Assembly (NCBI RefSeq): GCF_003334385.1
Contig: NZ_QOWN01000025.1
Direction: 5' to 3' (one strand)
Length of the DNA stretch: 64,000 nucleotides
Source: Escherichia coli
GTDB lineage: Bacteria > Pseudomonadota > Gammaproteobacteria > Enterobacterales > Enterobacteriaceae
This document shows, in pieces, positions 1 to 64,000 of this stretch. A model generated the notes under the pieces. That model saw only the letters and a program-made list of their open reading frames with translations. It was not told where the DNA came from and did no database searches. The translations under genes and the position numbers were made by a program. How positions within the stretch are numbered: position 1 is the stretch's first letter; the number at the start of each line of letters is the position of its first letter.

Positions 1-63
1 TTATCGTGAGAGTAATTCATCGGCACGTTAAATCATATCAGGCGTAATACCACAACCCTTAAG

Positions 64-666
64 TTAGCGCTTATGGGGATCCTCCCCGCCATTGGCAAAC
101 CAGCTTGCGGCAAGGCGCTGTTTTTCTTTCATCTGACGTTGCAGGCTATCACCGGTGATCAGCCGTAACGCCTGATTCGGGCAAGCGCGAACGCAGGCCG
201 GACCTTCTGGCAAGAAATCACACAGGTCGCATTTCACCGCGACGGTCTGGACACCAGGTTCCCAGCGCAGCAAAGCATGTTGTGTTGGCGCGTTTTCTTC
301 GCCGTCTTTGAGTGAGCCTTCAGCCTGAAAAACATATTGCGCATGGGCATTCACCGGACGGCTTCCTGAAGCGCTGATTGCGCCAAATGGGCAGACCACG
401 GCGCAAAGCTTGCAGCCAATACAGAGGCTTTCGTTGAGTTGGATCGCATCATCCCTCTGAGAGATGGCATTGACCGGGCAGACCTGCAGGCAAGGGGCTT
501 CCTCACAGTGATGACACACGACAGGGGCAGTGATTGTTGACGTCTTCGCCAGGGCCAGGCGCGGGTGTTGCTGTAAACCTTGCGTTTTATGCACGTCCGA
601 ACAGGCAGCGAGACAGGTATTACATCCTGTACACCACAGTGGTTCGGCCACCACAAAGCGGTTCAT
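64..666 (-). CDS. hyfA: hydrogenase-4 component A, 4Fe-4S ferredoxin-type subunit
   Basis: ORF 64..705; ATG at 666 preceded by AAGGAG gives MNRFVVAEP...; several CxxCxxCxxxCP iron-sulfur motifs; lies downstream of bcp as in the E. coli hyf locus. Confidence 0.85.
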   Translation of the reverse strand: MNRFVVAEPLWCTGCNTCLAACSDVHKTQGLQQHPRLALAKTSTITAPVVCHHCEEAPCLQVCPVNAISQRDDAIQLNESLCIGCKLCAVVCPFGAISASGSRPVNAHAQYVFQAEGSLKDGEENAPTQHALLRWEPGVQTVAVKCDLCDFLPEGPACVRACPNQALRLITGDSLQRQMKEKQRLAASWFANGGEDPHKR

Positions 667-707
667 GTCGGCTCCTTGAAAATGATATGAAACATTGCAT
701 TTCATAT

Positions 708-723
708 TGCATAAAGGATGCCA
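708..723 (-). promoter_or_regulatory. candidate sigma54 (-24/-12) promoter for hyfA
   Basis: minus-strand reading TGGCATCCTTTATGCA matches the TGGCAC-N5-TTGCA spacing (GG and GC 10 nt apart), about 40 nt upstream of the hyfA ATG; hyf is known to be sigma54-dependent. Confidence 0.4.
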
Positions 724-918
724 TTCTGATTAACTCAATATATTCAATAAGTTATGTATTAACTGGATTCTGAACGGTACAAAAATGATGGTCATTAACG
801 TTCAGCAAAAAATGGATTCGACACCCGTGTCGCAGGGGAAAGCGAGAATGTGATCTTGATCACGAGAAGTGAGGTATGCTGGCCGCAAGCGCAGCCAGCA
901 CGGAATGGAGCAAAGTAA

Positions 919-1389
919 TCAGGCGTGTTCTTTCAGCCAGTTCAGCACAACGTCGTGGTGATTGCTGGTTTTGAAATCGTCAAAGACATGTTCGATTTTG
1001 CCATCAGCGTCAATCAGGAAGCTGATGCGATGAATGCCATCGTAGGTTTTGCCCATGAAGGACTTTTCACCCCAGACGCCGAATTGTTCGCACACCTGGT
1101 GGTCCTCATCAGACAGGAGCGTAAAGTTAAGCAGCTCTTTTTCCGCAAAACGGGAGAGTTTTTCGGGTTTATCGGTGCTGATACCCAGCACATCAACGCC
1201 CGCTTTTTTCAACTCATCCATGTTATCGCGTAAGCCGCAGGCCTGTACGGTACAGCCGGGGGTCATGGCTTTCGGGTAGAAATAAACCAGAACACGCTGT
1301 CCCTGGAAGTCGGTCAAATTAACTTGTTCTCCGTCTTGATCCGGCAAGCTAAATTTCGGTGCGATATCACCGGCTTTCAGTGGATTCAT
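919..1389 (-). CDS. bcp: thiol peroxidase / peroxiredoxin Bcp
   Basis: 156-aa ORF, AhpC/TSA-like with TPGCT active-site Cys motif; matches E. coli Bcp length. Confidence 0.9.
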   Translation of the reverse strand: MNPLKAGDIAPKFSLPDQDGEQVNLTDFQGQRVLVYFYPKAMTPGCTVQACGLRDNMDELKKAGVDVLGISTDKPEKLSRFAEKELLNFTLLSDEDHQVCEQFGVWGEKSFMGKTYDGIHRISFLIDADGKIEHVFDDFKTSNHHDVVLNWLKEHA

Positions 1390-1961
1390 TACTTAACTCC
1401 ATCCTGTTCATCATGTTGGGAATAATTGACGACGTTAATACTGCCTTGTGCATTGAGTTCTGTACATAGGGCTTTGAACGCTTGCTCAATATTTGCTGCG
1501 TCCGCAGATGCGGGGCTGTGGGCGGTTATCTGAATATGCAACTGCGCAGCCCGTTCATTTTCAGCAGGTTGCGTGCGCGACACCAGCTCCGCAATGTTCA
1601 TATGATGCGCGTCGAAAAGTGCTGTGAAGCGTTCAATTAAATGCGGGGAGTCTGCCACATCGACCTGAACCCAGACAGATGCTGGCATTGGCGGACGCGG
1701 ACGCGCCGTCGTGCGCTTCATCACGATTAAAAGATCCAGTTCGGCACCTTTCAACGGTAACGTTGATTCAATCAGAGTAATGGCATTCCATGAACCGGAA
1801 AGCAGCATAATAAACGTGAACTCTTCTCCCAGCATCGCCAGGCGACTGTCTTCAATATTACAGCCGCAACTACTGACATGACGGGTGATGGTGTTCACAA
1901 TTCCAGGGCGATCGGCACCCAACGCAGTGATCACCAGATAATGTTGCGATGACAGTGTCAA
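1389..1961 (-). CDS. gcvR: glycine cleavage system transcriptional repressor
   Basis: ORF 1389..2027; TTG start at 1961 with AAGGA RBS gives (M)TLSSQHYLVITALGADRPGIV (190 aa, ACT domains); stop overlaps the bcp ATG. Confidence 0.85.
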   Translation of the reverse strand: MTLSSQHYLVITALGADRPGIVNTITRHVSSCGCNIEDSRLAMLGEEFTFIMLLSGSWNAITLIESTLPLKGAELDLLIVMKRTTARPRPPMPASVWVQVDVADSPHLIERFTALFDAHHMNIAELVSRTQPAENERAAQLHIQITAHSPASADAANIEQAFKALCTELNAQGSINVVNYSQHDEQDGVK

Positions 1962-2106
1962 ACTGGTTATTCCTTTAAGGGGTGAGTTGTTCTTAAGGAA
2001 AGCATAAAAAAAACATGCATACAACAATCAGAACGGTTCTGTCTGCTTGCTTTTAATGCCATACCAAACGTACCATTGAGACACTTGTTTGCACAGAGGA
2101 TGGCCC

Positions 2107-2985
2107 ATGTTCACGGGAAGTATTGTCGCGATTGTTACTCCGATGGATGAAAAAGGTAATGTCTGTCGGGCTAGCTTGAAAAAACTGATTGATTATCATG
2201 TCGCCAGCGGTACTTCGGCGATCGTTTCTGTTGGCACCACTGGCGAGTCCGCTACCTTAAATCATGACGAACATGCTGATGTGGTGATGATGACGCTGGA
2301 TCTGGCTGATGGGCGCATTCCGGTAATTGCCGGGACCGGCGCTAACGCTACTGCGGAAGCCATTAGCCTGACGCAGCGCTTCAATGACAGTGGTATCGTC
2401 GGCTGCCTGACGGTAACCCCTTACTACAATCGTCCGTCGCAAGAAGGTTTGTATCAGCATTTCAAAGCCATCGCTGAGCATACTGACCTGCCGCAAATTC
2501 TGTATAATGTGCCGTCCCGTACTGGCTGCGATCTGCTCCCGGAAACGGTGGGCCGTCTGGCGAAAGTAAAAAATATTATCGGAATCAAAGAGGCAACAGG
2601 GAACTTAACGCGTGTAAACCAGATCAAAGAGCTGGTTTCAGATGATTTTGTTCTGCTGAGCGGCGATGATGCGAGCGCGCTGGACTTCATGCAATTGGGC
2701 GGTCATGGGGTTATTTCCGTTACGGCTAACGTCGCAGCGCGTGATATGGCCCAGATGTGCAAACTGGCAGCAGAAGGGCATTTTGCCGAGGCACGCGTTA
2801 TTAATCAGCGTCTGATGCCATTACACAACAAACTATTTGTCGAACCCAATCCAATCCCGGTGAAATGGGCATGTAAGGAACTGGGTCTTGTGGCGACCGA
2901 TACGCTGCGCCTGCCAATGACACCAATCACCGACAGTGGTCGTGAGACGGTCAGAGCGGCGCTTAAGCATGCCGGTTTGCTGTAA
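2107..2985 (+). CDS. dapA: 4-hydroxy-tetrahydrodipicolinate synthase
   Basis: ORF 2089..2985; internal ATG at 2107 gives [17 protein letters not shown] (292 aa). Confidence 0.9.
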
Positions 2986-3001
2986 AGTTTAGGGAGATTT
3001 G

Positions 3002-4036
3002 ATGGCTTACTCTGTTCAAAAGTCGCGCCTGGCAAAGGTTGCGGGTGTTTCGCTTGTTTTATTACTCGCTGCCTGTAGTTCTGACTCACGCTATAAGCGT
3101 CAGGTCAGTGGTGATGAAGCCTACCTGGAAGCGGCACCGCTTGCGGAGCTTCATGCCCCGGCTGGAATGATTTTGCCGGTGACCTCCGGTGATTATGCAA
3201 TCCCGGTGACCAACGGTAGTGGTGCTGTCGGTAAGGCGCTGGACATTCGTCCACCAGCCCAGCCGCTGGCACTGGTTTCTGGCGCGCGTACCCAGTTCAC
3301 GGGCGATACCGCTTCATTGCTGGTGGAAAATGGTCGTGGCAATACTCTGTGGCCGCAGGTGGTTAGCGTGCTGCAGGCGAAAAACTACACCATCACCCAA
3401 CGTGATGATGCTGGTCAGACACTGACCACCGATTGGGTACAATGGAACCGTCTGGACGAAGACGAGCAGTATCGTGGTCGTTATCAAATCTCTGTTAAGC
3501 CGCAGGGTTATCAGCAGGCGGTTACGGTTAAACTGCTGAACCTGGAACAGGCGGGCAAACCGGTTGCAGACGCGGCTTCCATGCAGCGTTACAGCACGGA
3601 GATGATGAACGTTATTTCCGCCGGTCTGGATAAATCTGCCACTGACGCCGCGAACGCTGCGCAAAATCGTGCCTCCACCACTATGGACGTACAAAGTGCA
3701 GCTGATGACACCGGTTTACCAATGCTGGTCGTACGCGGGCCGTTCAATGTGGTTTGGCAACGTCTGCCAGCGGCGCTGGAAAAAGTGGGCATGAAAGTGA
3801 CCGACAGCACCCGTTCGCAGGGCAACATGGCCGTAACTTATAAGCCGCTGTCTGACAGCGACTGGCAGGAACTGGGCGCGAGCGATCCAGGCCTGGCATC
3901 CGGTGACTATAAACTGCAGGTTGGCGATTTAGATAACCGCAGCAGCCTACAGTTCATCGATCCGAAAGGTCATACTCTGACTCAGAGTCAGAACGACGCG
4001 CTGGTAGCTGTCTTCCAGGCTGCGTTTAGCAAGTAA
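3002..4036 (+). CDS. bamC: outer membrane protein assembly lipoprotein BamC (NlpB)
   Basis: 344 aa from ATG 3002; signal peptide with lipobox LLAAC; immediately downstream of dapA. Confidence 0.9.
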
Positions 4037-4043
4037 AAATACA

Positions 4044-4070
4044 GGGCTGGAATCATCCGGCCCTTTTTTC
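4044..4070 (+). terminator. rho-independent terminator after dapA-bamC
   Basis: GGGCTGG...CCGGCCC stem followed by TTTTTT, 8 nt after the bamC stop. Confidence 0.5.
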
Positions 4071-4079
4071 TGATATGAT

Positions 4080-4095
4080 ACGCAAACGTGTGCGT
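4080..4095. promoter_or_regulatory. PurR operator (pur box) upstream of purC
   Basis: ACGCAAACGTGTGCGT is a near-palindromic match to the pur-box consensus ACGCAAACGTTTGCGT, about 155 nt upstream of the purC ATG. Confidence 0.55.
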
Positions 4096-4139
4096 CTGCA
4101 GGAAAACGCGATTTTAGCGGTAATTCGCACGAAATTTGT

Positions 4140-4195
4140 TTGTCGGACGTAGTTCGGATAAGGCGTTTACGCCGCATCCGACAAAACATCCGGCA
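4140..4195. repeat. REP (repetitive extragenic palindromic) element
   Basis: CGGATAAGGCGTTTACGCCGCATCCG core. Confidence 0.6.
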
Positions 4196-4248
4196 CACCA
4201 GACAGCAAAAGATTTTAAAACGTTAATTCACACCCAGGAGTGATAAAG

Positions 4249-4962
4249 ATGCAAAAGCAAGCTGAGTTGTATCGTGGTAAAGCGAAAACCGTATACAGCA
4301 CGGAAAACCCGGACCTGTTGGTGCTCGAATTCCGCAATGATACGTCAGCAGGGGATGGCGCGCGCATTGAGCAGTTTGATCGCAAAGGTATGGTGAACAA
4401 CAAGTTCAACTACTTCATTATGAGCAAACTGGCTGAAGCGGGTATCCCGACTCAAATGGAGCGTCTGCTCTCCGATACCGAATGTCTGGTGAAAAAGCTG
4501 GATATGGTGCCGGTTGAGTGTGTCGTGCGTAACCGTGCTGCTGGCTCTCTGGTGAAACGTCTTGGAATCGAAGAAGGTATTGAGCTGAACCCGCCGCTGT
4601 TCGATCTGTTCCTGAAAAACGACGCCATGCACGATCCGATGGTCAACGAATCTTACTGCGAAACCTTTGGCTGGGTGAGCAAAGAGAACCTGGCGCGTAT
4701 GAAAGAGCTGACCTACAAAGCGAACGACGTGCTGAAAAAACTGTTCGATGATGCTGGTCTGATTCTGGTCGACTTCAAGCTGGAATTTGGTCTGTACAAA
4801 GGCGAAGTGGTACTGGGTGATGAGTTCTCCCCGGACGGTAGCCGCCTGTGGGACAAAGAAACGCTGGAGAAAATGGACAAAGACCGTTTCCGCCAGAGCC
4901 TCGGTGGCCTGATCGAAGCCTATGAAGCCGTCGCCCGCCGCCTGGGTGTACAGCTGGACTGA
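4249..4962 (+). CDS. purC: phosphoribosylaminoimidazole-succinocarboxamide synthase
   Basis: 237 aa from ATG 4249 ([18 protein letters not shown]), AGGAG RBS. Confidence 0.9.
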
Positions 4963-4978
4963 TTTTTCTGTTCATCAT

Positions 4979-5003
4979 CTTGCCGTGCAGCTGGCACGGC
5001 AAG
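4979..5003 (+). terminator. perfect 10-bp stem hairpin downstream of purC (no T-tract)
   Basis: CTTGCCGTGC-AGCTG-GCACGGCAAG, 17 nt after the purC stop; lack of a U-tract makes terminator function uncertain. Confidence 0.3.
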
Positions 5004-5129
5004 ACAACCGCTCTCGGAATATATGCATTGAACGCTCATTCCTCCGCCATTTCATCCCGCTTTCCTGTGGTAATCTTCCTCTGAACCACCTACGATCATT
5101 TCTATAATGAATATATTGTTGAGGTATCT

Positions 5130-5993
5130 ATGCGTTGGCAAGGGCGACGTGAAAGTGACAATGTTGAAGACAGGCGCAACAGCTCTGGTGGTCCATCTAT
5201 GGGCGGTCCCGGTTTTCGCCTGCCAAGCGGTAAAGGCGGGCTGATTTTACTGATAGTCGTGCTGGTTGCAGGCTACTATGGTGTTGATTTAACCGGGTTG
5301 ATGACCGGGCAGCCGGTTTCCCAACAACAATCAACGCGGTCAATTAGCCCAAATGAAGACGAAGCCGCAAAATTCACCTCGGTGATTCTGGCAACCACGG
5401 AAGACACCTGGGGACAACAGTTCGAGAAGATGGGTAAGACCTATCAGCAACCGAAGCTGGTCATGTACCGTGGAATGACGCGTACCGGCTGCGGGGCGGG
5501 CCAGTCCATAATGGGGCCGTTCTATTGCCCGGCGGATGGCACGGTTTATATCGATCTCTCCTTCTATGATGACATGAAAGACAAACTTGGCGCGGATGGC
5601 GATTTTGCCCAGGGGTACGTTATCGCCCATGAAGTCGGTCATCATGTGCAGAAACTGTTAGGCATCGAGCCGAAAGTTCGTCAACTGCAACAAAACGCGA
5701 CGCAGGCGGAAGTAAACCGCTTATCTGTGCGTATGGAACTCCAGGCCGACTGTTTTGCCGGTGTCTGGGGGCATAGTATGCAGCAGCAAGGCGTTCTGGA
5801 AACCGGCGATCTGGAAGAGGCGCTGAACGCGGCGCAGGCCATCGGCGATGACCGTTTACAACAGCAAAGTCAGGGGCGAGTAGTACCAGACAGTTTCACT
5901 CATGGCACTTCTCAGCAACGCTACAGCTGGTTTAAACGTGGTTTCGACAGCGGCGATCCGGCACAATGCAATACTTTTGGTAAAAGCATTTAA
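5130..5993 (+). CDS. ypfJ: predicted membrane-anchored zinc metallopeptidase (YpfJ family)
   Basis: 287 aa; N-terminal hydrophobic helix [15 protein letters not shown]; HExxH motif in [10 protein letters not shown]. Confidence 0.85.
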
Positions 5994-6007
5994 CTTCCGG
6001 GGCAGGG

Positions 6008-8023
6008 ATGGCTGAACTGACTGCGCTTCACACATTAACAGCGCAAATGAAACGTGAAGGGATCCGCCGCTTGCTGGTGTTGAGCGGGGAAGAGGGTTGG
6101 TGTTTTGAGCATACTCTTAAGTTGCGTGATGCCTTACCTGGCGACTGGCTGTGGATTTCGCCGCGGCCAGATGCTGAAAACCACTGTTCTCCCTCGGCAC
6201 TACAAACTTTACTTGGGCGCGAGTTCCGGCATGCGGTATTCGACGCCCGCCACGGCTTTGATGCCGCTGCCTTTGCCGCACTTAGCGGAACGTTGAAAGC
6301 GGGAAGCTGGCTGGTTTTGTTACTCCCTGTATGGGAAGAGTGGGAAAACCAACCTGATGCCGACTCGCTGCGCTGGAGTGATTGCCCTGACCCTATTGCG
6401 ACGCCGCATTTTGTCCAGCATCTCAAACGCGTACTTACGGCGGATAACGAGGCTATCCTCTGGCGGCAAAACCAGCCATTCTCGTTGGCGCATTTTACTC
6501 CCCGTACTGACTGGTACCCCGCGACTGGCGCACCACAACCAGAACAACAGCAACTCTTAAAGCAGCTAATGACCATGCCGCCGGGCGTGGCAGCGGTAAC
6601 GGCTGCGCGTGGGCGCGGTAAGTCGGCGTTGGCAGGGCAACTCATTTCTCGTATTGCGGGCAGAGCGATTGTCACCGCGCCCGCAAAAGCGTCAACGGAT
6701 GTACTGGCACAATTTGCGGGCGAGAAGTTTCGCTTTATTGCGCCGGATGCCTTGTTAGCCAGCGATGAGCAAGCCGACTGGCTGGTGGTCGATGAAGCCG
6801 CAGCCATACCTGCGCCATTGTTGCATCAACTGGTATCGCGTTTTCCTCGAACGTTGTTAACCACTACGGTGCAGGGCTACGAAGGCACCGGACGTGGTTT
6901 TTTGCTGAAATTTTGCGCTCGCTTTCCGCATTTACACCGTTTTGAACTGCAACAGCCGATCCGCTGGGCGCAGGGATGCCCGCTGGAAAAAATGGTCAGC
7001 GAGGCACTGGTTTTTGACGATGAAAACTTCACCCATACACCACAAGGCAATATTGTCATTTCCGCATTTGAACAGACGTTATGGCAAAGCGATCCAGAAA
7101 CGCCGTTAAAGGTTTATCAGCTCTTGTCTGGTGCGCACTATCGGACTTCGCCGCTGGATTTACGCCGGATGATGGATGCACCAGGGCAACATTTTTTACA
7201 GGCGGCTGGCGAAAACGAGATTGCCGGGGCGCTGTGGCTGGTGGATGAGGGTGGATTATCTCAACAACTCAGTCAGGCGGTATGGGCAGGTTTTCGTCGC
7301 CCGCGGGGTAATCTGGTGGCCCAGTCGCTGGCGGCGCACGGCAACAATCCACTGGCGGCGACATTGCGTGGACGGCGGGTCAGCCGGATAGCAGTTCATC
7401 CGGCTCGTCAGCGGGAAGGCACAGGGCGGCAACTTATTGCTGGTGCTTTGCAATATACGCAAGACCTCGACTATCTTTCGGTGAGTTTTGGTTACACCGG
7501 GGAGTTATGGCGTTTCTGGCAACGCTGCGGTTTTGTGCTGGTGCGGATGGGTAATCATCGGGAAGCCAGCAGCGGTTGCTATACGGCGATGGCGCTGTTA
7601 CCGATGAGTGATGCGGGTAAACAGCTGGCTGAACGTGAGCATTACCGTTTACGTCGCGATGCGCAAGCTCTCGCGCAGTGGAATGGCGAAACGCTTCCTG
7701 TTGATCCACTAAACGATGCCGTCCTTTCTGACGACGACTGGCTTGAACTGGCCGGTTTTGCTTTCGCTCATCGTCCGCTATTAACGTCGTTAGGTTGCTT
7801 ATTGCGTCTGTTACAAACCAGTGAACTGGCATTACCGGCGCTGCGTGGGCGTTTACAGAAAAACGCCAGTGATGCGCAGTTATGTACCACACTTAAACTT
7901 TCAGGCCGCAAGATGTTACTGGTCCGTCAGCGGGAAGAGGCCGCGCAGGCGCTGTTCGCACTTAATGATGTTCGCACTGAGCGTCTGCGCGATCGCATAA
8001 CGCAATGGCAATTATTTCACTGA
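6008..8023 (+). CDS. tmcA: tRNA(Met) cytidine acetyltransferase
   Basis: 671 aa; Walker A-like TAARGRGKS; C-terminal GNAT-like region; matches E. coli TmcA length and position. Confidence 0.9.
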   Translation: MAELTALHTLTAQMKREGIRRLLVLSGEEGWCFEHTLKLRDALPGDWLWISPRPDAENHCSPSALQTLLGREFRHAVFDARHGFDAAAFAALSGTLKAGSWLVLLLPVWEEWENQPDADSLRWSDCPDPIATPHFVQHLKRVLTADNEAILWRQNQPFSLAHFTPRTDWYPATGAPQPEQQQLLKQLMTMPPGVAAVTAARGRGKSALAGQLISRIAGRAIVTAPAKASTDVLAQFAGEKFRFIAPDALLASDEQADWLVVDEAAAIPAPLLHQLVSRFPRTLLTTTVQGYEGTGRGFLLKFCARFPHLHRFELQQPIRWAQGCPLEKMVSEALVFDDENFTHTPQGNIVISAFEQTLWQSDPETPLKVYQLLSGAHYRTSPLDLRRMMDAPGQHFLQAAGENEIAGALWLVDEGGLSQQLSQAVWAGFRRPRGNLVAQSLAAHGNNPLAATLRGRRVSRIAVHPARQREGTGRQLIAGALQYTQDLDYLSVSFGYTGELWRFWQRCGFVLVRMGNHREASSGCYTAMALLPMSDAGKQLAEREHYRLRRDAQALAQWNGETLPVDPLNDAVLSDDDWLELAGFAFAHRPLLTSLGCLLRLLQTSELALPALRGRLQKNASDAQLCTTLKLSGRKMLLVRQREEAAQALFALNDVRTERLRDRITQWQLFH

Positions 8024-8096
8024 CTCCTTCAATTTTATCTCATGGTCATTGTGAGTCAGCGGCGTAAAATTAATGACATCAGTTAAGGAGTTCGCC

Positions 8097-8795
8097 ATGA
8101 AACATGACCATTTTGTTGTTCAAAGCCCGGATAAACCTGCGCAACAGTTGTTACTGCTTTTCCACGGTGTCGGGGATAACCCGGTGGCAATGGGGGAAAT
8201 AGGCAACTGGTTTGCACCGCTGTTTCCTGATGCGCTGGTGGTGAGTGTCGGTGGCGCGGAGCCGAGCGGTAATCCGGCGGGGCGTCAGTGGTTTTCGGTG
8301 CAGGGTATTACGGAAGATAATCGCCAGGCGCGTGTGGATGCGATCATGCCGACGTTTATTGAAACGGTGCGCTACTGGCAGAAACAGAGCGGAGTAGGGG
8401 CTAACGCCACGGCGCTCATCGGTTTCTCTCAAGGCGCGATTATGGTGCTGGAGAGCATTAAAGCCGAACCGGGCCTTGCTTCACGCGTCATTGCTTTTAA
8501 CGGACGCTATGCGAGCCTGCCGGAAACTGCGTCTACAGCCACGACAATTCACCTGATTCATGGCGGTGAAGATCCGGTTATCGATCTGGCGCATGCGGTT
8601 GCGGCGCAGGAAGCGTTAATCAGTGCCGGTGGTGACGTGACGCTGGATATCGTGGAGGATTTAGGCCATGCGATCGACAATCGCAGTATGCAATTTGCCC
8701 TGGATCACTTGCGTTATACCATTCCGAAACATTATTTCGACGAAGCGCTAAGTGGCGGTAAGCCTGGCGATGATGATGTGATTGAAATGATGTAA
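8097..8795 (+). CDS. ypfH: esterase YpfH (alpha/beta hydrolase)
   Basis: ORF 8073..8795; ATG 8097 with AAGGAG RBS gives MKHDHFVVQSP (232 aa); GFSQG nucleophile-elbow motif. Confidence 0.85.
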   Translation: MKHDHFVVQSPDKPAQQLLLLFHGVGDNPVAMGEIGNWFAPLFPDALVVSVGGAEPSGNPAGRQWFSVQGITEDNRQARVDAIMPTFIETVRYWQKQSGVGANATALIGFSQGAIMVLESIKAEPGLASRVIAFNGRYASLPETASTATTIHLIHGGEDPVIDLAHAVAAQEALISAGGDVTLDIVEDLGHAIDNRSMQFALDHLRYTIPKHYFDEALSGGKPGDDDVIEMM

Positions 8796-8809
8796 AAGAC
8801 AGATTACCT

Positions 8810-8893
8810 GGCCTGATAAGACGCGTGAGCGTCGCATCAGGCATCGTTCACCATTGCCGGATGCGGCGTTAACGCCTTATCCGGCCTACGGTT
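8810..8893. repeat. pair of inverted REP elements (BIME)
   Basis: GCCTGATAAGACGCGTGAGCGTCGCATCAGGC and GCCGGATGCGGCGTTAACGCCTTATCCGGCCTAC between convergent ypfH and ypfN. Confidence 0.6.
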
Positions 8894-8904
8894 GAGCACT
8901 CAGC

Positions 8905-9105
8905 TTACTTCTTCGGTTGATCCTTTTTCGGCCAGTCGTCGTCATCGTCCCACTTATCGTTGAAATCACGATGCGGGGGAAGCTCCGGCTTGTTGGCGAG
9001 AAATTTCTTATGGTCGACGCGCTTGAGATCTTTAATCACGTTCAGCAGGACGCCTACCAAAAAGACAATCACCAGAATCCACCAATATTTAGCCAGCCAG
9101 TCCAT
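8905..9105 (-). CDS. ypfN: small inner-membrane protein YpfN
   Basis: 66 aa from ATG 9105 ([24 protein letters not shown]...), single TM helix then acidic tail. Confidence 0.75.
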
Positions 9106-9132
9106 GCTTATTTCCTCTTGCAGAACCACTCA

Positions 9133-10260
9133 TCAGGCGACGAGCTGTTCCATGATACGTTGATACATACGGGCAAGTAGCTGCAGGTCGGCAGCGTTCA
9201 CACATTCATTAATTTTATGAATAGTGGCATTGACCGGCCCGAGTTCCACCACCTGCGCCCCCATGCGGGCAATAAAGCGCCCGTCGGACGTTCCGCCTGT
9301 GGTCAGTAGCTGCGGTTTAATTTCATTATAGTGCTCAACCGCGTTAACGACCGCATCCACCAGTTTACCGCGCGCGGTCAAAAATGGCTGCCCGGAAAGC
9401 CACCAATCCACCGTATAGCGCAGTTGATGTTTTTCAAGCAGGGCAAGCACCTGCGCTTTGATCATCTCATCAGTCAGTTCGGTGCTGAAGCGGAAGTTAA
9501 ACTGCACAAACAGTTCACCCGGAATAACGTTGTTACTGCCCGTTCCCGCCTGAATATTGGCAATCTGCATACTGGTCGCCGGGAAGAATTCATTGCCCTG
9601 ATCCCACTCAATAGCCACTAATTCATTAAGGAAAGGTGCTGCGCGATGTACCGGATTGTCAGCCAGATGTGGGTAGGCAACATGCCCCTGAACGCCATGA
9701 ATGGTAAGGTTGCAGGTTAATGATCCGCGACGACCATTTTTCACCACATCACCTACCACTTCGATACTCGACGGTTCGCCAACCAGGCAGTAATCGAGAC
9801 GCTCATTACGTGCCATTAACGCTTCGACGACTTTTACCGTACCGTTGTGGGCACTGGCTTCTTCATCAGAGGTGATCAGAAATGCCAGTCGCCCCGTATG
9901 GTTGGGATGTTGTGCGACAAAACGTTCTGCCGCCACCACCATCGCCGCCAGCGAGCCTTTCATATCTGCCGCACCGCGCCCGAATAACATGCCGTCACGA
10001 ATGGTGGGTTCAAACGGGGGATTGATCCAACGATCGGCGTCGCCAGGCGGCACCACGTCGGTATGCCCGGCAAAGGCTAACGTTTCACCCTGCCCACGCC
10101 ATGCCCAAAAATTCTGCGTATCGGCAAAGTCCATGCGTTCAACGGTAAAACCGATCGCCTGCAAACGTTCAATCAACAAAGCCTGGCATCCTGCATCATC
10201 AGGACTCAGGGAAGGGCGGCGAATAAGCTGTTGTGTCAGCTCAATAACCGGGCACGACAT
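9133..10260 (-). CDS. dapE: succinyl-diaminopimelate desuccinylase
   Basis: 375 aa M20 peptidase family. Confidence 0.9.
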
Positions 10261-10263
10261 AGA

Positions 10264-10638
<375 letters not shown>

Positions 10639-11000
10639 TTATGAGAATAAATACTCATTTAAGGGTGAAAACATTTTGCCTGCAAATGATTATCAGGAAA
10701 TATAACATTATCGAAGTATTCAAATTAACAACTATTAAATAATATTAAACATTTTTAACGTAAACATTAAGAATATTCATCTTGTTATCTGTCTGTATTT
10801 TAACCAGAATTAAATCAGTATTAGATGCCGTATGAATATCTCGAAATGTTGCTGTGTATCACATACAAATCATCACCGCAGGACCATAGTATTTACATAA
10901 GATTTGTCCCCCGGAGGTAGTCATCGCAGCAATCGAGTAAATTAGCTTCACCACGGTATATTGTTTCCGTAGAATACCCATAATTATAAGAGAGGTTGTT

Positions 11001-11060
11001 ATGATTGAACGTGAACTGGGGAACTGGAAAGACTTTATCGAAGTTATGCTTCGTAAGTAA
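11001..11060 (+). CDS. ypfM: 19-aa small protein YpfM
   Basis: ATG 11001 to TAA 11060 encodes MIERELGNWKDFIEVMLRK; AGAGAGG RBS 6 nt upstream; not in the ORF track because it is too short. Confidence 0.6.
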   Translation: MIERELGNWKDFIEVMLRK

Positions 11061-11120
11061 TTCCTGAGACAAAGTACAAACAGCAAGAACCCGCTGAGCA
11101 GGTTCTTAATCGGAAAGTTG

Positions 11121-11153
11121 AAAAAGGCGACACATTGGCATGTCGCCTTTTTT
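11121..11153. terminator. bidirectional rho-independent terminator (ypfM / acrD)
   Basis: AAAAAGGCGACA-CATTGGCA-TGTCGCCTTTTTT, a 7-bp GC stem flanked by an A-run and a T-run, 5 nt from the acrD stop. Confidence 0.55.
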
Positions 11154-11158
11154 ATTGC

Positions 11159-14100
11159 TTATTCCGGGCGCGGCTTCAGCGGGAAGCGGCGGCGCACCAG
11201 CACAAAGAACAGCGGCACGAAGTAAATAGCCAGAATAGTGGCCGAAATCATCCCGCCCATTACGCCAGTACCCACCGCATGCTGACCACCGGAACCGGCA
11301 CCCGTGCTGGTTGCCATTGGCAATACGCCGAAGATAAATGCCAGCGAGGTCATCAGAATCGGGCGTAAACGCTGACGGCAGGCGTGGAGCGTCGCTTCAA
11401 ACAGGTCGTGGCCTTTTTGGTTCATCTCGTTAGCAAACTCGACGATCAGGATGGCGTTTTTCGCCGATAAACCAATGACCGTTAACAGGCCCACCTGGAA
11501 GTAAACGTCGTTTTCCAGCCCGCGCATCCAGGTTGCCAGCAGCGCGCCGATTACCCCCAGCGGCACGACCAGCATTACCGAGAACGGCACCGACCAGCTT
11601 TCATACAACGCAGCCAGACACAGGAATACCACCAGCAAGGAAATGGCGTACAGCGCCGGAGCCTGCGCGCCGGAAAGCCGCTCCTGATACGACATCGCCG
11701 TCCACTCCAGACCAAAGCCGTTTGGCAGCTGCTTCACTAACGATTCCATAATATCCATCGCCGTACCGGTACTGACCCCCGGTGCGGCTTCCCCAACAAT
11801 CTCAACCGCAGAATAACCGTTATAGCGTTCCAGACGCGGCGAGCCTGTTTCCCAGCGTGAGGTCGCGAAAGCAGAGAAGGGCACCATGCCGCCATCTTTA
11901 TTTCGGACATACCAGAGATTGATGTCATCTGGCAGCATGCGATACGGCGCAGCTGCCTGCACATAGACTTTCTTCACGCGACCGCGATCCATAAAGTCAT
12001 TCACATAGCTCGAACCCCAGGCGGTTTGCAGTGTGTCGTTAATATCGTCGATAGCAACGCCCAGCGCCTGAGCTTTACGCTGGTCGATATCAATCTGCAA
12101 CTGCGGACTGTCGTCGAGGCCGTTATGGCGCACACGGGTTAGCTCCGGGTTTTCCGCCGCCAGCGCCAGCAACTGATTACGTGCTGCCATCAGCGCATCG
12201 TGACCCGCTCCAGCGTGGTCCTGCAACTCCATATCAAAACCTGCAGAACTACCAAGACCGCTAATTGCTGGCGGGCTGCTGGCGATAACGCGAGCTTCTT
12301 TAATTTGGTTAAACGCCTTCGTTGCACGCTCGATAATGGCAAACGAGGTGCCGGTCTTACTGTCGCGTTCGCTCCAGTCTTTCAGGCGGATAAACATTCG
12401 CGCCACGTTTTGCCCGTTACCCCCAGGGCCAGAACCAACGGTGGCAAACACCGACATGATGTTGTCTTTTTCATGGGTGAAGTAGTATTTCTCGATTTGC
12501 TCAACGACTTTCAGGGTCTGTTGTTGCGTTGAACCGCTGGGCAACTGTACCGAGGTAGTAAACATGCCACGGTCTTCCAGCGGTAAGAACGACGTCGGCA
12601 AACGCAGGAACAGGAACACCATGCCGCCAAGCAGCAGGACATAAATCACAATCCAGCGCAGGCTACGGTGGAGAATTTTCGCCACCCCTTTTTCGTAGCG
12701 TTCGGCGTTGCGGTTAAACATCTGGTTAAACCAGGCAAAAAAGCCTTTTTGCCCATGATGCTCACCTTTTTTCAGTGGCTTAAGTAGTGTGGCACACAGA
12801 GCCGGAGTGAGGATCATCGCTACCAGTACTGACAGCACCATCGCCGCAACAATGGTAATAGAGAACTGGCGATAGATGGCACCGGTGGTGCCGCCGAAGA
12901 AGGCCATTGGTACAAATACCGCCGAAAGAACCATCGCAATCCCGACCAGTGCCCCCTGGATCTGCCCCATCGATTTACGTGTGGCTTCGCGAGGAGTGAG
13001 TCCTTCCTCACTCATAATACGTTCGACGTTTTCCACCACCACGATGGCGTCATCCACCAGCAGACCGATCGCCAGCACCATCGCGAACATGGTTAAGGTG
13101 TTGACGCTGTAACCGAAGGCGTAAAGTACGGAGAAGGTTCCCATCAACACCACCGGCACGGCGATAGTGGGTATCAGCGTGGCGCGGAAGTTTTGCAGGA
13201 ACAGATACATAACGAGGAAAACCAGAGCGATAGCTTCCAGCAGCGTTTTCACCACGTCTTCAATGGAGGCTTTAACAAACGAGGTGGTTTCATACGCCAC
13301 CTTGTATTCCAGTCCATGCGGGAAATACTGCGCCAGCTCGTCGAGACGATTGAGCACCAGCTCCGCTGTCGCCATTTCGTTAGCGCCGGAGGCCAGTTTT
13401 ACCCCCAGCCCGGAGGCTGGCTTACCATTGAAGCGGCTAAGATAATCGTATTTCTCCGCCCCCATTTCGACGGTGGCGACATCGCCCAGCCTTACCTCTG
13501 AGCCGTCCTGATTGACCCGCAAGGTGATATCGCGGAACTGTTCTGGTGTTTGCAGCAGTGACTGGGCGTTAATGGTGGCGTTGAGCGCCTGCTTATCGAC
13601 GGAAGGTGTACCACCAAGTTGCCCAACCGCAATCTGCGCGTTCTGTGACTCAATGGCATCAGTGACATCTTTAGCCGTCATCTGGAAACTGTTGAGTTTC
13701 GCCGGGTCCAGCCAGATACGCATGGAATATTGCGAACCATAGGCATCGATATCCCCGACGCCATTCACGCGGCTTAACGGGTCCTGAATATTACTGGCAA
13801 CATAATCAGCAATATCCTGTTTATCCATCGAACCATCGGTAGAGACGAAGGCAATGGTCAGAATGTTGGTATCGCCGGTTTTACGCACCGTCACGCCCTG
13901 ATTTTGCACCGCCTGCGGTAACTTTCGCATGGCTGATTGCAGCTGGTTTTGTACTTGCTGCACGGCTTCGTCCGGATCGGTGCCTGCTTTAAAACTTAAA
14001 GTGACAGATGCCTGACCGGTGCCACTGCTCTGAGATGACATATACATGAGATTATCGAGGCCGGTCATATTTTGCTCGATAACCTGGGTCACGGTGTTTT

Positions 14101-14272
14101 CCAGCGTCTGGGCCGATGCGCCGGGATAGTTAGCGGTCACTCGCACATTCGGTGGCGCGAGATCGGGGTATTGTTCAACGGGCAATGAAAAAATCGCCAG
14201 GGTACCTGTCAGACACAACAGGATTGCCAGCACCCAGGCAAAAATGGGGCGATCAATAAAGAAATTCGCCAT
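11159..14272 (-). CDS. acrD: RND-family aminoglycoside efflux pump
   Basis: 1037 aa, 12-TM RND transporter ([19 protein letters not shown]...). Confidence 0.9.
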
Positions 14273-14435
14273 TAAAAGAGGACCTCGTGTTTCTGCGTAT
14301 CGTTGTAGGCTTGACTTGCTTCACTGTAGCGGCAAGGTACGAGCCAATCGTGGAGAAAAAAAGGAGTTAATGTAAATTATCATGCCCTTTTATACTGAAC
14401 CTTAAGTGCAAGTATTCTTTGGTCAGTAGGAGGCA

Positions 14436-16136
14436 TTACATTAACTGACTTTCCTCACCCTCCGCAGAGCGAAAGCTAATACTCACTAACGTGCCGCCGC
14501 CGGAAGGTTGTGAAAAAGTCAGCGTCCCACCTAGCCGTTCCGCGCGTTCGCGCATGATATTCAGACCATAATGACCTTCGGGTTCTTTCGGTTCACCGAT
14601 ACCAATCCCGTTATCACGGATATAAACCGTGTGATTGCCGTCCGGCGCGGTGACGCAACTGACGGCGATTTCGCTGGCGTTGGCGTGCTTCATCGCATTC
14701 AGCACCGCTTCGCGAATAATTTGCAACAAATGCACCTGCATTTGCGCATCCAGTGCCAGGGTTGGCAGACGGCAGTCGAGGGTCAGTTTGGCGCTGGTTT
14801 GATTTTGTAACGTATCCAGCATTTCCCTCAATGCGGAGGGGAGATCCGCCTGCTGCAGCGTCAGGCGGAAAGTAGTCAACAGCTCGCGTAACTGCCGATA
14901 AGCATCATTCAACGCCTGGGAAAAATCGGCCATGATACTTTGTGCGGTGGCGTTATCTTCCGGTATCGAACGCTTCAGTAACGTCAACTGGATACGTAAG
15001 TAAGAAAGTACCTGAGCCAGCGAGTCGTGCAATTCGCGGGCGATGGTCGCACGTTCTTCCATCAACAATAATTGCTGAAAATGCTTCTGCGCCTGATTAA
15101 AGTACAAACCGCGTCCCAGCATCGACGAAACGCTGTTAAGCAGCGGTTCTGATGATGAAACGTGACTATTTTGCCAGTGCAGTTCGCCGTAAACCGTCTC
15201 TTGCATTGTCACCGGTAAAATCTGCATCGGCAATTCCGGGTTTGGTTGCCCTTCGCTAATCCGCCAGTTTTCACCGACATTTAACTCCAGATATTCAGCC
15301 GCTTCATTGTCGCGAACAATCTGCAAAATATGGCGGAAACAATGCACATCAATCTGGCTAGTGTTCAGCGCCTGCGAACACTGATACAACACCTCCAGAC
15401 GACGCTTGGCCTCGTGGAGATCGCGGGTCTTTTCTTCTACTGACGCTTCCAGCGAACGGTACAATTTATGCAGCTCGCTCGACATCTGGTTAAAGGTTTT
15501 TGCAAGCAGACCAAGCTCATTCGGCAGGTTGGTATCCAGCGGCGGCGAGTCGAACTGCCCGTGTTCAATACGCTGACTGGCGGTAACCAGCTGATTCAGC
15601 GGGGCAACCACCTGATGGCGTATGCGGCGCAAAGTAAAAAAGACCAGCGTGAAAATACCGATGCCGCCAGCCAGGGAAATCGCCACCACCAGCAGCATTT
15701 TGCGTTCAGCGTAGTGCTGTAAAGCCAGTACGAACAGGTCTATCTGATTAACATAATTATTAATATTGGCCTGATACCACGGCAAATCGCCCTTGCTGAG
15801 CCGATTATTCATCTCCAGCCAGTTGGCATTCAGATGCGCATAGCGAGTTTTTACTGCTTCTGGCACATACCAGACGTTGAGGTTGGTTAATACCGGTGAA
15901 TGCAGTGCCTGCTGAAATAACTGGCGATGTGCATTGAGTTGTGGACTGCCACTTTGCAAGTCGTAGCCCAGGCGGTAACTCTGCATACGCAGCGATCCGG
16001 CAATATTGATAGCCTCAGCGTCGCGCAAACTGCTCGCCAGAGTTAGCAGAGCGATACCCGTGGAAAGAATCGACAGCAGCACAATGTAAAAAAAGGCCCG
16101 GGCCAGACTGGCCGAGACGGGTCGTTTAACAATCAC
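14436..16136 (-). CDS. narQ: nitrate/nitrite sensor histidine kinase
   Basis: ORF 14436..16151; GTG at 16136 with GGAGAAG RBS gives (M)IVKRPVSASLAR (566 aa); HAMP, H-box (ELHDSLAQ) and ATPase domains. Confidence 0.9.
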   Translation of the reverse strand: MIVKRPVSASLARAFFYIVLLSILSTGIALLTLASSLRDAEAINIAGSLRMQSYRLGYDLQSGSPQLNAHRQLFQQALHSPVLTNLNVWYVPEAVKTRYAHLNANWLEMNNRLSKGDLPWYQANINNYVNQIDLFVLALQHYAERKMLLVVAISLAGGIGIFTLVFFTLRRIRHQVVAPLNQLVTASQRIEHGQFDSPPLDTNLPNELGLLAKTFNQMSSELHKLYRSLEASVEEKTRDLHEAKRRLEVLYQCSQALNTSQIDVHCFRHILQIVRDNEAAEYLELNVGENWRISEGQPNPELPMQILPVTMQETVYGELHWQNSHVSSSEPLLNSVSSMLGRGLYFNQAQKHFQQLLLMEERATIARELHDSLAQVLSYLRIQLTLLKRSIPEDNATAQSIMADFSQALNDAYRQLRELLTTFRLTLQQADLPSALREMLDTLQNQTSAKLTLDCRLPTLALDAQMQVHLLQIIREAVLNAMKHANASEIAVSCVTAPDGNHTVYIRDNGIGIGEPKEPEGHYGLNIMRERAERLGGTLTFSQPSGGGTLVSISFRSAEGEESQLM

Positions 16137-16341
16137 ACGCGTCTTCTCCACAAAAAATCATTAATGTTCCAGTTCGCTGAAACGCAATTTAGTCAGTGAT
16201 GGGATTATTTGATCTGCCACAGTTTATAGCGAAATAGTTACTTATTCTGGGCACATGAACATTGCCGATTCCCCTGTAAGTCGGGTAATAACAACACTCA
16301 TATAAAGAATAAGGTTTTTACAACCAAAAAAGAAGGTCGTT

Positions 16342-18321
16342 ATGAATCGTTTTATTATGGCCAACAGTCAGCAATGTCTGGGTTGTCATGCTTGTGAAAT
16401 CGCCTGTGTCATGGCTCACAATGATGAGCAACATGTCCTGAGCCAACACCATTTTCATCCCCGAATTACGGTTATCAAACATCAACAGCAACGTAGTGCA
16501 GTGACCTGTCACCATTGTGAAGATGCGCCCTGCGCCCGTAGCTGCCCTAATGGCGCAATCAGCCACGTTGATGACAGCATTCAGGTCAATCAGCAAAAGT
16601 GTATTGGCTGTAAATCCTGCGTGGTGGCCTGTCCTTTTGGTACGATGCAAATCGTCCTGACACCCGTCGCGGCAGGAAAAGTAAAAGCCACGGCGCATAA
16701 ATGCGACCTTTGTGCGGGGCGCGAAAACGGTCCTGCCTGTGTTGAGAATTGCCCGGCGGACGCGCTGCAACTGGTCACTGACGTCGCACTCTCCGGCATG
16801 GCGAAATCCCGCCGCTTGCGCACCGCGCGTCAGGAACATCAACCGTGGCATGCCAGTACCGCGGCGCAAGAAATGCCGGTAATGAGTAAAGTCGAACAAA
16901 TGCAGGCAACGCCCGCGCGTGGCGAGCCGGATAAACTGGCGATTGAAGCGCGCAAAACCGGTTTTGATGAAATTTATCTGCCATTTCGCGCCGACCAGGC
17001 ACAACGGGAAGCCTCGCGCTGCCTTAAGTGCGGCGAGCACAGCGTTTGTGAATGGACCTGCCCGCTGCATAACCATATACCGCAGTGGATTGAACTGGTG
17101 AAAGCCGGAAACATCGACGCCGCCGTCGAGCTTTCTCACCAGACCAACACCCTGCCGGAAATTACCGGACGCGTTTGTCCGCAAGACCGTTTGTGTGAAG
17201 GTGCCTGTACTATTCGCGATGAGCACGGCGCGGTAACTATCGGCAACATTGAACGCTACATTTCAGATCAGGCGTTGGCGAAAGGTTGGCGTCCTGACTT
17301 AAGCCATGTCACCAAAGTGGACAAGCGGGTGGCGATTATCGGTGCAGGTCCGGCAGGGCTGGCCTGTGCGGATGTTCTGACCCGCAATGGCGTGGGGGTG
17401 ACGGTGTACGATCGCCATCCAGAAATCGGTGGCTTGCTCACTTTCGGCATTCCTTCTTTCAAACTGGATAAATCCCTGCTGGCACGCCGTCGGGAAATCT
17501 TCAGCGCGATGGGGATTCACTTCGAACTCAATTGTGAAGTGGGTAAAGATGTCTCTTTGGATTCGCTTTTGGAACAATACGACGCGGTCTTCGTTGGCGT
17601 AGGCACTTACCGTTCCATGAAAGCGGGTTTACCCAATGAAGATGCGCCGGGCGTTTATGACGCGCTGCCGTTCCTCATTGCCAACACTAAACAGGTGATG
17701 GGGCTCGAAGAGCTACCGGAAGAGCCGTTTATCAATACCGCCGGACTTAACGTCGTGGTACTGGGCGGCGGCGACACCGCGATGGACTGTGTGCGTACCG
17801 CACTGCGCCACGGCGCGAGTAACGTCACCTGCGCTTATCGTCGTGATGAAGCTAACATGCCAGGCTCGAAGAAAGAAGTGAAGAACGCCCGCGAAGAGGG
17901 GGCCAACTTCGAATTTAACGTCCAGCCGGTGGCGCTTGAGCTGAATGAACAAGGTCACGTCTGCGGGATTCGTTTCCTGCGCACGCGTCTTGGAGAGCCG
18001 GATGCCCAGGGGCGTCGGCGTCCAGTGCCGGTGGAAGGCAGTGAATTTGTCATGCCAGCCGACGCGGTGATTATGGCGTTTGGCTTCAATCCGCACGGGA
18101 TGCCGTGGCTGGAGTCGCACGGTGTAACGGTAGACAAATGGGGCCGCATCATCGCGGATGTGGAAAGCCAGTACCGTTACCAGACCACCAATCCGAAAAT
18201 CTTCGCTGGTGGTGACGCCGTGCGTGGTGCGGATCTGGTGGTTACCGCAATGGCAGAAGGACGTCATGCGGCACAGGGGATTATTGACTGGCTGGGGGTA
18301 AAATCAGTCAAATCTCACTGA
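16342..18321 (+). CDS. aegA: putative oxidoreductase, Fe-S plus FAD/NAD(P)-binding subunit
   Basis: 659 aa; N-terminal 4Fe-4S ferredoxin cysteine clusters, C-terminal GltD-like domain with GAGPAG dinucleotide motif. Confidence 0.9.
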   Translation: MNRFIMANSQQCLGCHACEIACVMAHNDEQHVLSQHHFHPRITVIKHQQQRSAVTCHHCEDAPCARSCPNGAISHVDDSIQVNQQKCIGCKSCVVACPFGTMQIVLTPVAAGKVKATAHKCDLCAGRENGPACVENCPADALQLVTDVALSGMAKSRRLRTARQEHQPWHASTAAQEMPVMSKVEQMQATPARGEPDKLAIEARKTGFDEIYLPFRADQAQREASRCLKCGEHSVCEWTCPLHNHIPQWIELVKAGNIDAAVELSHQTNTLPEITGRVCPQDRLCEGACTIRDEHGAVTIGNIERYISDQALAKGWRPDLSHVTKVDKRVAIIGAGPAGLACADVLTRNGVGVTVYDRHPEIGGLLTFGIPSFKLDKSLLARRREIFSAMGIHFELNCEVGKDVSLDSLLEQYDAVFVGVGTYRSMKAGLPNEDAPGVYDALPFLIANTKQVMGLEELPEEPFINTAGLNVVVLGGGDTAMDCVRTALRHGASNVTCAYRRDEANMPGSKKEVKNAREEGANFEFNVQPVALELNEQGHVCGIRFLRTRLGEPDAQGRRRPVPVEGSEFVMPADAVIMAFGFNPHGMPWLESHGVTVDKWGRIIADVESQYRYQTTNPKIFAGGDAVRGADLVVTAMAEGRHAAQGIIDWLGVKSVKSH

Positions 18322-18339
18322 TAGCCTGCGCAGACAAAC

Positions 18340-18387
18340 CCGACTTCACAGCGTAAGATAATTGTTCATTTCGCGCTGTGGAGTCGG
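18340..18387 (+). promoter_or_regulatory. RNA hairpin sequestering the nudK Shine-Dalgarno
   Basis: CCGACTTCACAGCG ... CGCTGTGGAGTCGG: 14-bp stem (one G-U pair), 20-nt loop; 3' arm contains GGAG and ends 1 nt before the nudK ATG. Confidence 0.4.
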
Positions 18388-18388
18388 T

Positions 18389-18964
18389 ATGACGCAACAA
18401 ATCACCCTCATTAAAGACAAAATTCTCTCCGATAACTATTTCACCCTGCACAACATTACTTACGATCTCACGCGCAAAGACGGCGAAGTTATCCGCCATA
18501 AACGTGAAGTGTACGATCGCGGCAATGGTGCGACGATCCTCCTGTACAACACGAAGAAAAAGACCGTGGTTCTGATTCGTCAGTTCCGTGTCGCTACCTG
18601 GGTTAATGGCAATGAAAGCGGGCAGCTGATTGAAAGCTGCGCCGGGCTGCTGGATAACGACGAACCGGAAGTGTGTATTCGCAAAGAAGCGATTGAAGAG
18701 ACGGGCTATGAAGTGGGTGAAGTGCGCAAATTATTTGAACTGTATATGTCGCCAGGCGGTGTGACTGAGCTAATCCACTTTTTTATCGCCGAATACAGTG
18801 ACAATCAGCGCGCTAACGCCGGTGGCGGTGTCGAAGATGAAGATATTGAAGTGCTCGAGCTGCCGTTCAGCCAGGCGCTGGAGATGATCAAAACCGGCGA
18901 GATACGTGACGGTAAGACGGTGTTATTGCTTAACTATTTGCAAACGTCACATTTAATGGACTGA
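18389..18964 (+). CDS. nudK: GDP-mannose pyrophosphatase (Nudix hydrolase)
   Basis: ORF 18362..18964; ATG 18389 gives [11 protein letters not shown] (191 aa); Nudix-box-like [21 protein letters not shown]. Confidence 0.85.
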
Positions 18965-19089
18965 AAAATAACAATAATATTTCGTTGTTTATTATTGGCT
19001 CAATCCGACAAATCCGATTGAGCCGCGCTACCTGCGCAACGAAGATACGACTTGTGCTGTTTGTTTGAACTTCTGGGGTCGTACCGTCC

Positions 19090-20133
19090 ATGCGCTATCG
19101 CATTTTCCTTCTCTTTTTTTTCGCTTTGTTGCCGACGTCTTTGGTGTGGGCGGCACCAGCGCAACGGGCGTTTTCCGACTGGCAGGTCACCTGTAATAAC
19201 CAAAATTTCTGCGTGGCGCGTAATACGGGCGATCATAATGGACTGGTGATGACCCTGAGCCGCAGCGCCGGGGCGCATACCGATGCCGTTTTACGTATTG
19301 AGCGCGGCGGATTGAAGTCGCCGGAGGCGTCAGAAGGGGAGATAGCGCCACGGCTGCTGTTAGATGGCGAGCCGTTGGCGTTAAGTGGTGACAAGTGGCG
19401 GATTTCACCATGGTTATTAGTAACCGATGATACGGCAACCATCACCGCGTTTTTGCAGATGATTCAGGAAGGGAAGGCAATCACCTTACGCGATGGCGAT
19501 CAGACCATTTCTCTGAGTGGCTTAAAAGCAGCGTTGTTGTTTATTGATGCTCAGCAAAAGCGCGTTGGCAGTGAAACCGCGTGGATCAAGAAAGGGGACG
19601 AACCGCCGCTCAGCGTACCGCCCGCGCCTGCGCTGAAAGAGGTCGCGGTGGTTAACCCAACGCCGACGCCACTCTCACTCGAAGAACGCAACGATTTGCT
19701 GGATTATGGAAACTGGCGGATGAATGGTCTGCGCTGCTCGCTTGATCCATTGCGTCGTGAGGTGAATGTCACTGCGCTGACTGATGATAAAGCGCTGATG
19801 ATGATTAGCTGTGAGGCAGGGGCCTATAACACCATTGATTTGGCATGGATTGTGTCGCGTAAAAAGCCACTAGCTTCGCGCCCGGTTCGGTTGCGTTTGC
19901 CGTTCAACAACGGTCAGGAGACGAATGAACTGGAACTGATGAACGCAACATTTGATGAGAAATCGCGTGAACTGGTGACCTTAGCGAAAGGGCGCGGATT
20001 AAGCGATTGTGGCATTCAGGCGCGCTGGCGCTTTGACGGTCAGCGTTTTCGCCTGGTGCGTTACGCCGCAGAACCCACCTGCGATAACTGGCATGGGCCA
20101 GACGCCTGGCCCACGTTGTGGATCACCCGTTAA
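19090..20133 (+). CDS. ypfG: DUF1176-family periplasmic protein
   Basis: 347 aa; N-terminal signal peptide MRYRIFLLFFFALLPTSLVWAAP. Confidence 0.8.
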   Translation: MRYRIFLLFFFALLPTSLVWAAPAQRAFSDWQVTCNNQNFCVARNTGDHNGLVMTLSRSAGAHTDAVLRIERGGLKSPEASEGEIAPRLLLDGEPLALSGDKWRISPWLLVTDDTATITAFLQMIQEGKAITLRDGDQTISLSGLKAALLFIDAQQKRVGSETAWIKKGDEPPLSVPPAPALKEVAVVNPTPTPLSLEERNDLLDYGNWRMNGLRCSLDPLRREVNVTALTDDKALMMISCEAGAYNTIDLAWIVSRKKPLASRPVRLRLPFNNGQETNELELMNATFDEKSRELVTLAKGRGLSDCGIQARWRFDGQRFRLVRYAAEPTCDNWHGPDAWPTLWITR

Positions 20134-20149
20134 ACAAAATGGCGGGACA

Positions 20150-20232
20150 TGTAGGCCGGATAAGACGCTGTAGGCCGGATAAGACGCGTCAGCGTCGCAT
20201 CCGGCAATCAGCATCCGGCAATCACCATCAGG
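20150..20232. repeat. REP/BIME cluster
   Basis: TAGGCCGGATAAGACGC repeated, then GACGCGTCAGCGTCGCATCCGGCA; between convergent ypfG and tktB. Confidence 0.6.
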
Positions 20233-22231
20233 CACCTTTCACTCCCAGCACCTTATGCGCTTTTGCCACAATATTCTCGGCGGTAAAGCCAAAGAACGGG
20301 AACAGCTTATCCGCCGGAGCAGATTCCCCGTAACCCGTCATCCCGACAATTGCCCCTTTCAGACCAACATACTTGTACCAGTAATCGGCAATACCTGCTT
20401 CCACCGCCACGCGAGCCGCAACGTTAGAAGGCAACACCGACTCCCGATATTCCTCATCCTGGGCGTCGAAAATATCGGTCGAGGGCAGGGAAACTACGCG
20501 TACATTGCGACCTTCTCCTGCTAATTTCTCTGCCGCTTGCAGGGTAATTTCCATCTCTGAACCGGTGGCAATCAGAATAATATCTGGCTTACCGCCGCTG
20601 TCTTTCAGCACATAACCGCCACGAGCAATCTCTTTAACCTGATCCGGCGTACGTTCCACCTGGGCCAGATTCTGCCTTGAGAGGATCAGTGCCGTCGGTC
20701 CGTTGTGGCGCTCAACCGCCAGCTTCCAGCCCACCGCCGCTTCCACCTGATCGCACGGTCGCCAGGTGCTGAAATTTGGCGTTAAGCGCAGGCTGGCCAG
20801 TTGCTCAACAGCCTGGTGCGTCGGACCATCTTCGCCCAGGCCAATTGAGTCGTGGGTATAAACCATAATCTGCCGCGCTTTCATCAGTGCCGCCATCCGC
20901 GCGGCGTTACGGGCGTATTCAACAAACATCAGGAACGTCGCGGTATACGGCACAAAGCCGCCGTGGTGCGCGATGCCGTTGGCGATAGCGGTCATGCCAA
21001 ATTCACGCACCCCGTAGTGAATGTAGTTGCCCGCTGGATCTTCCTTCAGCGAAACAGAACCTTTCCAGATGGTCAGGTTGCTGGGAGCCAGATCCGCCGA
21101 ACCGCCGAGCAACTCAGGCAGCATCGGCCCGTAAGCGTTAAGCGTATTTTGCGAAGCCTTACGGGTAGCGATTTTCGCCGGATTTGCCTGTAACTCATTG
21201 ATATATTTCTGAGTCGTTTTCTCCCAGTCCTTCGGTAAACCACCGCTCATCCGTCGGGTAAACTCTTCTGCCAGTTGCGGATGAGCCTTTTTATAGGCGG
21301 CAAACTTCTCATTCCAGCTCTGCTGCGCTTTTTCGCCTTTTTCACGGGCATCCCAGGCGTGATAAATCTCTTTAGGGATCTCAAATGGCGGATGGTGCCA
21401 GCCCAGTTTTTGCCGTGCCAGCGCCACTTCTTCTTCCCCCAGTGGTGCGCCGTGCGCCTCTTCCTTACCTGCTTTATTCGGCGAACCAAAGCCAATCACC
21501 GTACGGCAGATAATCAGCGACGGCTTATCTTTCACGCTTTGCGCTTCAAGGATCGCTTCCTTCACCGCCTGCGGATCGTGACCGTCGATTTCATGGATCA
21601 CATGCCAGTGATAGGCTTCAAAACGTTTTGCCGTATCGTCGGTAAACCAGCCTTCTGTTTCACCGTCGATGGAAATACCGTTGTGATCGTAAAAACCAAT
21701 CAGCTTGCCCAGTCCCAGCGTGCCTGCCAGCGAACAGACTTCGTGGGAAATACCTTCCATCAGGCAGCCGTCGCCCATAAACACATAGGTGAAGTGATCG
21801 ACGATCTCATGGTCTGGCTGGTTAAACTGCGCCGCCAGTGTACGCTCTGCTATCGCCAGCCCGACGGCGTTCGCCAAACCTTGTCCAAGCGGGCCGGTGG
21901 TGGTTTCAACGCCTGGCGTATAGCCAATCTCCGGGTGGCCTGGGGTTTTCGAATGCAACTGACGGAAGTTCTTCAGTTCTTCCAGCGGCAGGTCGTAACC
22001 GGTCAGATGTAGCAAACTGTAGAGCAGCATCGACGCGTGACCGTTGGAAAGAATAAAGCGGTCGCGATCATACCAGGTTGGGTCGGTAGGGTTATGTTTA
22101 AGAAAATCGTTCCACAGCACTTCGGCAATATCAGCCATGCCCATCGGCGCGCCGGGATGACCAGAGTTGGCTTTTTGTACCGCATCCATACTGAGTGCGC
22201 GAATCGCATTGGCAAGGTCTTTTCGGGACAT
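20228..22231 (-). CDS. tktB: transketolase 2
   Basis: ORF 20228..22294; ATG 22231 gives [18 protein letters not shown] (667 aa). Confidence 0.9.
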
Positions 22232-22250
22232 ATAACACTCCGTGGCTGGT

Positions 22251-23201
22251 TTATAGTTTGGCGGCAAGAAGATCTTCCAGTTTGCGTTGATCAACGGCGA
22301 ACAGACGAATGCCTTCAGACAGTTTTTCTACCGCCATCGCATCCTGATTGTGCTCCCAACGGAACTCCGCTTCGCTCATGGGAGCTGGGCGTGGGAACGT
22401 CTGAGAAGGTGGGATTAATTTACGTACCACTGGCGAAACTTTTTCCTGCAGCTCCTTCAGTAAATTCGGTGCGATAGTCAGTCGATCGCAGCCGGTTAAG
22501 GCGAGGATTTGTTCGGTGCGACGGAAGCTCGCGCCCATCACAATGGTTTCATAGTGGTGTTGCTTATAGTAGTCGTAGATATTGCGCACCGATTTAACGC
22601 CCGGATCTTCTTCCACCACATACGGGTCCATCGGCTTGCGTGCCTGATACCAGTCATAAATACGCCCGACAAACGGCGAAATCAGAAAAACGCCTGCTTC
22701 CGCACAGGCCCGTGCCTGTGCAAAAGAAAACAGCAGCGTCAGGTTGCAGTTAATACCTTCTTTTTCCAGCTCTTCTGCCGCGCGAATTCCTTCCCAGGTC
22801 GAAGCCAGCTTGATCAGAATGCGTGATTTCTCAACGCCTTGTTGCTGATACAAGTCCACCAGATGGCGCGCCTTCTCAATACTCTTTTCTTTATCAAAAG
22901 AGAGGCGTGCATCAACTTCTGTTGACACGCGACCGGGTACGATTTTGAGGATTTCAGCACCGAAATTGACCGCCAGTTTGTCACACGCTGCGACCACCTG
23001 TTGTTCCTGGGTCTTGCCATTTTTTTTACCCCAGGCGATAGCATCGTCTATTAAATGCTCATATTGTGATAATCCGGCAGCTTTGAGTAACAGCGAAGGA
23101 TTGGTGGTGGCATCCTGGGGATGATAATGGCGAATGGACTCAATATCGCCGCTGTCTGCCACGACAGTGGTGAACTGTTTGATGCCGTCTAACTCGTTCA
23201 T
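22251..23201 (-). CDS. talA: transaldolase A
   Basis: 316 aa ([19 protein letters not shown]); AAGGAG RBS. Confidence 0.9.
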
Positions 23202-23489
23202 AGGAAATACTCCTTGAAAAGTAAAGTGTTAGATGAGTGCGTTAATTCACACTTCTGAGAAATTTCGCTAAACGCATCAAAAAAGCATAGCAGACAGGCA
23301 TGGTATTGCTGGATTAAGCAGGTAACATCAGTGTTATAGGATTATTACCAAAACATTATATTAATGGTGAGAGTTTGGACTTGCTCAAAGTCTGTAGACT
23401 CCGGCAGGGTAATAATGTGCGCCACGTTGTGGGCAGGGGCTGTTGCCCACACACTTTATTTGTGAACGTTACGTGAAAGGAACAACCAA

Positions 23490-25769
23490 ATGGATGACCA
23501 GTTAAAACAAAGTGCACTTGATTTCCATGAATTTCCAGTTCCAGGGAAAATCCAGGTTTCTCCAACCAAGCCTCTGGCAACACAGCGCGATCTGGCGCTG
23601 GCCTACTCACCAGGCGTTGCCGCACCTTGTCTTGAAATCGAAAAAGACCCGTTAAAAGCCTACAAATATACCGCCCGCGGTAACCTGGTGGCGGTGATCT
23701 CTAACGGTACGGCGGTGCTGGGGTTAGGCAACATTGGCGCGCTGGCAGGCAAACCGGTGATGGAAGGCAAGGGCGTTCTGTTTAAGAAATTCGCCGGGAT
23801 TGATGTATTTGACATTGAAGTTGACGAACTCGACCCGGACAAATTTATTGAAGTTGTCGCCGCGCTCGAACCAACCTTCGGCGGCATCAACCTCGAAGAC
23901 ATTAAAGCGCCAGAATGTTTCTATATTGAACAGAAACTGCGCGAGCGGATGAATATTCCGGTATTCCACGACGATCAGCACGGCACGGCAATTATCAGCA
24001 CTGCCGCCATCCTCAACGGCTTGCGCGTGGTGGAGAAAAACATCTCCGACGTGCGGATGGTGGTTTCCGGCGCGGGTGCCGCAGCAATCGCCTGTATGAA
24101 CCTGCTGGTAGCGCTGGGTCTGCAAAAACATAACATCGTGGTTTGCGATTCAAAAGGCGTTATCTATCAGGGCCGTGAGCCAAACATGGCGGAAACCAAA
24201 GCCGCATATGCGGTGGTGGATGACGGCAAACGTACCCTCGATGATGTGATTGAAGGCGCGGATATTTTCCTGGGCTGTTCCGGCCCGAAAGTGCTGACCC
24301 AGGAAATGGTGAAGAAAATGGCTCGTGCGCCAATGATCCTGGCGCTGGCGAACCCGGAACCGGAAATTCTGCCGCCGCTGGCGAAAGAAGTGCGTCCGGA
24401 TGCCATCATTTGCACCGGTCGTTCTGACTATCCGAACCAGGTGAACAACGTCCTGTGCTTCCCGTTCATCTTCCGTGGCGCGCTGGACGTTGGCGCAACC
24501 GCCATCAACGAAGAGATGAAACTGGCGGCGGTACGTGCGATTGCAGAACTCGCCCATGCGGAACAGAGCGAAGTGGTGGCTTCAGCGTATGGCGATCAGG
24601 ATCTGAGCTTTGGTCCGGAATACATCATTCCAAAACCGTTTGATCCGCGCTTGATCGTTAAGATCGCTCCTGCGGTCGCTAAAGCCGCGATGGAGTCGGG
24701 CGTGGCGACTCGTCCGATTGCTGATTTCGACGTCTACATCGACAAGCTGACTGAGTTCGTTTACAAAACCAACCTGTTTATGAAGCCGATTTTCTCCCAG
24801 GCTCGCAAAGCGCCGAAGCGCGTTGTTCTGCCGGAAGGGGAAGAGGCGCGCGTTCTGCATGCCACTCAGGAACTGGTAACGCTGGGACTGGCGAAACCGA
24901 TCCTTATCGGTCGTCCGAACGTGATCGAAATGCGCATTCAGAAACTGGGCTTGCAGATCAAAGCGGGCGTTGATTTTGAGATCGTCAATAACGAATCCGA
25001 TCCGCGCTTTAAAGAGTACTGGACCGAATACTTCCAGATCATGAAGCGTCGCGGCGTCACTCAGGAACAGGCGCAGCGGGCGCTGATCAGTAACCCGACA
25101 GTGATCGGCGCGATCATGGTTCAGCGTGGGGAAGCCGATGCAATGATTTGCGGTACGGTGGGTGATTATCATGAACATTTTAGCGTGGTGAAAAATGTCT
25201 TTGGTTATCGCGATGGCGTTCACACCGCAGGTGCCATGAACGCGCTGCTGCTGCCGAGTGGTAACACCTTTATTGCCGATACATATGTTAATGATGAACC
25301 GGATGCAGAAGAGCTGGCGGAGATCACCTTGATGGCGGCAGAAACTGTCCGTCGTTTTGGTATTGAGCCGCGCGTTGCTTTGTTGTCGCACTCCAACTTT
25401 GGTTCTTCTGACTGCCCGTCGTCGAGCAAAATGCGTCAGGCGCTGGAACTGGTCAGGGAACGTGCACCAGAACTGATGATTGATGGTGAAATGCACGGCG
25501 ATGCAGCGCTGGTGGAAGCGATTCGCAACGACCGTATGCCGGACAGCTCTTTGAAAGGTTCCGCCAATATTCTGGTGATGCCGAACATGGAAGCTGCCCG
25601 CATTAGTTACAACTTACTGCGTGTTTCCAGCTCGGAAGGTGTGACTGTCGGCCCGGTGCTGATGGGTGTGGCGAAACCGGTTCACGTGTTAACGCCGATC
25701 GCATCGGTGCGTCGTATCGTCAACATGGTGGCGCTGGCCGTGGTAGAAGCGCAAACCCAACCGCTGTAA
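23490..25769 (+). CDS. maeB: NADP-dependent malic enzyme
   Basis: 759 aa; N-terminal malic-enzyme domain plus C-terminal phosphotransacetylase-like domain. Confidence 0.9.
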
Positions 25770-25788
25770 TTTTTTTTAACTCTCACGC

Positions 25789-25812
25789 TTACCCTGAATA
25801 TTCAGGGTAAGC
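25789..25812 (+). terminator. palindromic hairpin downstream of maeB
   Basis: CTTACCCTGAA-TATTCAGGGTAAG perfect palindrome, 20 nt after the maeB stop; weak T-tract. Confidence 0.35.
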
Positions 25813-26061
25813 AGTTTAGCTGCAATATATTAGTAAAGCTTATTACTGAGTTTGCGAATAATAAAAAAAAGCAGTCTATATAATATCTCGATATTATTTT
25901 ATTTATATTCATGCGTTGCATATGAAAGTTTATGCACCACAGCGAATATCTCTCCATTCTTAGTGATCTACCTCACCTTTTAAACGCGCTTGCCGAATTT
26001 TGTTATTTACTCTGACGAAAAATTGTCACGATACACGAAAGTTTTTCACAGGCGGCGACTC

Positions 26062-26397
26062 ATGGATAAAGAACGCATCATTCAGGAATTTGTGCCCGGC
26101 AAACAGGTCACACTGGCGCATCTCATCGCGCATCCCGGTGAGGAACTGGCGAAGAAAATCGGCGTTCCGGATGCGGGCGCAATTGGCATTATGACGCTAA
26201 CTCCCGGCGAAACGGCGATGATCGCCGGTGATTTAGCGCTGAAAGCCGCTGATGTGCATATCGGTTTTCTCGACCGATTCAGCGGTGCATTGGTGATTTA
26301 TGGCTCGGTGGGCGCAGTAGAAGAAGCGTTATCACAAACCGTCAGCGGTTTAGGTCGCTTATTAAATTATACGCTTTGTGAAATGACCAAAAGTTAA
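26062..26397 (+). CDS. eutS: ethanolamine microcompartment shell protein EutS (permuted BMC domain)
   Basis: ATG 26062 gives [10 protein letters not shown] (111 aa); first gene of the eut cluster. Confidence 0.9.
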
Positions 26398-26409
26398 TAC
26401 GAGGCATTC

Positions 26410-26889
26410 ATGAAACGAATTGCGTTTGTGGGTAGCGTCGGGGCAGGAAAAACAACGTTATTTAATGCGTTGCAGGGGAATTATACCCTCGCCAGAAAAA
26501 CACAGGCCGTGGAATTTAATGATAAGGGCGATATTGATACGCCGGGTGAATATTTTAACCATCCCCGCTGGTATCACGCCTTAATTACCACGCTACAGGA
26601 TGTAGACATGCTGATCTATGTCCATGGCGCAAATGACCCGGAAAGTCGGTTGCCTGCCGGGTTGCTGGATATTGGCGTCAGCAAACGGCAAATCGCCGTC
26701 ATCAGTAAAACGGACATGCCAGATGCTGACGTCGCCGCAACGCGAAAGTTATTGCTTGAGACGGGTTTCGAAGAGCCGATTTTCGAGCTAAACAGCCACG
26801 ACCCGCAAAGCGTGCAGCAACTGGTGGATTATCTGGCATCTCTCACCAAACAGGAGGAAGCAGGTGAAAAAACTCATCACAGCGAATGA
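26410..26889 (+). CDS. eutP: ethanolamine utilisation P-loop NTPase
   Basis: 159 aa; Walker A GSVGAGKTT. Confidence 0.9.
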   Translation: MKRIAFVGSVGAGKTTLFNALQGNYTLARKTQAVEFNDKGDIDTPGEYFNHPRWYHALITTLQDVDMLIYVHGANDPESRLPAGLLDIGVSKRQIAVISKTDMPDADVAATRKLLLETGFEEPIFELNSHDPQSVQQLVDYLASLTKQEEAGEKTHHSE

Positions 26890-27565
26890 TATTCGTGAAG
26901 CACACGCGCGCGGCGAACAGGCAATGTCCGTGGTTCTGCGCGCCAGCATTATTACCCCGGAAGCCCGTGAAGTGGCGGATCTACTGGGTTTTACCATCAC
27001 CGAATGTGATGAATCGATCCCGGTAACGGCGTCCGTGCCCGCCAGCGTGCCAGCCGACAAAACCGAAAGCCAGCGCATCCGCGAAACCATCATTGCCCAG
27101 CTGCCGGAAGGCCAGTTTACCGAAAGCCTGGTCGCACAGCTGATGGAAAAAGTGATGAAGGAAAAACAGTCGCTGGAGCAGGGCGCAATGCAGCCGAGCT
27201 TCAAATCGGTGACCGGCAAAGGCGGCATCAAAGTGATTGATGGCAGTAGCGTCAAGTTTGGTCGTTTCGACGGCGCAGAGCCGCATTGCGTGGGCTTGAC
27301 TGATCTTGTGACCGGAGACGACGGCAGCAGCATGGCCGCCGGTTTTATGCAGTGGGAGAACGCATTCTTCCCGTGGACCCTGAACTACGACGAAATCGAC
27401 ATGGTGCTGGAAGGGGAGCTGCATGTTCGCCACGAAGGCCAAACCATGATCGCCAAAGCAGGCGACGTGATGTTTATCCCGAAAGGCTCCAGCATCGAAT
27501 TTGGTACGACATCCAGCGTGAAATTCCTGTATGTCGCCTGGCCGGCTAACTGGCAATCCCTATGA
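26864..27565 (+). CDS. eutQ: ethanolamine utilisation cupin-fold protein
   Basis: 233 aa; overlaps the eutP 3' end by 26 nt. Confidence 0.85.
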   Translation: MKKLITANDIREAHARGEQAMSVVLRASIITPEAREVADLLGFTITECDESIPVTASVPASVPADKTESQRIRETIIAQLPEGQFTESLVAQLMEKVMKEKQSLEQGAMQPSFKSVTGKGGIKVIDGSSVKFGRFDGAEPHCVGLTDLVTGDDGSSMAAGFMQWENAFFPWTLNYDEIDMVLEGELHVRHEGQTMIAKAGDVMFIPKGSSIEFGTTSSVKFLYVAWPANWQSL

Positions 27566-28365
27566 AAGATTTCATCACCGAAGCATGGCTAAGAGCGAAC
27601 CATACGCTCAGCGAAGGCGCAGAGATCCATCTCCCTGCGGACAGTCGCCTGACGCCCTCTGCCCGGGAGTTGCTGGAAAGCCGCCATCTGCGCATCAAGT
27701 TTATTGACGAGCAGGGCCGCCTGTTTGTTGACGATGAACAGCAGCAGCCGCAGCCCGTTCATGGGCTGACCAGTAGCGATGAACATCCGCAGGCGTGCTG
27801 CGAACTGTGTCGCCAGCCGGTGGCAAAAAAGCCGGATACGCTGACTCACCTGTCGGCGGAAAAAATGGTCGCCAAAAGCGATCCGCGTCTGGGTTTTCGC
27901 GCGGTTCTCGACAGCACCATTGCGCTGGCAGTGTGGCTGCAAATTGAACTGGCGGAACCGTGGCAGCCGTGGCTGGCGGATATCCGTTCGCGTCTTGGCA
28001 ACATTATGCGCGCCGATGCGCTGGGGGAACCGCTGGGCTGCCAGGCGATTGTCGGGCTTTCTGACGAAGATCTGCATCGGCTTTCTCATCAGCCGCTGCG
28101 CTATCTCGACCACGATCATCTGGTGCCGGAAGCCAGCCACGGGCGCGATGCTGCGTTGCTCAATCTGCTACGCACCAAAGTGCGGGAAACCGAAACCGTA
28201 GCGGCGCAGGTCTTTATCACCCGCAGCTTTGAAGTATTACGCCCGGACATTTTGCAGGCGCTGAACCGCCTTTCGAGCACGGTCTACGTGATGATGATCC
28301 TGAGCGTAACGAAGCAGCCGCTAACGGTGAAGCAGATCCAACAACGACTGGGGGAAACGCAATGA
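27562..28365 (+). CDS. eutT: ethanolamine utilisation cobalamin adenosyltransferase
   Basis: 267 aa; 4-nt overlap with eutQ; Cys-rich HPQACCELC motif. Confidence 0.85.
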
Positions 28366-29378
28366 TTATTGAACGTTGTCGTGAACTGGCGTTGCGAGCG
28401 CCCGCCAGAGTGGTTTTTCCGGATGCGTTAGACCAACGTGTGCTGAAAGCCGCGCAATATTTACATCAACAAGGTCTGGCAACGCCCATTCTGGTCGCCA
28501 ATCCGTTTGAACTTCGTCAGTTTGCGCTCAGTCACGGCGTGGCGATGGACGGGCTACAGGTGATTGATCCGCATGGCAACCTCGCAATGCGGGAAGAATT
28601 TGCTCATCGCTGGCTGGCCCGCGCGGGCGAAAAAACGCCGCCGGATGCGCTGGAAAAACTTACCGACCCTCTGATGTTCGCCGCAGCAATGGTCAGCGCC
28701 GGTAAAGCGGATGTCTGTATCGCGGGCAACCTCTCTTCCACGGCAAATGTGCTGCGTGCCGGATTACGCATTATCGGCTTGCAGCCAGGCTGTAAAACGC
28801 TCTCTTCCATTTTCCTGATGTTGCCACAGTACAGCGGCCCGGCGTTGGGCTTTGCCGATTGCAGCGTGGTGCCACAGCCGACGGCGGCGCAGCTGGCGGA
28901 TATCGCGCTTGCCAGTGCCGAAACCTGGCGCGCCATCACCGGAGAAGAGCCGCGCGTGGCGATGCTGTCGTTTTCCAGCAATGGTAGCGCCCGTCACCCC
29001 TGTGTTGCTAACGTCCAGCAGGCGACAGAAATCGTCCGTGAGCGCGCACCAAAGCTGGTGGTGGATGGCGAGTTACAGTTTGACGCCGCCTTCGTGCCGG
29101 AAGTGGCGGCGCAAAAAGCGCCTGCCAGCCCGCTACAGGGCAAGGCCAATGTGATGGTTTTTCCGTCGCTGGAAGCCGGAAATATTGGTTACAAAATCGC
29201 ACAACGACTCGGCGGATATCGTGCCGTCGGGCCACTGATACAAGGACTTGCCGCGCCGATGCACGATCTCTCTCGTGGTTGTAGCGTGCAGGAAATTATC
29301 GAGCTGGCGCTGGTGGCAGCTGTGCCGCGTCAGACAGAAGTGAACCGCGAAAGCAGTTTACAAACACTGGTTGAATGA
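28362..29378 (+). CDS. eutD: phosphotransacetylase EutD (EutI)
   Basis: 338 aa Pta-like; 4-nt overlap with eutT. Confidence 0.9.
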
Positions 29379-29416
29379 ACGGTCCCGTTCTGGACCCTGA
29401 TAAAGAGGAAAGCACA

Positions 29417-29710
29417 ATGGAAGCATTAGGAATGATCGAAACCCGGGGCCTGGTTGCACTGATTGAGGCTTCTGACGCGATGGTGAAAGCTGCGCGCGTC
29501 AAGCTGGTTGGTGTTAAGCAGATTGGCGGCGGCCTGTGTACTGCCATGGTTCGTGGTGATGTTGCAGCCTGTAAAGCCGCGACCGATGCAGGTGCCGCAG
29601 CGGCACAGCGTATCGGCGAGCTGGTATCTGTACACGTTATCCCGCGTCCGCACGGCGACCTGGAAGAAGTCTTCCCGATCGGCCTGAAAGGCGATAGCAG
29701 CAACCTGTAA
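29417..29710 (+). CDS. eutM: microcompartment shell protein EutM (BMC hexamer)
   Basis: ATG 29417 gives [26 protein letters not shown] (97 aa), canonical BMC domain. Confidence 0.9.
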
Positions 29711-29816
29711 TCACCCTGTGTGACGTCGATTCGGGCGTCACGCTCTCTCCTTTTTCATTTTACCTTCTGCGGAGGGTAGGGGGAGCTTTTACCTGAAATA
29801 CGCCACGGAGGCGGGT

Positions 29817-30104
29817 ATGAAACTGGCAGTCGTCACTGGACAAATTGTTTGTACCGTACGCCATCACGGACTGGCGCATGACAAATTGCTGATGGTGGAA
29901 ATGATTGATCCACAAGGTAATCCTGACGGGCAATGCGCCGTCGCCATCGACAATATTGGCGCGGGAACCGGGGAGTGGGTGTTACTGGTGAGTGGCAGTT
30001 CCGCCCGCCAGGCGCATAAAAGCGAAACGTCACCGGTCGATCTGTGCGTGATTGGCATTGTCGATGAGGTGGTGTCTGGCGGTCAGGTAATTTTCCACAA
30101 ATAA
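29817..30104 (+). CDS. eutN: microcompartment vertex protein EutN (BMV pentamer)
   Basis: 95 aa (MKLAVVTGQIVCTVRHHG). Confidence 0.9.
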   Translation: MKLAVVTGQIVCTVRHHGLAHDKLLMVEMIDPQGNPDGQCAVAIDNIGAGTGEWVLLVSGSSARQAHKSETSPVDLCVIGIVDEVVSGGQVIFHK

Positions 30105-30115
30105 GGCAGAACATC

Positions 30116-31519
30116 ATGAATCAACAGGATATTGAACAGGTGGTGAAAGCGGTACTGCTGAAAATGCAAAGCAGTGACACGCCGTCCGCCGCCGTTCATG
30201 AGATGGGCGTTTTCGCGTCCCTGGATGACGCCGTTGCGGCAGCCAAAGTCGCCCAGCAAGGGTTAAAAAGCGTGGCAATGCGCCAGTTAGCCATTGCTGC
30301 CATTCGTGAAGCAGGCGAAAAACACGCCAGAGATTTAGCGGAACTTGCCGTCAGTGAAACCGGCATGGGGCGCGTTGAAGATAAATTTGCAAAAAACGTC
30401 GCTCAGGCGCGCGGCACACCAGGCGTTGAGTGCCTCTCTCCGCAAGTGCTGACTGGCGACAACGGCCTGACCCTAATTGAAAACGCACCCTGGGGCGTGG
30501 TGGCTTCGGTGACGCCTTCCACTAACCCGGCGGCAACCGTAATTAACAACGCCATCAGCCTGATTGCCGCGGGCAACAGCGTCATTTTTGCCCCGCATCC
30601 GGCGGCGAAAAAAGTCTCCCAGCGGGCGATTACGCTGCTCAACCAGGCGATTGTTGCCGCAGGTGGGCCGGAAAACTTACTGGTTACTGTGGCAAATCCG
30701 GATATCGAAACCGCGCAACGCTTGTTCAAGTTTCCGGGTATCGGCCTGCTGGTGGTAACCGGCGGCGAAGCGGTAGTAGAAGCGGCGCGTAAACACACCA
30801 ATAAACGTCTGATTGCCGCAGGCGCTGGCAACCCGCCGGTAGTGGTGGATGAAACCGCCGACCTCGCCCGTGCCGCTCAGTCCATCGTCAAAGGCGCTTC
30901 TTTCGATAACAACATCATTTGTGCCGACGAAAAGGTACTGATTGTTGTTGATAGCGTAGCCGATGAACTGATGCGTCTGATGGAAGGCCAGCACGCGGTG
31001 AAACTGACCGCAGAACAGGCGCAGCAGCTGCAACCGGTGTTGCTGAAAAATATCGACGAGCGCGGAAAAGGCACCGTCAGCCGTGACTGGGTTGGTCGCG
31101 ACGCAGGCAAAATCGCGGCGGCAATCGGCCTTAAAGTTCCGCAAGAAACGCGCCTGCTGTTTGTGGAAACCACCGCAGAACATCCGTTTGCCGTGACTGA
31201 ACTGATGATGCCGGTGTTGCCCGTCGTGCGCGTCGCCAACGTGGCGGATGCCATTGCGCTAGCGGTGAAACTGGAAGGCGGTTGCCACCACACGGCGGCA
31301 ATGCACTCGCGCAACATCGAAAACATGAACCAGATGGCGAATGCTATTGATACCAGCATTTTCGTTAAGAACGGACCGTGCATTGCCGGGCTGGGGCTGG
31401 GCGGGGAAGGCTGGACCACCATGACCATCACCACGCCAACCGGTGAAGGGGTAACCAGCGCGCGTACGTTTGTCCGTCTGCGTCGCTGTGTATTAGTCGA
31501 TGCGTTTCGCATTGTTTAA
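30116..31519 (+). CDS. eutE: CoA-acylating acetaldehyde dehydrogenase
   Basis: 467 aa aldehyde dehydrogenase family; N-terminal amphipathic helix (encapsulation-peptide-like). Confidence 0.9.
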   Translation: MNQQDIEQVVKAVLLKMQSSDTPSAAVHEMGVFASLDDAVAAAKVAQQGLKSVAMRQLAIAAIREAGEKHARDLAELAVSETGMGRVEDKFAKNVAQARGTPGVECLSPQVLTGDNGLTLIENAPWGVVASVTPSTNPAATVINNAISLIAAGNSVIFAPHPAAKKVSQRAITLLNQAIVAAGGPENLLVTVANPDIETAQRLFKFPGIGLLVVTGGEAVVEAARKHTNKRLIAAGAGNPPVVVDETADLARAAQSIVKGASFDNNIICADEKVLIVVDSVADELMRLMEGQHAVKLTAEQAQQLQPVLLKNIDERGKGTVSRDWVGRDAGKIAAAIGLKVPQETRLLFVETTAEHPFAVTELMMPVLPVVRVANVADAIALAVKLEGGCHHTAAMHSRNIENMNQMANAIDTSIFVKNGPCIAGLGLGGEGWTTMTITTPTGEGVTSARTFVRLRRCVLVDAFRIV

Positions 31520-31529
31520 GGAGTAACAG

Positions 31530-32366
31530 ATGGCGCACGACGAACAATGGCTCACCCCACGTCTGCAAACGGCGGCAACGCTGTGTAACCAGACGCCCGC
31601 CGCGACGGAATCTCCGCTGTGGCTGGGGGTGGATCTGGGCACCTGCGATGTGGTGTCGATGGTTGTCGACCGCGACGGTCAGCCAGTGGCGGTATGCCTC
31701 GACTGGGCCGATGTGGTTCGCGACGGCATCGTCTGGGATTTCTTCGGCGCTGTCACCATTGTTCGTCGCCATCTCGACACGCTCGAGCAGCAATTCGGTC
31801 GTCGTTTTAGCCATGCGGCGACTTCATTTCCTCCAGGTACGGACCCGCGTATTTCCATCAACGTGCTGGAATCTGCCGGACTGGAAGTGAGCCATGTGCT
31901 GGATGAGCCAACCGCAGTTGCGGATCTGCTGCAACTGGACAACGCCGGTGTAGTGGATATCGGCGGCGGCACTACCGGCATTGCCATCGTGAAAAAGGGC
32001 AAGGTGACGTACTCGGCGGATGAAGCCACCGGCGGACATCACATCTCTCTGACTCTCGCCGGAAATCGCCGTATTTCGCTGGAAGAGGCGGAGCAGTACA
32101 AGCGCGGTCACGGTGAAGAGATTTGGCCTGCGGTGAAACCGGTGTACGAAAAAATGGCGGACATTGTCGCCCGGCATATTGAAGGGCAGGGCATTACTGA
32201 TTTATGGCTGGCGGGCGGCTCTTGTATGCAACCGGGCGTGGCGGAACTGTTTCGCAAACAATTCCCGGCGTTACAGGTGCATTTACCGCAGCACAGTTTG
32301 TTTATGACCCCGCTGGCGATCGCCAGTAGTGGGCGAGAGAAAGCGGAGGGGCTATATGCAAAATGA
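31530..32366 (+). CDS. eutJ: Hsp70/actin-fold chaperone-like protein EutJ
   Basis: 278 aa; DLGTCDV and DIGGGTTG ATPase motifs. Confidence 0.9.
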   Translation: MAHDEQWLTPRLQTAATLCNQTPAATESPLWLGVDLGTCDVVSMVVDRDGQPVAVCLDWADVVRDGIVWDFFGAVTIVRRHLDTLEQQFGRRFSHAATSFPPGTDPRISINVLESAGLEVSHVLDEPTAVADLLQLDNAGVVDIGGGTTGIAIVKKGKVTYSADEATGGHHISLTLAGNRRISLEEAEQYKRGHGEEIWPAVKPVYEKMADIVARHIEGQGITDLWLAGGSCMQPGVAELFRKQFPALQVHLPQHSLFMTPLAIASSGREKAEGLYAK

Positions 32367-33543
32367 ATTGCAGACCGCGCTCTTTCAGGCGTTCGATACC
32401 CTGAATCTGCAACGGGTAAAAACATTTAGCGTTCCACCGGTGACGCTTTGCGGTCCGGGCTCGGTGAGCAGTTGCGGACAGCAAGCGCAAACGCGTGGGC
32501 TGAAACATCTGTTCGTGATGGCAGACAGCTTTTTGCATCAGGCAGGGATGACCGCCGGGCTGACGCGTAGCCTGACCGTTAAAGGTATCGCCATGACGCT
32601 CTGGCCATGTCCGGTGGGCGAACCGTGCATTACCGACGTGTGTGCAGCCGTGGCGCAGTTGCGTGAGTCAGGCTGTGATGGGGTGATCGCGTTTGGCGGC
32701 GGCTCGGTGCTGGATGCGGCGAAAGCCGTGACGTTGCTGGTGACGAACCCGGATAGCACGCTGGCAGAGATGTCAGAAACCAGCGTTCTGCAACCGCGCT
32801 TGCCGCTGATTGCCATTCCAACTACCGCCGGAACCGGCTCTGAAACCACCAATGTAACGGTGATTATCGACGCGGTGAGCGGGCGCAAGCAGGTGTTAGC
32901 CCATGCCTCGCTGATGCCGGATGTGGCGATCCTCGACGCCGCATTGACCGAAGGTGTGCCGTCGCATGTCACGGCGATGACCGGCATTGATGCGTTAACC
33001 CATGCCATTGAAGCATACAGCGCCCTGAACGCTACACCGTTTACCGACAGTCTGGCGATTGGTGCCATTGCGATGATTGGCAAATCGCTGCCGAAAGCGG
33101 TGGGCTACGGTCACGACCTTGCCGCGCGCGAGAGCATGTTGCTGGCTTCATGTATGGCGGGAATGGCGTTTTCCAGTGCGGGTCTTGGGTTGTGCCACGC
33201 GATGGCGCATCAGCCGGGCGCGGCGCTGCATATTCCGCACGGTCTCGCGAACGCCATGTTGCTGCCAACGGTGATGGAATTTAACCGGATGGTTTGTCGT
33301 GAACGCTTTAGTCAGATTGGTCGGGCACTGCGAACTAAAAAATCCGACGATCGTGACGCTATTAACGCGGTAAGTGAGCTGATTGCGGAAGTTGGGATTG
33401 GTAAACGACTGGGCGATGTTGGTGCGACATCTGCGCATTACGGCGCATGGGCGCAGGCCGCGCTGGAAGATATTTGTCTGCGCAGTAACCCGCGTACCGC
33501 CAGCCTGGAGCAGATTGTCGGCCTGTACGCAGCGGCGCAATAA
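32356..33543 (+). CDS. eutG: iron-containing alcohol dehydrogenase EutG
   Basis: ORF 32329..33543; ATG 32356 gives MQNELQTALF (395 aa); overlaps eutJ by 11 nt. Confidence 0.9.
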   Translation: MQNELQTALFQAFDTLNLQRVKTFSVPPVTLCGPGSVSSCGQQAQTRGLKHLFVMADSFLHQAGMTAGLTRSLTVKGIAMTLWPCPVGEPCITDVCAAVAQLRESGCDGVIAFGGGSVLDAAKAVTLLVTNPDSTLAEMSETSVLQPRLPLIAIPTTAGTGSETTNVTVIIDAVSGRKQVLAHASLMPDVAILDAALTEGVPSHVTAMTGIDALTHAIEAYSALNATPFTDSLAIGAIAMIGKSLPKAVGYGHDLAARESMLLASCMAGMAFSSAGLGLCHAMAHQPGAALHIPHGLANAMLLPTVMEFNRMVCRERFSQIGRALRTKKSDDRDAINAVSELIAEVGIGKRLGDVGATSAHYGAWAQAALEDICLRSNPRTASLEQIVGLYAAAQ

Positions 33544-33545
33544 AT

Positions 33546-33745
<200 letters not shown>

Positions 33746-33759
33746 AGGGAGTAAAGGCG

Positions 33760-34986
33760 ATGGGAATTAACGAAATCATCATGTACATCATGATGTTCTT
33801 TATGCTGATAGCTGCCGTAGACAGGATCCTGTCGCAGTTCGGCGGTTCTGCTCGTTTCCTCGGTAAGTTCGGTAAAAGTATCGAAGGATCAGGCGGTCAG
33901 TTCGAAGAAGGCTTTATGGCAATGGGCGCACTGGGCCTGGCGATGGTCGGTATGACCGCGCTGGCACCGGTACTGGCTCACGTTCTCGGGCCGGTAATTA
34001 TTCCGGTTTACGAAATGCTCGGCGCTAACCCATCGATGTTCGCCGGAACACTGCTGGCGTGCGATATGGGCGGCTTCTTCCTCGCCAAAGAGCTGGCGGG
34101 CGGCGACGTAGCCGCGTGGCTATACTCTGGGTTAATTCTCGGGTCGATGATGGGGCCAACGATTGTGTTTTCCATTCCGGTGGCGCTCGGCATTATCGAA
34201 CCTTCTGACCGTCGTTATCTGGCGCTCGGCGTGCTGGCGGGCATTGTGACCATTCCGATTGGTTGTATCGCTGGTGGTCTGGTTGCTATGTACTCCGGTG
34301 TGCAGATCAACGGCCAGCCGGTGGAATTCACTTTCGCCCTGATCCTGATGAACATGATCCCGGTGATCATTGTTGCGATTCTGGTGGCGCTGGGGCTGAA
34401 ATTCATCCCGGAAAAAATGATCAACGGCTTCCAGATCTTCGCCAAATTCCTCGTTGCATTGATCACCCTCGGTCTTGCCGCTGCGGTAGTGAAATTCCTG
34501 CTTGGCTGGGAACTGATCCCCGGTCTGGATCCTATCTTTATGGCCCCTGGCGATAAACCCGGTGAGGTGATGCGCGCCATTGAAGTTATCGGTTCTATCT
34601 CCTGCGTTCTGTTAGGGGCGTATCCGATGGTGCTGCTGCTGACTCGCTGGTTTGAAAAACCGCTGATGAGCGTCGGTAAAGTACTGAATATGAACAACAT
34701 CGCGGCAGCCGGCATGGTGGCAACGCTTGCCAACAACATCCCGATGTTCGGCATGATGAAGCAGATGGATACCCGCGGCAAAGTCATCAACTGCGCCTTC
34801 GCCGTTTCCGCTGCTTTCGCCCTGGGCGACCACTTAGGCTTCGCCGCTGCCAACATGAACGCCATGATCTTCCCGATGATTGTCGGCAAGTTGATCGGCG
34901 GCGTAACGGCGATTGGCGTGGCGATGATGCTGGTGCCAAAAGAAGACGCGACCGCGACTAAAACCGAAGCGGAGGCACAATCGTGA
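33760..34986 (+). CDS. eutH: ethanolamine permease EutH
   Basis: 408 aa polytopic membrane protein. Confidence 0.9.
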   Translation: MGINEIIMYIMMFFMLIAAVDRILSQFGGSARFLGKFGKSIEGSGGQFEEGFMAMGALGLAMVGMTALAPVLAHVLGPVIIPVYEMLGANPSMFAGTLLACDMGGFFLAKELAGGDVAAWLYSGLILGSMMGPTIVFSIPVALGIIEPSDRRYLALGVLAGIVTIPIGCIAGGLVAMYSGVQINGQPVEFTFALILMNMIPVIIVAILVALGLKFIPEKMINGFQIFAKFLVALITLGLAAAVVKFLLGWELIPGLDPIFMAPGDKPGEVMRAIEVIGSISCVLLGAYPMVLLLTRWFEKPLMSVGKVLNMNNIAAAGMVATLANNIPMFGMMKQMDTRGKVINCAFAVSAAFALGDHLGFAAANMNAMIFPMIVGKLIGGVTAIGVAMMLVPKEDATATKTEAEAQS

Positions 34987-36386
34987 ACACTCGCCAGCTA
35001 TTGAGCGTCGGTATCGATATCGGCACCACCACCACCCAGGTGATTTTCTCCCGGCTGGAGCTGGTTAACCGTGCGGCGGTGTCGCAGGTGCCGCGCTACG
35101 AATTCATTAAACGCGAAATTAGCTGGCAAAGTCCGGTGTTCTTTACCCCTGTCGATAAACAGGGCGGTTTAAAAGAAGCGGAACTGAAAACCTTAATACT
35201 CGAGCAATATCATGCTGCGGGTATTGAGCCGGAAAGCGTTGATTCTGGTGCCATCATCATCACCGGTGAAAGCGCGAAAACCCGCAATGCTCGCCCGGCG
35301 GTGATGGCGCTCTCTCAGTCGCTGGGCGATTTTGTCGTTGCCAGCGCCGGGCCGCACCTCGAATCCGTGATCGCCGGTCACGGAGCCGGGGCACAAACCC
35401 TTTCTGAACAACGGCTGTGTCGGGTACTGAATATCGACATCGGCGGTGGCACCGCGAACTACGCCCTGTTCGATGCCGGAAAAATCAGCGGCACTGCCTG
35501 CCTCAACGTCGGTGGTCGCCTGCTGGAAACCGACAGCCACGGGCGCGTGGTTTACGCTCATAAACCGGGGCAGATGATTGTGGATGAGTGCTTCGGTGCA
35601 GGCACCGACGCCCGTTCGCTGACCGGCGCGCAGCTGGTGCAGGTGACCCGGCGGATGGCAGAACTGATTGTCGAAGTGATTGACGGAACGCTCTCACCGC
35701 TCGCGCAGGCATTGATGCAAACCGGTTTGCTGCCCGCAGGTGTTACGCCCGAAATCATTACGCTTTCTGGCGGCGTGGGCGAATGTTATCGCCACCAGCC
35801 CGCCGACCCGTTCTGTTTTGCCGATATTGGCCCGCTGCTGGCAACTGCGCTGCATGACCATCCGCGCCTGCGTGAGATGAACGTACAGTTTCCGGCGCAA
35901 ACCGTGCGCGCCACGGTGATTGGCGCGGGCGCGCATACCCTTTCGCTCTCTGGCAGCACAATCTGGCTTGAGGGCGTACAACTGCCGCTGCGCAATTTGC
36001 CGGTGGCGATCCCGATTGATGAAACGGATCTGGTGGGGGCCTGGCAACAGGCGCTGATTCAGCTGGATCTTGATCCCAAAACTGACGCGTACGTGCTGGC
36101 GCTTCCCGCCTCGCTGCCTGTGCGTTACGCCGCGGTACTGACGGTCATCAACGCGTTGGTCGATTTCGTCGCGCGTTTTCCGAATCCGCATCCCCTGCTG
36201 GTGGTGGCCGGGCAGGACTTTGGTAAAGCTCTGGGCATGTTGTTGCGCCCACAGCTACAACAACTCCCGTTGGCAGTCATTGACGAAGTGATTGTCCGCG
36301 CGGGGGACTATATCGACATTGGTACGCCTCTTTTTGGCGGATCGGTTGTGCCGGTGACGGTGAAATCACTCGCATTTCCTTCCTGA
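34983..36386 (+). CDS. eutA: ethanolamine ammonia-lyase reactivase EutA
   Basis: 467 aa; 4-nt overlap with eutH. Confidence 0.9.
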   Translation: MNTRQLLSVGIDIGTTTTQVIFSRLELVNRAAVSQVPRYEFIKREISWQSPVFFTPVDKQGGLKEAELKTLILEQYHAAGIEPESVDSGAIIITGESAKTRNARPAVMALSQSLGDFVVASAGPHLESVIAGHGAGAQTLSEQRLCRVLNIDIGGGTANYALFDAGKISGTACLNVGGRLLETDSHGRVVYAHKPGQMIVDECFGAGTDARSLTGAQLVQVTRRMAELIVEVIDGTLSPLAQALMQTGLLPAGVTPEIITLSGGVGECYRHQPADPFCFADIGPLLATALHDHPRLREMNVQFPAQTVRATVIGAGAHTLSLSGSTIWLEGVQLPLRNLPVAIPIDETDLVGAWQQALIQLDLDPKTDAYVLALPASLPVRYAAVLTVINALVDFVARFPNPHPLLVVAGQDFGKALGMLLRPQLQQLPLAVIDEVIVRAGDYIDIGTPLFGGSVVPVTVKSLAFPS

Positions 36387-36397
36387 GGGAACGACTT

Positions 36398-37760
36398 ATG
36401 AAACTAAAGACCACATTGTTCGGCAATGTATATCAGTTTAAGGATGTAAAAGAGGTGCTGGCTAAAGCCAACGAACTGCGTTCGGGGGATGTGCTGGCGG
36501 GCGTCGCAGCGGCAAGCTCACAGGAGCGCGTGGCGGCAAAGCAGGTGTTGTCGGAAATGACCGTAGCGGACATCCGCAATAATCCGGTGATTGCCTATGA
36601 AGATGACTGCGTGACGCGGCTGATTCAGGACGATGTTAACGAAACGGCCTACAACCAGATTAAAAACTGGAGCATCAGCGAACTGCGTGAGTATGTGCTG
36701 AGCGATGAAACCAGCGTGGACGACATTGCCTTTACCCGCAAAGGGCTGACCTCGGAAGTGGTCGCGGCGGTAGCGAAGATTTGCTCCAACGCGGACCTGA
36801 TCTACGGCGCGAAGAAAATGCCGGTAATCAAAAAGGCCAATACCACCATCGGTATTCCGGGCACCTTTAGCGCCCGTTTGCAGCCAAATGACACCCGTGA
36901 CGACGTGCAAAGTATCGCCGCGCAAATCTACGAAGGGCTTTCCTTCGGGGTGGGCGATGCGGTGATCGGCGTTAACCCGGTGACTGACGACGTGGAAAAC
37001 TTAAGCCGCGTGTTGGATACCATCTATGGCGTGATCGACAAATTCAACATCCCAACTCAGGGCTGTGTACTGGCGCACGTCACCACCCAGATCGAAGCGA
37101 TCCGTCGTGGCGCACCGGGCGGGCTGATTTTCCAGAGTATCTGTGGCAGCGAAAAAGGGCTGAAAGAGTTTGGCGTGGAGCTGGCGATGCTCGACGAAGC
37201 GCGCGCAGTGGGCGCGGAGTTCAACCGTATCGCCGGGGGAAAACTGCCTCTACTTCGAAACCGGACAAGGCTCTGCGCTATCCGCTGGCGCTAACTTCGG
37301 CGCAGACCAGGTAACGATGGAAGCACGTAACTACGGGCTGGCGCGTCATTACGATCCGTTTATCGTCAACACCGTGGTCGGCTTTATTGGGCCGGAGTAT
37401 CTCTACAACGACCGCCAGATTATCCGTGCTGGCTTAGAAGATCACTTTATGGGCAAGCTGAGCGGCATCTCTATGGGCTGTGACTGCTGTTATACCAACC
37501 ACGCTGACGCTGACCAGAACCTCAACGAAAACCTGATGATCCTGCTCGCCACCGCAGGCTGCAACTACATCATGGGGATGCCGCTGGGTGATGACATCAT
37601 GCTCAACTACCAGACCACCGCATTCCACGATACCGCCACTGTGCGTCAGTTACTCAACCTGCGCCCGTCACCGGAGTTTGAACGCTGGCTGGAAAGCATG
37701 GGCATTATGGCAAACGGTCGCCTGACCAAACGGGCGGGCGATCCGTCACTGTTCTTCTGA
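36398..37760 (+). pseudogene. eutB: ethanolamine ammonia-lyase heavy chain, disrupted by a +1 frameshift
   Basis: Track splits EutB into 36398..37294 (298 aa) and 37170..37760 (196 aa). Frames switch at the G5 run 37235..37239: upstream frame reads ...FNRIAGG then nonsense; downstream frame reads ...SPGENCLYFETGQGS. Total span is 1363 nt, i.e. 454 codons plus one extra base. Confidence 0.8.
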
Positions 37761-37780
37761 TGACGCGGAGATAACATATC

Positions 37781-38668
37781 ATGGATCAAAAACAGATTGA
37801 AGAAATTGTACGCAGCGTGATGGCGTCAATGGGACAAGCGGCCCCCGCGCCGTCAGAAGCAAAGTGCGCCACCACCAACTGTGCGGCACCGGTGACCTCG
37901 GAAAGCTGTGCGCTGGATTTAGGTTCCGCTGAAGCAAAAGCGTGGATTGGTGTTGAAAATCCGCATCGCGCAGACGTATTAACAGAACTGCGCCGCAGCA
38001 CCGTGGCCCGCGTTTGTACCGGTCGTGCCGGTCCGCGTCCACGTACGCAGGCGCTGCTGCGTTTCCTGGCCGATCACTCTCGTTCGAAAGATACCGTACT
38101 GAAAGAAGTGCCGGAAGAGTGGGTGAAAGCGCAGGGCTTGCTGGAAGTACGCTCTGAAATTAGCGACAAAAATCTCTACCTGACTCGCCCGGATATGGGC
38201 CGCCGCCTGTGTGCAGAAGCTGTTGAAGCGCTGAAAGCGCAGTGTGTTGCCAATCCGGACGTACAGGTCGTTATTTCTGATGGCCTGTCAACTGATGCGA
38301 TCACCGTGAACTACGAAGAGATCCTGCCACCGCTGATGGCGGGCCTGAAACAGGCCGGGCTGAAAGTCGGTACACCATTCTTTGTTCGTTATGGTCGCGT
38401 GAAGATTGAAGATCAGATCGGTGAGATCCTCGGCGCGAAAGTAGTGATCCTGCTGGTGGGCGAACGTCCGGGGTTGGGTCAGTCAGAAAGCCTCTCCTGC
38501 TACGCCGTTTACTCGCCGCGTATGGCGACCACCGTTGAGGCCGATCGCACCTGTATCTCTAACATTCACCAGGGCGGCACGCCGCCGGTTGAAGCCGCAG
38601 CCGTCATTGTGGATTTGGCGAAACGTATGCTGGAGCAGAAAGCATCCGGCATCAACATGACCCGATAA
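37781..38668 (+). CDS. eutC: ethanolamine ammonia-lyase light chain
   Basis: 295 aa; N-terminal [17 protein letters not shown] amphipathic targeting-peptide-like segment. Confidence 0.9.
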
Positions 38669-38677
38669 GGAGGCATC

Positions 38678-39337
38678 ATGCCAGCTTTAGATTTGATTCG
38701 ACCGTCTGTCACCGCTATGCGGGTGATTGCCTCCGTTAACGCCGATTTTGCGCGTGAACTGAAATTGCCGCCGCATATTCGTAGCCTCGGTCTGATTTCT
38801 GCCGACTCCGATGACGTCACCTACATTGCCGCTGATGAAGCGACCAAGCAGGCGATGGTGGAAGTGGTGTATGGCCGCTCGCTATATGCGGGCGCTGCAC
38901 ACGGCCCGTCACCGACTGCCGGTGAAGTGCTGATTATGCTTGGTGGGCCAAACCCGGCGGAAGTGCGTGCAGGTCTGGATGCGATGATTGCGCATATTGA
39001 AAATGGCGCAGCTTTCCAGTGGGCTAATGACGCGCAAGATACGGCATTCCTGGCACATGTAGTTTCGCGTACCGGTTCTTATCTCTCATCAACCGCCGGG
39101 ATCACGCTTGGCGATCCGATGGCGTATCTGGTGGCACCGCCGCTGGAAGCGACCTATGGCATTGATGCAGCCCTGAAGTCTGCCGACGTACAGCTGGCGA
39201 CCTATGTCCCGCCACCGTCTGAAACCAACTACTCGGCAGCATTTTTAACCGGTAGCCAGGCAGCGTGTAAAGCAGCCTGTAACGCCTTTACCGATGCAGT
39301 GCTGGAAATCGCGCGTAATCCAATCCAGCGTGCGTAA
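38678..39337 (+). CDS. eutL: microcompartment shell protein EutL (tandem BMC)
   Basis: 219 aa. Confidence 0.9.
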
Positions 39338-39349
39338 CGGAGGTTGCCG

Positions 39350-39850
39350 ATGATCAATGCACTGGGATTGCTGGAAGTGGACGGCATGGTCGCCGCGATA
39401 GATGCAGCGGATGCCATGCTCAAAGCAGCTAACGTTCGTCTGCTCAGTCACGAAGTGCTTGACCCTGGTCGCTTAACGCTGGTGGTGGAAGGCGATCTGG
39501 CGGCGTGTCGTGCGGCGCTGGACGCAGGTTGTGCTGCCGCGATGCGTACCGGGCGTGTCATCAGCCGCAAGGAGATCGGTCGGCCAGACGATGACACCCA
39601 GTGGCTGGTTACTGGCTTTAACCGCCAGCCGAAGCAACCCGTAAGGGAACCCGACGCGCCAGTTATCGTCGCGGAATCTGCTGACGAGTTGTTGGCGCTG
39701 TTAACATCAGTACGTCAGGGAATGACGGCAGGAGAAGTGGCTGCCCACTTTGGCTGGCCGCTGGAAAAAGCCAGAAATGCGCTCGAACAGCTCTTTTCTG
39801 CCGGGACGTTACGTAAACGCAGTAGTCGTTATCGTCTCAAGCCCCATTAA
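39350..39850 (+). CDS. eutK: microcompartment shell protein EutK (BMC plus C-terminal HTH-like domain)
   Basis: ORF 39344..39850; ATG 39350 gives MINALGLLEVDGMVAAIDAADAMLKAA (166 aa). Confidence 0.85.
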   Translation: MINALGLLEVDGMVAAIDAADAMLKAANVRLLSHEVLDPGRLTLVVEGDLAACRAALDAGCAAAMRTGRVISRKEIGRPDDDTQWLVTGFNRQPKQPVREPDAPVIVAESADELLALLTSVRQGMTAGEVAAHFGWPLEKARNALEQLFSAGTLRKRSSRYRLKPH

Positions 39851-39895
39851 CCTGTCGGAGGTGCCGGGTGTCCTACAACACCCGGCATTAACATC

Positions 39896-40948
39896 ATGAA
39901 AAAGACCCGTACAGCCAATTTGCACCATCTTTATCATGAACCCTTACCCGAAAACCTGAAGCTCACGCCGAAGGTCGAAGTGGATAATGTTCATCAACGA
40001 CAGACAACGGATGTCTATGAACATGCTTTAACGATTACCGCCTGGCAGCAGATTTACGATCAGCTGCATCCGGGCAAGTTTCATGGTGAATTTACGGAAA
40101 TTCTACTCGATGATATTCAGGTTTTTCGTGAATACACCGGTCTGGCGCTGCGTCAGTCGTGCCTGGTCTGGCCGAACTCGTTCTGGTTTGGCATTCCGGC
40201 GACGCGCGGTGAGCAGGGATTTATCGGTTCGCAATGTCTGGGAAGCGCGGAAATCGCCACCCGCCCTGGTGGCACTGAATTTGAACTGAGCACGCCGGAT
40301 GATTACACGATCCTGGGCGTGGTGCTTTCTGAAGATGTCATCACCCGGCAGGCTAACTTTTTGCATAACCCGGATCGGGTATTACATATGTTGCGTAACC
40401 AGTCGGCGCTGGAAGTGAAAGAGCAGCATAAAGCCGCGCTGTGGGGCTTTGTCCAACAGGCGCTGGCGACGTTTTGCGAGAATCCGGAAAATCTCCATCA
40501 GCCTGCAGTGCGAAAAGTGCTGGGGGATAATTTGCTAATGGCGATGGGGGCCATGCTGGAAGAAGCGCAACCAATGGTGACGGCGGAAAGCATCAGTCAT
40601 CAGAGTTACCGTCGATTGCTTTCCCGCGCCCGTGAATATGTGCTGGAAAACATGTCCGAACCGGTGACGGTGCTGGATTTGTGTAATCAACTGCATGTCA
40701 GCCGCCGCACGCTACAAAACGCGTTTCACGCTATTTTAGGCATTGGCCCGAACGCGTGGCTGAAACGCATTCGCCTGAACGCCGTACGCCGCGAACTGAT
40801 AAGTCCGTGGTCGCAAAGTATGACGGTAAAAGACGCCGCCATGCAGTGGGGATTCTGGCATCTGGGGCAATTTGCCACGGATTACCAGCAGCTGTTTTCC
40901 GAGAAGCCGTCACTGACGCTGCATCAGCGGATGCGGGAGTGGGGGTGA
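39896..40948 (+). CDS. eutR: AraC-family transcriptional activator of the eut operon
   Basis: 350 aa; C-terminal AraC HTH; last gene of the cluster. Confidence 0.9.
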
Positions 40949-40953
40949 GGGAG

Positions 40954-41856
<903 letters not shown>

Positions 41857-42726
41857 TTATCGCTTTTTCGAATGTGCTTTCTGGTTGTCGAACCAGTGGA
41901 AATAACTGATCACGCCTTCAGCAATCGCTGTGGCGATTTTCTGACGAAACGCCGCCGTGCCTAACAGCCGTTCTTCTTCCGGGTTGGTGATAAACGAGGT
42001 TTCCACCAGCACCGAAGGAACCGACGGTGATTTCAACACCACAAATGCCGCTTGTTCGGTGTTGCGGCTGTGCAGTTTATGCACCGGCTTAATCTTCTTC
42101 AGAATATGCGAGCCGAGCGTCAGACTATTTTTAATGGTATCTGTTTGCACCAGATCAAACAGCACTTGTTGCAATAGGTGATCCTTGTCAGTCGCCTTTT
42201 TACCGGCAACTTCATCGGCGCGGTTTTCGCGTTCAGACAGGTATTTCGCCATTGCGCTACTTGCCCCACGGTTAGAGAGGGCAAATACCGAAGCACCGGC
42301 AGCTTTCGGGTTGGTAAAGCCATCGGCATGAATTGACATAAACAGATCTGCGCCATGTTTATGGGCGATTTCAACGCGATCGTAAAGTGGGATAAACGTA
42401 TCGCCAGAACGCGTTAAACGCGCATCAATCCCATGATTACGCAAAATGGAACGGACGTTTTTAGCAATCGCCAGCACCACATGTTTTTCTTTCGAACCGT
42501 TGCGTCCGATCGCTCCGGTATCAATTCCGCCGTGACCTGGATCGAGAACAACGACACGTTTGCCGCCAGATTTTTTGGCTTTCGGCTTGCTGTGTCCGTT
42601 GCTGGTTTTTAAAAGTTCGTCTTTGGCGATGGCTTGCGACATTCCTGACAACGTCAGGGCAGCCAAACCGGCTTTCAGCACCTGGCGGCGCGAAGTGAGT
42701 GTTTTTAGTGGTTTAAAAGTGCTCAT
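41857..42726 (-). CDS. amiA: N-acetylmuramoyl-L-alanine amidase A
   Basis: 289 aa; Tat-type signal (SRRQVLKAGLAALTL); Amidase_3 domain. Confidence 0.9.
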   Translation of the reverse strand: MSTFKPLKTLTSRRQVLKAGLAALTLSGMSQAIAKDELLKTSNGHSKPKAKKSGGKRVVVLDPGHGGIDTGAIGRNGSKEKHVVLAIAKNVRSILRNHGIDARLTRSGDTFIPLYDRVEIAHKHGADLFMSIHADGFTNPKAAGASVFALSNRGASSAMAKYLSERENRADEVAGKKATDKDHLLQQVLFDLVQTDTIKNSLTLGSHILKKIKPVHKLHSRNTEQAAFVVLKSPSVPSVLVETSFITNPEEERLLGTAAFRQKIATAIAEGVISYFHWFDNQKAHSKKR

Positions 42727-42939
42727 ACGGCCTGAGTTGTAATAATAAAGTTCCAGATGTTATATCGTATCGCGTAATCCGTTACGACGGTTTGCTGTTG
42801 AGAATTGTTTTACTTTTCATTTCAATAGTTGACAACTCCCCATTATGCCACTTTTTCAACCGATTTTCGTCAGATATTGGCTAATTCGACCGTTCACGCC
42901 ATAATCAGCCTTTTAACCCGCAAAAAGGTAACGAATACC

Positions 42940-43365
42940 ATGGAGATACGCGTATTTCGCCAGGAAGATTTCGAAGAGGTCATCACCCTTTGGGAGCGTT
43001 GCGACTTGCTGCGTCCGTGGAACGATCCGGAAATGGACATCGAGCGTAAGATGAACCATGACGTCAGTTTGTTTTTGGTCGCTGAGGTAAACGGTGACGT
43101 GGTCGGAACGGTGATGGGCGGTTATGACGGGCATCGCGGGTCTGCTTATTATCTTGGCGTGCATCCAGAGTTTCGTGGGCGTGGGATTGCCAATGCGTTG
43201 CTTAATCGGCTGGAGAAAAAGCTGATTGCTCGTGGCTGCCCGAAAATTCAGATCAATGTGCCGGAAGATAACGACATGGTGCTCGGAATGTATGAACGCC
43301 TGGGATATGAACACGCCGACGTGCTGAGTCTGGGTAAGCGTTTGATTGAAGATGAAGAGTACTGA
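42940..43365 (+). CDS. ypeA: GNAT-family acetyltransferase YpeA
   Basis: ORF 42829..43365; ATG 42940 gives [14 protein letters not shown] (141 aa). Confidence 0.85.
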
Positions 43366-43801
43366 GTTTCATCCTGTCCATTATGATGCGCACGGTCGCC
43401 TGCGTTTACCCTTGCTCTTCTGGCTTGTGCTATTGCTTCAGGCGCGAACCTGGGTGCTGTTTGTCATTGCCGGTGCGTCGCGCGAGCAGGGTACTGCGCT
43501 GCTAAATCTGTTTTATCCCGATCACGATAATTTCTGGCTGGGGCTGATTCCTGGCATTCCGGCGGTGCTGGCGTTTTTGTTGAGCGGTCGGCGGGCTACG
43601 TTTCCTCGCACCTGGCGTGTACTCTATTTTCTGTTGCTGTTGGCGCAGGTGGTTTTACTTTGCTGGCAACCGTGGCTGTGGCTGAACGGTGAATCCGTTA
43701 GCGGTATCGGTCTGGCGCTGGTAGTGGCGGATATTGTGGCGTTAATCTGGCTGCTGACCAATCGACGTTTACGCGCTTGTTTTAATGAAGTAAAAGAATA
43801 A
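43352..43801 (+). CDS. yfeZ: inner membrane protein YfeZ
   Basis: ATG 43352 ([15 protein letters not shown], 149 aa); hydrophobic helices; overlaps ypeA 3' end by 14 nt. Confidence 0.8.
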
Positions 43802-43861
43802 CGGCACTTTTTGGTGAATTTGCACTCCAAGCAACGTTATTGAATAACCAAAGGAAGTGAC

Positions 43862-44437
43862 ATGAAATCGCTGCGTTTAATGTTATGCGCTATGCCATTG
43901 ATGCTGACCGGCTGTTCCACGATGTCGTCAGTTAACTGGTCTGCCGCTAACCCGTGGAACTGGTTTGGGTCGTCCACCAAAGTGAGCGAGCAGGGCGTGG
44001 GTGAATTAACGGCGTCCACACCACTGCAAGAACAAGCCATTGCCGATGCGCTTGATGGCGATTATCGCCTGCGCAGCGGAATGAAAACCGCGAACGGCAA
44101 CGTGGTGCGCTTTTTTGAAGTGATGAAGGGCGACAACGTGGCGATGGTGATTAACGGCGATCAAGGCACGATCAGTCGCATTGACGTGCTGGATAGCGAT
44201 ATTCCTGCTGACACCGGTGTTAAAATCGGTACACCGTTTAGCGACCTTTACAGCAAAGCATTTGGCAATTGCCAAAAAGCTGATGGTGATGATAATCGTG
44301 CCGTCGAATGTAAAGCCGAAGGCAGTCAACATATTAGCTACCAGTTCAGCGGGGAATGGCGTGGTCCTGAAGGGTTAATGCCTTCGGACGATACCCTGAA
44401 AAACTGGAAAGTCAGTAAAATTATCTGGCGGCGTTAA
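43862..44437 (+). CDS. yfeY: lipoprotein YfeY (DUF1131)
   Basis: 191 aa; lipobox LTGCS. Confidence 0.85.
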   Translation: MKSLRLMLCAMPLMLTGCSTMSSVNWSAANPWNWFGSSTKVSEQGVGELTASTPLQEQAIADALDGDYRLRSGMKTANGNVVRFFEVMKGDNVAMVINGDQGTISRIDVLDSDIPADTGVKIGTPFSDLYSKAFGNCQKADGDDNRAVECKAEGSQHISYQFSGEWRGPEGLMPSDDTLKNWKVSKIIWRR

Positions 44438-44448
44438 TTTGCGTCTGA

Positions 44449-45432
<984 letters not shown>

Positions 45433-45512
45433 GCGTTTCTGATTCATTGATTAAAGGCCAGGCAGTAACATTACTGACTGGCCTCAGATTGTTGACCAAG
45501 TGCGCGTTGTAC

Positions 45513-45628
45513 ACGCCGGATGCGGCGTGAACGCCTTATCCGGCCTACGAAATCGTGCTAATTCAATATATTGTGGGCTCCACGTAGGCCTGATAAGCGT
45601 AGCGCATCAGGCAGTTTTGCGTTTGTCA
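45513..45628. repeat. REP-linker-REP (RIP/BIME-like) element, copy A
   Basis: GCCGGATGCGGCGTGAACGCCTTATCCGGCCTAC - AAATCGTGCTAATTCAATATATTG - GTAGGCCTGATAAGCGTAGCGCATCAGGC; flanked by near-identical 21-nt hairpin motifs at 45463..45483 and 45645..45665. Confidence 0.7.
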
Positions 45629-45671
45629 GCACTCTCAGACCAGCCAGTAACATTACTGACTGGCCTTTTTA

Positions 45672-46976
45672 TTACTTCTGCTTTAACGCCGCATACACCT
45701 GATCAACTACCCAACCATAAGTTGCAATCGGCAACTGACCGCTTTCGAACATATTGGGATTCTTTTGCGGATCGGCAACCGGCGAATGTGGCTTGTTGCT
45801 TAACATCACAATCGTCATATGATTCACCGGATCGATAACGGTCACCGTTCCGGTCCAGCCAGTGTGACCGTAGGTTTGCGGGCTTGCCAGCGTGCCAAAC
45901 GTCGGCGTCATGGTGGCATTACCATTCACGCGCCAGCCGAGGCCAAAAGTGGCATCTTCCTTAGAGCTGGTGGTGAACATCTTCACCGTTTCCGCATTGA
46001 ACAGCTGCACATCACCATAGCCCCCGCCGTTCAGCATCGTTTGCATTAACACCGCAATATCGCCGGTATTGGAAAACAAACCTGCGTGCCCGGAAACGCC
46101 GCCCATCGAATAAAAGGCTTTTTCATCGTGCACCTGACCCCAGAGAGTGGAGGTGCGGATATTCGGGAAATGGATCACGCCATCGCGGGTATTGCCGTTC
46201 AATTCCGTGGCGGCAATTTGTTGCGGTTTAAAGCCTTTCAGCAGCGGGTTAAATACCGTATGTGTCAGGCCGAGCGGGCGATAAATCGACTCTTCAACAT
46301 AGCGGTCAAGCGGCTGACCGGTAACCGACTCGACGATAAATCCAAGCAGCATATAATCGACATCGCTGTAGATATGTTTGCTGCCGGGCTGATATTCCAG
46401 CGGCGTGCGCTTGATCATCTCCAGCGTCTGGCCTTTATCCTGGGAATATAACGCGCCCGCGACCGCTTTATTCGGGTATTGCGGATCTGCCGGGAAACCG
46501 CCGCTGTGATGCAGCAGGTCAGAAATCCGCAGGGTGTTTTTGCCTTTAATGGTGTCATTTGGACTATCGGCAAACCCCGGAATATATTTCGCAATCCGAT
46601 CGTCAGGATGCAGTTTGCCTTCGCTCATCAGCTTTTGCAGGGCGAAGTTCGTGGCGTACATTTTGGTGTTTGAGGCCAGGTCATACAGCGTCCCGGTGGT
46701 GGCTTTGACAGGCTGTTCCATCAACACGCTGCCATCGTACTTTTTCGCCGCTCCCCAGGCTTTGCGATACACAATCTGATTATCTTTAATGATCAGCAGG
46801 TTTACGCTGGGATAACCGACATCAACTTGCTGGCTAATCCAGCGATCCATCTGGTTAAGCCGTTCGACGTTAAACCCTGCTTTCTCTGGCGAGCTTTCTG
46901 TCAGAACAGGGTATTTTGCGGCGCTGACGCTACAACTAACAGCCAGCAGAGAAAGATAGAGCATTGTCCGTTTCAT
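45672..46976 (-). CDS. yfeW: penicillin-binding protein 4B (class C beta-lactamase fold)
   Basis: ORF 45672..47063; ATG 46976 gives MKRTMLYLSLLAVSCSVSA (434 aa); SxxK motif (SNTK). Confidence 0.85.
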   Translation of the reverse strand: MKRTMLYLSLLAVSCSVSAAKYPVLTESSPEKAGFNVERLNQMDRWISQQVDVGYPSVNLLIIKDNQIVYRKAWGAAKKYDGSVLMEQPVKATTGTLYDLASNTKMYATNFALQKLMSEGKLHPDDRIAKYIPGFADSPNDTIKGKNTLRISDLLHHSGGFPADPQYPNKAVAGALYSQDKGQTLEMIKRTPLEYQPGSKHIYSDVDYMLLGFIVESVTGQPLDRYVEESIYRPLGLTHTVFNPLLKGFKPQQIAATELNGNTRDGVIHFPNIRTSTLWGQVHDEKAFYSMGGVSGHAGLFSNTGDIAVLMQTMLNGGGYGDVQLFNAETVKMFTTSSKEDATFGLGWRVNGNATMTPTFGTLASPQTYGHTGWTGTVTVIDPVNHMTIVMLSNKPHSPVADPQKNPNMFESGQLPIATYGWVVDQVYAALKQK

Positions 46977-46980
46977 GATA

Positions 46981-48405
<1,425 letters not shown>

Positions 48406-48408
48406 GGG

Positions 48409-49305
48409 TTATTCCTTGTCTAAAACCTGACGAATAAAGCCGCCGTGTTGATCCAGGCGTTTTTTAGCTTCTGCGGCATCGAGATTTTTCAGCACCATCA
48501 CAATGGCCGTTTTACAGTTGCGCTCGCAAGCAATTAACGCCGCTTCCGCTTGCTCTGCGCTACATCCGGTGGCGTTTTTAACAATATTGACCTGTCGCAC
48601 ATGCAGTTTTTCGTTGGTGGCGACCACATCGACCATCAGGTTGCCGAACACTTTGCCGGATTTAATCATCAGCCCGGTGGAAAGCATATTGAGCACCAGT
48701 TTCTGCGCTGTACCTGCTTTCATCCGCGAAGAACCGGTAACAACTTCGGCACCTACAATCGGTGTAATGGCAAACTCAGCGGTGGTTGAAACGGCGCTCC
48801 CCGGATTACAGGAAATTCCCACTGTGCGGCAGCCGAGCTGGCGTGCGTATTCCAGTCCGGCAATCACATACGGCGTGCGACCGCTGGCAGCAATGCCAAC
48901 CACCACATCCTGTGCCGTTAAATTAATATTTTTCAGATCATTAACACCGCCTTCCCGGCTATCTTCCGCGCCTTCCACCGCGTGCTGAATGGCATATTCG
49001 CCGCCAGCAATCAAACCAACCACCAGACCCGGTTTCACGCCGTAGGTGGGCGGACATTCGCTGGCATCCAGAATCCCCAGACGACCGGATGTTCCCGCAC
49101 CGAGGTAAATCAGACGCCCGCCGCCGCTTACCTGGGCGTGGATAACATCGATCGCCGCGGCGATATCCGGCAGTACGCGCTCAACGGCAAGCGGTACGGT
49201 TTTATCTTCATCGTTGATAATCCGGCACATTTCCAGCGTCGATACGCGGTCAATTTCAGCCGAGGCGGTGTTCGAGCCTTCAGTAATCATCTTTTCAAAT
49301 TGCAT
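48409..49305 (-). CDS. murQ: N-acetylmuramic acid 6-phosphate etherase
   Basis: 298 aa SIS-domain protein. Confidence 0.9.
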
Positions 49306-49468
49306 CGGTGGTGACCTTACTATTTACGATCAAATAATTGCAGATGTATGGAATCATATATCCCGAATTGACAGGCTTAAAGGAATCATTGAGTCTACAC
49401 TCGCAGAGTGTGAAGAGCGTCATAAGAACTTAAGCGGAATTTATGCTGCCAGCCCAGGAGAGTGGAAG

Positions 49469-50326
49469 ATGTTGTACCTGACGAAAATAAGCAATGCGGG
49501 GAGTGAATTCACCGAAAACGAGCAAAAAATCGCTGACTTTCTGCAGGCCAACGTGAGTGAGCTGCAATCCGTTTCTTCACGGCAGATGGCGAAACAGCTC
49601 GGCATTAGCCAGTCGAGCATAGTGAAATTTGCCCAAAAACTCGGCGCGCAAGGATTTACTGAATTGCGTATGGCGTTAATAGGCGAATACAGTGCCAGCC
49701 GGGAGAAAACGAATGCCACGGCACTGCACCTGCACAGTTCGATTACCAGTGATGATTCGCTGGAAGTGATCGCGCGCAAACTGAATCGCGAAAAAGAGCT
49801 GGCGCTGGAGCAAACCTGCGCGTTGCTCGATTACGCGCGGCTGCAAAAAATCATTGAGGTCATCAGTAAAGCACCGTTTATCCAGATAACGGGCCTGGGC
49901 GGATCGGCGCTGGTGGGGCGCGATCTGTCGTTCAAACTGATGAAAATTGGCTATCGCGTGGCCTGCGAAGCCGACACGCACGTACAAGCCACCGTTTCCC
50001 AGGCGTTGAAAAAAGGCGATGTACAAATCGCTATCTCTTACAGCGGCAGTAAAAAAGAGATTGTCTTGTGCGCAGAAGCGGCACGAAAGCAGGGGGCAAC
50101 GGTGATTGCCATTACTTCTCTGACTGACTCTCCGCTGCGGCGGCTGGCGCATTTCACCCTCGATACCGTTTCCGGAGAAACCGAATGGCGTAGCTCGTCG
50201 ATGTCTACCCGCACGGCGCAAAATTCTGTTACCGATTTACTGTTTGTTGGCCTTGTGCAACTCAATGATGTGGAGTCATTGAAAATGATTCAGCGCAGCA
50301 GTGAGCTAACACAACGCCTGAAATGA
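49469..50326 (+). CDS. murR: RpiR-family transcriptional regulator MurR
   Basis: ORF 49214..50326 begins inside murQ on the opposite strand; ATG 49469 gives [14 protein letters not shown] (285 aa), HTH plus SIS domain; divergent from murQ. Confidence 0.85.
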
Positions 50327-50454
50327 TGCATAAAGCAGCGACTGGATTGAGATTTTCCTGAATTAGTGAGCTGATCCGCAGCAATATTTTGTTTATCCTG
50401 TATTTTCAGAGGGAATGGAGTGTAACGCTCTGTATTAACAAGGAGAGCATTAAA

Positions 50455-51246
50455 ATGGGTAAACTCACGGGCAAGACAGCACTGATTACGGGCGCATTGC
50501 AGGGAATTGGCGAAGGAATTGCCAGAACTTTTGCACGTCATGGCGCGAACCTAATCTTGCTGGATATCTCCCCTGAGATCGAAAAGCTGGCGGACGAACT
50601 GTGTGGTCGTGGTCATCGCTGTACGGCGGTTGTCGCCGATGTGCGTGACCCGGCGTCGGTAGCCGCAGCTATCAAACGCGCGAAGGAAAAAGAAGGGCGC
50701 ATTGATATCCTGGTGAATAACGCAGGCGTTTGTCGTCTGGGCAGTTTCCTCGATATGAGCGATGACGATCGCGATTTCCATATTGACATCAATATTAAAG
50801 GCGTATGGAACGTCACGAAGGCGGTGCTGCCGGAGATGATTGCCCGCAAAGATGGTCGCATTGTGATGATGTCTTCAGTCACTGGTGATATGGTGGCCGA
50901 TCCTGGCGAAACGGCGTACGCCTTAACGAAAGCGGCGATTGTTGGCCTGACAAAATCGCTGGCGGTGGAGTACGCGCAGTCTGGTATTCGCGTTAACGCC
51001 ATTTGCCCGGGATACGTGCGCACACCAATGGCGGAAAGCATTGCCCGCCAGTCGAACCCGGAAGATCCAGAGTCGGTGCTGACTGAAATGGCGAAAGCAA
51101 TCCCGATGCGTCGCCTCGCCGATCCGCTGGAAGTCGGCGAACTGGCGGCCTTCCTCGCATCGGATGAATCCAGCTATTTAACCGGTACACAGAATGTGAT
51201 TGATGGCGGCAGCACACTGCCGGAGACGGTTAGCGTCGGTATCTGA
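50455..51246 (+). CDS. ucpA: short-chain dehydrogenase/reductase UcpA
   Basis: ORF 50389..51246; ATG 50455 with AGGAGA RBS gives MGKLTGKTALITGALQGIGEG (263 aa), Rossmann TGxxxGxG. Confidence 0.85.
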   Translation: MGKLTGKTALITGALQGIGEGIARTFARHGANLILLDISPEIEKLADELCGRGHRCTAVVADVRDPASVAAAIKRAKEKEGRIDILVNNAGVCRLGSFLDMSDDDRDFHIDINIKGVWNVTKAVLPEMIARKDGRIVMMSSVTGDMVADPGETAYALTKAAIVGLTKSLAVEYAQSGIRVNAICPGYVRTPMAESIARQSNPEDPESVLTEMAKAIPMRRLADPLEVGELAAFLASDESSYLTGTQNVIDGGSTLPETVSVGI

Positions 51247-51257
51247 TTCACCTCTGT

Positions 51258-51290
51258 TTCCTCCCTGCATTTGTGGGGAGGATTTCGTCT
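51258..51290 (+). terminator. candidate terminator after ucpA
   Basis: CCTCCC-TGCATTTGTG-GGGAGG hairpin followed by ATTTCGTCTT. Confidence 0.35.
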
Positions 51291-51549
51291 TGAACTAAGT
51301 TCACCAGGCTATTTTATTTGTCATTTTGGCCCCGGGCAGTGCTCGAAATCCTCACGTACTATGTGTACGCTCCGGTTTCTCCGCGCTGTTCGTGTCCAAA
51401 CTGACTGCAACAATTACGCCTGTTGAACCAAGTTCTTATTCCCTTTTCAACTTCCAAATCACCAAACGGTATATAAAACCGTTACTCCTTTCACGTCCGT
51501 TATAAATATGATGGCTATTAGAAAGTCATTAAATTTATAAGGGTGCGCA

Positions 51550-52566
51550 ATGGCCGTTAACTTACTGAAAAAGAACTCACTCGCGCTGGTCGCTTCTCTG
51601 CTGCTGGCGGGCCATGTACAGGCAACGGAACTGCTGAACAGTTCTTATGACGTCTCCCGCGAGCTGTTTGCCGCCCTGAATCCGCCGTTTGAGCAACAAT
51701 GGGCAAAAGATAACGGCGGCGACAAACTGACGATAAAACAATCTCATGCCGGGTCATCAAAACAGGCGCTGGCGATTTTACAGGGCTTAAAAGCCGACGT
51801 TGTCACTTATAACCAGGTGACCGACGTACAAATCCTGCACGATAAAGGCAAGCTGATCCCGGCCGACTGGCAGTCGCGCCTGCCGAATAATAGCTCGCCG
51901 TTCTACTCCACCATGGGCTTCCTGGTGCGTAAGGGTAACCCGAAGAATATCCACGATTGGAACGACCTGGTGCGCTCCGACGTGAAGCTGATTTTCCCGA
52001 ACCCGAAAACGTCGGGTAACGCGCGTTATACCTATCTGGCGGCATGGGGCGCAGCGGATAAAGCTGACGGTGGTGACAAAGGCAAAACCGAACAGTTTAT
52101 GACCCAGTTCCTGAAAAACGTTGAAGTGTTCGATACTGGCGGTCGTGGCGCGACCACCACTTTTGCCGAGCGCGGCCTGGGCGATGTGCTGATTAGCTTC
52201 GAATCGGAAGTGAACAACATCCGTAAACAGTATGAAGCGCAGGGCTTTGAAGTGGTGATTCCGAAAACCAACATTCTGGCGGAATTCCCGGTGGCGTGGG
52301 TTGATAAAAACGTGCAGGCCAACGGTACGGAAAAAGCCGCCAAAGCCTATCTGAACTGGCTCTATAGCCCGCAGGCGCAAACCATCATCACCGACTATTA
52401 CTACCGCGTGAATAACCCGGAGGTGATGGACAAACTGAAAGACAAATTCCCGCAGACCGAGCTGTTCCGCGTGGAAGACAAATTTGGCTCCTGGCCGGAA
52501 GTGATGAAAACCCACTTCACCAGCGGCGGCGAGTTAGACAAGCTGTTAGCGGCGGGGCGTAACTGA
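51550..52566 (+). CDS. cysP: thiosulfate/sulfate ABC transporter periplasmic binding protein
   Basis: 338 aa with signal peptide. Confidence 0.9.
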
Positions 52567-53399
52567 TGTTTGCTGTCTCCTCCAGACGCGTGCTGCCGGG
52601 CTTTACCTTAAGCCTCGGCACCAGTCTGCTGTTTGTGTGCCTGATTTTGCTGCTGCCGCTCTCCGCGCTGGTGATGCAACTGGCCCAGATGAGCTGGGCG
52701 CAGTACTGGGAGGTGATCACCAACCCGCAGGTGGTCGCGGCCTACAAAGTAACGCTGCTGTCGGCGTTTGTGGCATCGATTTTTAACGGCGTTTTCGGTC
52801 TGCTGATGGCGTGGATCCTAACCCGCTATCGCTTCCCAGGCCGCACGCTGCTTGATGCGCTGATGGATTTACCCTTTGCGCTGCCAACGGCTGTCGCCGG
52901 TTTAACGCTGGCCTCGCTCTTTTCCGTAAACGGTTTTTACGGTGAATGGCTGGCGAAGTTTGATATCAAAGTCACCTATACATGGCTGGGGATTGCGGTG
53001 GCTATGGCCTTTACCAGCATTCCGTTTGTGGTGCGTACCGTGCAGCCGGTGCTGGAAGAGTTAGGCCCGGAATATGAAGAAGCGGCGGAAACGCTTGGTG
53101 CAACGCGCTGGCAGAGTTTCTGCAAAGTGGTGCTGCCGGAGCTTTCTCCGGCGCTGGTGGCGGGCGTGGCGCTGTCGTTTACCCGTAGTCTTGGTGAATT
53201 TGGCGCGGTGATTTTTATCGCCGGAAATATCGCGTGGAAGACGGAAGTGACGTCGCTGATGATTTTTGTGCGCTTACAGGAGTTTGATTACCCGGCAGCG
53301 AGCGCGATTGCTTCGGTGATCCTCGCGGCATCTCTGCTGCTGCTGTTCTCAATTAACACTCTGCAAAGTCGCTTTGGTCGGCGTGTGGTAGGTCATTAA
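52566..53399 (+). CDS. cysU: sulfate/thiosulfate ABC transporter permease
   Basis: 277 aa; start overlaps the cysP stop. Confidence 0.9.
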   Translation: MFAVSSRRVLPGFTLSLGTSLLFVCLILLLPLSALVMQLAQMSWAQYWEVITNPQVVAAYKVTLLSAFVASIFNGVFGLLMAWILTRYRFPGRTLLDALMDLPFALPTAVAGLTLASLFSVNGFYGEWLAKFDIKVTYTWLGIAVAMAFTSIPFVVRTVQPVLEELGPEYEEAAETLGATRWQSFCKVVLPELSPALVAGVALSFTRSLGEFGAVIFIAGNIAWKTEVTSLMIFVRLQEFDYPAASAIASVILAASLLLLFSINTLQSRFGRRVVGH

Positions 53400-54274
53400 T
53401 GGCGGAAGTTACCCAATTGAAGCGTTATGACGCGCGCCCGATTAACTGGGGCAAATGGTTTCTGATTGGCATCGGGATGCTGGTTTCGGCGTTCATCCTG
53501 CTGGTGCCGATGATTTACATCTTCGTGCAGGCATTCAGCAAGGGGCTGATGCCGGTTTTACAGAATCTGGCCGATCCGGACATGCTGCACGCCATCTGGC
53601 TGACGGTGATGATCGCGCTGATTGCCGTACCGGTAAACCTGGTGTTCGGCATTCTGCTGGCCTGGCTGGTGACGCGCTTTAACTTCCCTGGACGCCAGTT
53701 ACTGCTGACGCTACTGGACATTCCGTTTGCCGTATCGCCGGTGGTTGCCGGTCTGGTGTATTTGCTGTTCTACGGCTCTAACGGCCCGCTCGGCGGTTGG
53801 CTCGACGAGCATAACCTGCAAATTATGTTCTCCTGGCCGGGAATGGTGCTGGTCACCATCTTCGTGACGTGTCCGTTTGTGGTGCGCGAACTGGTGCCGG
53901 TGATGTTAAGCCAGGGCAGCCAGGAAGACGAAGCGGCGATTTTGCTTGGCGCGTCCGGCTGGCAGATGTTCCGTCGCGTCACATTACCGAACATCCGCTG
54001 GGCGCTGCTTTATGGCGTGGTGTTGACCAACGCCCGCGCAATTGGCGAGTTTGGCGCGGTGTCGGTGGTTTCCGGCTCGATTCGCGGCGAAACCCTGTCG
54101 CTGCCGTTACAGATTGAATTGCTGGAGCAGGACTACAACACCGTCGGCTCCTTTACCGCTGCGGCGCTGTTAACGCTGATGGCGATTATCACCCTGTTTT
54201 TAAAAAGTATGTTGCAGTGGCGCCTGGAGAATCAGGAAAAACGCGCACAGCAGGAGGAACATCATGAGCATTGA
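53399..54274 (+). CDS. cysW: sulfate/thiosulfate ABC transporter permease
   Basis: 291 aa; start overlaps the cysU stop. Confidence 0.9.
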
Positions 54275-55361
54275 GATTGCCAATATTAAGAAGTCGTTTG
54301 GTCGCACCCAGGTGCTGAACGATATCTCACTGGATATTCCTTCAGGTCAGATGGTCGCGTTGCTGGGGCCGTCCGGTTCCGGGAAAACCACGCTGCTGCG
54401 CATTATCGCCGGGCTGGAGCATCAAACCAGCGGGCATATTCGCTTCCACGGCACCGACGTGAGCCGCCTGCACGCACGTGATCGTAAAGTCGGTTTCGTG
54501 TTCCAGCATTACGCGCTGTTCCGCCATATGACGGTGTTCGACAATATCGCTTTTGGCCTGACGGTGCTGCCGCGTCGCGAGCGCCCGAATGCCGCAGCCA
54601 TCAAAGCGAAAGTGACAAAATTGCTGGAAATGGTCCAGCTTGCCCATCTGGCGGATCGTTATCCGGCGCAGCTTTCCGGCGGCCAGAAACAGCGCGTGGC
54701 GCTGGCGCGCGCGCTGGCTGTGGAACCGCAAATTCTGCTGCTTGATGAACCGTTTGGCGCGCTGGATGCGCAGGTGCGTAAAGAGCTGCGTCGCTGGCTG
54801 CGTCAACTCCATGAAGAACTAAAATTCACCAGCGTTTTTGTGACCCACGATCAGGAAGAAGCGACCGAAGTAGCTGATCGTGTAGTTGTGATGAGCCAGG
54901 GCAATATTGAACAGGCTGACGCGCCGGATCAGGTATGGCGCGAACCGGCGACCCGTTTTGTGCTCGAATTTATGGGCGAAGTGAACCGCCTGCAGGGAAC
55001 CATTCGCGGCGGGCAGTTCCATGTTGGCGCGCATCGCTGGCCGCTGGGCTACACACCTGCGTATCAGGGGCCGGTGGATCTCTTCCTGCGCCCTTGGGAA
55101 GTGGATATCAGCCGCCGTACCAGCCTCGATTCGCCGCTGCCGGTACAGGTACTGGAAGCCAGCCCGAAAGGTCACTACACCCAATTAGTGGTGCAGCCGC
55201 TGGGGTGGTACAACGAACCGCTGACGGTCGTGATGCATGGCGACGATGCCCCGCAGCGTGGCGAGCGTTTATTCGTTGGTCTGCAACATGCGCGGCTGTA
55301 TAACGGCGACGAGCGTATCGAAACCCGCGATGAGGAACTTGCTCTCGCACAAAGCGCCTGA
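54264..55361 (+). CDS. cysA: sulfate/thiosulfate ABC transporter ATP-binding protein
   Basis: 365 aa; Walker [10 protein letters not shown], signature LSGGQKQR; 11-nt overlap with cysW. Confidence 0.9.
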
Positions 55362-55382
55362 TAGGTTGAGTGAATGTTAAAC

Positions 55383-55414
55383 GCCCGGAGGCGCTTCCCG
55401 CGATCCGGGCTTTT
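55383..55414 (+). terminator. terminator-like hairpin between cysA and cysM
   Basis: GCCCGGA-GGCGCTTCCCGCGA-TCCGGGC followed by TTTTT, 22 nt after the cysA stop. Confidence 0.45.
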
Positions 55415-55431
55415 TAATGGCAAGGTTTGTA

Positions 55432-55472
55432 ACCTGTAGACCTGATAAGACGCGCAAGCGTCGCATCAGGCA
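55432..55472. repeat. REP element inside the cysA-cysM spacer
   Basis: GACCTGATAAGACGCGCAAGCGTCGCATCAGGC. Confidence 0.6.
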
Positions 55473-55494
55473 ACACCACGTATGGATAGAGATC

Positions 55495-56406
55495 GTGAGT
55501 ACATTAGAACAAACAATAGGCAATACGCCTCTGGTGAAGTTGCAGCGAATGGGGCCGGATAACGGCAGTGAAGTGTGGTTAAAACTGGAAGGCAATAACC
55601 CGGCAGGTTCGGTGAAAGATCGTGCGGCACTTTCGATGATCGTCGAGGCGGAAAAGCGCGGGGAAATTAAACCGGGTGATGTCTTAATCGAAGCCACCAG
55701 TGGTAACACCGGCATTGCGCTGGCAATGATTGCCGCGCTGAAAGGCTATCGCATGAAATTGCTGATGCCCGACAACATGAGCCAGGAACGCCGTGCGGCG
55801 ATGCGTGCTTATGGTGCGGAACTGATTCTTGTCACCAAAGAGCAGGGCATGGAAGGTGCGCGCGATCTGGCGCTGGAGATGGCGAATCGTGGCGAAGGAA
55901 AGCTGCTCGATCAGTTCAATAATCCCGATAACCCTTATGCGCATTACACCACCACTGGGCCGGAAATCTGGCAGCAAACCGGCGGGCGCATCACTCATTT
56001 TGTCTCCAGCATGGGGACGACCGGCACTATCACCGGCGTCTCACGCTTTATGCGCGAACAATCCAAACCGGTGACCATTGTCGGCCTGCAACCGGAAGAG
56101 GGCAGCAGCATTCCCGGCATTCGCCGCTGGCCTACGGAATATCTGCCGGGGATTTTCAACGCTTCTCTGGTGGATGAGGTGCTGGATATTCATCAGCGCG
56201 ATGCGGAAAACACCATGCGCGAACTGGCGGTGCGGGAAGGAATATTCTGTGGCGTCAGCTCCGGCGGCGCGGTTGCCGGAGCACTGCGGGTGGCAAAAGC
56301 TAACCCTGACGCGGTGGTGGTGGCGATCATCTGCGATCGTGGCGATCGCTACCTTTCTACCGGGGTGTTTGGGGAAGAGCATTTTAGCCAGGGGGCGGGG
56401 ATTTAA
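55495..56406 (+). CDS. cysM: cysteine synthase B
   Basis: ORF 55417..56406 spans the REP; GTG at 55495 gives (M)STLEQTIGNTPLVKL (303 aa), PLP-dependent. Confidence 0.85.
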   Translation: MSTLEQTIGNTPLVKLQRMGPDNGSEVWLKLEGNNPAGSVKDRAALSMIVEAEKRGEIKPGDVLIEATSGNTGIALAMIAALKGYRMKLLMPDNMSQERRAAMRAYGAELILVTKEQGMEGARDLALEMANRGEGKLLDQFNNPDNPYAHYTTTGPEIWQQTGGRITHFVSSMGTTGTITGVSRFMREQSKPVTIVGLQPEEGSSIPGIRRWPTEYLPGIFNASLVDEVLDIHQRDAENTMRELAVREGIFCGVSSGGAVAGALRVAKANPDAVVVAIICDRGDRYLSTGVFGEEHFSQGAGI

Positions 56407-56428
56407 GGATTAATAGCATCGGAGACTG

Positions 56429-56543
<115 letters not shown>

Positions 56544-56594
56544 ATAAACAAAGCGCACTTTTTTAACAGTTGTTGCTGCCGACAAATGCAGTAT

Positions 56595-57329
56595 TTAATT
56601 TTCGTGAGGAAACGCCGTAAGGTCATCAATCATTTTTTGAAGTATTGGTGAGTCCTGACCGTCACCCCATTGAAGAATTTTTGCGGTAAGCTGATGACGC
56701 GCTAGTGCATTGAGTCCCATCTTTTTAAGTTTATGGGAGATTTTACCCATGACTTTAATCTGACCGAATGCAGTTGCGTAGGTAATCATATTGCTCTGGA
56801 TAGTGCTCATTTCATCGACTAGTAATTGCGCACGAACATCCTCTTCAAGAATACTGTCCATAGCGATGTATTTCATACCCCACATAGTTTCAATTAACAT
56901 TTGAGGGAAATCAGCACAGTCCAGATCCGGCTCTTTACGGAGGCTATTTTCAAGAACGTTTAGAGCATCAGCACCTTCATCGCTGCCAAAAGGAGATTCT
57001 TCATCCCAGCAACACATATAAAGTGGATCAGTAAAATGGCACTGGAAGTTTGGGTGTGACGTTTTAACATGTAACCCAATTTCTTCATCATCAAAATAGT
57101 AGCGATCCATGAAGTTAAACTTTGGATCTTCTTGATAGCCTTTCTTCATTTTTGCGGCAATCAATTTACTGGCTTCTTTCAGACACTGTTCTTCATTATC
57201 GAACTCTTTTGTCTGGAATTTACCAATACTACCTACCTTGCCATAGTTGACAGCTAAACTATCCCCTTCGTAATCTATCCACCAAAATTTATTCGATTTT
57301 TCATCGTGATAAATAAAGCGTTTTTTCAT
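56595..57329 (-). CDS. yfeS: WGR-domain protein YfeS
   Basis: 244 aa; MKKRFIYHDEKSNKFWWIDYEGDSLAVNYGKVGS resembles a WGR domain. Confidence 0.8.
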   Translation of the reverse strand: MKKRFIYHDEKSNKFWWIDYEGDSLAVNYGKVGSIGKFQTKEFDNEEQCLKEASKLIAAKMKKGYQEDPKFNFMDRYYFDDEEIGLHVKTSHPNFQCHFTDPLYMCCWDEESPFGSDEGADALNVLENSLRKEPDLDCADFPQMLIETMWGMKYIAMDSILEEDVRAQLLVDEMSTIQSNMITYATAFGQIKVMGKISHKLKKMGLNALARHQLTAKILQWGDGQDSPILQKMIDDLTAFPHEN

Positions 57330-57361
57330 GTTACCTCCTGTAAATGCCTTCCCAAAGCGGA

Positions 57362-57736
57362 TTAATTTCCTTCCGCAGGCACCGTTTTATCCGTCTGCGC
57401 AATTAACGCATGTAAAAAAGGCTGTGCGTTCTCATCGCTCTTACCGGGGATCTTCACAATATACGGCTTCCCAGTAATCGATGACGACGAAGCAACCTTA
57501 TCAATAAACTGCTCGGCAGTGTCAATGCGGTTACGGGTATTGCCGAGCTTCAGACGCAGATGAGAAACCGCTTCATAGCAGGTATGTTCATCACCGTTGC
57601 GCACAAATATCAAATCCTTTTTCTGTGCTAATCCCTCCAGCATGGCGTTGATGCGGGCTTCTTCATGGGCAGTTAACTTCGCGTAAACGGGGAGTGTCAT
57701 TAGTAGTGTAATGACCAGACAAATGATTTTCTTCAT
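57362..57736 (-). CDS. yfeK: small secreted protein YfeK (DUF5329)
   Basis: 124 aa; signal peptide [19 protein letters not shown]. Confidence 0.8.
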
Positions 57737-57761
57737 TGAATTACCTTATCCTTGTTTTGTG

Positions 57762-57804
<43 letters not shown>

Positions 57805-57840
57805 TTACGATGAGGATCATCGGCAAGGAGAAAAAATTAA

Positions 57841-58692
57841 ATGAGTAGTTTGTTGTTGTTTAACGATAAGAGTAGGGCACTGCAGGCGGATATCGTCGCC
57901 GTGCAGTCGCAGGTGGTTTACGGCAGCGTGGGCAACAGCATTGCCGTGCCTGCTATCAAACAGAACGGCCTGAATGTCTTTGCCGTGCCGACGGTATTGC
58001 TGAGCAATACGCCGCATTATGACACTTTCTACGGTGGTGCGATTCCGGACGAATGGTTTAGCGGCTATTTGCGTGCGCTTCAGGAGCGTGATGCGCTGCG
58101 CCAACTTCGTGCTGTAACCACGGGCTATATGGGAACGGCATCGCAAATCAAAATCCTTGCCGAGTGGCTGACTGCGCTACGCAAAGACCATCCTGACCTA
58201 TTGATCATGGTCGATCCGGTGATTGGCGATATTGATAGCGGAATTTATGTCAAACCTGACCTTCCCGAAGCGTATCGACAATATTTACTGCCGCTGGCGC
58301 AGGGAATTACCCCCAATATCTTTGAGTTGGAAATCCTGACCGGTAAAAATTGCCGCGATCTCGACAGTGCCATTGCTGCCGCAAAAAGTCTGCTTTCAGA
58401 CACATTAAAATGGGTGGTGGTTACCAGCGCCTCCGGTAATGAAGAAAATCAGGAGATGCAGGTTGTGGTGGTCACTGCCGACAGCGTGAATGTCATTTCC
58501 CATTCACGGGTAAAAACCGACCTGAAAGGGACTGGCGACCTGTTTTGTGCTCAGCTCATCAGTGGCTTGCTGAAAGGGAAGGCGTTAACCGATGCAGTGC
58601 ACCGAGCGGGGTTGCGCGTACTGGAAGTGATGCGCTACACCCAGCAGCATGAGAGCGATGAATTGATTTTGCCGCCGCTGGCGGAAGCATAA
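57841..58692 (+). CDS. pdxK: pyridoxal/pyridoxine/pyridoxamine kinase
   Basis: 283 aa ribokinase-fold PL kinase. Confidence 0.9.
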
Positions 58693-58721
58693 AAAAATGG
58701 CGCCGATGGGCGCCATTTTTC
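58693..58721. terminator. bidirectional terminator between convergent pdxK and crr
   Basis: AAAAAAATGGCGCC-GATG-GGCGCCATTTTT. Confidence 0.6.
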
Positions 58722-58734
58722 ACTGCGGCAAGAA

Positions 58735-59244
58735 TTACTTCTTGATGCGGATAACCGGGGTTTCACCCACGGTTACGCTACCGGACAGTTTGATCAGTTC
58801 TTTGATTTCGTCCATGTTGGAGATAACAACCGGAGTCAGGGTAGACTTGGCTTTCTCTTCCAGCAGCGGCAGATCAAATTCAATGACAGTATCGCCAACT
58901 TTCACGCGCTGACCTTCTTCAGCAATACGCTTGAAGCCTTCGCCTTTCAGTTCAACGGTGTCGATACCGAAGTGGACGAACAGTTCAACGCCGCTATCAG
59001 ATTCGATAGAGAATGCGTGGTTGGTTTCAAAGATTTTACCAATGGTGCCGTCTACTGGCGCGACCATTTTGTTACCCGTTGGTTTGATAGCAATACCATC
59101 ACCAACGATTTTTTCCGCAAAAACGACATCCGGCACGTCTTCGATATTGACGATCTCGCCAGAGAGCGGAGCAATGATCTCAATAGTTCCGGTATCCTTC
59201 TTGTCGTCGGAAACCAGAGATTTCAGTTTATCGAACAAACCCAT
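58735..59244 (-). CDS. crr: PTS glucose-specific EIIA component
   Basis: 169 aa ([39 protein letters not shown]). Confidence 0.95.
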
Positions 59245-59284
59245 GATCTTCTCCTAAGCAGTAAATTGGGCCGCATCTCGTGGA

Positions 59285-61012
59285 TTAGCAGATTGTTTTT
59301 TCTTCAATGAACTTGTTAACCAGCGTCATTAACTCGTCCGTTGTCGGTTGAGCAAGAGCCTGCTCTGCTAACACCTTCGCATCTTCGAAGTTCGTGTTAC
59401 GGATAATCTTCTTAATGCGCGGGATAGAAATGGCGCTCATAGAGAATTCGTCCAGACCCATCCCCAGCAACAGAAGTGTAGCACGTTCATCGCCAGCAAG
59501 CTCACCACACATGCCAGTCCATTTGCCTTCAGCATGAGAAGCATCAATAACTTGCTTGATCAAGTTCAGCACGGACGGTGACATTGGCTGGTAAAGGTGT
59601 GAAATCATATCATTACCACGGTCAACTGCCAGAGTGTACTGCGTTAAATCATTGGTGCCGATACTAAAGAAATCAACTTCTTTGGCTAAATGACGTGCAA
59701 TTGTTGCGGCAGCCGGTGTTTCCACCATTACGCCGATTTCAATTGACTCGTCAAACGCTTTACCTTCGTCGCGCAGTTCCTGTTTGTAGATTTCGATCTC
59801 TTTGCGCAGTGCACGCACTTCTTCAACAGAGATGATCATCGGGAACATAATGCGCAATTTACCGAAAGCCGAGGCACGCAGGATAGCGCGGAGCTGATCG
59901 CGCAGGATCTCTCTACGATCCATCGCGATACGGATAGCGCGCCAGCCGAGGAACGGGTTCTCTTCTTTCGGGAAGTTCATGTATGGCAGCTCTTTGTCGC
60001 CGCCGATGTCCATGGTACGAACGATAACCGCTTGCGAGCCACACGCTTCAGCCACTGCTTTGTAAGCAGCAAACTGTTCTTCTTCAGTGGGCAGTGCGTC
60101 GCGGTCCATGAACAGGAACTCAGTACGATACAGACCAACGCCTTCAGCGCCGTTACGCTCTGCACCTTCAACGTCACGAACCGTACCAATGTTAGCGCAT
60201 ACTTCTACCTGGTGACCGTCCAGCGTAATAGCTGGCAGATCTTTCAGTTTAGCAAGCTCTGCTTTTTCAGAAGCCACTTGCTCCTGAACAGCGCGCATTT
60301 TATCAATAACTTCGTTGGTTGGATTGACGTAAACCTGATTATTTACGGCATCCAGAATCAGATAGTCGTCATTTTTCACCTGAGAGGTGACGCTACCGGT
60401 ACCCACGATAGCAGGTAGTTCCAGAGAACGCGCCATGATAGAGGTGTGGGAAGTACGGCCACCCGCGTCGGTGATGAAACCCAGCACCTTCTTCAGGTTC
60501 AGCTGTGCGGTTTCGGACGGCGTCAGGTCAGCGGCAACCAGAATGACTTCATCCTGAATGGCGCTCAGGTCGATAATCTTCAGGCCCAGGATGTTGCGCA
60601 GCAGGCGCTTACCGATATCACGTACGTCAGCCGCACGTTCTTTCAGGTATTCATCATCCAGCTCTTCCAGGGCAGAAGCCTGACCTTCGATAACTTCATG
60701 AGCAGCTGCGTCAGCTGTCATGTGCTTATCTTTAATCAGGGCTATGATTTCCTGCTCCAGCTCCTCATCTTCGAGCAGCATAATATGCCCTTCAAAGATG
60801 GCTTCTTTTTCTTCACCGAACGTTTCACCAGCTTTCGTTTTGATCGTTTCCAGCTGGGCTGATGCCTTGGCACGACCGCTCAGAAAACGTTCAACTTCCT
60901 GATCAACCTGGTCGGCAGAAATTTTTTTCCGGTCAATGACAATTTCGTCTTCTTTCAGAAGCAGAGCTTTACCGAAAGCGATACCCGGGGATGCTAAAAT
61001 GCCTGAAATCAT
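59285..61012 (-). CDS. ptsI: PTS enzyme I
   Basis: 575 aa ([19 protein letters not shown]). Confidence 0.95.
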
Positions 61013-61056
61013 AACCCTACCTTACTTGTGACTGATTTTTAAAAGAACCCGGGAAA

Positions 61057-61314
61057 TTACTCGAGTTCCGCCATCAGTTTAACCAGATGTTCAACCGCTT
61101 TCTGCTCGTCTTCGCCTTCTGCGGAGATAGTCACAACGGTACCTTGAGTCAGGCCCAGAGTCTGCAGTTTAAACAGGCTTTTCGCGCTGGCGCTTTTGCC
61201 GTTGGAAGTCACAGTAATTTCAGAAGTGAAGCCCTTAGCTTCTTTTACAAACTGGGCAGCAGGGCGGGTGTGCAGACCGTTCGGAGCGGTAATGGTAACT
61301 TCTTGCTGGAACAT
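61057..61314 (-). CDS. ptsH: phosphocarrier protein HPr
   Basis: 85 aa ([29 protein letters not shown]), His15 context. Confidence 0.95.
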
Positions 61315-61648
61315 TGTATTTCCCCAACTTATAGGTTTAGTGTTGTGGAACTAAAGTCTAGCCTGGCGGTTCGACTTTAGCCTGTATTGTTAGCGCCAGT
61401 TTTTAACAGACGCGACGCACGAAGAGCGCAATACAGTCCATTGCTGGCGGGTGTTGACCGCTGACGTTTCGTACGTCATTAAACATTATGCCGCTAAAGG
61501 AAGAATTGAACCAAATCATAAAATCGATTCAGCTTTGGCTTTTCCTGTAACGATTAATTTCGCGCATCAAAATAATTAGTCTGGTTAAATACCAGTTCCG
61601 ACAGGCTGAATCAATGCCAGGAGGGGCGAAAGTTTGAAGCAGGCCACA

Positions 61649-61678
61649 AAAAAGCACCTAAAAAGGTGCTTTTTTACG
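61649..61678. terminator. rho-independent terminator downstream of cysK (bidirectional geometry)
   Basis: AAAAAAGCACC-TAAAAA-GGTGCTTTTTT, 20 nt from the cysK stop. Confidence 0.55.
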
Positions 61679-61697
61679 CATTTTTAACAAGCTGGCA

Positions 61698-62669
61698 TTA
61701 CTGTTGCAATTCTTTCTCAGTGAAGAGATCGGCAAACAATGCGGTGCTTAAATAACGCTCACCCGATGATGGTAGAATAACCACAATATTCTTGTTGGTA
61801 AAGCTTTCATCTTCTTGTAGTTTCAACGCCGCGGCAACAGCTGCTCCAGAAGAGATACCTGCAAGAATACCTTCTTCTTCCATCAGACGACGCGCGGTAG
61901 AAATCGCTTCTTCATTGGTGATGCCAATGACTTTATCGACCAGCTTGAGATCGAGGTTAGCCGGGATAAAACCAGCGCCAATACCCTGAATTTTATGCGG
62001 GCCAGGTTTAATCTCTTCACCTGCCAGCGCCTGGGCGATAACTGGAGAATCGGTTGGCTCAACGGCGACAGAGATAAGATCGGTCTTGCCTTTGGTGCCT
62101 TTAATGTAGCGGCTGACGCCAGTCAGCGTACCGCCAGTCCCAACGCCAGCAATAAATACATCAACCTGACCGTCGGTATCTTCCCATATCTCCAGACCGG
62201 TGGTCTTTTCGTGAATTTCAGGGTTTGCCGGATTGCTGAATTGTTGCAGCAGCAGGTATTTCTCTGGATTGCTGGCGACAATTTCTTCTGCTTTTTGGAT
62301 TGCGCCTTTCATGCCTTTAGCACCTTCCGTCAGCACCAGGTTTGCACCTAACGCTTTCAGCAGCTTGCGGCGTTCAATACTCATGGTTTCTGGCATGGTC
62401 AGGGTGAGTTTGTAACCGCGAGCGGCAGCTACATAGGCCAGTGCAATCCCGGTATTACCGCTGGTCGGTTCAACCAGTTCAACGCCTGGTTTCAGCACGC
62501 CGCGCTTTTCGGCATCCCAAATCATGTTGGCACCGATACGGCACTTAACGCTGAAGCTGGGGTTACGAGATTCCACCTTCGCCAGAATGCGTCCGTTACC
62601 GATGCGATTCAGGCGAACCAGCGGCGTGTGACCGATAGTCAGCGAGTTATCTTCAAAAATCTTACTCAT
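61698..62669 (-). CDS. cysK: cysteine synthase A (O-acetylserine sulfhydrylase)
   Basis: 323 aa PLP enzyme ([26 protein letters not shown]). Confidence 0.95.
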
Positions 62670-62793
62670 GGCCTGTCCTTAACTGTATGAAATTGGGATA
62701 CAACAGGTAGCATACCCGCTCAGAGAATATGCGGAAGTAAGGATTTAGCATATCTATATACAGAAGGGAAATAATGACATGCAAGATGGAATA

Positions 62794-62815
62794 AGGGGCG
62801 GCATAAGCCACCCCT
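62794..62815 (-). terminator. candidate hairpin terminator downstream of cysZ
   Basis: minus strand AGGGGUGGC-UUAU-GCCGCCCCU, 9-bp stem with one G-U; weak U-tract. Confidence 0.3.
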
Positions 62816-62853
62816 GTTTCACACAAACGGTTTACAAAATAACCGGTAGATTG

Positions 62854-63615
62854 TTACCGCCACATCGCGTGTTTATCGCGATAGCAATCGACCCACATCG
62901 CCGTCGCGCCACAAACGGCAACGGGCATGATGAACAGATTAAGCAGCGGGATCATCGTAAACAGGCTGGTTAAAGCACCAAACTGCATATTGGTGATTTT
63001 GCGTGTGCGCAGGGCGGTGCGCATCTCTTTAAACGGCACTTTGTGGTTATCGAAGGGGTAATCGCAATACTGGATGGCTAACATCCAGGCGCTAAACAGG
63101 AACCACAGTACCGGCGCGACGGTTTGCCCAATACCAGGGATGAAGTAAAGAATTAGTAATACAATTGCGCGCGGCAGATACCAGGCAAATTTTTGCCATT
63201 CGCGTTTCATGATTCGCGGCACATCTTTCATGATACCGAAAATCCCGGTATCTGGCGGTGTAGCGCCAGTCAATCGTGCTTCCAGTTGTTCAGCCAATAA
63301 ACCGTTAAACGGAGCGGCAATCCAGTTAGCAATCGTGGAGAAGAAATAGCCAAACACTAACAGCACAGAGATGACAGCCAGAGGCCACAACAGATAACTC
63401 AGCCATTGTAGCCAGTCCGGAACGTAACTCATGAGAGTCGGGATCCAGACATCGAGCTGTGTAAAGAGCCACCAGAATGCGCCCCCCATCAACAAAATAT
63501 TGACCAGCAGCGGTAAAATAACGAAACGCCGAATCCCAGGTTGCGAGACGAGCTTCCAGCCTTGCGCAAAATAGTAAAAACCGCTGCGTGGGGCAGATGT
63601 GAATGATGAAACCAT
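62854..63615 (-). CDS. cysZ: sulfate transporter CysZ
   Basis: 253 aa polytopic membrane protein. Confidence 0.9.
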
Positions 63616-63772
63616 AATCAGGATGAGCTCCTTTTGACCAATCCCAGGAAAATTCTGCGTATTTTACCGGGTAATTGCGCAATGGACAGTTAGGATATGT
63701 TCGAAAAAACAGCAAAAAGCACGATTTCATCTATCTTTGTGCTGTGAAAGTTAATAGTGCACTTGCACTTGA

Positions 63773-64000
<228 letters not shown>

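Follow-up and report, generated by a model that had tools for sequence, protein, structure and literature searches.

A conserved terminator-like hairpin between cysA and cysM: a putative leaky intrinsic terminator inside the cysPUWAM operon of Escherichia coli and its relatives

In the 64,000-nt stretch of Escherichia coli DNA analysed here, referred to as the window, the cysPUWAM operon is located on the + strand. Based on the list of open reading frames, it is composed of cysP (51550–52566), cysU (52566–53399), cysW (53399–54274), cysA (54264–55361) and cysM (55495–56406), the latter encoding cysteine synthase B (303 aa); cysA and cysM are annotated as such in E. coli genomes, cysA being b2422 in MG1655. 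The successive genes from cysP to cysA overlap by 1 to 11 nt, and cysM alone is set off, by a spacer of 133 nt. This spacer corresponds to positions 2539584–2539716 (minus strand) of the MG1655 chromosome. K-12-derived strains are 100% identical to a 261-nt query spanning the junction, with flanks annotated as cysA and cysM in E. coli genomes. The cysA gene ends in tandem stop codons, TGA at 55359–55361 followed by an in-frame TAG at 55362–55364. A TAG opens the spacer in most Enterobacteriaceae loci as well, so that the second cysA stop is conserved there.

Two stem-loops are found in the spacer. The first one is a GC-rich hairpin of 28 nt (GCCCGGAGGCGCTTCCCGCGATCCGGGC; + strand, 55383–55410), which starts 21 nt past the cysA stop. 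According to the predicted fold, it is built from a 7-bp outer stem, GCCCGGA (55383–55389) pairing with TCCGGGC (55404–55410), and a 3-bp inner helix, CGC (55392–55394) pairing with GCG (55400–55402), with a small internal loop between the two helices and TTCCC as the terminal loop. The predicted free energy is −17.7 kcal/mol (z = −2.8 versus shuffled sequences). Directly abutting the stem is a U tract, TTTTT followed by AAT, at 55411–55415 of the + strand, which would be the expected site of transcript release. A sequence-only reading of the window had already described a GC-rich stem with a T run, starting 22 nt after the cysA stop and ending at 55414; both elements are confirmed, with the distance to the stop amended as given above and the end of the feature moved to 55415. 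The segment 55383–55415 thus has the sequence form of an intrinsic terminator, that is, a stable GC-rich stem-loop and an adjoining U-rich tract. The tract (five U, then AAU) is shorter than the 7–9 nt of strong terminators and the stem is interrupted, hence the termination efficiency could be low. On the 5′ side, the fold of lowest energy has the A/U-rich flank GTTAAAC (55376–55382, + strand) paired to the U tract, which is a weak feature.

To gauge whether the hairpin and its T run exceed chance, a strict rule was applied to both strands of the 64-kb window, comprising a hairpin of no more than 32 nt, a folding energy of −12 kcal/mol or lower and at least four T among the first five bases of the tail. 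The rule returned 24 sites, with that behind cysA being the most stable of all. An earlier, permissive rule allowing hairpins of up to 45 nt had given 156 matches in the window and was passed by 20% of shuffled sequences; it was too unspecific and was superseded by the strict one. A consensus terminator scan did not report the cysA hairpin, apparently because in that scan the loop is capped at 8 nt and the stem is interrupted. Among the 24 strict sites is the hairpin after ucpA (51259–51282, followed by TTTCGTCTTG), which separates ucpA from the cysP promoter region. A primary 3′ end has been mapped at MG1655 position 2543792 (Adams 2021, PMC7815308, supplementary file 1). Upon coordinate conversion, this end falls on position 51286 of the window, 4 nt downstream of the ucpA hairpin, which indicates that the strict rule catches at least one real terminator. 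Compared with the ucpA terminator, the cysA site has the more stable hairpin and the better U run. The hairpin between cysA and cysM is real and non-random.

The second stem-loop is a solitary Y-type REP element on the − strand, recognised by its consensus pattern and its stem-loop fold. Its presence had been noted before (55432–55472), and its core is now delimited to 55436–55471. Read on the − strand, the element is GCCTGATGCGACGCTTGCGCGTCTTATCAGGTCTAC, with one mismatch to the Y-type pattern GCCKGATGCGRCGYNNNNRCGYCTTATCMGGCCTAC, for which there were 0 matches in 100 shuffled sequences; the mRNA strand reads GTAG...GGC, with GTAG at 55436–55439. The REP hairpin has a predicted free energy of −20 kcal/mol (z = −5.5). 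It gives a partial match to the Rfam family naRNA4, which we take to be REP-derived, and the remaining Rfam matches in the spacer have E values above 2. Further REPs are located in the window at 8807, 20170, 33546, 33646 and 56441–56545. For the 261-nt query, which contains the REP, the median number of matching places in an E. coli genome is 5 (maximum 18), as against 1 for a query restricted to the hairpin; the additional places are attributed to the REP. As the cysA-cysM spacer holds one REP only, it does not constitute a BIME, and as this REP begins 74 nt past the cysA stop, it lies well beyond the distance of about 15 nt that characterises stop-proximal REPs.

The sequence-only reading had ascribed to the REP a stabilising role for the upstream cysPUWA message. 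This part of the proposal does not hold, given that the REP is situated downstream of the T run and is, hence, absent from any transcript ended at the terminator. It cannot protect such transcripts and could shield only the upstream part of read-through RNA. In the latter, by analogy with malE-malF, the REP stem-loop may slow 3′-to-5′ exonucleases after cleavage within cysM. Among the 80 loci surveyed (see below), an E. coli-type REP is present solely in the spacers of Escherichia and of Pseudocitrobacter faecalis; being confined to Escherichia-type spacers, the REP is outside the conserved arrangement.

The start codon of cysM is GTG at 55495, where it had been read before, and both sequence and annotation agree on this. 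Together with a weak Shine-Dalgarno-like sequence, GGATAGAG, it forms the translation start region at 55484–55497 (+ strand). By far the most Enterobacterales loci have GTG at the aligned position, with TTG in Erwinia persicina; nine loci in which the match to CysM begins at residue 2–4 have a GTG a few nucleotides upstream. It is unusual for a non-ATG start to be this well conserved, and it would be consistent with selection for a low output of CysM. A longer CysM starting from the ATG at 55417 (329-aa ORF) was considered and rejected, since many strains carry a 1-nt insertion in the spacer (134 nt) that breaks the frame and since the ATG is absent in other genera.

The position of the hairpin relative to cysM has consequences for the transcription of this gene. 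In about 30 taxa, only 17–30 nt separate the end of the hairpin from the cysM start. In Salmonella Typhimurium, the spacer amounts to 67 nt and contains a single hairpin followed by T6, with the GTG 19 nt past the stem; in Klebsiella pneumoniae, where two repeats are present, the hairpin is likewise located closely before cysM. A promoter is not expected to fit into such a gap on the 3′ side of the hairpin, and transcription of cysM in these taxa would, therefore, have to cross it. This would imply that termination at the hairpin is incomplete. In the window, a consensus scan for sigma-70-like promoters found none between 54000 and 57000.

Within the species E. coli, all 5426 complete genomes have the segment that contains the hairpin and the T run, which corresponds to nucleotides 1–64 of the spacer. 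It is 100% identical in 4659 of the 5428 matching records from these 5426 genomes, and the hairpin-only query matches at a median of 1 and a maximum of 2 places per genome; hence, unlike the REP, the hairpin is not a repeated element in E. coli. Those variants that were sampled have either T to A in the loop or G-U in place of the closing G-C pair, and none of them breaks the stem. In some E. coli variants and in E. albertii, a C to T change at the closing position of the stem extends the U tract to T6. The REP and the sequence immediately before it vary more among strains than the hairpin does. In E. coli AST205 (NZ_AP043614.1, 2599541–2599999), an IS200C element is inserted directly after the TTTTT, between the cysA hairpin and cysM. 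This natural variant could reveal the effect of separating cysM from the terminator.

For a comparison across the Enterobacterales, one genome per species was used, giving 80 loci that encode CysM relatives; cysA is directly upstream in 58 of them, and these loci plus the window made up the 59 spacers tested. A strict terminator-like site is present in 49 of the 59 spacers, compared with 1.5% of dinucleotide-preserving shuffles (about 0.9 spacers expected), where the sampled taxa share ancestry and the count, thus, overstates the number of independent events. With a looser rule, 52 of 59 spacers pass versus 20% of shuffles. Several of the ten spacers that fail the strict rule do have a strong GC hairpin, the T tail of which is somewhat weaker.

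The hairpins themselves belong to at least 12 unrelated families of stem sequences. Stems of the type GCCCGG.../...CCGGGC are found in Escherichia, Citrobacter and Lelliottia, GCGGCC.../...GGCCGC in Cedecea, Shimwellia and Siccibacter, GGGCGGG.../...CCCGCCC in Pantoea and Mixta, AAGGCAACCC.../...GGGTTGCCTT in Serratia, GGTGGCC.../...GGCCACC in Yersinia, and TGCTCATCTC.../...GAGATGAGCA in Photorhabdus; further stem families occur in Tatumella, Acerihabitans, Erwinia, Proteus and Providencia. Position and form are kept while the sequence turns over, which argues for selection on the hairpin-plus-U structure.

In part of the Enterobacteriaceae, the spacer reveals where the hairpin may have come from. 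Enterobacter, Klebsiella, Pluralibacter and their relatives contain an inverted pair of palindromes of about 30 nt with CTAC/GTAG flanks, with the T run following the second one; in Citrobacter, Salmonella and Lelliottia, a single copy of the palindrome is followed by the same T run. The palindrome of about 30 nt is dispersed in those genera, with up to 14 sites in a single mislabelled Klebsiella chromosome, where no annotated feature was found for the copies among the matches listed. The E. coli hairpin lies at the same distance from the cysA stop as the Enterobacter/Klebsiella-type repeat, and the first 13 nt, GCCCGGNGGCGCT, are common to both. On these grounds, the E. coli hairpin most likely descends from this REP-type repeat, having diverged and become single-copy. 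In an alignment of 13 homologous hairpins, pairing holds in 100% of the cells for the six outer pairs, with one compensatory change from C-G to G-C and one change from G-C to G-U. This conservation of pairing would provide modest support for the hairpin structure, being partly explained by the constraints of the repeat family itself.

Pseudocitrobacter is a special case. In Pseudocitrobacter faecalis DSM 27453, the hairpin is identical to that of E. coli, the CysM protein is 97% identical, and two E. coli-type REPs follow; in a Pseudocitrobacter metagenome bin, an Enterobacter-type spacer arrangement is present instead. There are hints that this region of P. faecalis was acquired by recombination or transfer from Escherichia.

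Published transcript data were consulted for the junction. The curated Term-seq list of Adams 2021 (PMC7815308), covering growth in LB at two densities and in M63 glucose, contains no 3′ end at MG1655 positions 2538xxx–2540xxx, a range in which both the spacer and cysM are included. For cysK, the same table holds only one internal end and one at the cysK terminator (2533432), with scores of about 1040 and 974, which are among the lowest seen. Since cysK is presumably far more highly expressed than cysA, these low scores point to a table that is insensitive for the regulon, and the absence of an end from the spacer is weak evidence. The TERMITe and RepRanger supplements have no entry for cysA or cysM, and full-text searches of the papers available returned no description of a cysA-cysM terminator.

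Data on transcript levels are available from a study of an lsrR deletion in avian pathogenic E. coli (APEC). By RNA-seq, cysU, cysW and cysA were increased 3.4-, 6.9- and 9.9-fold, respectively, and cysM was not among the changed genes (PMC13393413, Table S3); another data set names cysW and cysA, but not cysM (PMC13393413, Table S4). These data weakly support an uncoupling of cysUWA and cysM mRNA at the junction, where it has to be considered that cysP was also unchanged in the first of the two sets and that the cysA-cysM junction is, thus, not cleanly isolated (PMC13393413).

Termination events have also been reported elsewhere along the operon. On the operon strand, a strong Rho-dependent termination region is located 7 nt into cysP (MG1655 2543521; score 17.2, p = 5.6e-46; PMC7815308, supplementary file 2), which corresponds to about position 51557 of the window and suggests that, in the growth conditions used there, transcription was ended prematurely at the start of the operon. 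A weaker Rho region is found downstream of cysM on the operon strand, antisense to yfeS (MG1655 2538040, about 57038 in the window; PMC7815308). Two inverted REPs forming a BIME-like pair (56441–56475 and 56510–56545) fill the intergenic region between cysM and yfeS, which are convergent, and past the cysM stop at 56406 the consensus scan detected only a marginal terminator-like site (56574–56593). The Rho region antisense to yfeS agrees with the absence of any strong intrinsic terminator past cysM. It, thus, appears that the final stop of the operon is Rho-dependent and that its best intrinsic terminator is placed before cysM. In another cys operon, a Term-seq 3′ end maps inside cysI, 97 nt upstream of cysH (MG1655 2888409; PMC7815308, supplementary file 3); hence, cysI-cysH may also have an internal 3′ end before the last gene.

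Taken together, the hairpin and U tract at 55383–55415 are, on balance, probably a leaky intrinsic (Rho-independent) terminator inside cysPUWAM; we infer termination, its partial efficiency and an effect on stoichiometry at cysA-cysM from sequence. The appearance of a genuine terminator, its conservation, the adjacent GTG start of cysM and the lack of a predicted sigma-70-like promoter all fit an attenuation of read-through and an unequal stoichiometry of transporter and CysM. An attenuation with this outcome had been proposed in the sequence-only reading and this part of it is supported, in favour of which are the terminator form, the presence in 49 of 59 spacers, the GTG start and the negative promoter scan; the stabilising role given to the REP has to be taken out of it.

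Mechanistically, polymerases coming from the cysP promoter would release a fraction of their transcripts in the U tract, and the 3′ end of the released cysPUWA mRNA would be shielded by the terminator hairpin. The remaining polymerases would read through, whereby the REP and cysM are transcribed. The weak GTG start and the poor Shine-Dalgarno sequence would add to the attenuation, so that synthesis of CysM would be slower than that of the transporter proteins, and cysM mRNA would not need to track cysUWA in proportion. The REP is probably a later addition in Escherichia-type spacers that would be dispensable for the conserved mechanism. In the Enterobacteriaceae, the terminator has most likely been built from a REP-type repeat.

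Among the alternatives, it is conceivable, if unlikely, that the hairpin (together with the REP in Escherichia) mainly acts as a barrier to 3′-to-5′ exonucleases and causes little termination; decay that sets in after a cut within cysM would stall at the stem-loops, so that the cysPUWA segment of the message outlives the cysM segment. In favour of this are the two stable stem-loops in series, of −17.7 and −20 kcal/mol, the stabilisation of upstream mRNA by REP stem-loops, as cited for malEF in PMC4705995, and the absence of a 3′ end in the U tract from the Term-seq list. However, a barrier needs no U run, yet a T run directly follows the stem in 49 of the 59 taxa, and most taxa are without an E. 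coli-type REP. The two readings are compatible, given that the 3′ end produced by a terminator is at the same time shielded by its hairpin.

A further explanation, which we hold to be improbable, sees both elements as neutral residents of the spacer, the one a decayed and the other a more recent REP copy, neither having been selected for an effect on expression. By its position, the E. coli hairpin is the homologue of a REP-type repeat that is dispersed in Klebsiella, Enterobacter and Salmonella, REPs commonly accumulate between genes, and REP hairpins persist for reasons unrelated to termination. Evidence against neutrality comes from the unrelated, non-REP hairpins which genera outside the Enterobacteriaceae have at the same place, each with a T run. 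Also, where the number of REP-type copies varies between one and two, the T run always comes after the last copy, and 4659 of 5428 E. coli records show no change in the hairpin segment, while the neighbouring REP varies.

Still less credence is given to an efficient terminator of a cysPUWA operon, with cysM constituting a separate unit under its own promoter. In PMC4705995, cysPUWA and cysM are listed as two distinct operons, for which no evidence is presented, and cysM mRNA did not track cysUWA in the lsrR deletion (PMC13393413); on the other side, cysPUWAM is treated as a single operon in both PMC3082872 and PMC13393413. The promoter scan of 54000–57000 speaks against a separate unit, as does the little space that is available: in E. 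coli, 79 nt separate the T run from the GTG, 36 of which are REP, and no more than 17–20 nt lie between hairpin and start codon in Salmonella, Citrobacter, Klebsiella and Enterobacter, so that a promoter would have to be situated upstream of the hairpin and would still need read-through.

The least probable of these explanations is a conditional terminator, with read-through being modulated by a competing RNA helix, by a protein or small RNA, or by a ribosome at the cysA stop, so that the ratio of CysM to transporter would vary with the conditions. In K-12, the last codons of cysA, AAGCGCCT (55352–55359), are perfectly complementary to AGGCGCTT (55389–55396) in the hairpin, this helix forms when the nascent RNA is folded without the 3′ arm, and the changes of cysM and cysUWA mRNA were uncoupled in one study (PMC13393413). 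On the other side, 7% of shuffled sequences pair equally well, the helix is weaker in E. albertii and in a second E. coli strain and absent in other genera, and apart from the REP no Rfam family matches the spacer. As a candidate antiterminator, the helix formed by 55352–55359 and 55389–55396 was rejected, being no better than shuffles and not conserved. It is similarly doubtful, and of little probability, that there is an order-wide conserved read-through switch which responds to sulfur source or to cysA translation and which, in the Enterobacteriaceae, has arisen from a domesticated REP. If this were true, the switch would set the ratio of CysM, which fixes thiosulfate, to the sulfate/thiosulfate transporter independently of the control exerted by CysB at the cysP promoter.

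A leaky terminator between cysA and cysM would not be without precedent. Partial terminators that make mRNA levels unequal inside operons are known, such as the rplL-rpoB attenuator, the rpsU-dnaG-rpoD terminator and those mapped by end-enriched RNA-seq. The cysA-cysM junction shares with them a GC-rich hairpin and a U run between co-directional genes, of which the downstream one would be without a promoter of its own and less expressed. In contrast to the examples named, the cysA hairpin is interrupted, its U run has only five residues, it is REP-derived in the Enterobacteriaceae, and it is known here from its sequence. The REP itself resembles the malE-malF stabiliser as a Y-type REP in an intra-operon spacer that forms a stable stem-loop in the transcript; it differs in that it is single instead of a BIME pair and located 3′ of a terminator-like hairpin, hence in read-through RNA only.

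Two other activities of REPs are to be mentioned in this context. Liang, Rudd and Deutscher reportedly found in 2015 that REPs within about 15 nt of a stop codon stall ribosomes and reduce the expression of the upstream gene. A stable palindrome also follows shortly after the cysA stop; however, the cysA-cysM REP lies 74 nt past it, and the stem-loop at 21 nt is a non-REP hairpin. Furthermore, Espeli et al. are said to have described in 2001 an attenuation of transcription that is associated with BIME/REP sequences and is Rho-dependent. The spacers of Klebsiella, Enterobacter and related bacteria likewise hold an inverted REP-type pair that is placed so as to reduce downstream transcription. 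Unlike in BIME attenuation, the last repeat of the spacer together with the T run is shaped like an intrinsic terminator, and in E. coli this place is taken by a unique hairpin and not by a BIME.

The cysA-cysM hairpin would be a new example of the well-known fine-tuning of operons, not a new kind of mechanism. The cysA-cysM spacer would also be a clear case of a REP-type repeat and a T run at a conserved terminator position. If the hairpin is a partial terminator, cysPUWAM would not be uniformly expressed, with cysM being throttled twice, by attenuation and by its GTG start. This would bear on the interpretation of transcriptomes in which cysM does not track cysUWA. For the same reason, a strong promoter placed before cysP may not raise cysM to an equal extent, as is to be considered for strains carrying PtrcF-cysPUWAM (PMC10963904).

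Follow-up and report, generated by a model that had tools for sequence, protein, structure and literature searches.

Immunity genes may keep each other's company. In the heterogeneous polyimmunity loci described by Zhang et al. 2012 (PMC3482391), they lie in the same orientation, separated by short spacers and free of intervening toxins, often with a XerC/D recombinase alongside, and their content varies from strain to strain. The rAID-1 systems, as defined by Ross et al. 2019 (bioRxiv 10.1101/471110; see also PMC12247911), are recognised by a recombinase, a run of genes, their GC content and more than 44% identity to BF9343_RS08045. The WGR domain, for its part, is known from PARP1-3, from the Bacteroides fragilis protein Q64V53 (PDB 2ra8), where it is joined to LRRs, and from the MolR/YehH-type proteins of Escherichia coli, where it is joined to DUF4132.

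The E. coli gene yfeS, which encodes a WGR protein, invites comparison with all of these. Both yfeS and its neighbour yfeK are long-annotated y-genes of K-12 and their sigma-E operon has been published; new here are the population-wide and cross-phylum evidence that their pairing is accidental, and the lead offered by YfeS relatives that occur among immunity genes. Taken whole, the explanation we prefer, with a probability of about one in two, is that the two genes became neighbours by an accident of insertion and that YfeS is an orphan immunity protein.

The yfeK-yfeS locus

In the window, the 64-kb stretch of DNA that was analysed, the gene order is cysA, cysM, REP elements, yfeS, yfeK, pdxK, crr and ptsI, and the region around yfeK-yfeS matches E. 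coli K-12 with 100% identity. A preliminary description of the stretch correctly reported two open reading frames on the same strand, 32 bp apart, with a WGR domain in the 244-aa product (Pfam PF05406, residues 9-71, E 1.2e-17) and a signal peptide on the 124-aa product, which UniProt Q47702 places at the first 19 residues (PMC10278209). It listed yfeS first, which reverses the order of the genes, since both lie on the minus strand and yfeK is therefore the upstream one, with yfeS 32 bp downstream. The features of the locus are as follows.

56595-57329, minus strand: yfeS, 244 aa
57362-57736, minus strand: yfeK, 124 aa, encoding a DUF5329 protein of the periplasm; signal peptide, residues 1-19
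57330-57361, minus strand: 32-bp yfeK-yfeS spacer, with an AGGAGG ribosome-binding site 6 nt ahead of the yfeS ATG (sequence inspection)
57117-57329, minus strand: WGR domain of yfeS, residues 1-71
56598-57116, minus strand: acidic all-helical domain of yfeS, residues 72-244, with invariant TSHP, PFGxDxGxD and AxxQxKxxG
57770-57797, minus strand: putative sigma-E-type promoter of yfeK, GAAACTT-N16-TCAAA, a consensus match
56412-57370, unstranded: strain-variable segment of ~960 bp, holding the REP elements, yfeS and the final three codons of yfeK
56407-56414, plus strand: 8-bp direct repeat GGATTAAT, left copy, at one edge of the variable segment
57359-57366, plus strand: right copy of GGATTAAT, overlapping the yfeK stop codon
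56420-56560, unstranded: REP/BIME palindromes of the variable segment, lying between the stop codons of cysM and yfeS
56562-56576, minus strand: Marbox-like sequence GCAACAACTGTTAAA, 19 bp past the yfeS stop codon

Base composition sets the variable segment apart, with a GC content of 0.36-0.42 across it versus 0.55-0.60 in its flanks; by gene, the values are 0.392 for yfeS, 0.464 for yfeK and 0.565 for cysM, and 0.53 for the window. The sequence GGATTAAT occurs three times in the 64 kb, where 1.24 copies are expected, and two of the three stand at the two junctions; as junction marks these repeats are suggestive only, being too short to prove a mechanism. The REP/BIME stretch, which includes an inverted repeat (56461-56476 and 56508-56523), has a median of 39 matching places per E. 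coli genome, and GCAACAACTGTTAAA is an exact match to the MarA ChIP site published for the convergent yfeS><cysM region in ETEC (PMC5684230).

A core gene and a patchy neighbour

YfeK is a DUF5329 protein (Pfam E 5.6e-31) and a member of NCBIfam NF007646 (PRK10318), scoring 276.7 bits where the cut-off is 171. The gene belongs to the enterobacterial core: its homologues extend across Klebsiella, Salmonella, Citrobacter, Enterobacter, Superficieibacter and Pseudocitrobacter, and of 5426 complete genomes of E. coli every one matched the yfeK flank. The fortunes of its neighbour are very different. A match covering 80% or more of the 1.7-kb region was obtained in only 1382 of the same 5426 genomes, and yfeS searched alone was found in 1387 (25.6%), as a single copy that is nearly always chromosomal. 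The variable segment is missing from the remaining ~74%, where the stop codons of cysM and yfeK lie 2 bp apart and YfeK ends in ...PAQ, as against ...PAEGN in strains bearing yfeS. Beyond E. coli, the slot 3' of yfeK is occupied by a SnoaL-like gene in Klebsiella and by a 116-aa hydrophobic open reading frame in Salmonella, and in Pseudocitrobacter faecalis it is empty, the two stop codons lying 2 bp apart just as in the empty allele of E. coli.

A scan of 100,044 species, one genome each, yielded 174 stretches encoding YfeS relatives, of which 80 were kept; the enteric loci among these were a Pseudocitrobacter metagenome-assembled genome (MAG), with a K-12-type locus, the same yfeK-yfeS junction and 94% protein identity, and a short fragment from Escherichia sp. 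When all fetched loci were searched with YfeK by tblastn, a DUF5329 gene adjoined a YfeS-family gene only in E. coli and in this MAG, and in none of the 78 loci from other species. The pair that the preliminary description had drawn, and whose co-occurrence across Enterobacteria it proposed to check, thus comes apart on inspection: one member is core and the other occasional, and co-conservation, the lack of which it had named in advance as grounds for refutation, was not found.

Purifying selection acts on yfeS, two comparisons giving dN/dS values of 0.31 and 0.20. Decayed copies also occur, disrupted by IS1 in strain LR-03 and reduced to fragments in Shigella. Its low GC content relative to the window, together with closest non-enteric relatives (in Paenibacillus, Bacteroides and Dysgonomonas) that are 53-58% identical, identifies yfeS with high confidence as an accessory cassette of foreign composition, probably acquired horizontally and lodged in a variable slot behind a core sigma-E gene. 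A 70%-identical 'plasmid' copy (H26) was dropped, its record being frameshifted and barely annotated. Because YfeK proteins of other genera have C-termini that resemble PAEGN, the sequences favour a history in which the yfeS-bearing allele would be the older and deletion would have followed in most E. coli. Each of the two allele types, yfeS-bearing and empty, has an identical junction in Escherichia and Pseudocitrobacter, which implies either exchange of alleles by recombination or an old polymorphism.

Transcription and reported phenotypes

The putative promoter ahead of yfeK is the sole match to GAAACTT-N16-TCAAA in the 64-kb window, where none is expected by chance. The ribosome-binding site of yfeS is a strong one, no separate promoter was detected for the gene and a scan of the 32-bp spacer found no terminator-like site, so that yfeS is predicted, with high confidence, to be expressed by read-through as the downstream gene on the transcript that sigma-E induces at yfeK. 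A consensus promoter, read here, and induction, reported in the literature, together mark yfeKS as a sigma-E transcription unit, and EcoCyc and RegulonDB place it in that regulon (as cited in PMC11502571). The two genes rise together on loss of a restriction-modification system (PMC2685091) and under envelope stress induced by an autotransporter (yfeK by 1.7 and yfeS by 0.9 in log2 fold change; PMC6850105), and the small RNA MicA targets yfeK directly (PMC4618604).

Published phenotypes are few. Overexpression of YfeK, and not that of YfeS, halts growth (PMC2685091). Deletion of yfeS lowers the minimum inhibitory concentration (MIC) of boric acid from the wild-type 100 mM to 45-50 mM, and complementation raises it no further than 65 mM (PMC11502571). 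A 2025 survey combining transcriptomics with machine learning gave a regulator for yfeS and no function (PMC12356324). Neither protein has an assigned function, just as the preliminary description stated, and yfeS has been among the few K-12 genes to lack a functional lead.

Architecture and distribution of the YfeS family

YfeS is a cytoplasmic, strongly acidic and compact protein of two domains. Sequence inspection revealed neither a signal peptide nor a hydrophobic segment. The AlphaFold2 model is a single confident globule (pLDDT 95.4, pTM 0.92) in which a four-stranded WGR head and its helix, the eponymous motif reading YGK, are followed by an all-helical domain. The Pfam scan had no match to residues 72-244, and neither Pfam nor the PDB offered a relative of this helical domain of ~170 residues. 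Among NCBIfam models there was only a likeness at the level of the WGR domain to a Leptospira family, far under the cut-off of that family. The charge of the protein is unevenly shared. YfeS has a pI of 4.98 and a net charge of -13 (family medians 4.9 and -14), and the C-terminal domain carries about -15 while the WGR head is roughly neutral. In the family alignment the C-terminal domain is invariant at TSHP (90-93), PFGxDxGxD (113-121) and AxxQxKxxG (187-195), a pattern that includes the polar residues H92, D117, D121, Q190 and K192.

Full-length relatives (235-255 aa, 45-58% identity) are scattered over Firmicutes, Bacteroidota, Neisseria and Fusobacteria, in lineages that include Paenibacillus, Lysinibacillus, Sporosarcina, Clostridia, Bacteroides, Dysgonomonas and Flavobacterium, as well as Neisseria, Eikenella, Moraxella, Pseudomonas, Campylobacter, Fusobacterium and Porphyromonas. 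A profile of the C-terminal domain gathered 763 clusters at 50% identity, in which the domain stands alone (~170-185 aa), after a WGR domain or after other N-terminal regions. Among 36 proteins scanned it lies behind DUF4253 in four and behind DUF4240 in one; the literature was uninformative as to what either does. The C-terminal domain is, in short, a mobile module.

The company kept by YfeS relatives

Most members of the family live alone. Within three positions of 71 homologues there are 383 genes, which fall into 281 clusters and repeat only within genera, and the family has no conserved partner gene. Singletons among housekeeping genes account for 55 of 73 loci: the relative in Dysgonomonas lies inside the trp operon, that in Neisseria is interleaved with gatC-gatA-gatB, and others adjoin genes for FBPase, Hsp70 and the like.

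The other 18 loci form co-directional runs of at least five small genes, and here the company changes: wherever Pfam assignments are available gene by gene, it includes recognised immunity families. In three metagenomic arrays (L006, L008 and L009), probably from Bacteroidales because related copies are found in Bacteroides genomes, a homologue 54% identical to YfeS belongs to a run of 15-20 co-directional genes with a GC content of 32-33%, which begins with a 379-aa recombinase of the integrase family and includes Imm10, Imm19, Barstar, SUKH, Macro, DUF4304 and DUF6678. In recombinase, gene run and GC content these arrays agree with the definition of rAID-1, the comparison covering those three features. 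The yfeS locus of E. coli has neither recombinase nor array and so is not itself a rAID system. Elsewhere, Imm10 directly follows the relative in Paenibacillus and DUF2750, which is Imm16 (PMC3482391), lies three genes further on; a SUKH/Imm51 protein is encoded near the relative in Lysinibacillus; and one gene for a stand-alone C-terminal domain lies immediately 3' of an Imm44 gene. A joint Pfam scan of the loci from Paenibacillus macquariensis (L021) and Neisseria (L052) found three to four SUKH, two DUF4303, two DUF2262, Imm68 and DUF1963, while the pooled arrays contain Imm43, Imm68, SUKH and DUF4241, together with further recombinases. Other array neighbours encode Macro, GrpB, NUDIX, DinB_2, glyoxalase and adenylyltransferase proteins. 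The tandem arrangement of polyimmunity loci is seen in six arrays (L004, L006, L008, L009, L021 and L104) and is absent at yfeS of E. coli and at most loci. This association with immunity genes spans three phyla.

Toxins are another matter. In about 85 loci, viewed through Pfam summaries of the top 20 families, no member of the YfeS family was seen to have a toxin gene beside it, and large upstream neighbours considered as candidate toxins proved to be an S-layer protein, a kinase, a TonB receptor, a gyrase and NAPRTase.

Weighing the explanations

Two genes on one strand, 32 bp apart and induced together by sigma-E (PMC2685091, PMC6850105), might be taken for a dedicated two-part system in which a secreted YfeK works with a cytoplasmic WGR partner; the identical yfeK-yfeS junction in the Pseudocitrobacter MAG would suit this, and the arrest of growth by YfeK, set beside the harmlessness of YfeS (PMC2685091), would suit a version in which one is the toxin and the other its antidote. 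Yet ~74% of E. coli genomes carry yfeK without yfeS, the slot in other genera holds unrelated genes or nothing, no DUF5329 neighbour occurs at the 78 loci of other species, the proteins reside in different compartments (periplasm and cytoplasm) and even their genes differ in GC content (0.46 and 0.39). The toxin-antidote version was rejected, since yfeK stands by itself in most strains and its product does not share a compartment with YfeS. As the genes are not co-conserved the broader idea is largely refuted too, and has become barely credible; since yfeK is kept without yfeS, the slot is variable and DUF5329 neighbours are absent elsewhere, we conclude with high confidence that yfeK-yfeS is not a system, in keeping with the early remark that nothing in the sequence demonstrated one. 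That yfeS acts by itself, as a single-gene defence or counter-defence protein in conflicts with phages, is highly unlikely. In favour of this, yfeS varies between strains, has a low GC content and has spread horizontally, copies of the C-terminal domain occur in records of Listeria phages, a jumbo phage encodes a WGR protein and PHROGs includes WGR-containing families; however, PADLOC matches neither YfeS nor YfeK, the PHROG matches to YfeS are confined to its WGR domain, none of the five matching phage records does so over the full length, and the neighbours of YfeS relatives are of the immunity type rather than genes of defence islands.

The WGR domain itself is genuine, and the preliminary description pointed out that such domains occur in nucleic-acid-associated proteins. 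A regulator or sensor that binds nucleic acids through this domain, akin to the MolR-like transcription factors whose DNA-binding domain it has been called (PMC7824862) or to a PARP-type sensor of DNA breaks, is nonetheless rather unlikely. Some homologues consisting of the C-terminal domain alone are labelled 'molybdate metabolism regulator' or 'MolR family', but such labels are inherited from database records and are not tested functions, and these proteins have no WGR domain at all. YfeS is strongly acidic outside a head that is about neutral, Pfam gives WGR only, with no helix-turn-helix, PARP catalytic or regulatory domain or DUF4132, and the diversity of neighbouring genes leaves no conserved target operon. 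The role hinted at by the WGR domain finds no backing in the remainder of the sequence. That YfeS, instead of binding toxins, is a small enzyme or binds a ligand, travelling in mobile arrays with other genes of the resistance type and serving in E. coli as a cassette for tolerance of envelope or chemical stress, is unlikely, if more readily imagined: the five invariant polar residues and an identity across phyla that is unusually high, the Macro, GrpB, NUDIX, DinB_2, glyoxalase and adenylyltransferase neighbours in arrays, the control of yfeS by sigma-E and the boric-acid sensitivity of the mutant, partly relieved by complementation (PMC11502571), would all accord with it.

YfeS as a candidate orphan immunity protein

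There remains the reading we prefer. Because its relatives recur in co-directional arrays with known immunity families, YfeS may, with roughly even odds, be an orphan immunity protein that binds a competitor's toxin acting in the cytoplasm. A competitor would deliver such a toxin domain (of T6SS, CDI or LXG type), YfeS would bind and neutralise it, and in E. coli the accompanying damage to the envelope would activate sigma-E and so switch yfeS on. In colicin immunity proteins and barstar, acidity is linked to the inhibition of basic, nucleic-acid-targeting toxins. By analogy, the acidity of YfeS would suit an inhibitor of toxins of this kind. The wider proposal, to which we lean with somewhat less than even confidence, is that the whole YfeS family may be an uncatalogued immunity family in which the WGR and acidic helical domains jointly bind a polymorphic toxin that acts in the cytoplasm, and of which a sigma-E-induced orphan is carried by a quarter of E. 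coli, K-12 included.

Several observations pull against immunity. Most relatives are singletons, no toxin neighbour turned up in the loci covered, and the E. coli gene stands outside any array, with no recombinase in its vicinity. Only a minority of the array neighbours belong to named immunity families, their enrichment being judged against general expectation, and the Pfam scan gave YfeS no match to any Imm, SUKH or SuFu family; one fusion protein containing the C-terminal domain has a weak match to Imm26 (E 0.15). No mention of WGR was found in the accessible portion of the 2012 catalogue of polymorphic toxins (PMC3482391), and the rAID supplement (bioRxiv 10.1101/471110) yielded nothing on molybdate, YfeS or WGR. 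Identity across phyla stands at 45-58% and takes in invariant polar motifs; such conservation is high for an immunity protein and could equally mark an enzyme or a site that binds a ligand. The boric-acid sensitivity of the yfeS mutant, its sole reported phenotype, has no evident link to immunity.

Should the immunity reading be wrong, the locus would hold nothing more than an ordinary accessory gene, in an intergenic slot whose content varies. Should it be right, the immunity families would grow by one and the WGR domain would gain a new role; YfeS would also be the first stand-alone WGR protein of bacteria, and the first K-12 y-gene of its type, to be assigned a function. Envelope-stress signalling may then switch on immunity to cytoplasmic toxins, by way of a gene acquired from outside the Enterobacteriaceae and turned on during interbacterial attack. 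A gene that offered no lead now poses a testable question: which delivered toxin does it neutralise?

Comparison with known systems

YfeS lies outside PARP, MolR and all named Imm families, though it shares something with each of its nearest counterparts. Its N-terminal 70 residues adopt the bona fide WGR fold of PARP1-3, without the PARP regulatory or catalytic (ART) domain, and its all-helical C-terminal domain has no match to an ART-like fold. With B. fragilis Q64V53 (PDB 2ra8, WGR and LRR) it shares 44% identity over the WGR domain and the general plan of a WGR head on a body which in 2ra8 is a protein-binding repeat, whereas YfeS has no LRR and its helical domain is unrelated. The WGR head is 45-47% identical to that of E. 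coli MolR/YehH-type WGR+DUF4132 proteins over ~70 residues (3-74) and some database names are common to both, but Pfam finds no DUF4132 in YfeS, and its C-terminal domain is a different module that also stands alone. As a transcription unit, yfeKS resembles other sigma-E operons in a promoter that fits GGAACTT-N16-TCAAA and in the rise of both genes under envelope stress; it differs from them in that only yfeK is a conserved member of the regulon, yfeS being a passenger in a quarter of strains.

The closest likeness is to polyimmunity loci and rAID-1 (PMC3482391; bioRxiv 10.1101/471110). Unlike the members of such loci, yfeS of E. coli is a lone gene without array, recombinase or toxin, and YfeS falls in no Pfam Imm family, has no cognate toxin found and is conserved above the level usual for immunity proteins. 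Like them, it is small, cytoplasmic, acidic, patchy and strain-variable; its relatives sit beside Imm10, Imm16, Imm44, Imm51 and Imm68 genes; and its 54%-identical homologues ride in arrays of 32-33% GC behind a XerD-like recombinase.

A variable slot between yfeK and cysM

Across the Enterobacteriaceae, the short interval that separates the yfeK stop codon from the convergent cysM gene is a slot for variable cargo. K-12 carries yfeS at this position, Klebsiella carries a SnoaL-like gene (locus L100, 3398-3793) and Salmonella a hydrophobic ORF of 116 aa (locus L103, 3376-3726); in Pseudocitrobacter faecalis (locus L102) and in most E. coli the slot is empty. Whether yfeS is there or not is mirrored in the final codons of yfeK, and this holds in two genera: with yfeS in place (K-12 and a Pseudocitrobacter metagenome-assembled genome, or MAG) YfeK ends in ...PAEGN, and without it (most E. 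coli, and P. faecalis) YfeK ends in ...PAQ. The junctions at the end of yfeK were compared at four places.

Junctions compared at the yfeK end
57362-57370, in the window
about 7950-7975, in locus L017
1610-1620, in locus L001
3360-3372, in the P. faecalis locus L102

These junctions are near-identical between the two genera, which implies either exchange between genera or an old polymorphism that both have shared. Nucleotide identity between the Pseudocitrobacter MAG and K-12 is 95.9% in yfeS, 92% in the flanking cys region and 69% in pdxK.

In one human isolate, E. coli LR-03 (homologue records H1/H56), yfeS is interrupted by IS1, and in Shigella flexneri only fragments of 101-155 aa are left; together these show that decay of yfeS is ongoing in some lineages, despite a dN/dS of 0.2-0.3 between the intact copies compared (K-12 versus one divergent E. 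coli allele and versus the Pseudocitrobacter MAG).

Repeats and a MarA site beyond yfeS

Two further features lie beyond the yfeS stop codon.

56420-56560, REP/BIME palindromes, with an inverted repeat at 56461-56476 / 56508-56523
56562-56576, minus strand, GCAACAACTGTTAAA, a Marbox-like sequence separated by 19 bp from the stop codon of yfeS

The palindromes belong to the variable segment and not to its conserved flanks, and it was because of them that the first similarity search returned a median of 39 matches per genome. The Marbox-like sequence is an exact match to the published MarA site of the yfeS><cysM interval, reported from ChIP-seq in ETEC H10407 (PMC5684230); it too falls within the strain-variable segment, and is therefore restricted to strains that carry yfeS.

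Relatives of YfeS and YfeK at other loci

In commensal Neisseria, small inserted genes, one of them a YfeS homologue, lie between gatC, gatA and gatB (Neisseria sp. locus L052, 7131-15488; also L054-L058), and an essential operon interleaved with accessory cassettes in this way is an unusual arrangement. Dysgonomonas sp. 25 has another one-gene insertion in a housekeeping operon, its YfeS homologue (locus L005, 6001-6732) lying within a tryptophan-biosynthesis cluster, with an MFS transporter gene on one side and trpC, which encodes IGPS, on the other. A relative of 49% identity was also found on a contig that binning had assigned to a methanogenic archaeon of the gut (L047, a Methanomassiliicoccaceae archaeon MAG); ORF calling on that contig recovered no intact gene for it, and the match may thus reflect a frameshift or a binning artefact.

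At a different locus on Citrobacter/Salmonella-type contigs (L098 and L099, each at 3001-3366), there is a gene for a DUF5329 protein with 73% identity to YfeK. Directly before it stand the gene for a Tle5-like phospholipase of the PLD type, about 825 aa long, and a Tli4_C-like gene; an M23 peptidase gene comes after it. With such neighbours, periplasmic YfeK-family proteins might have a link of their own to effector and immunity genes of the T6SS type.
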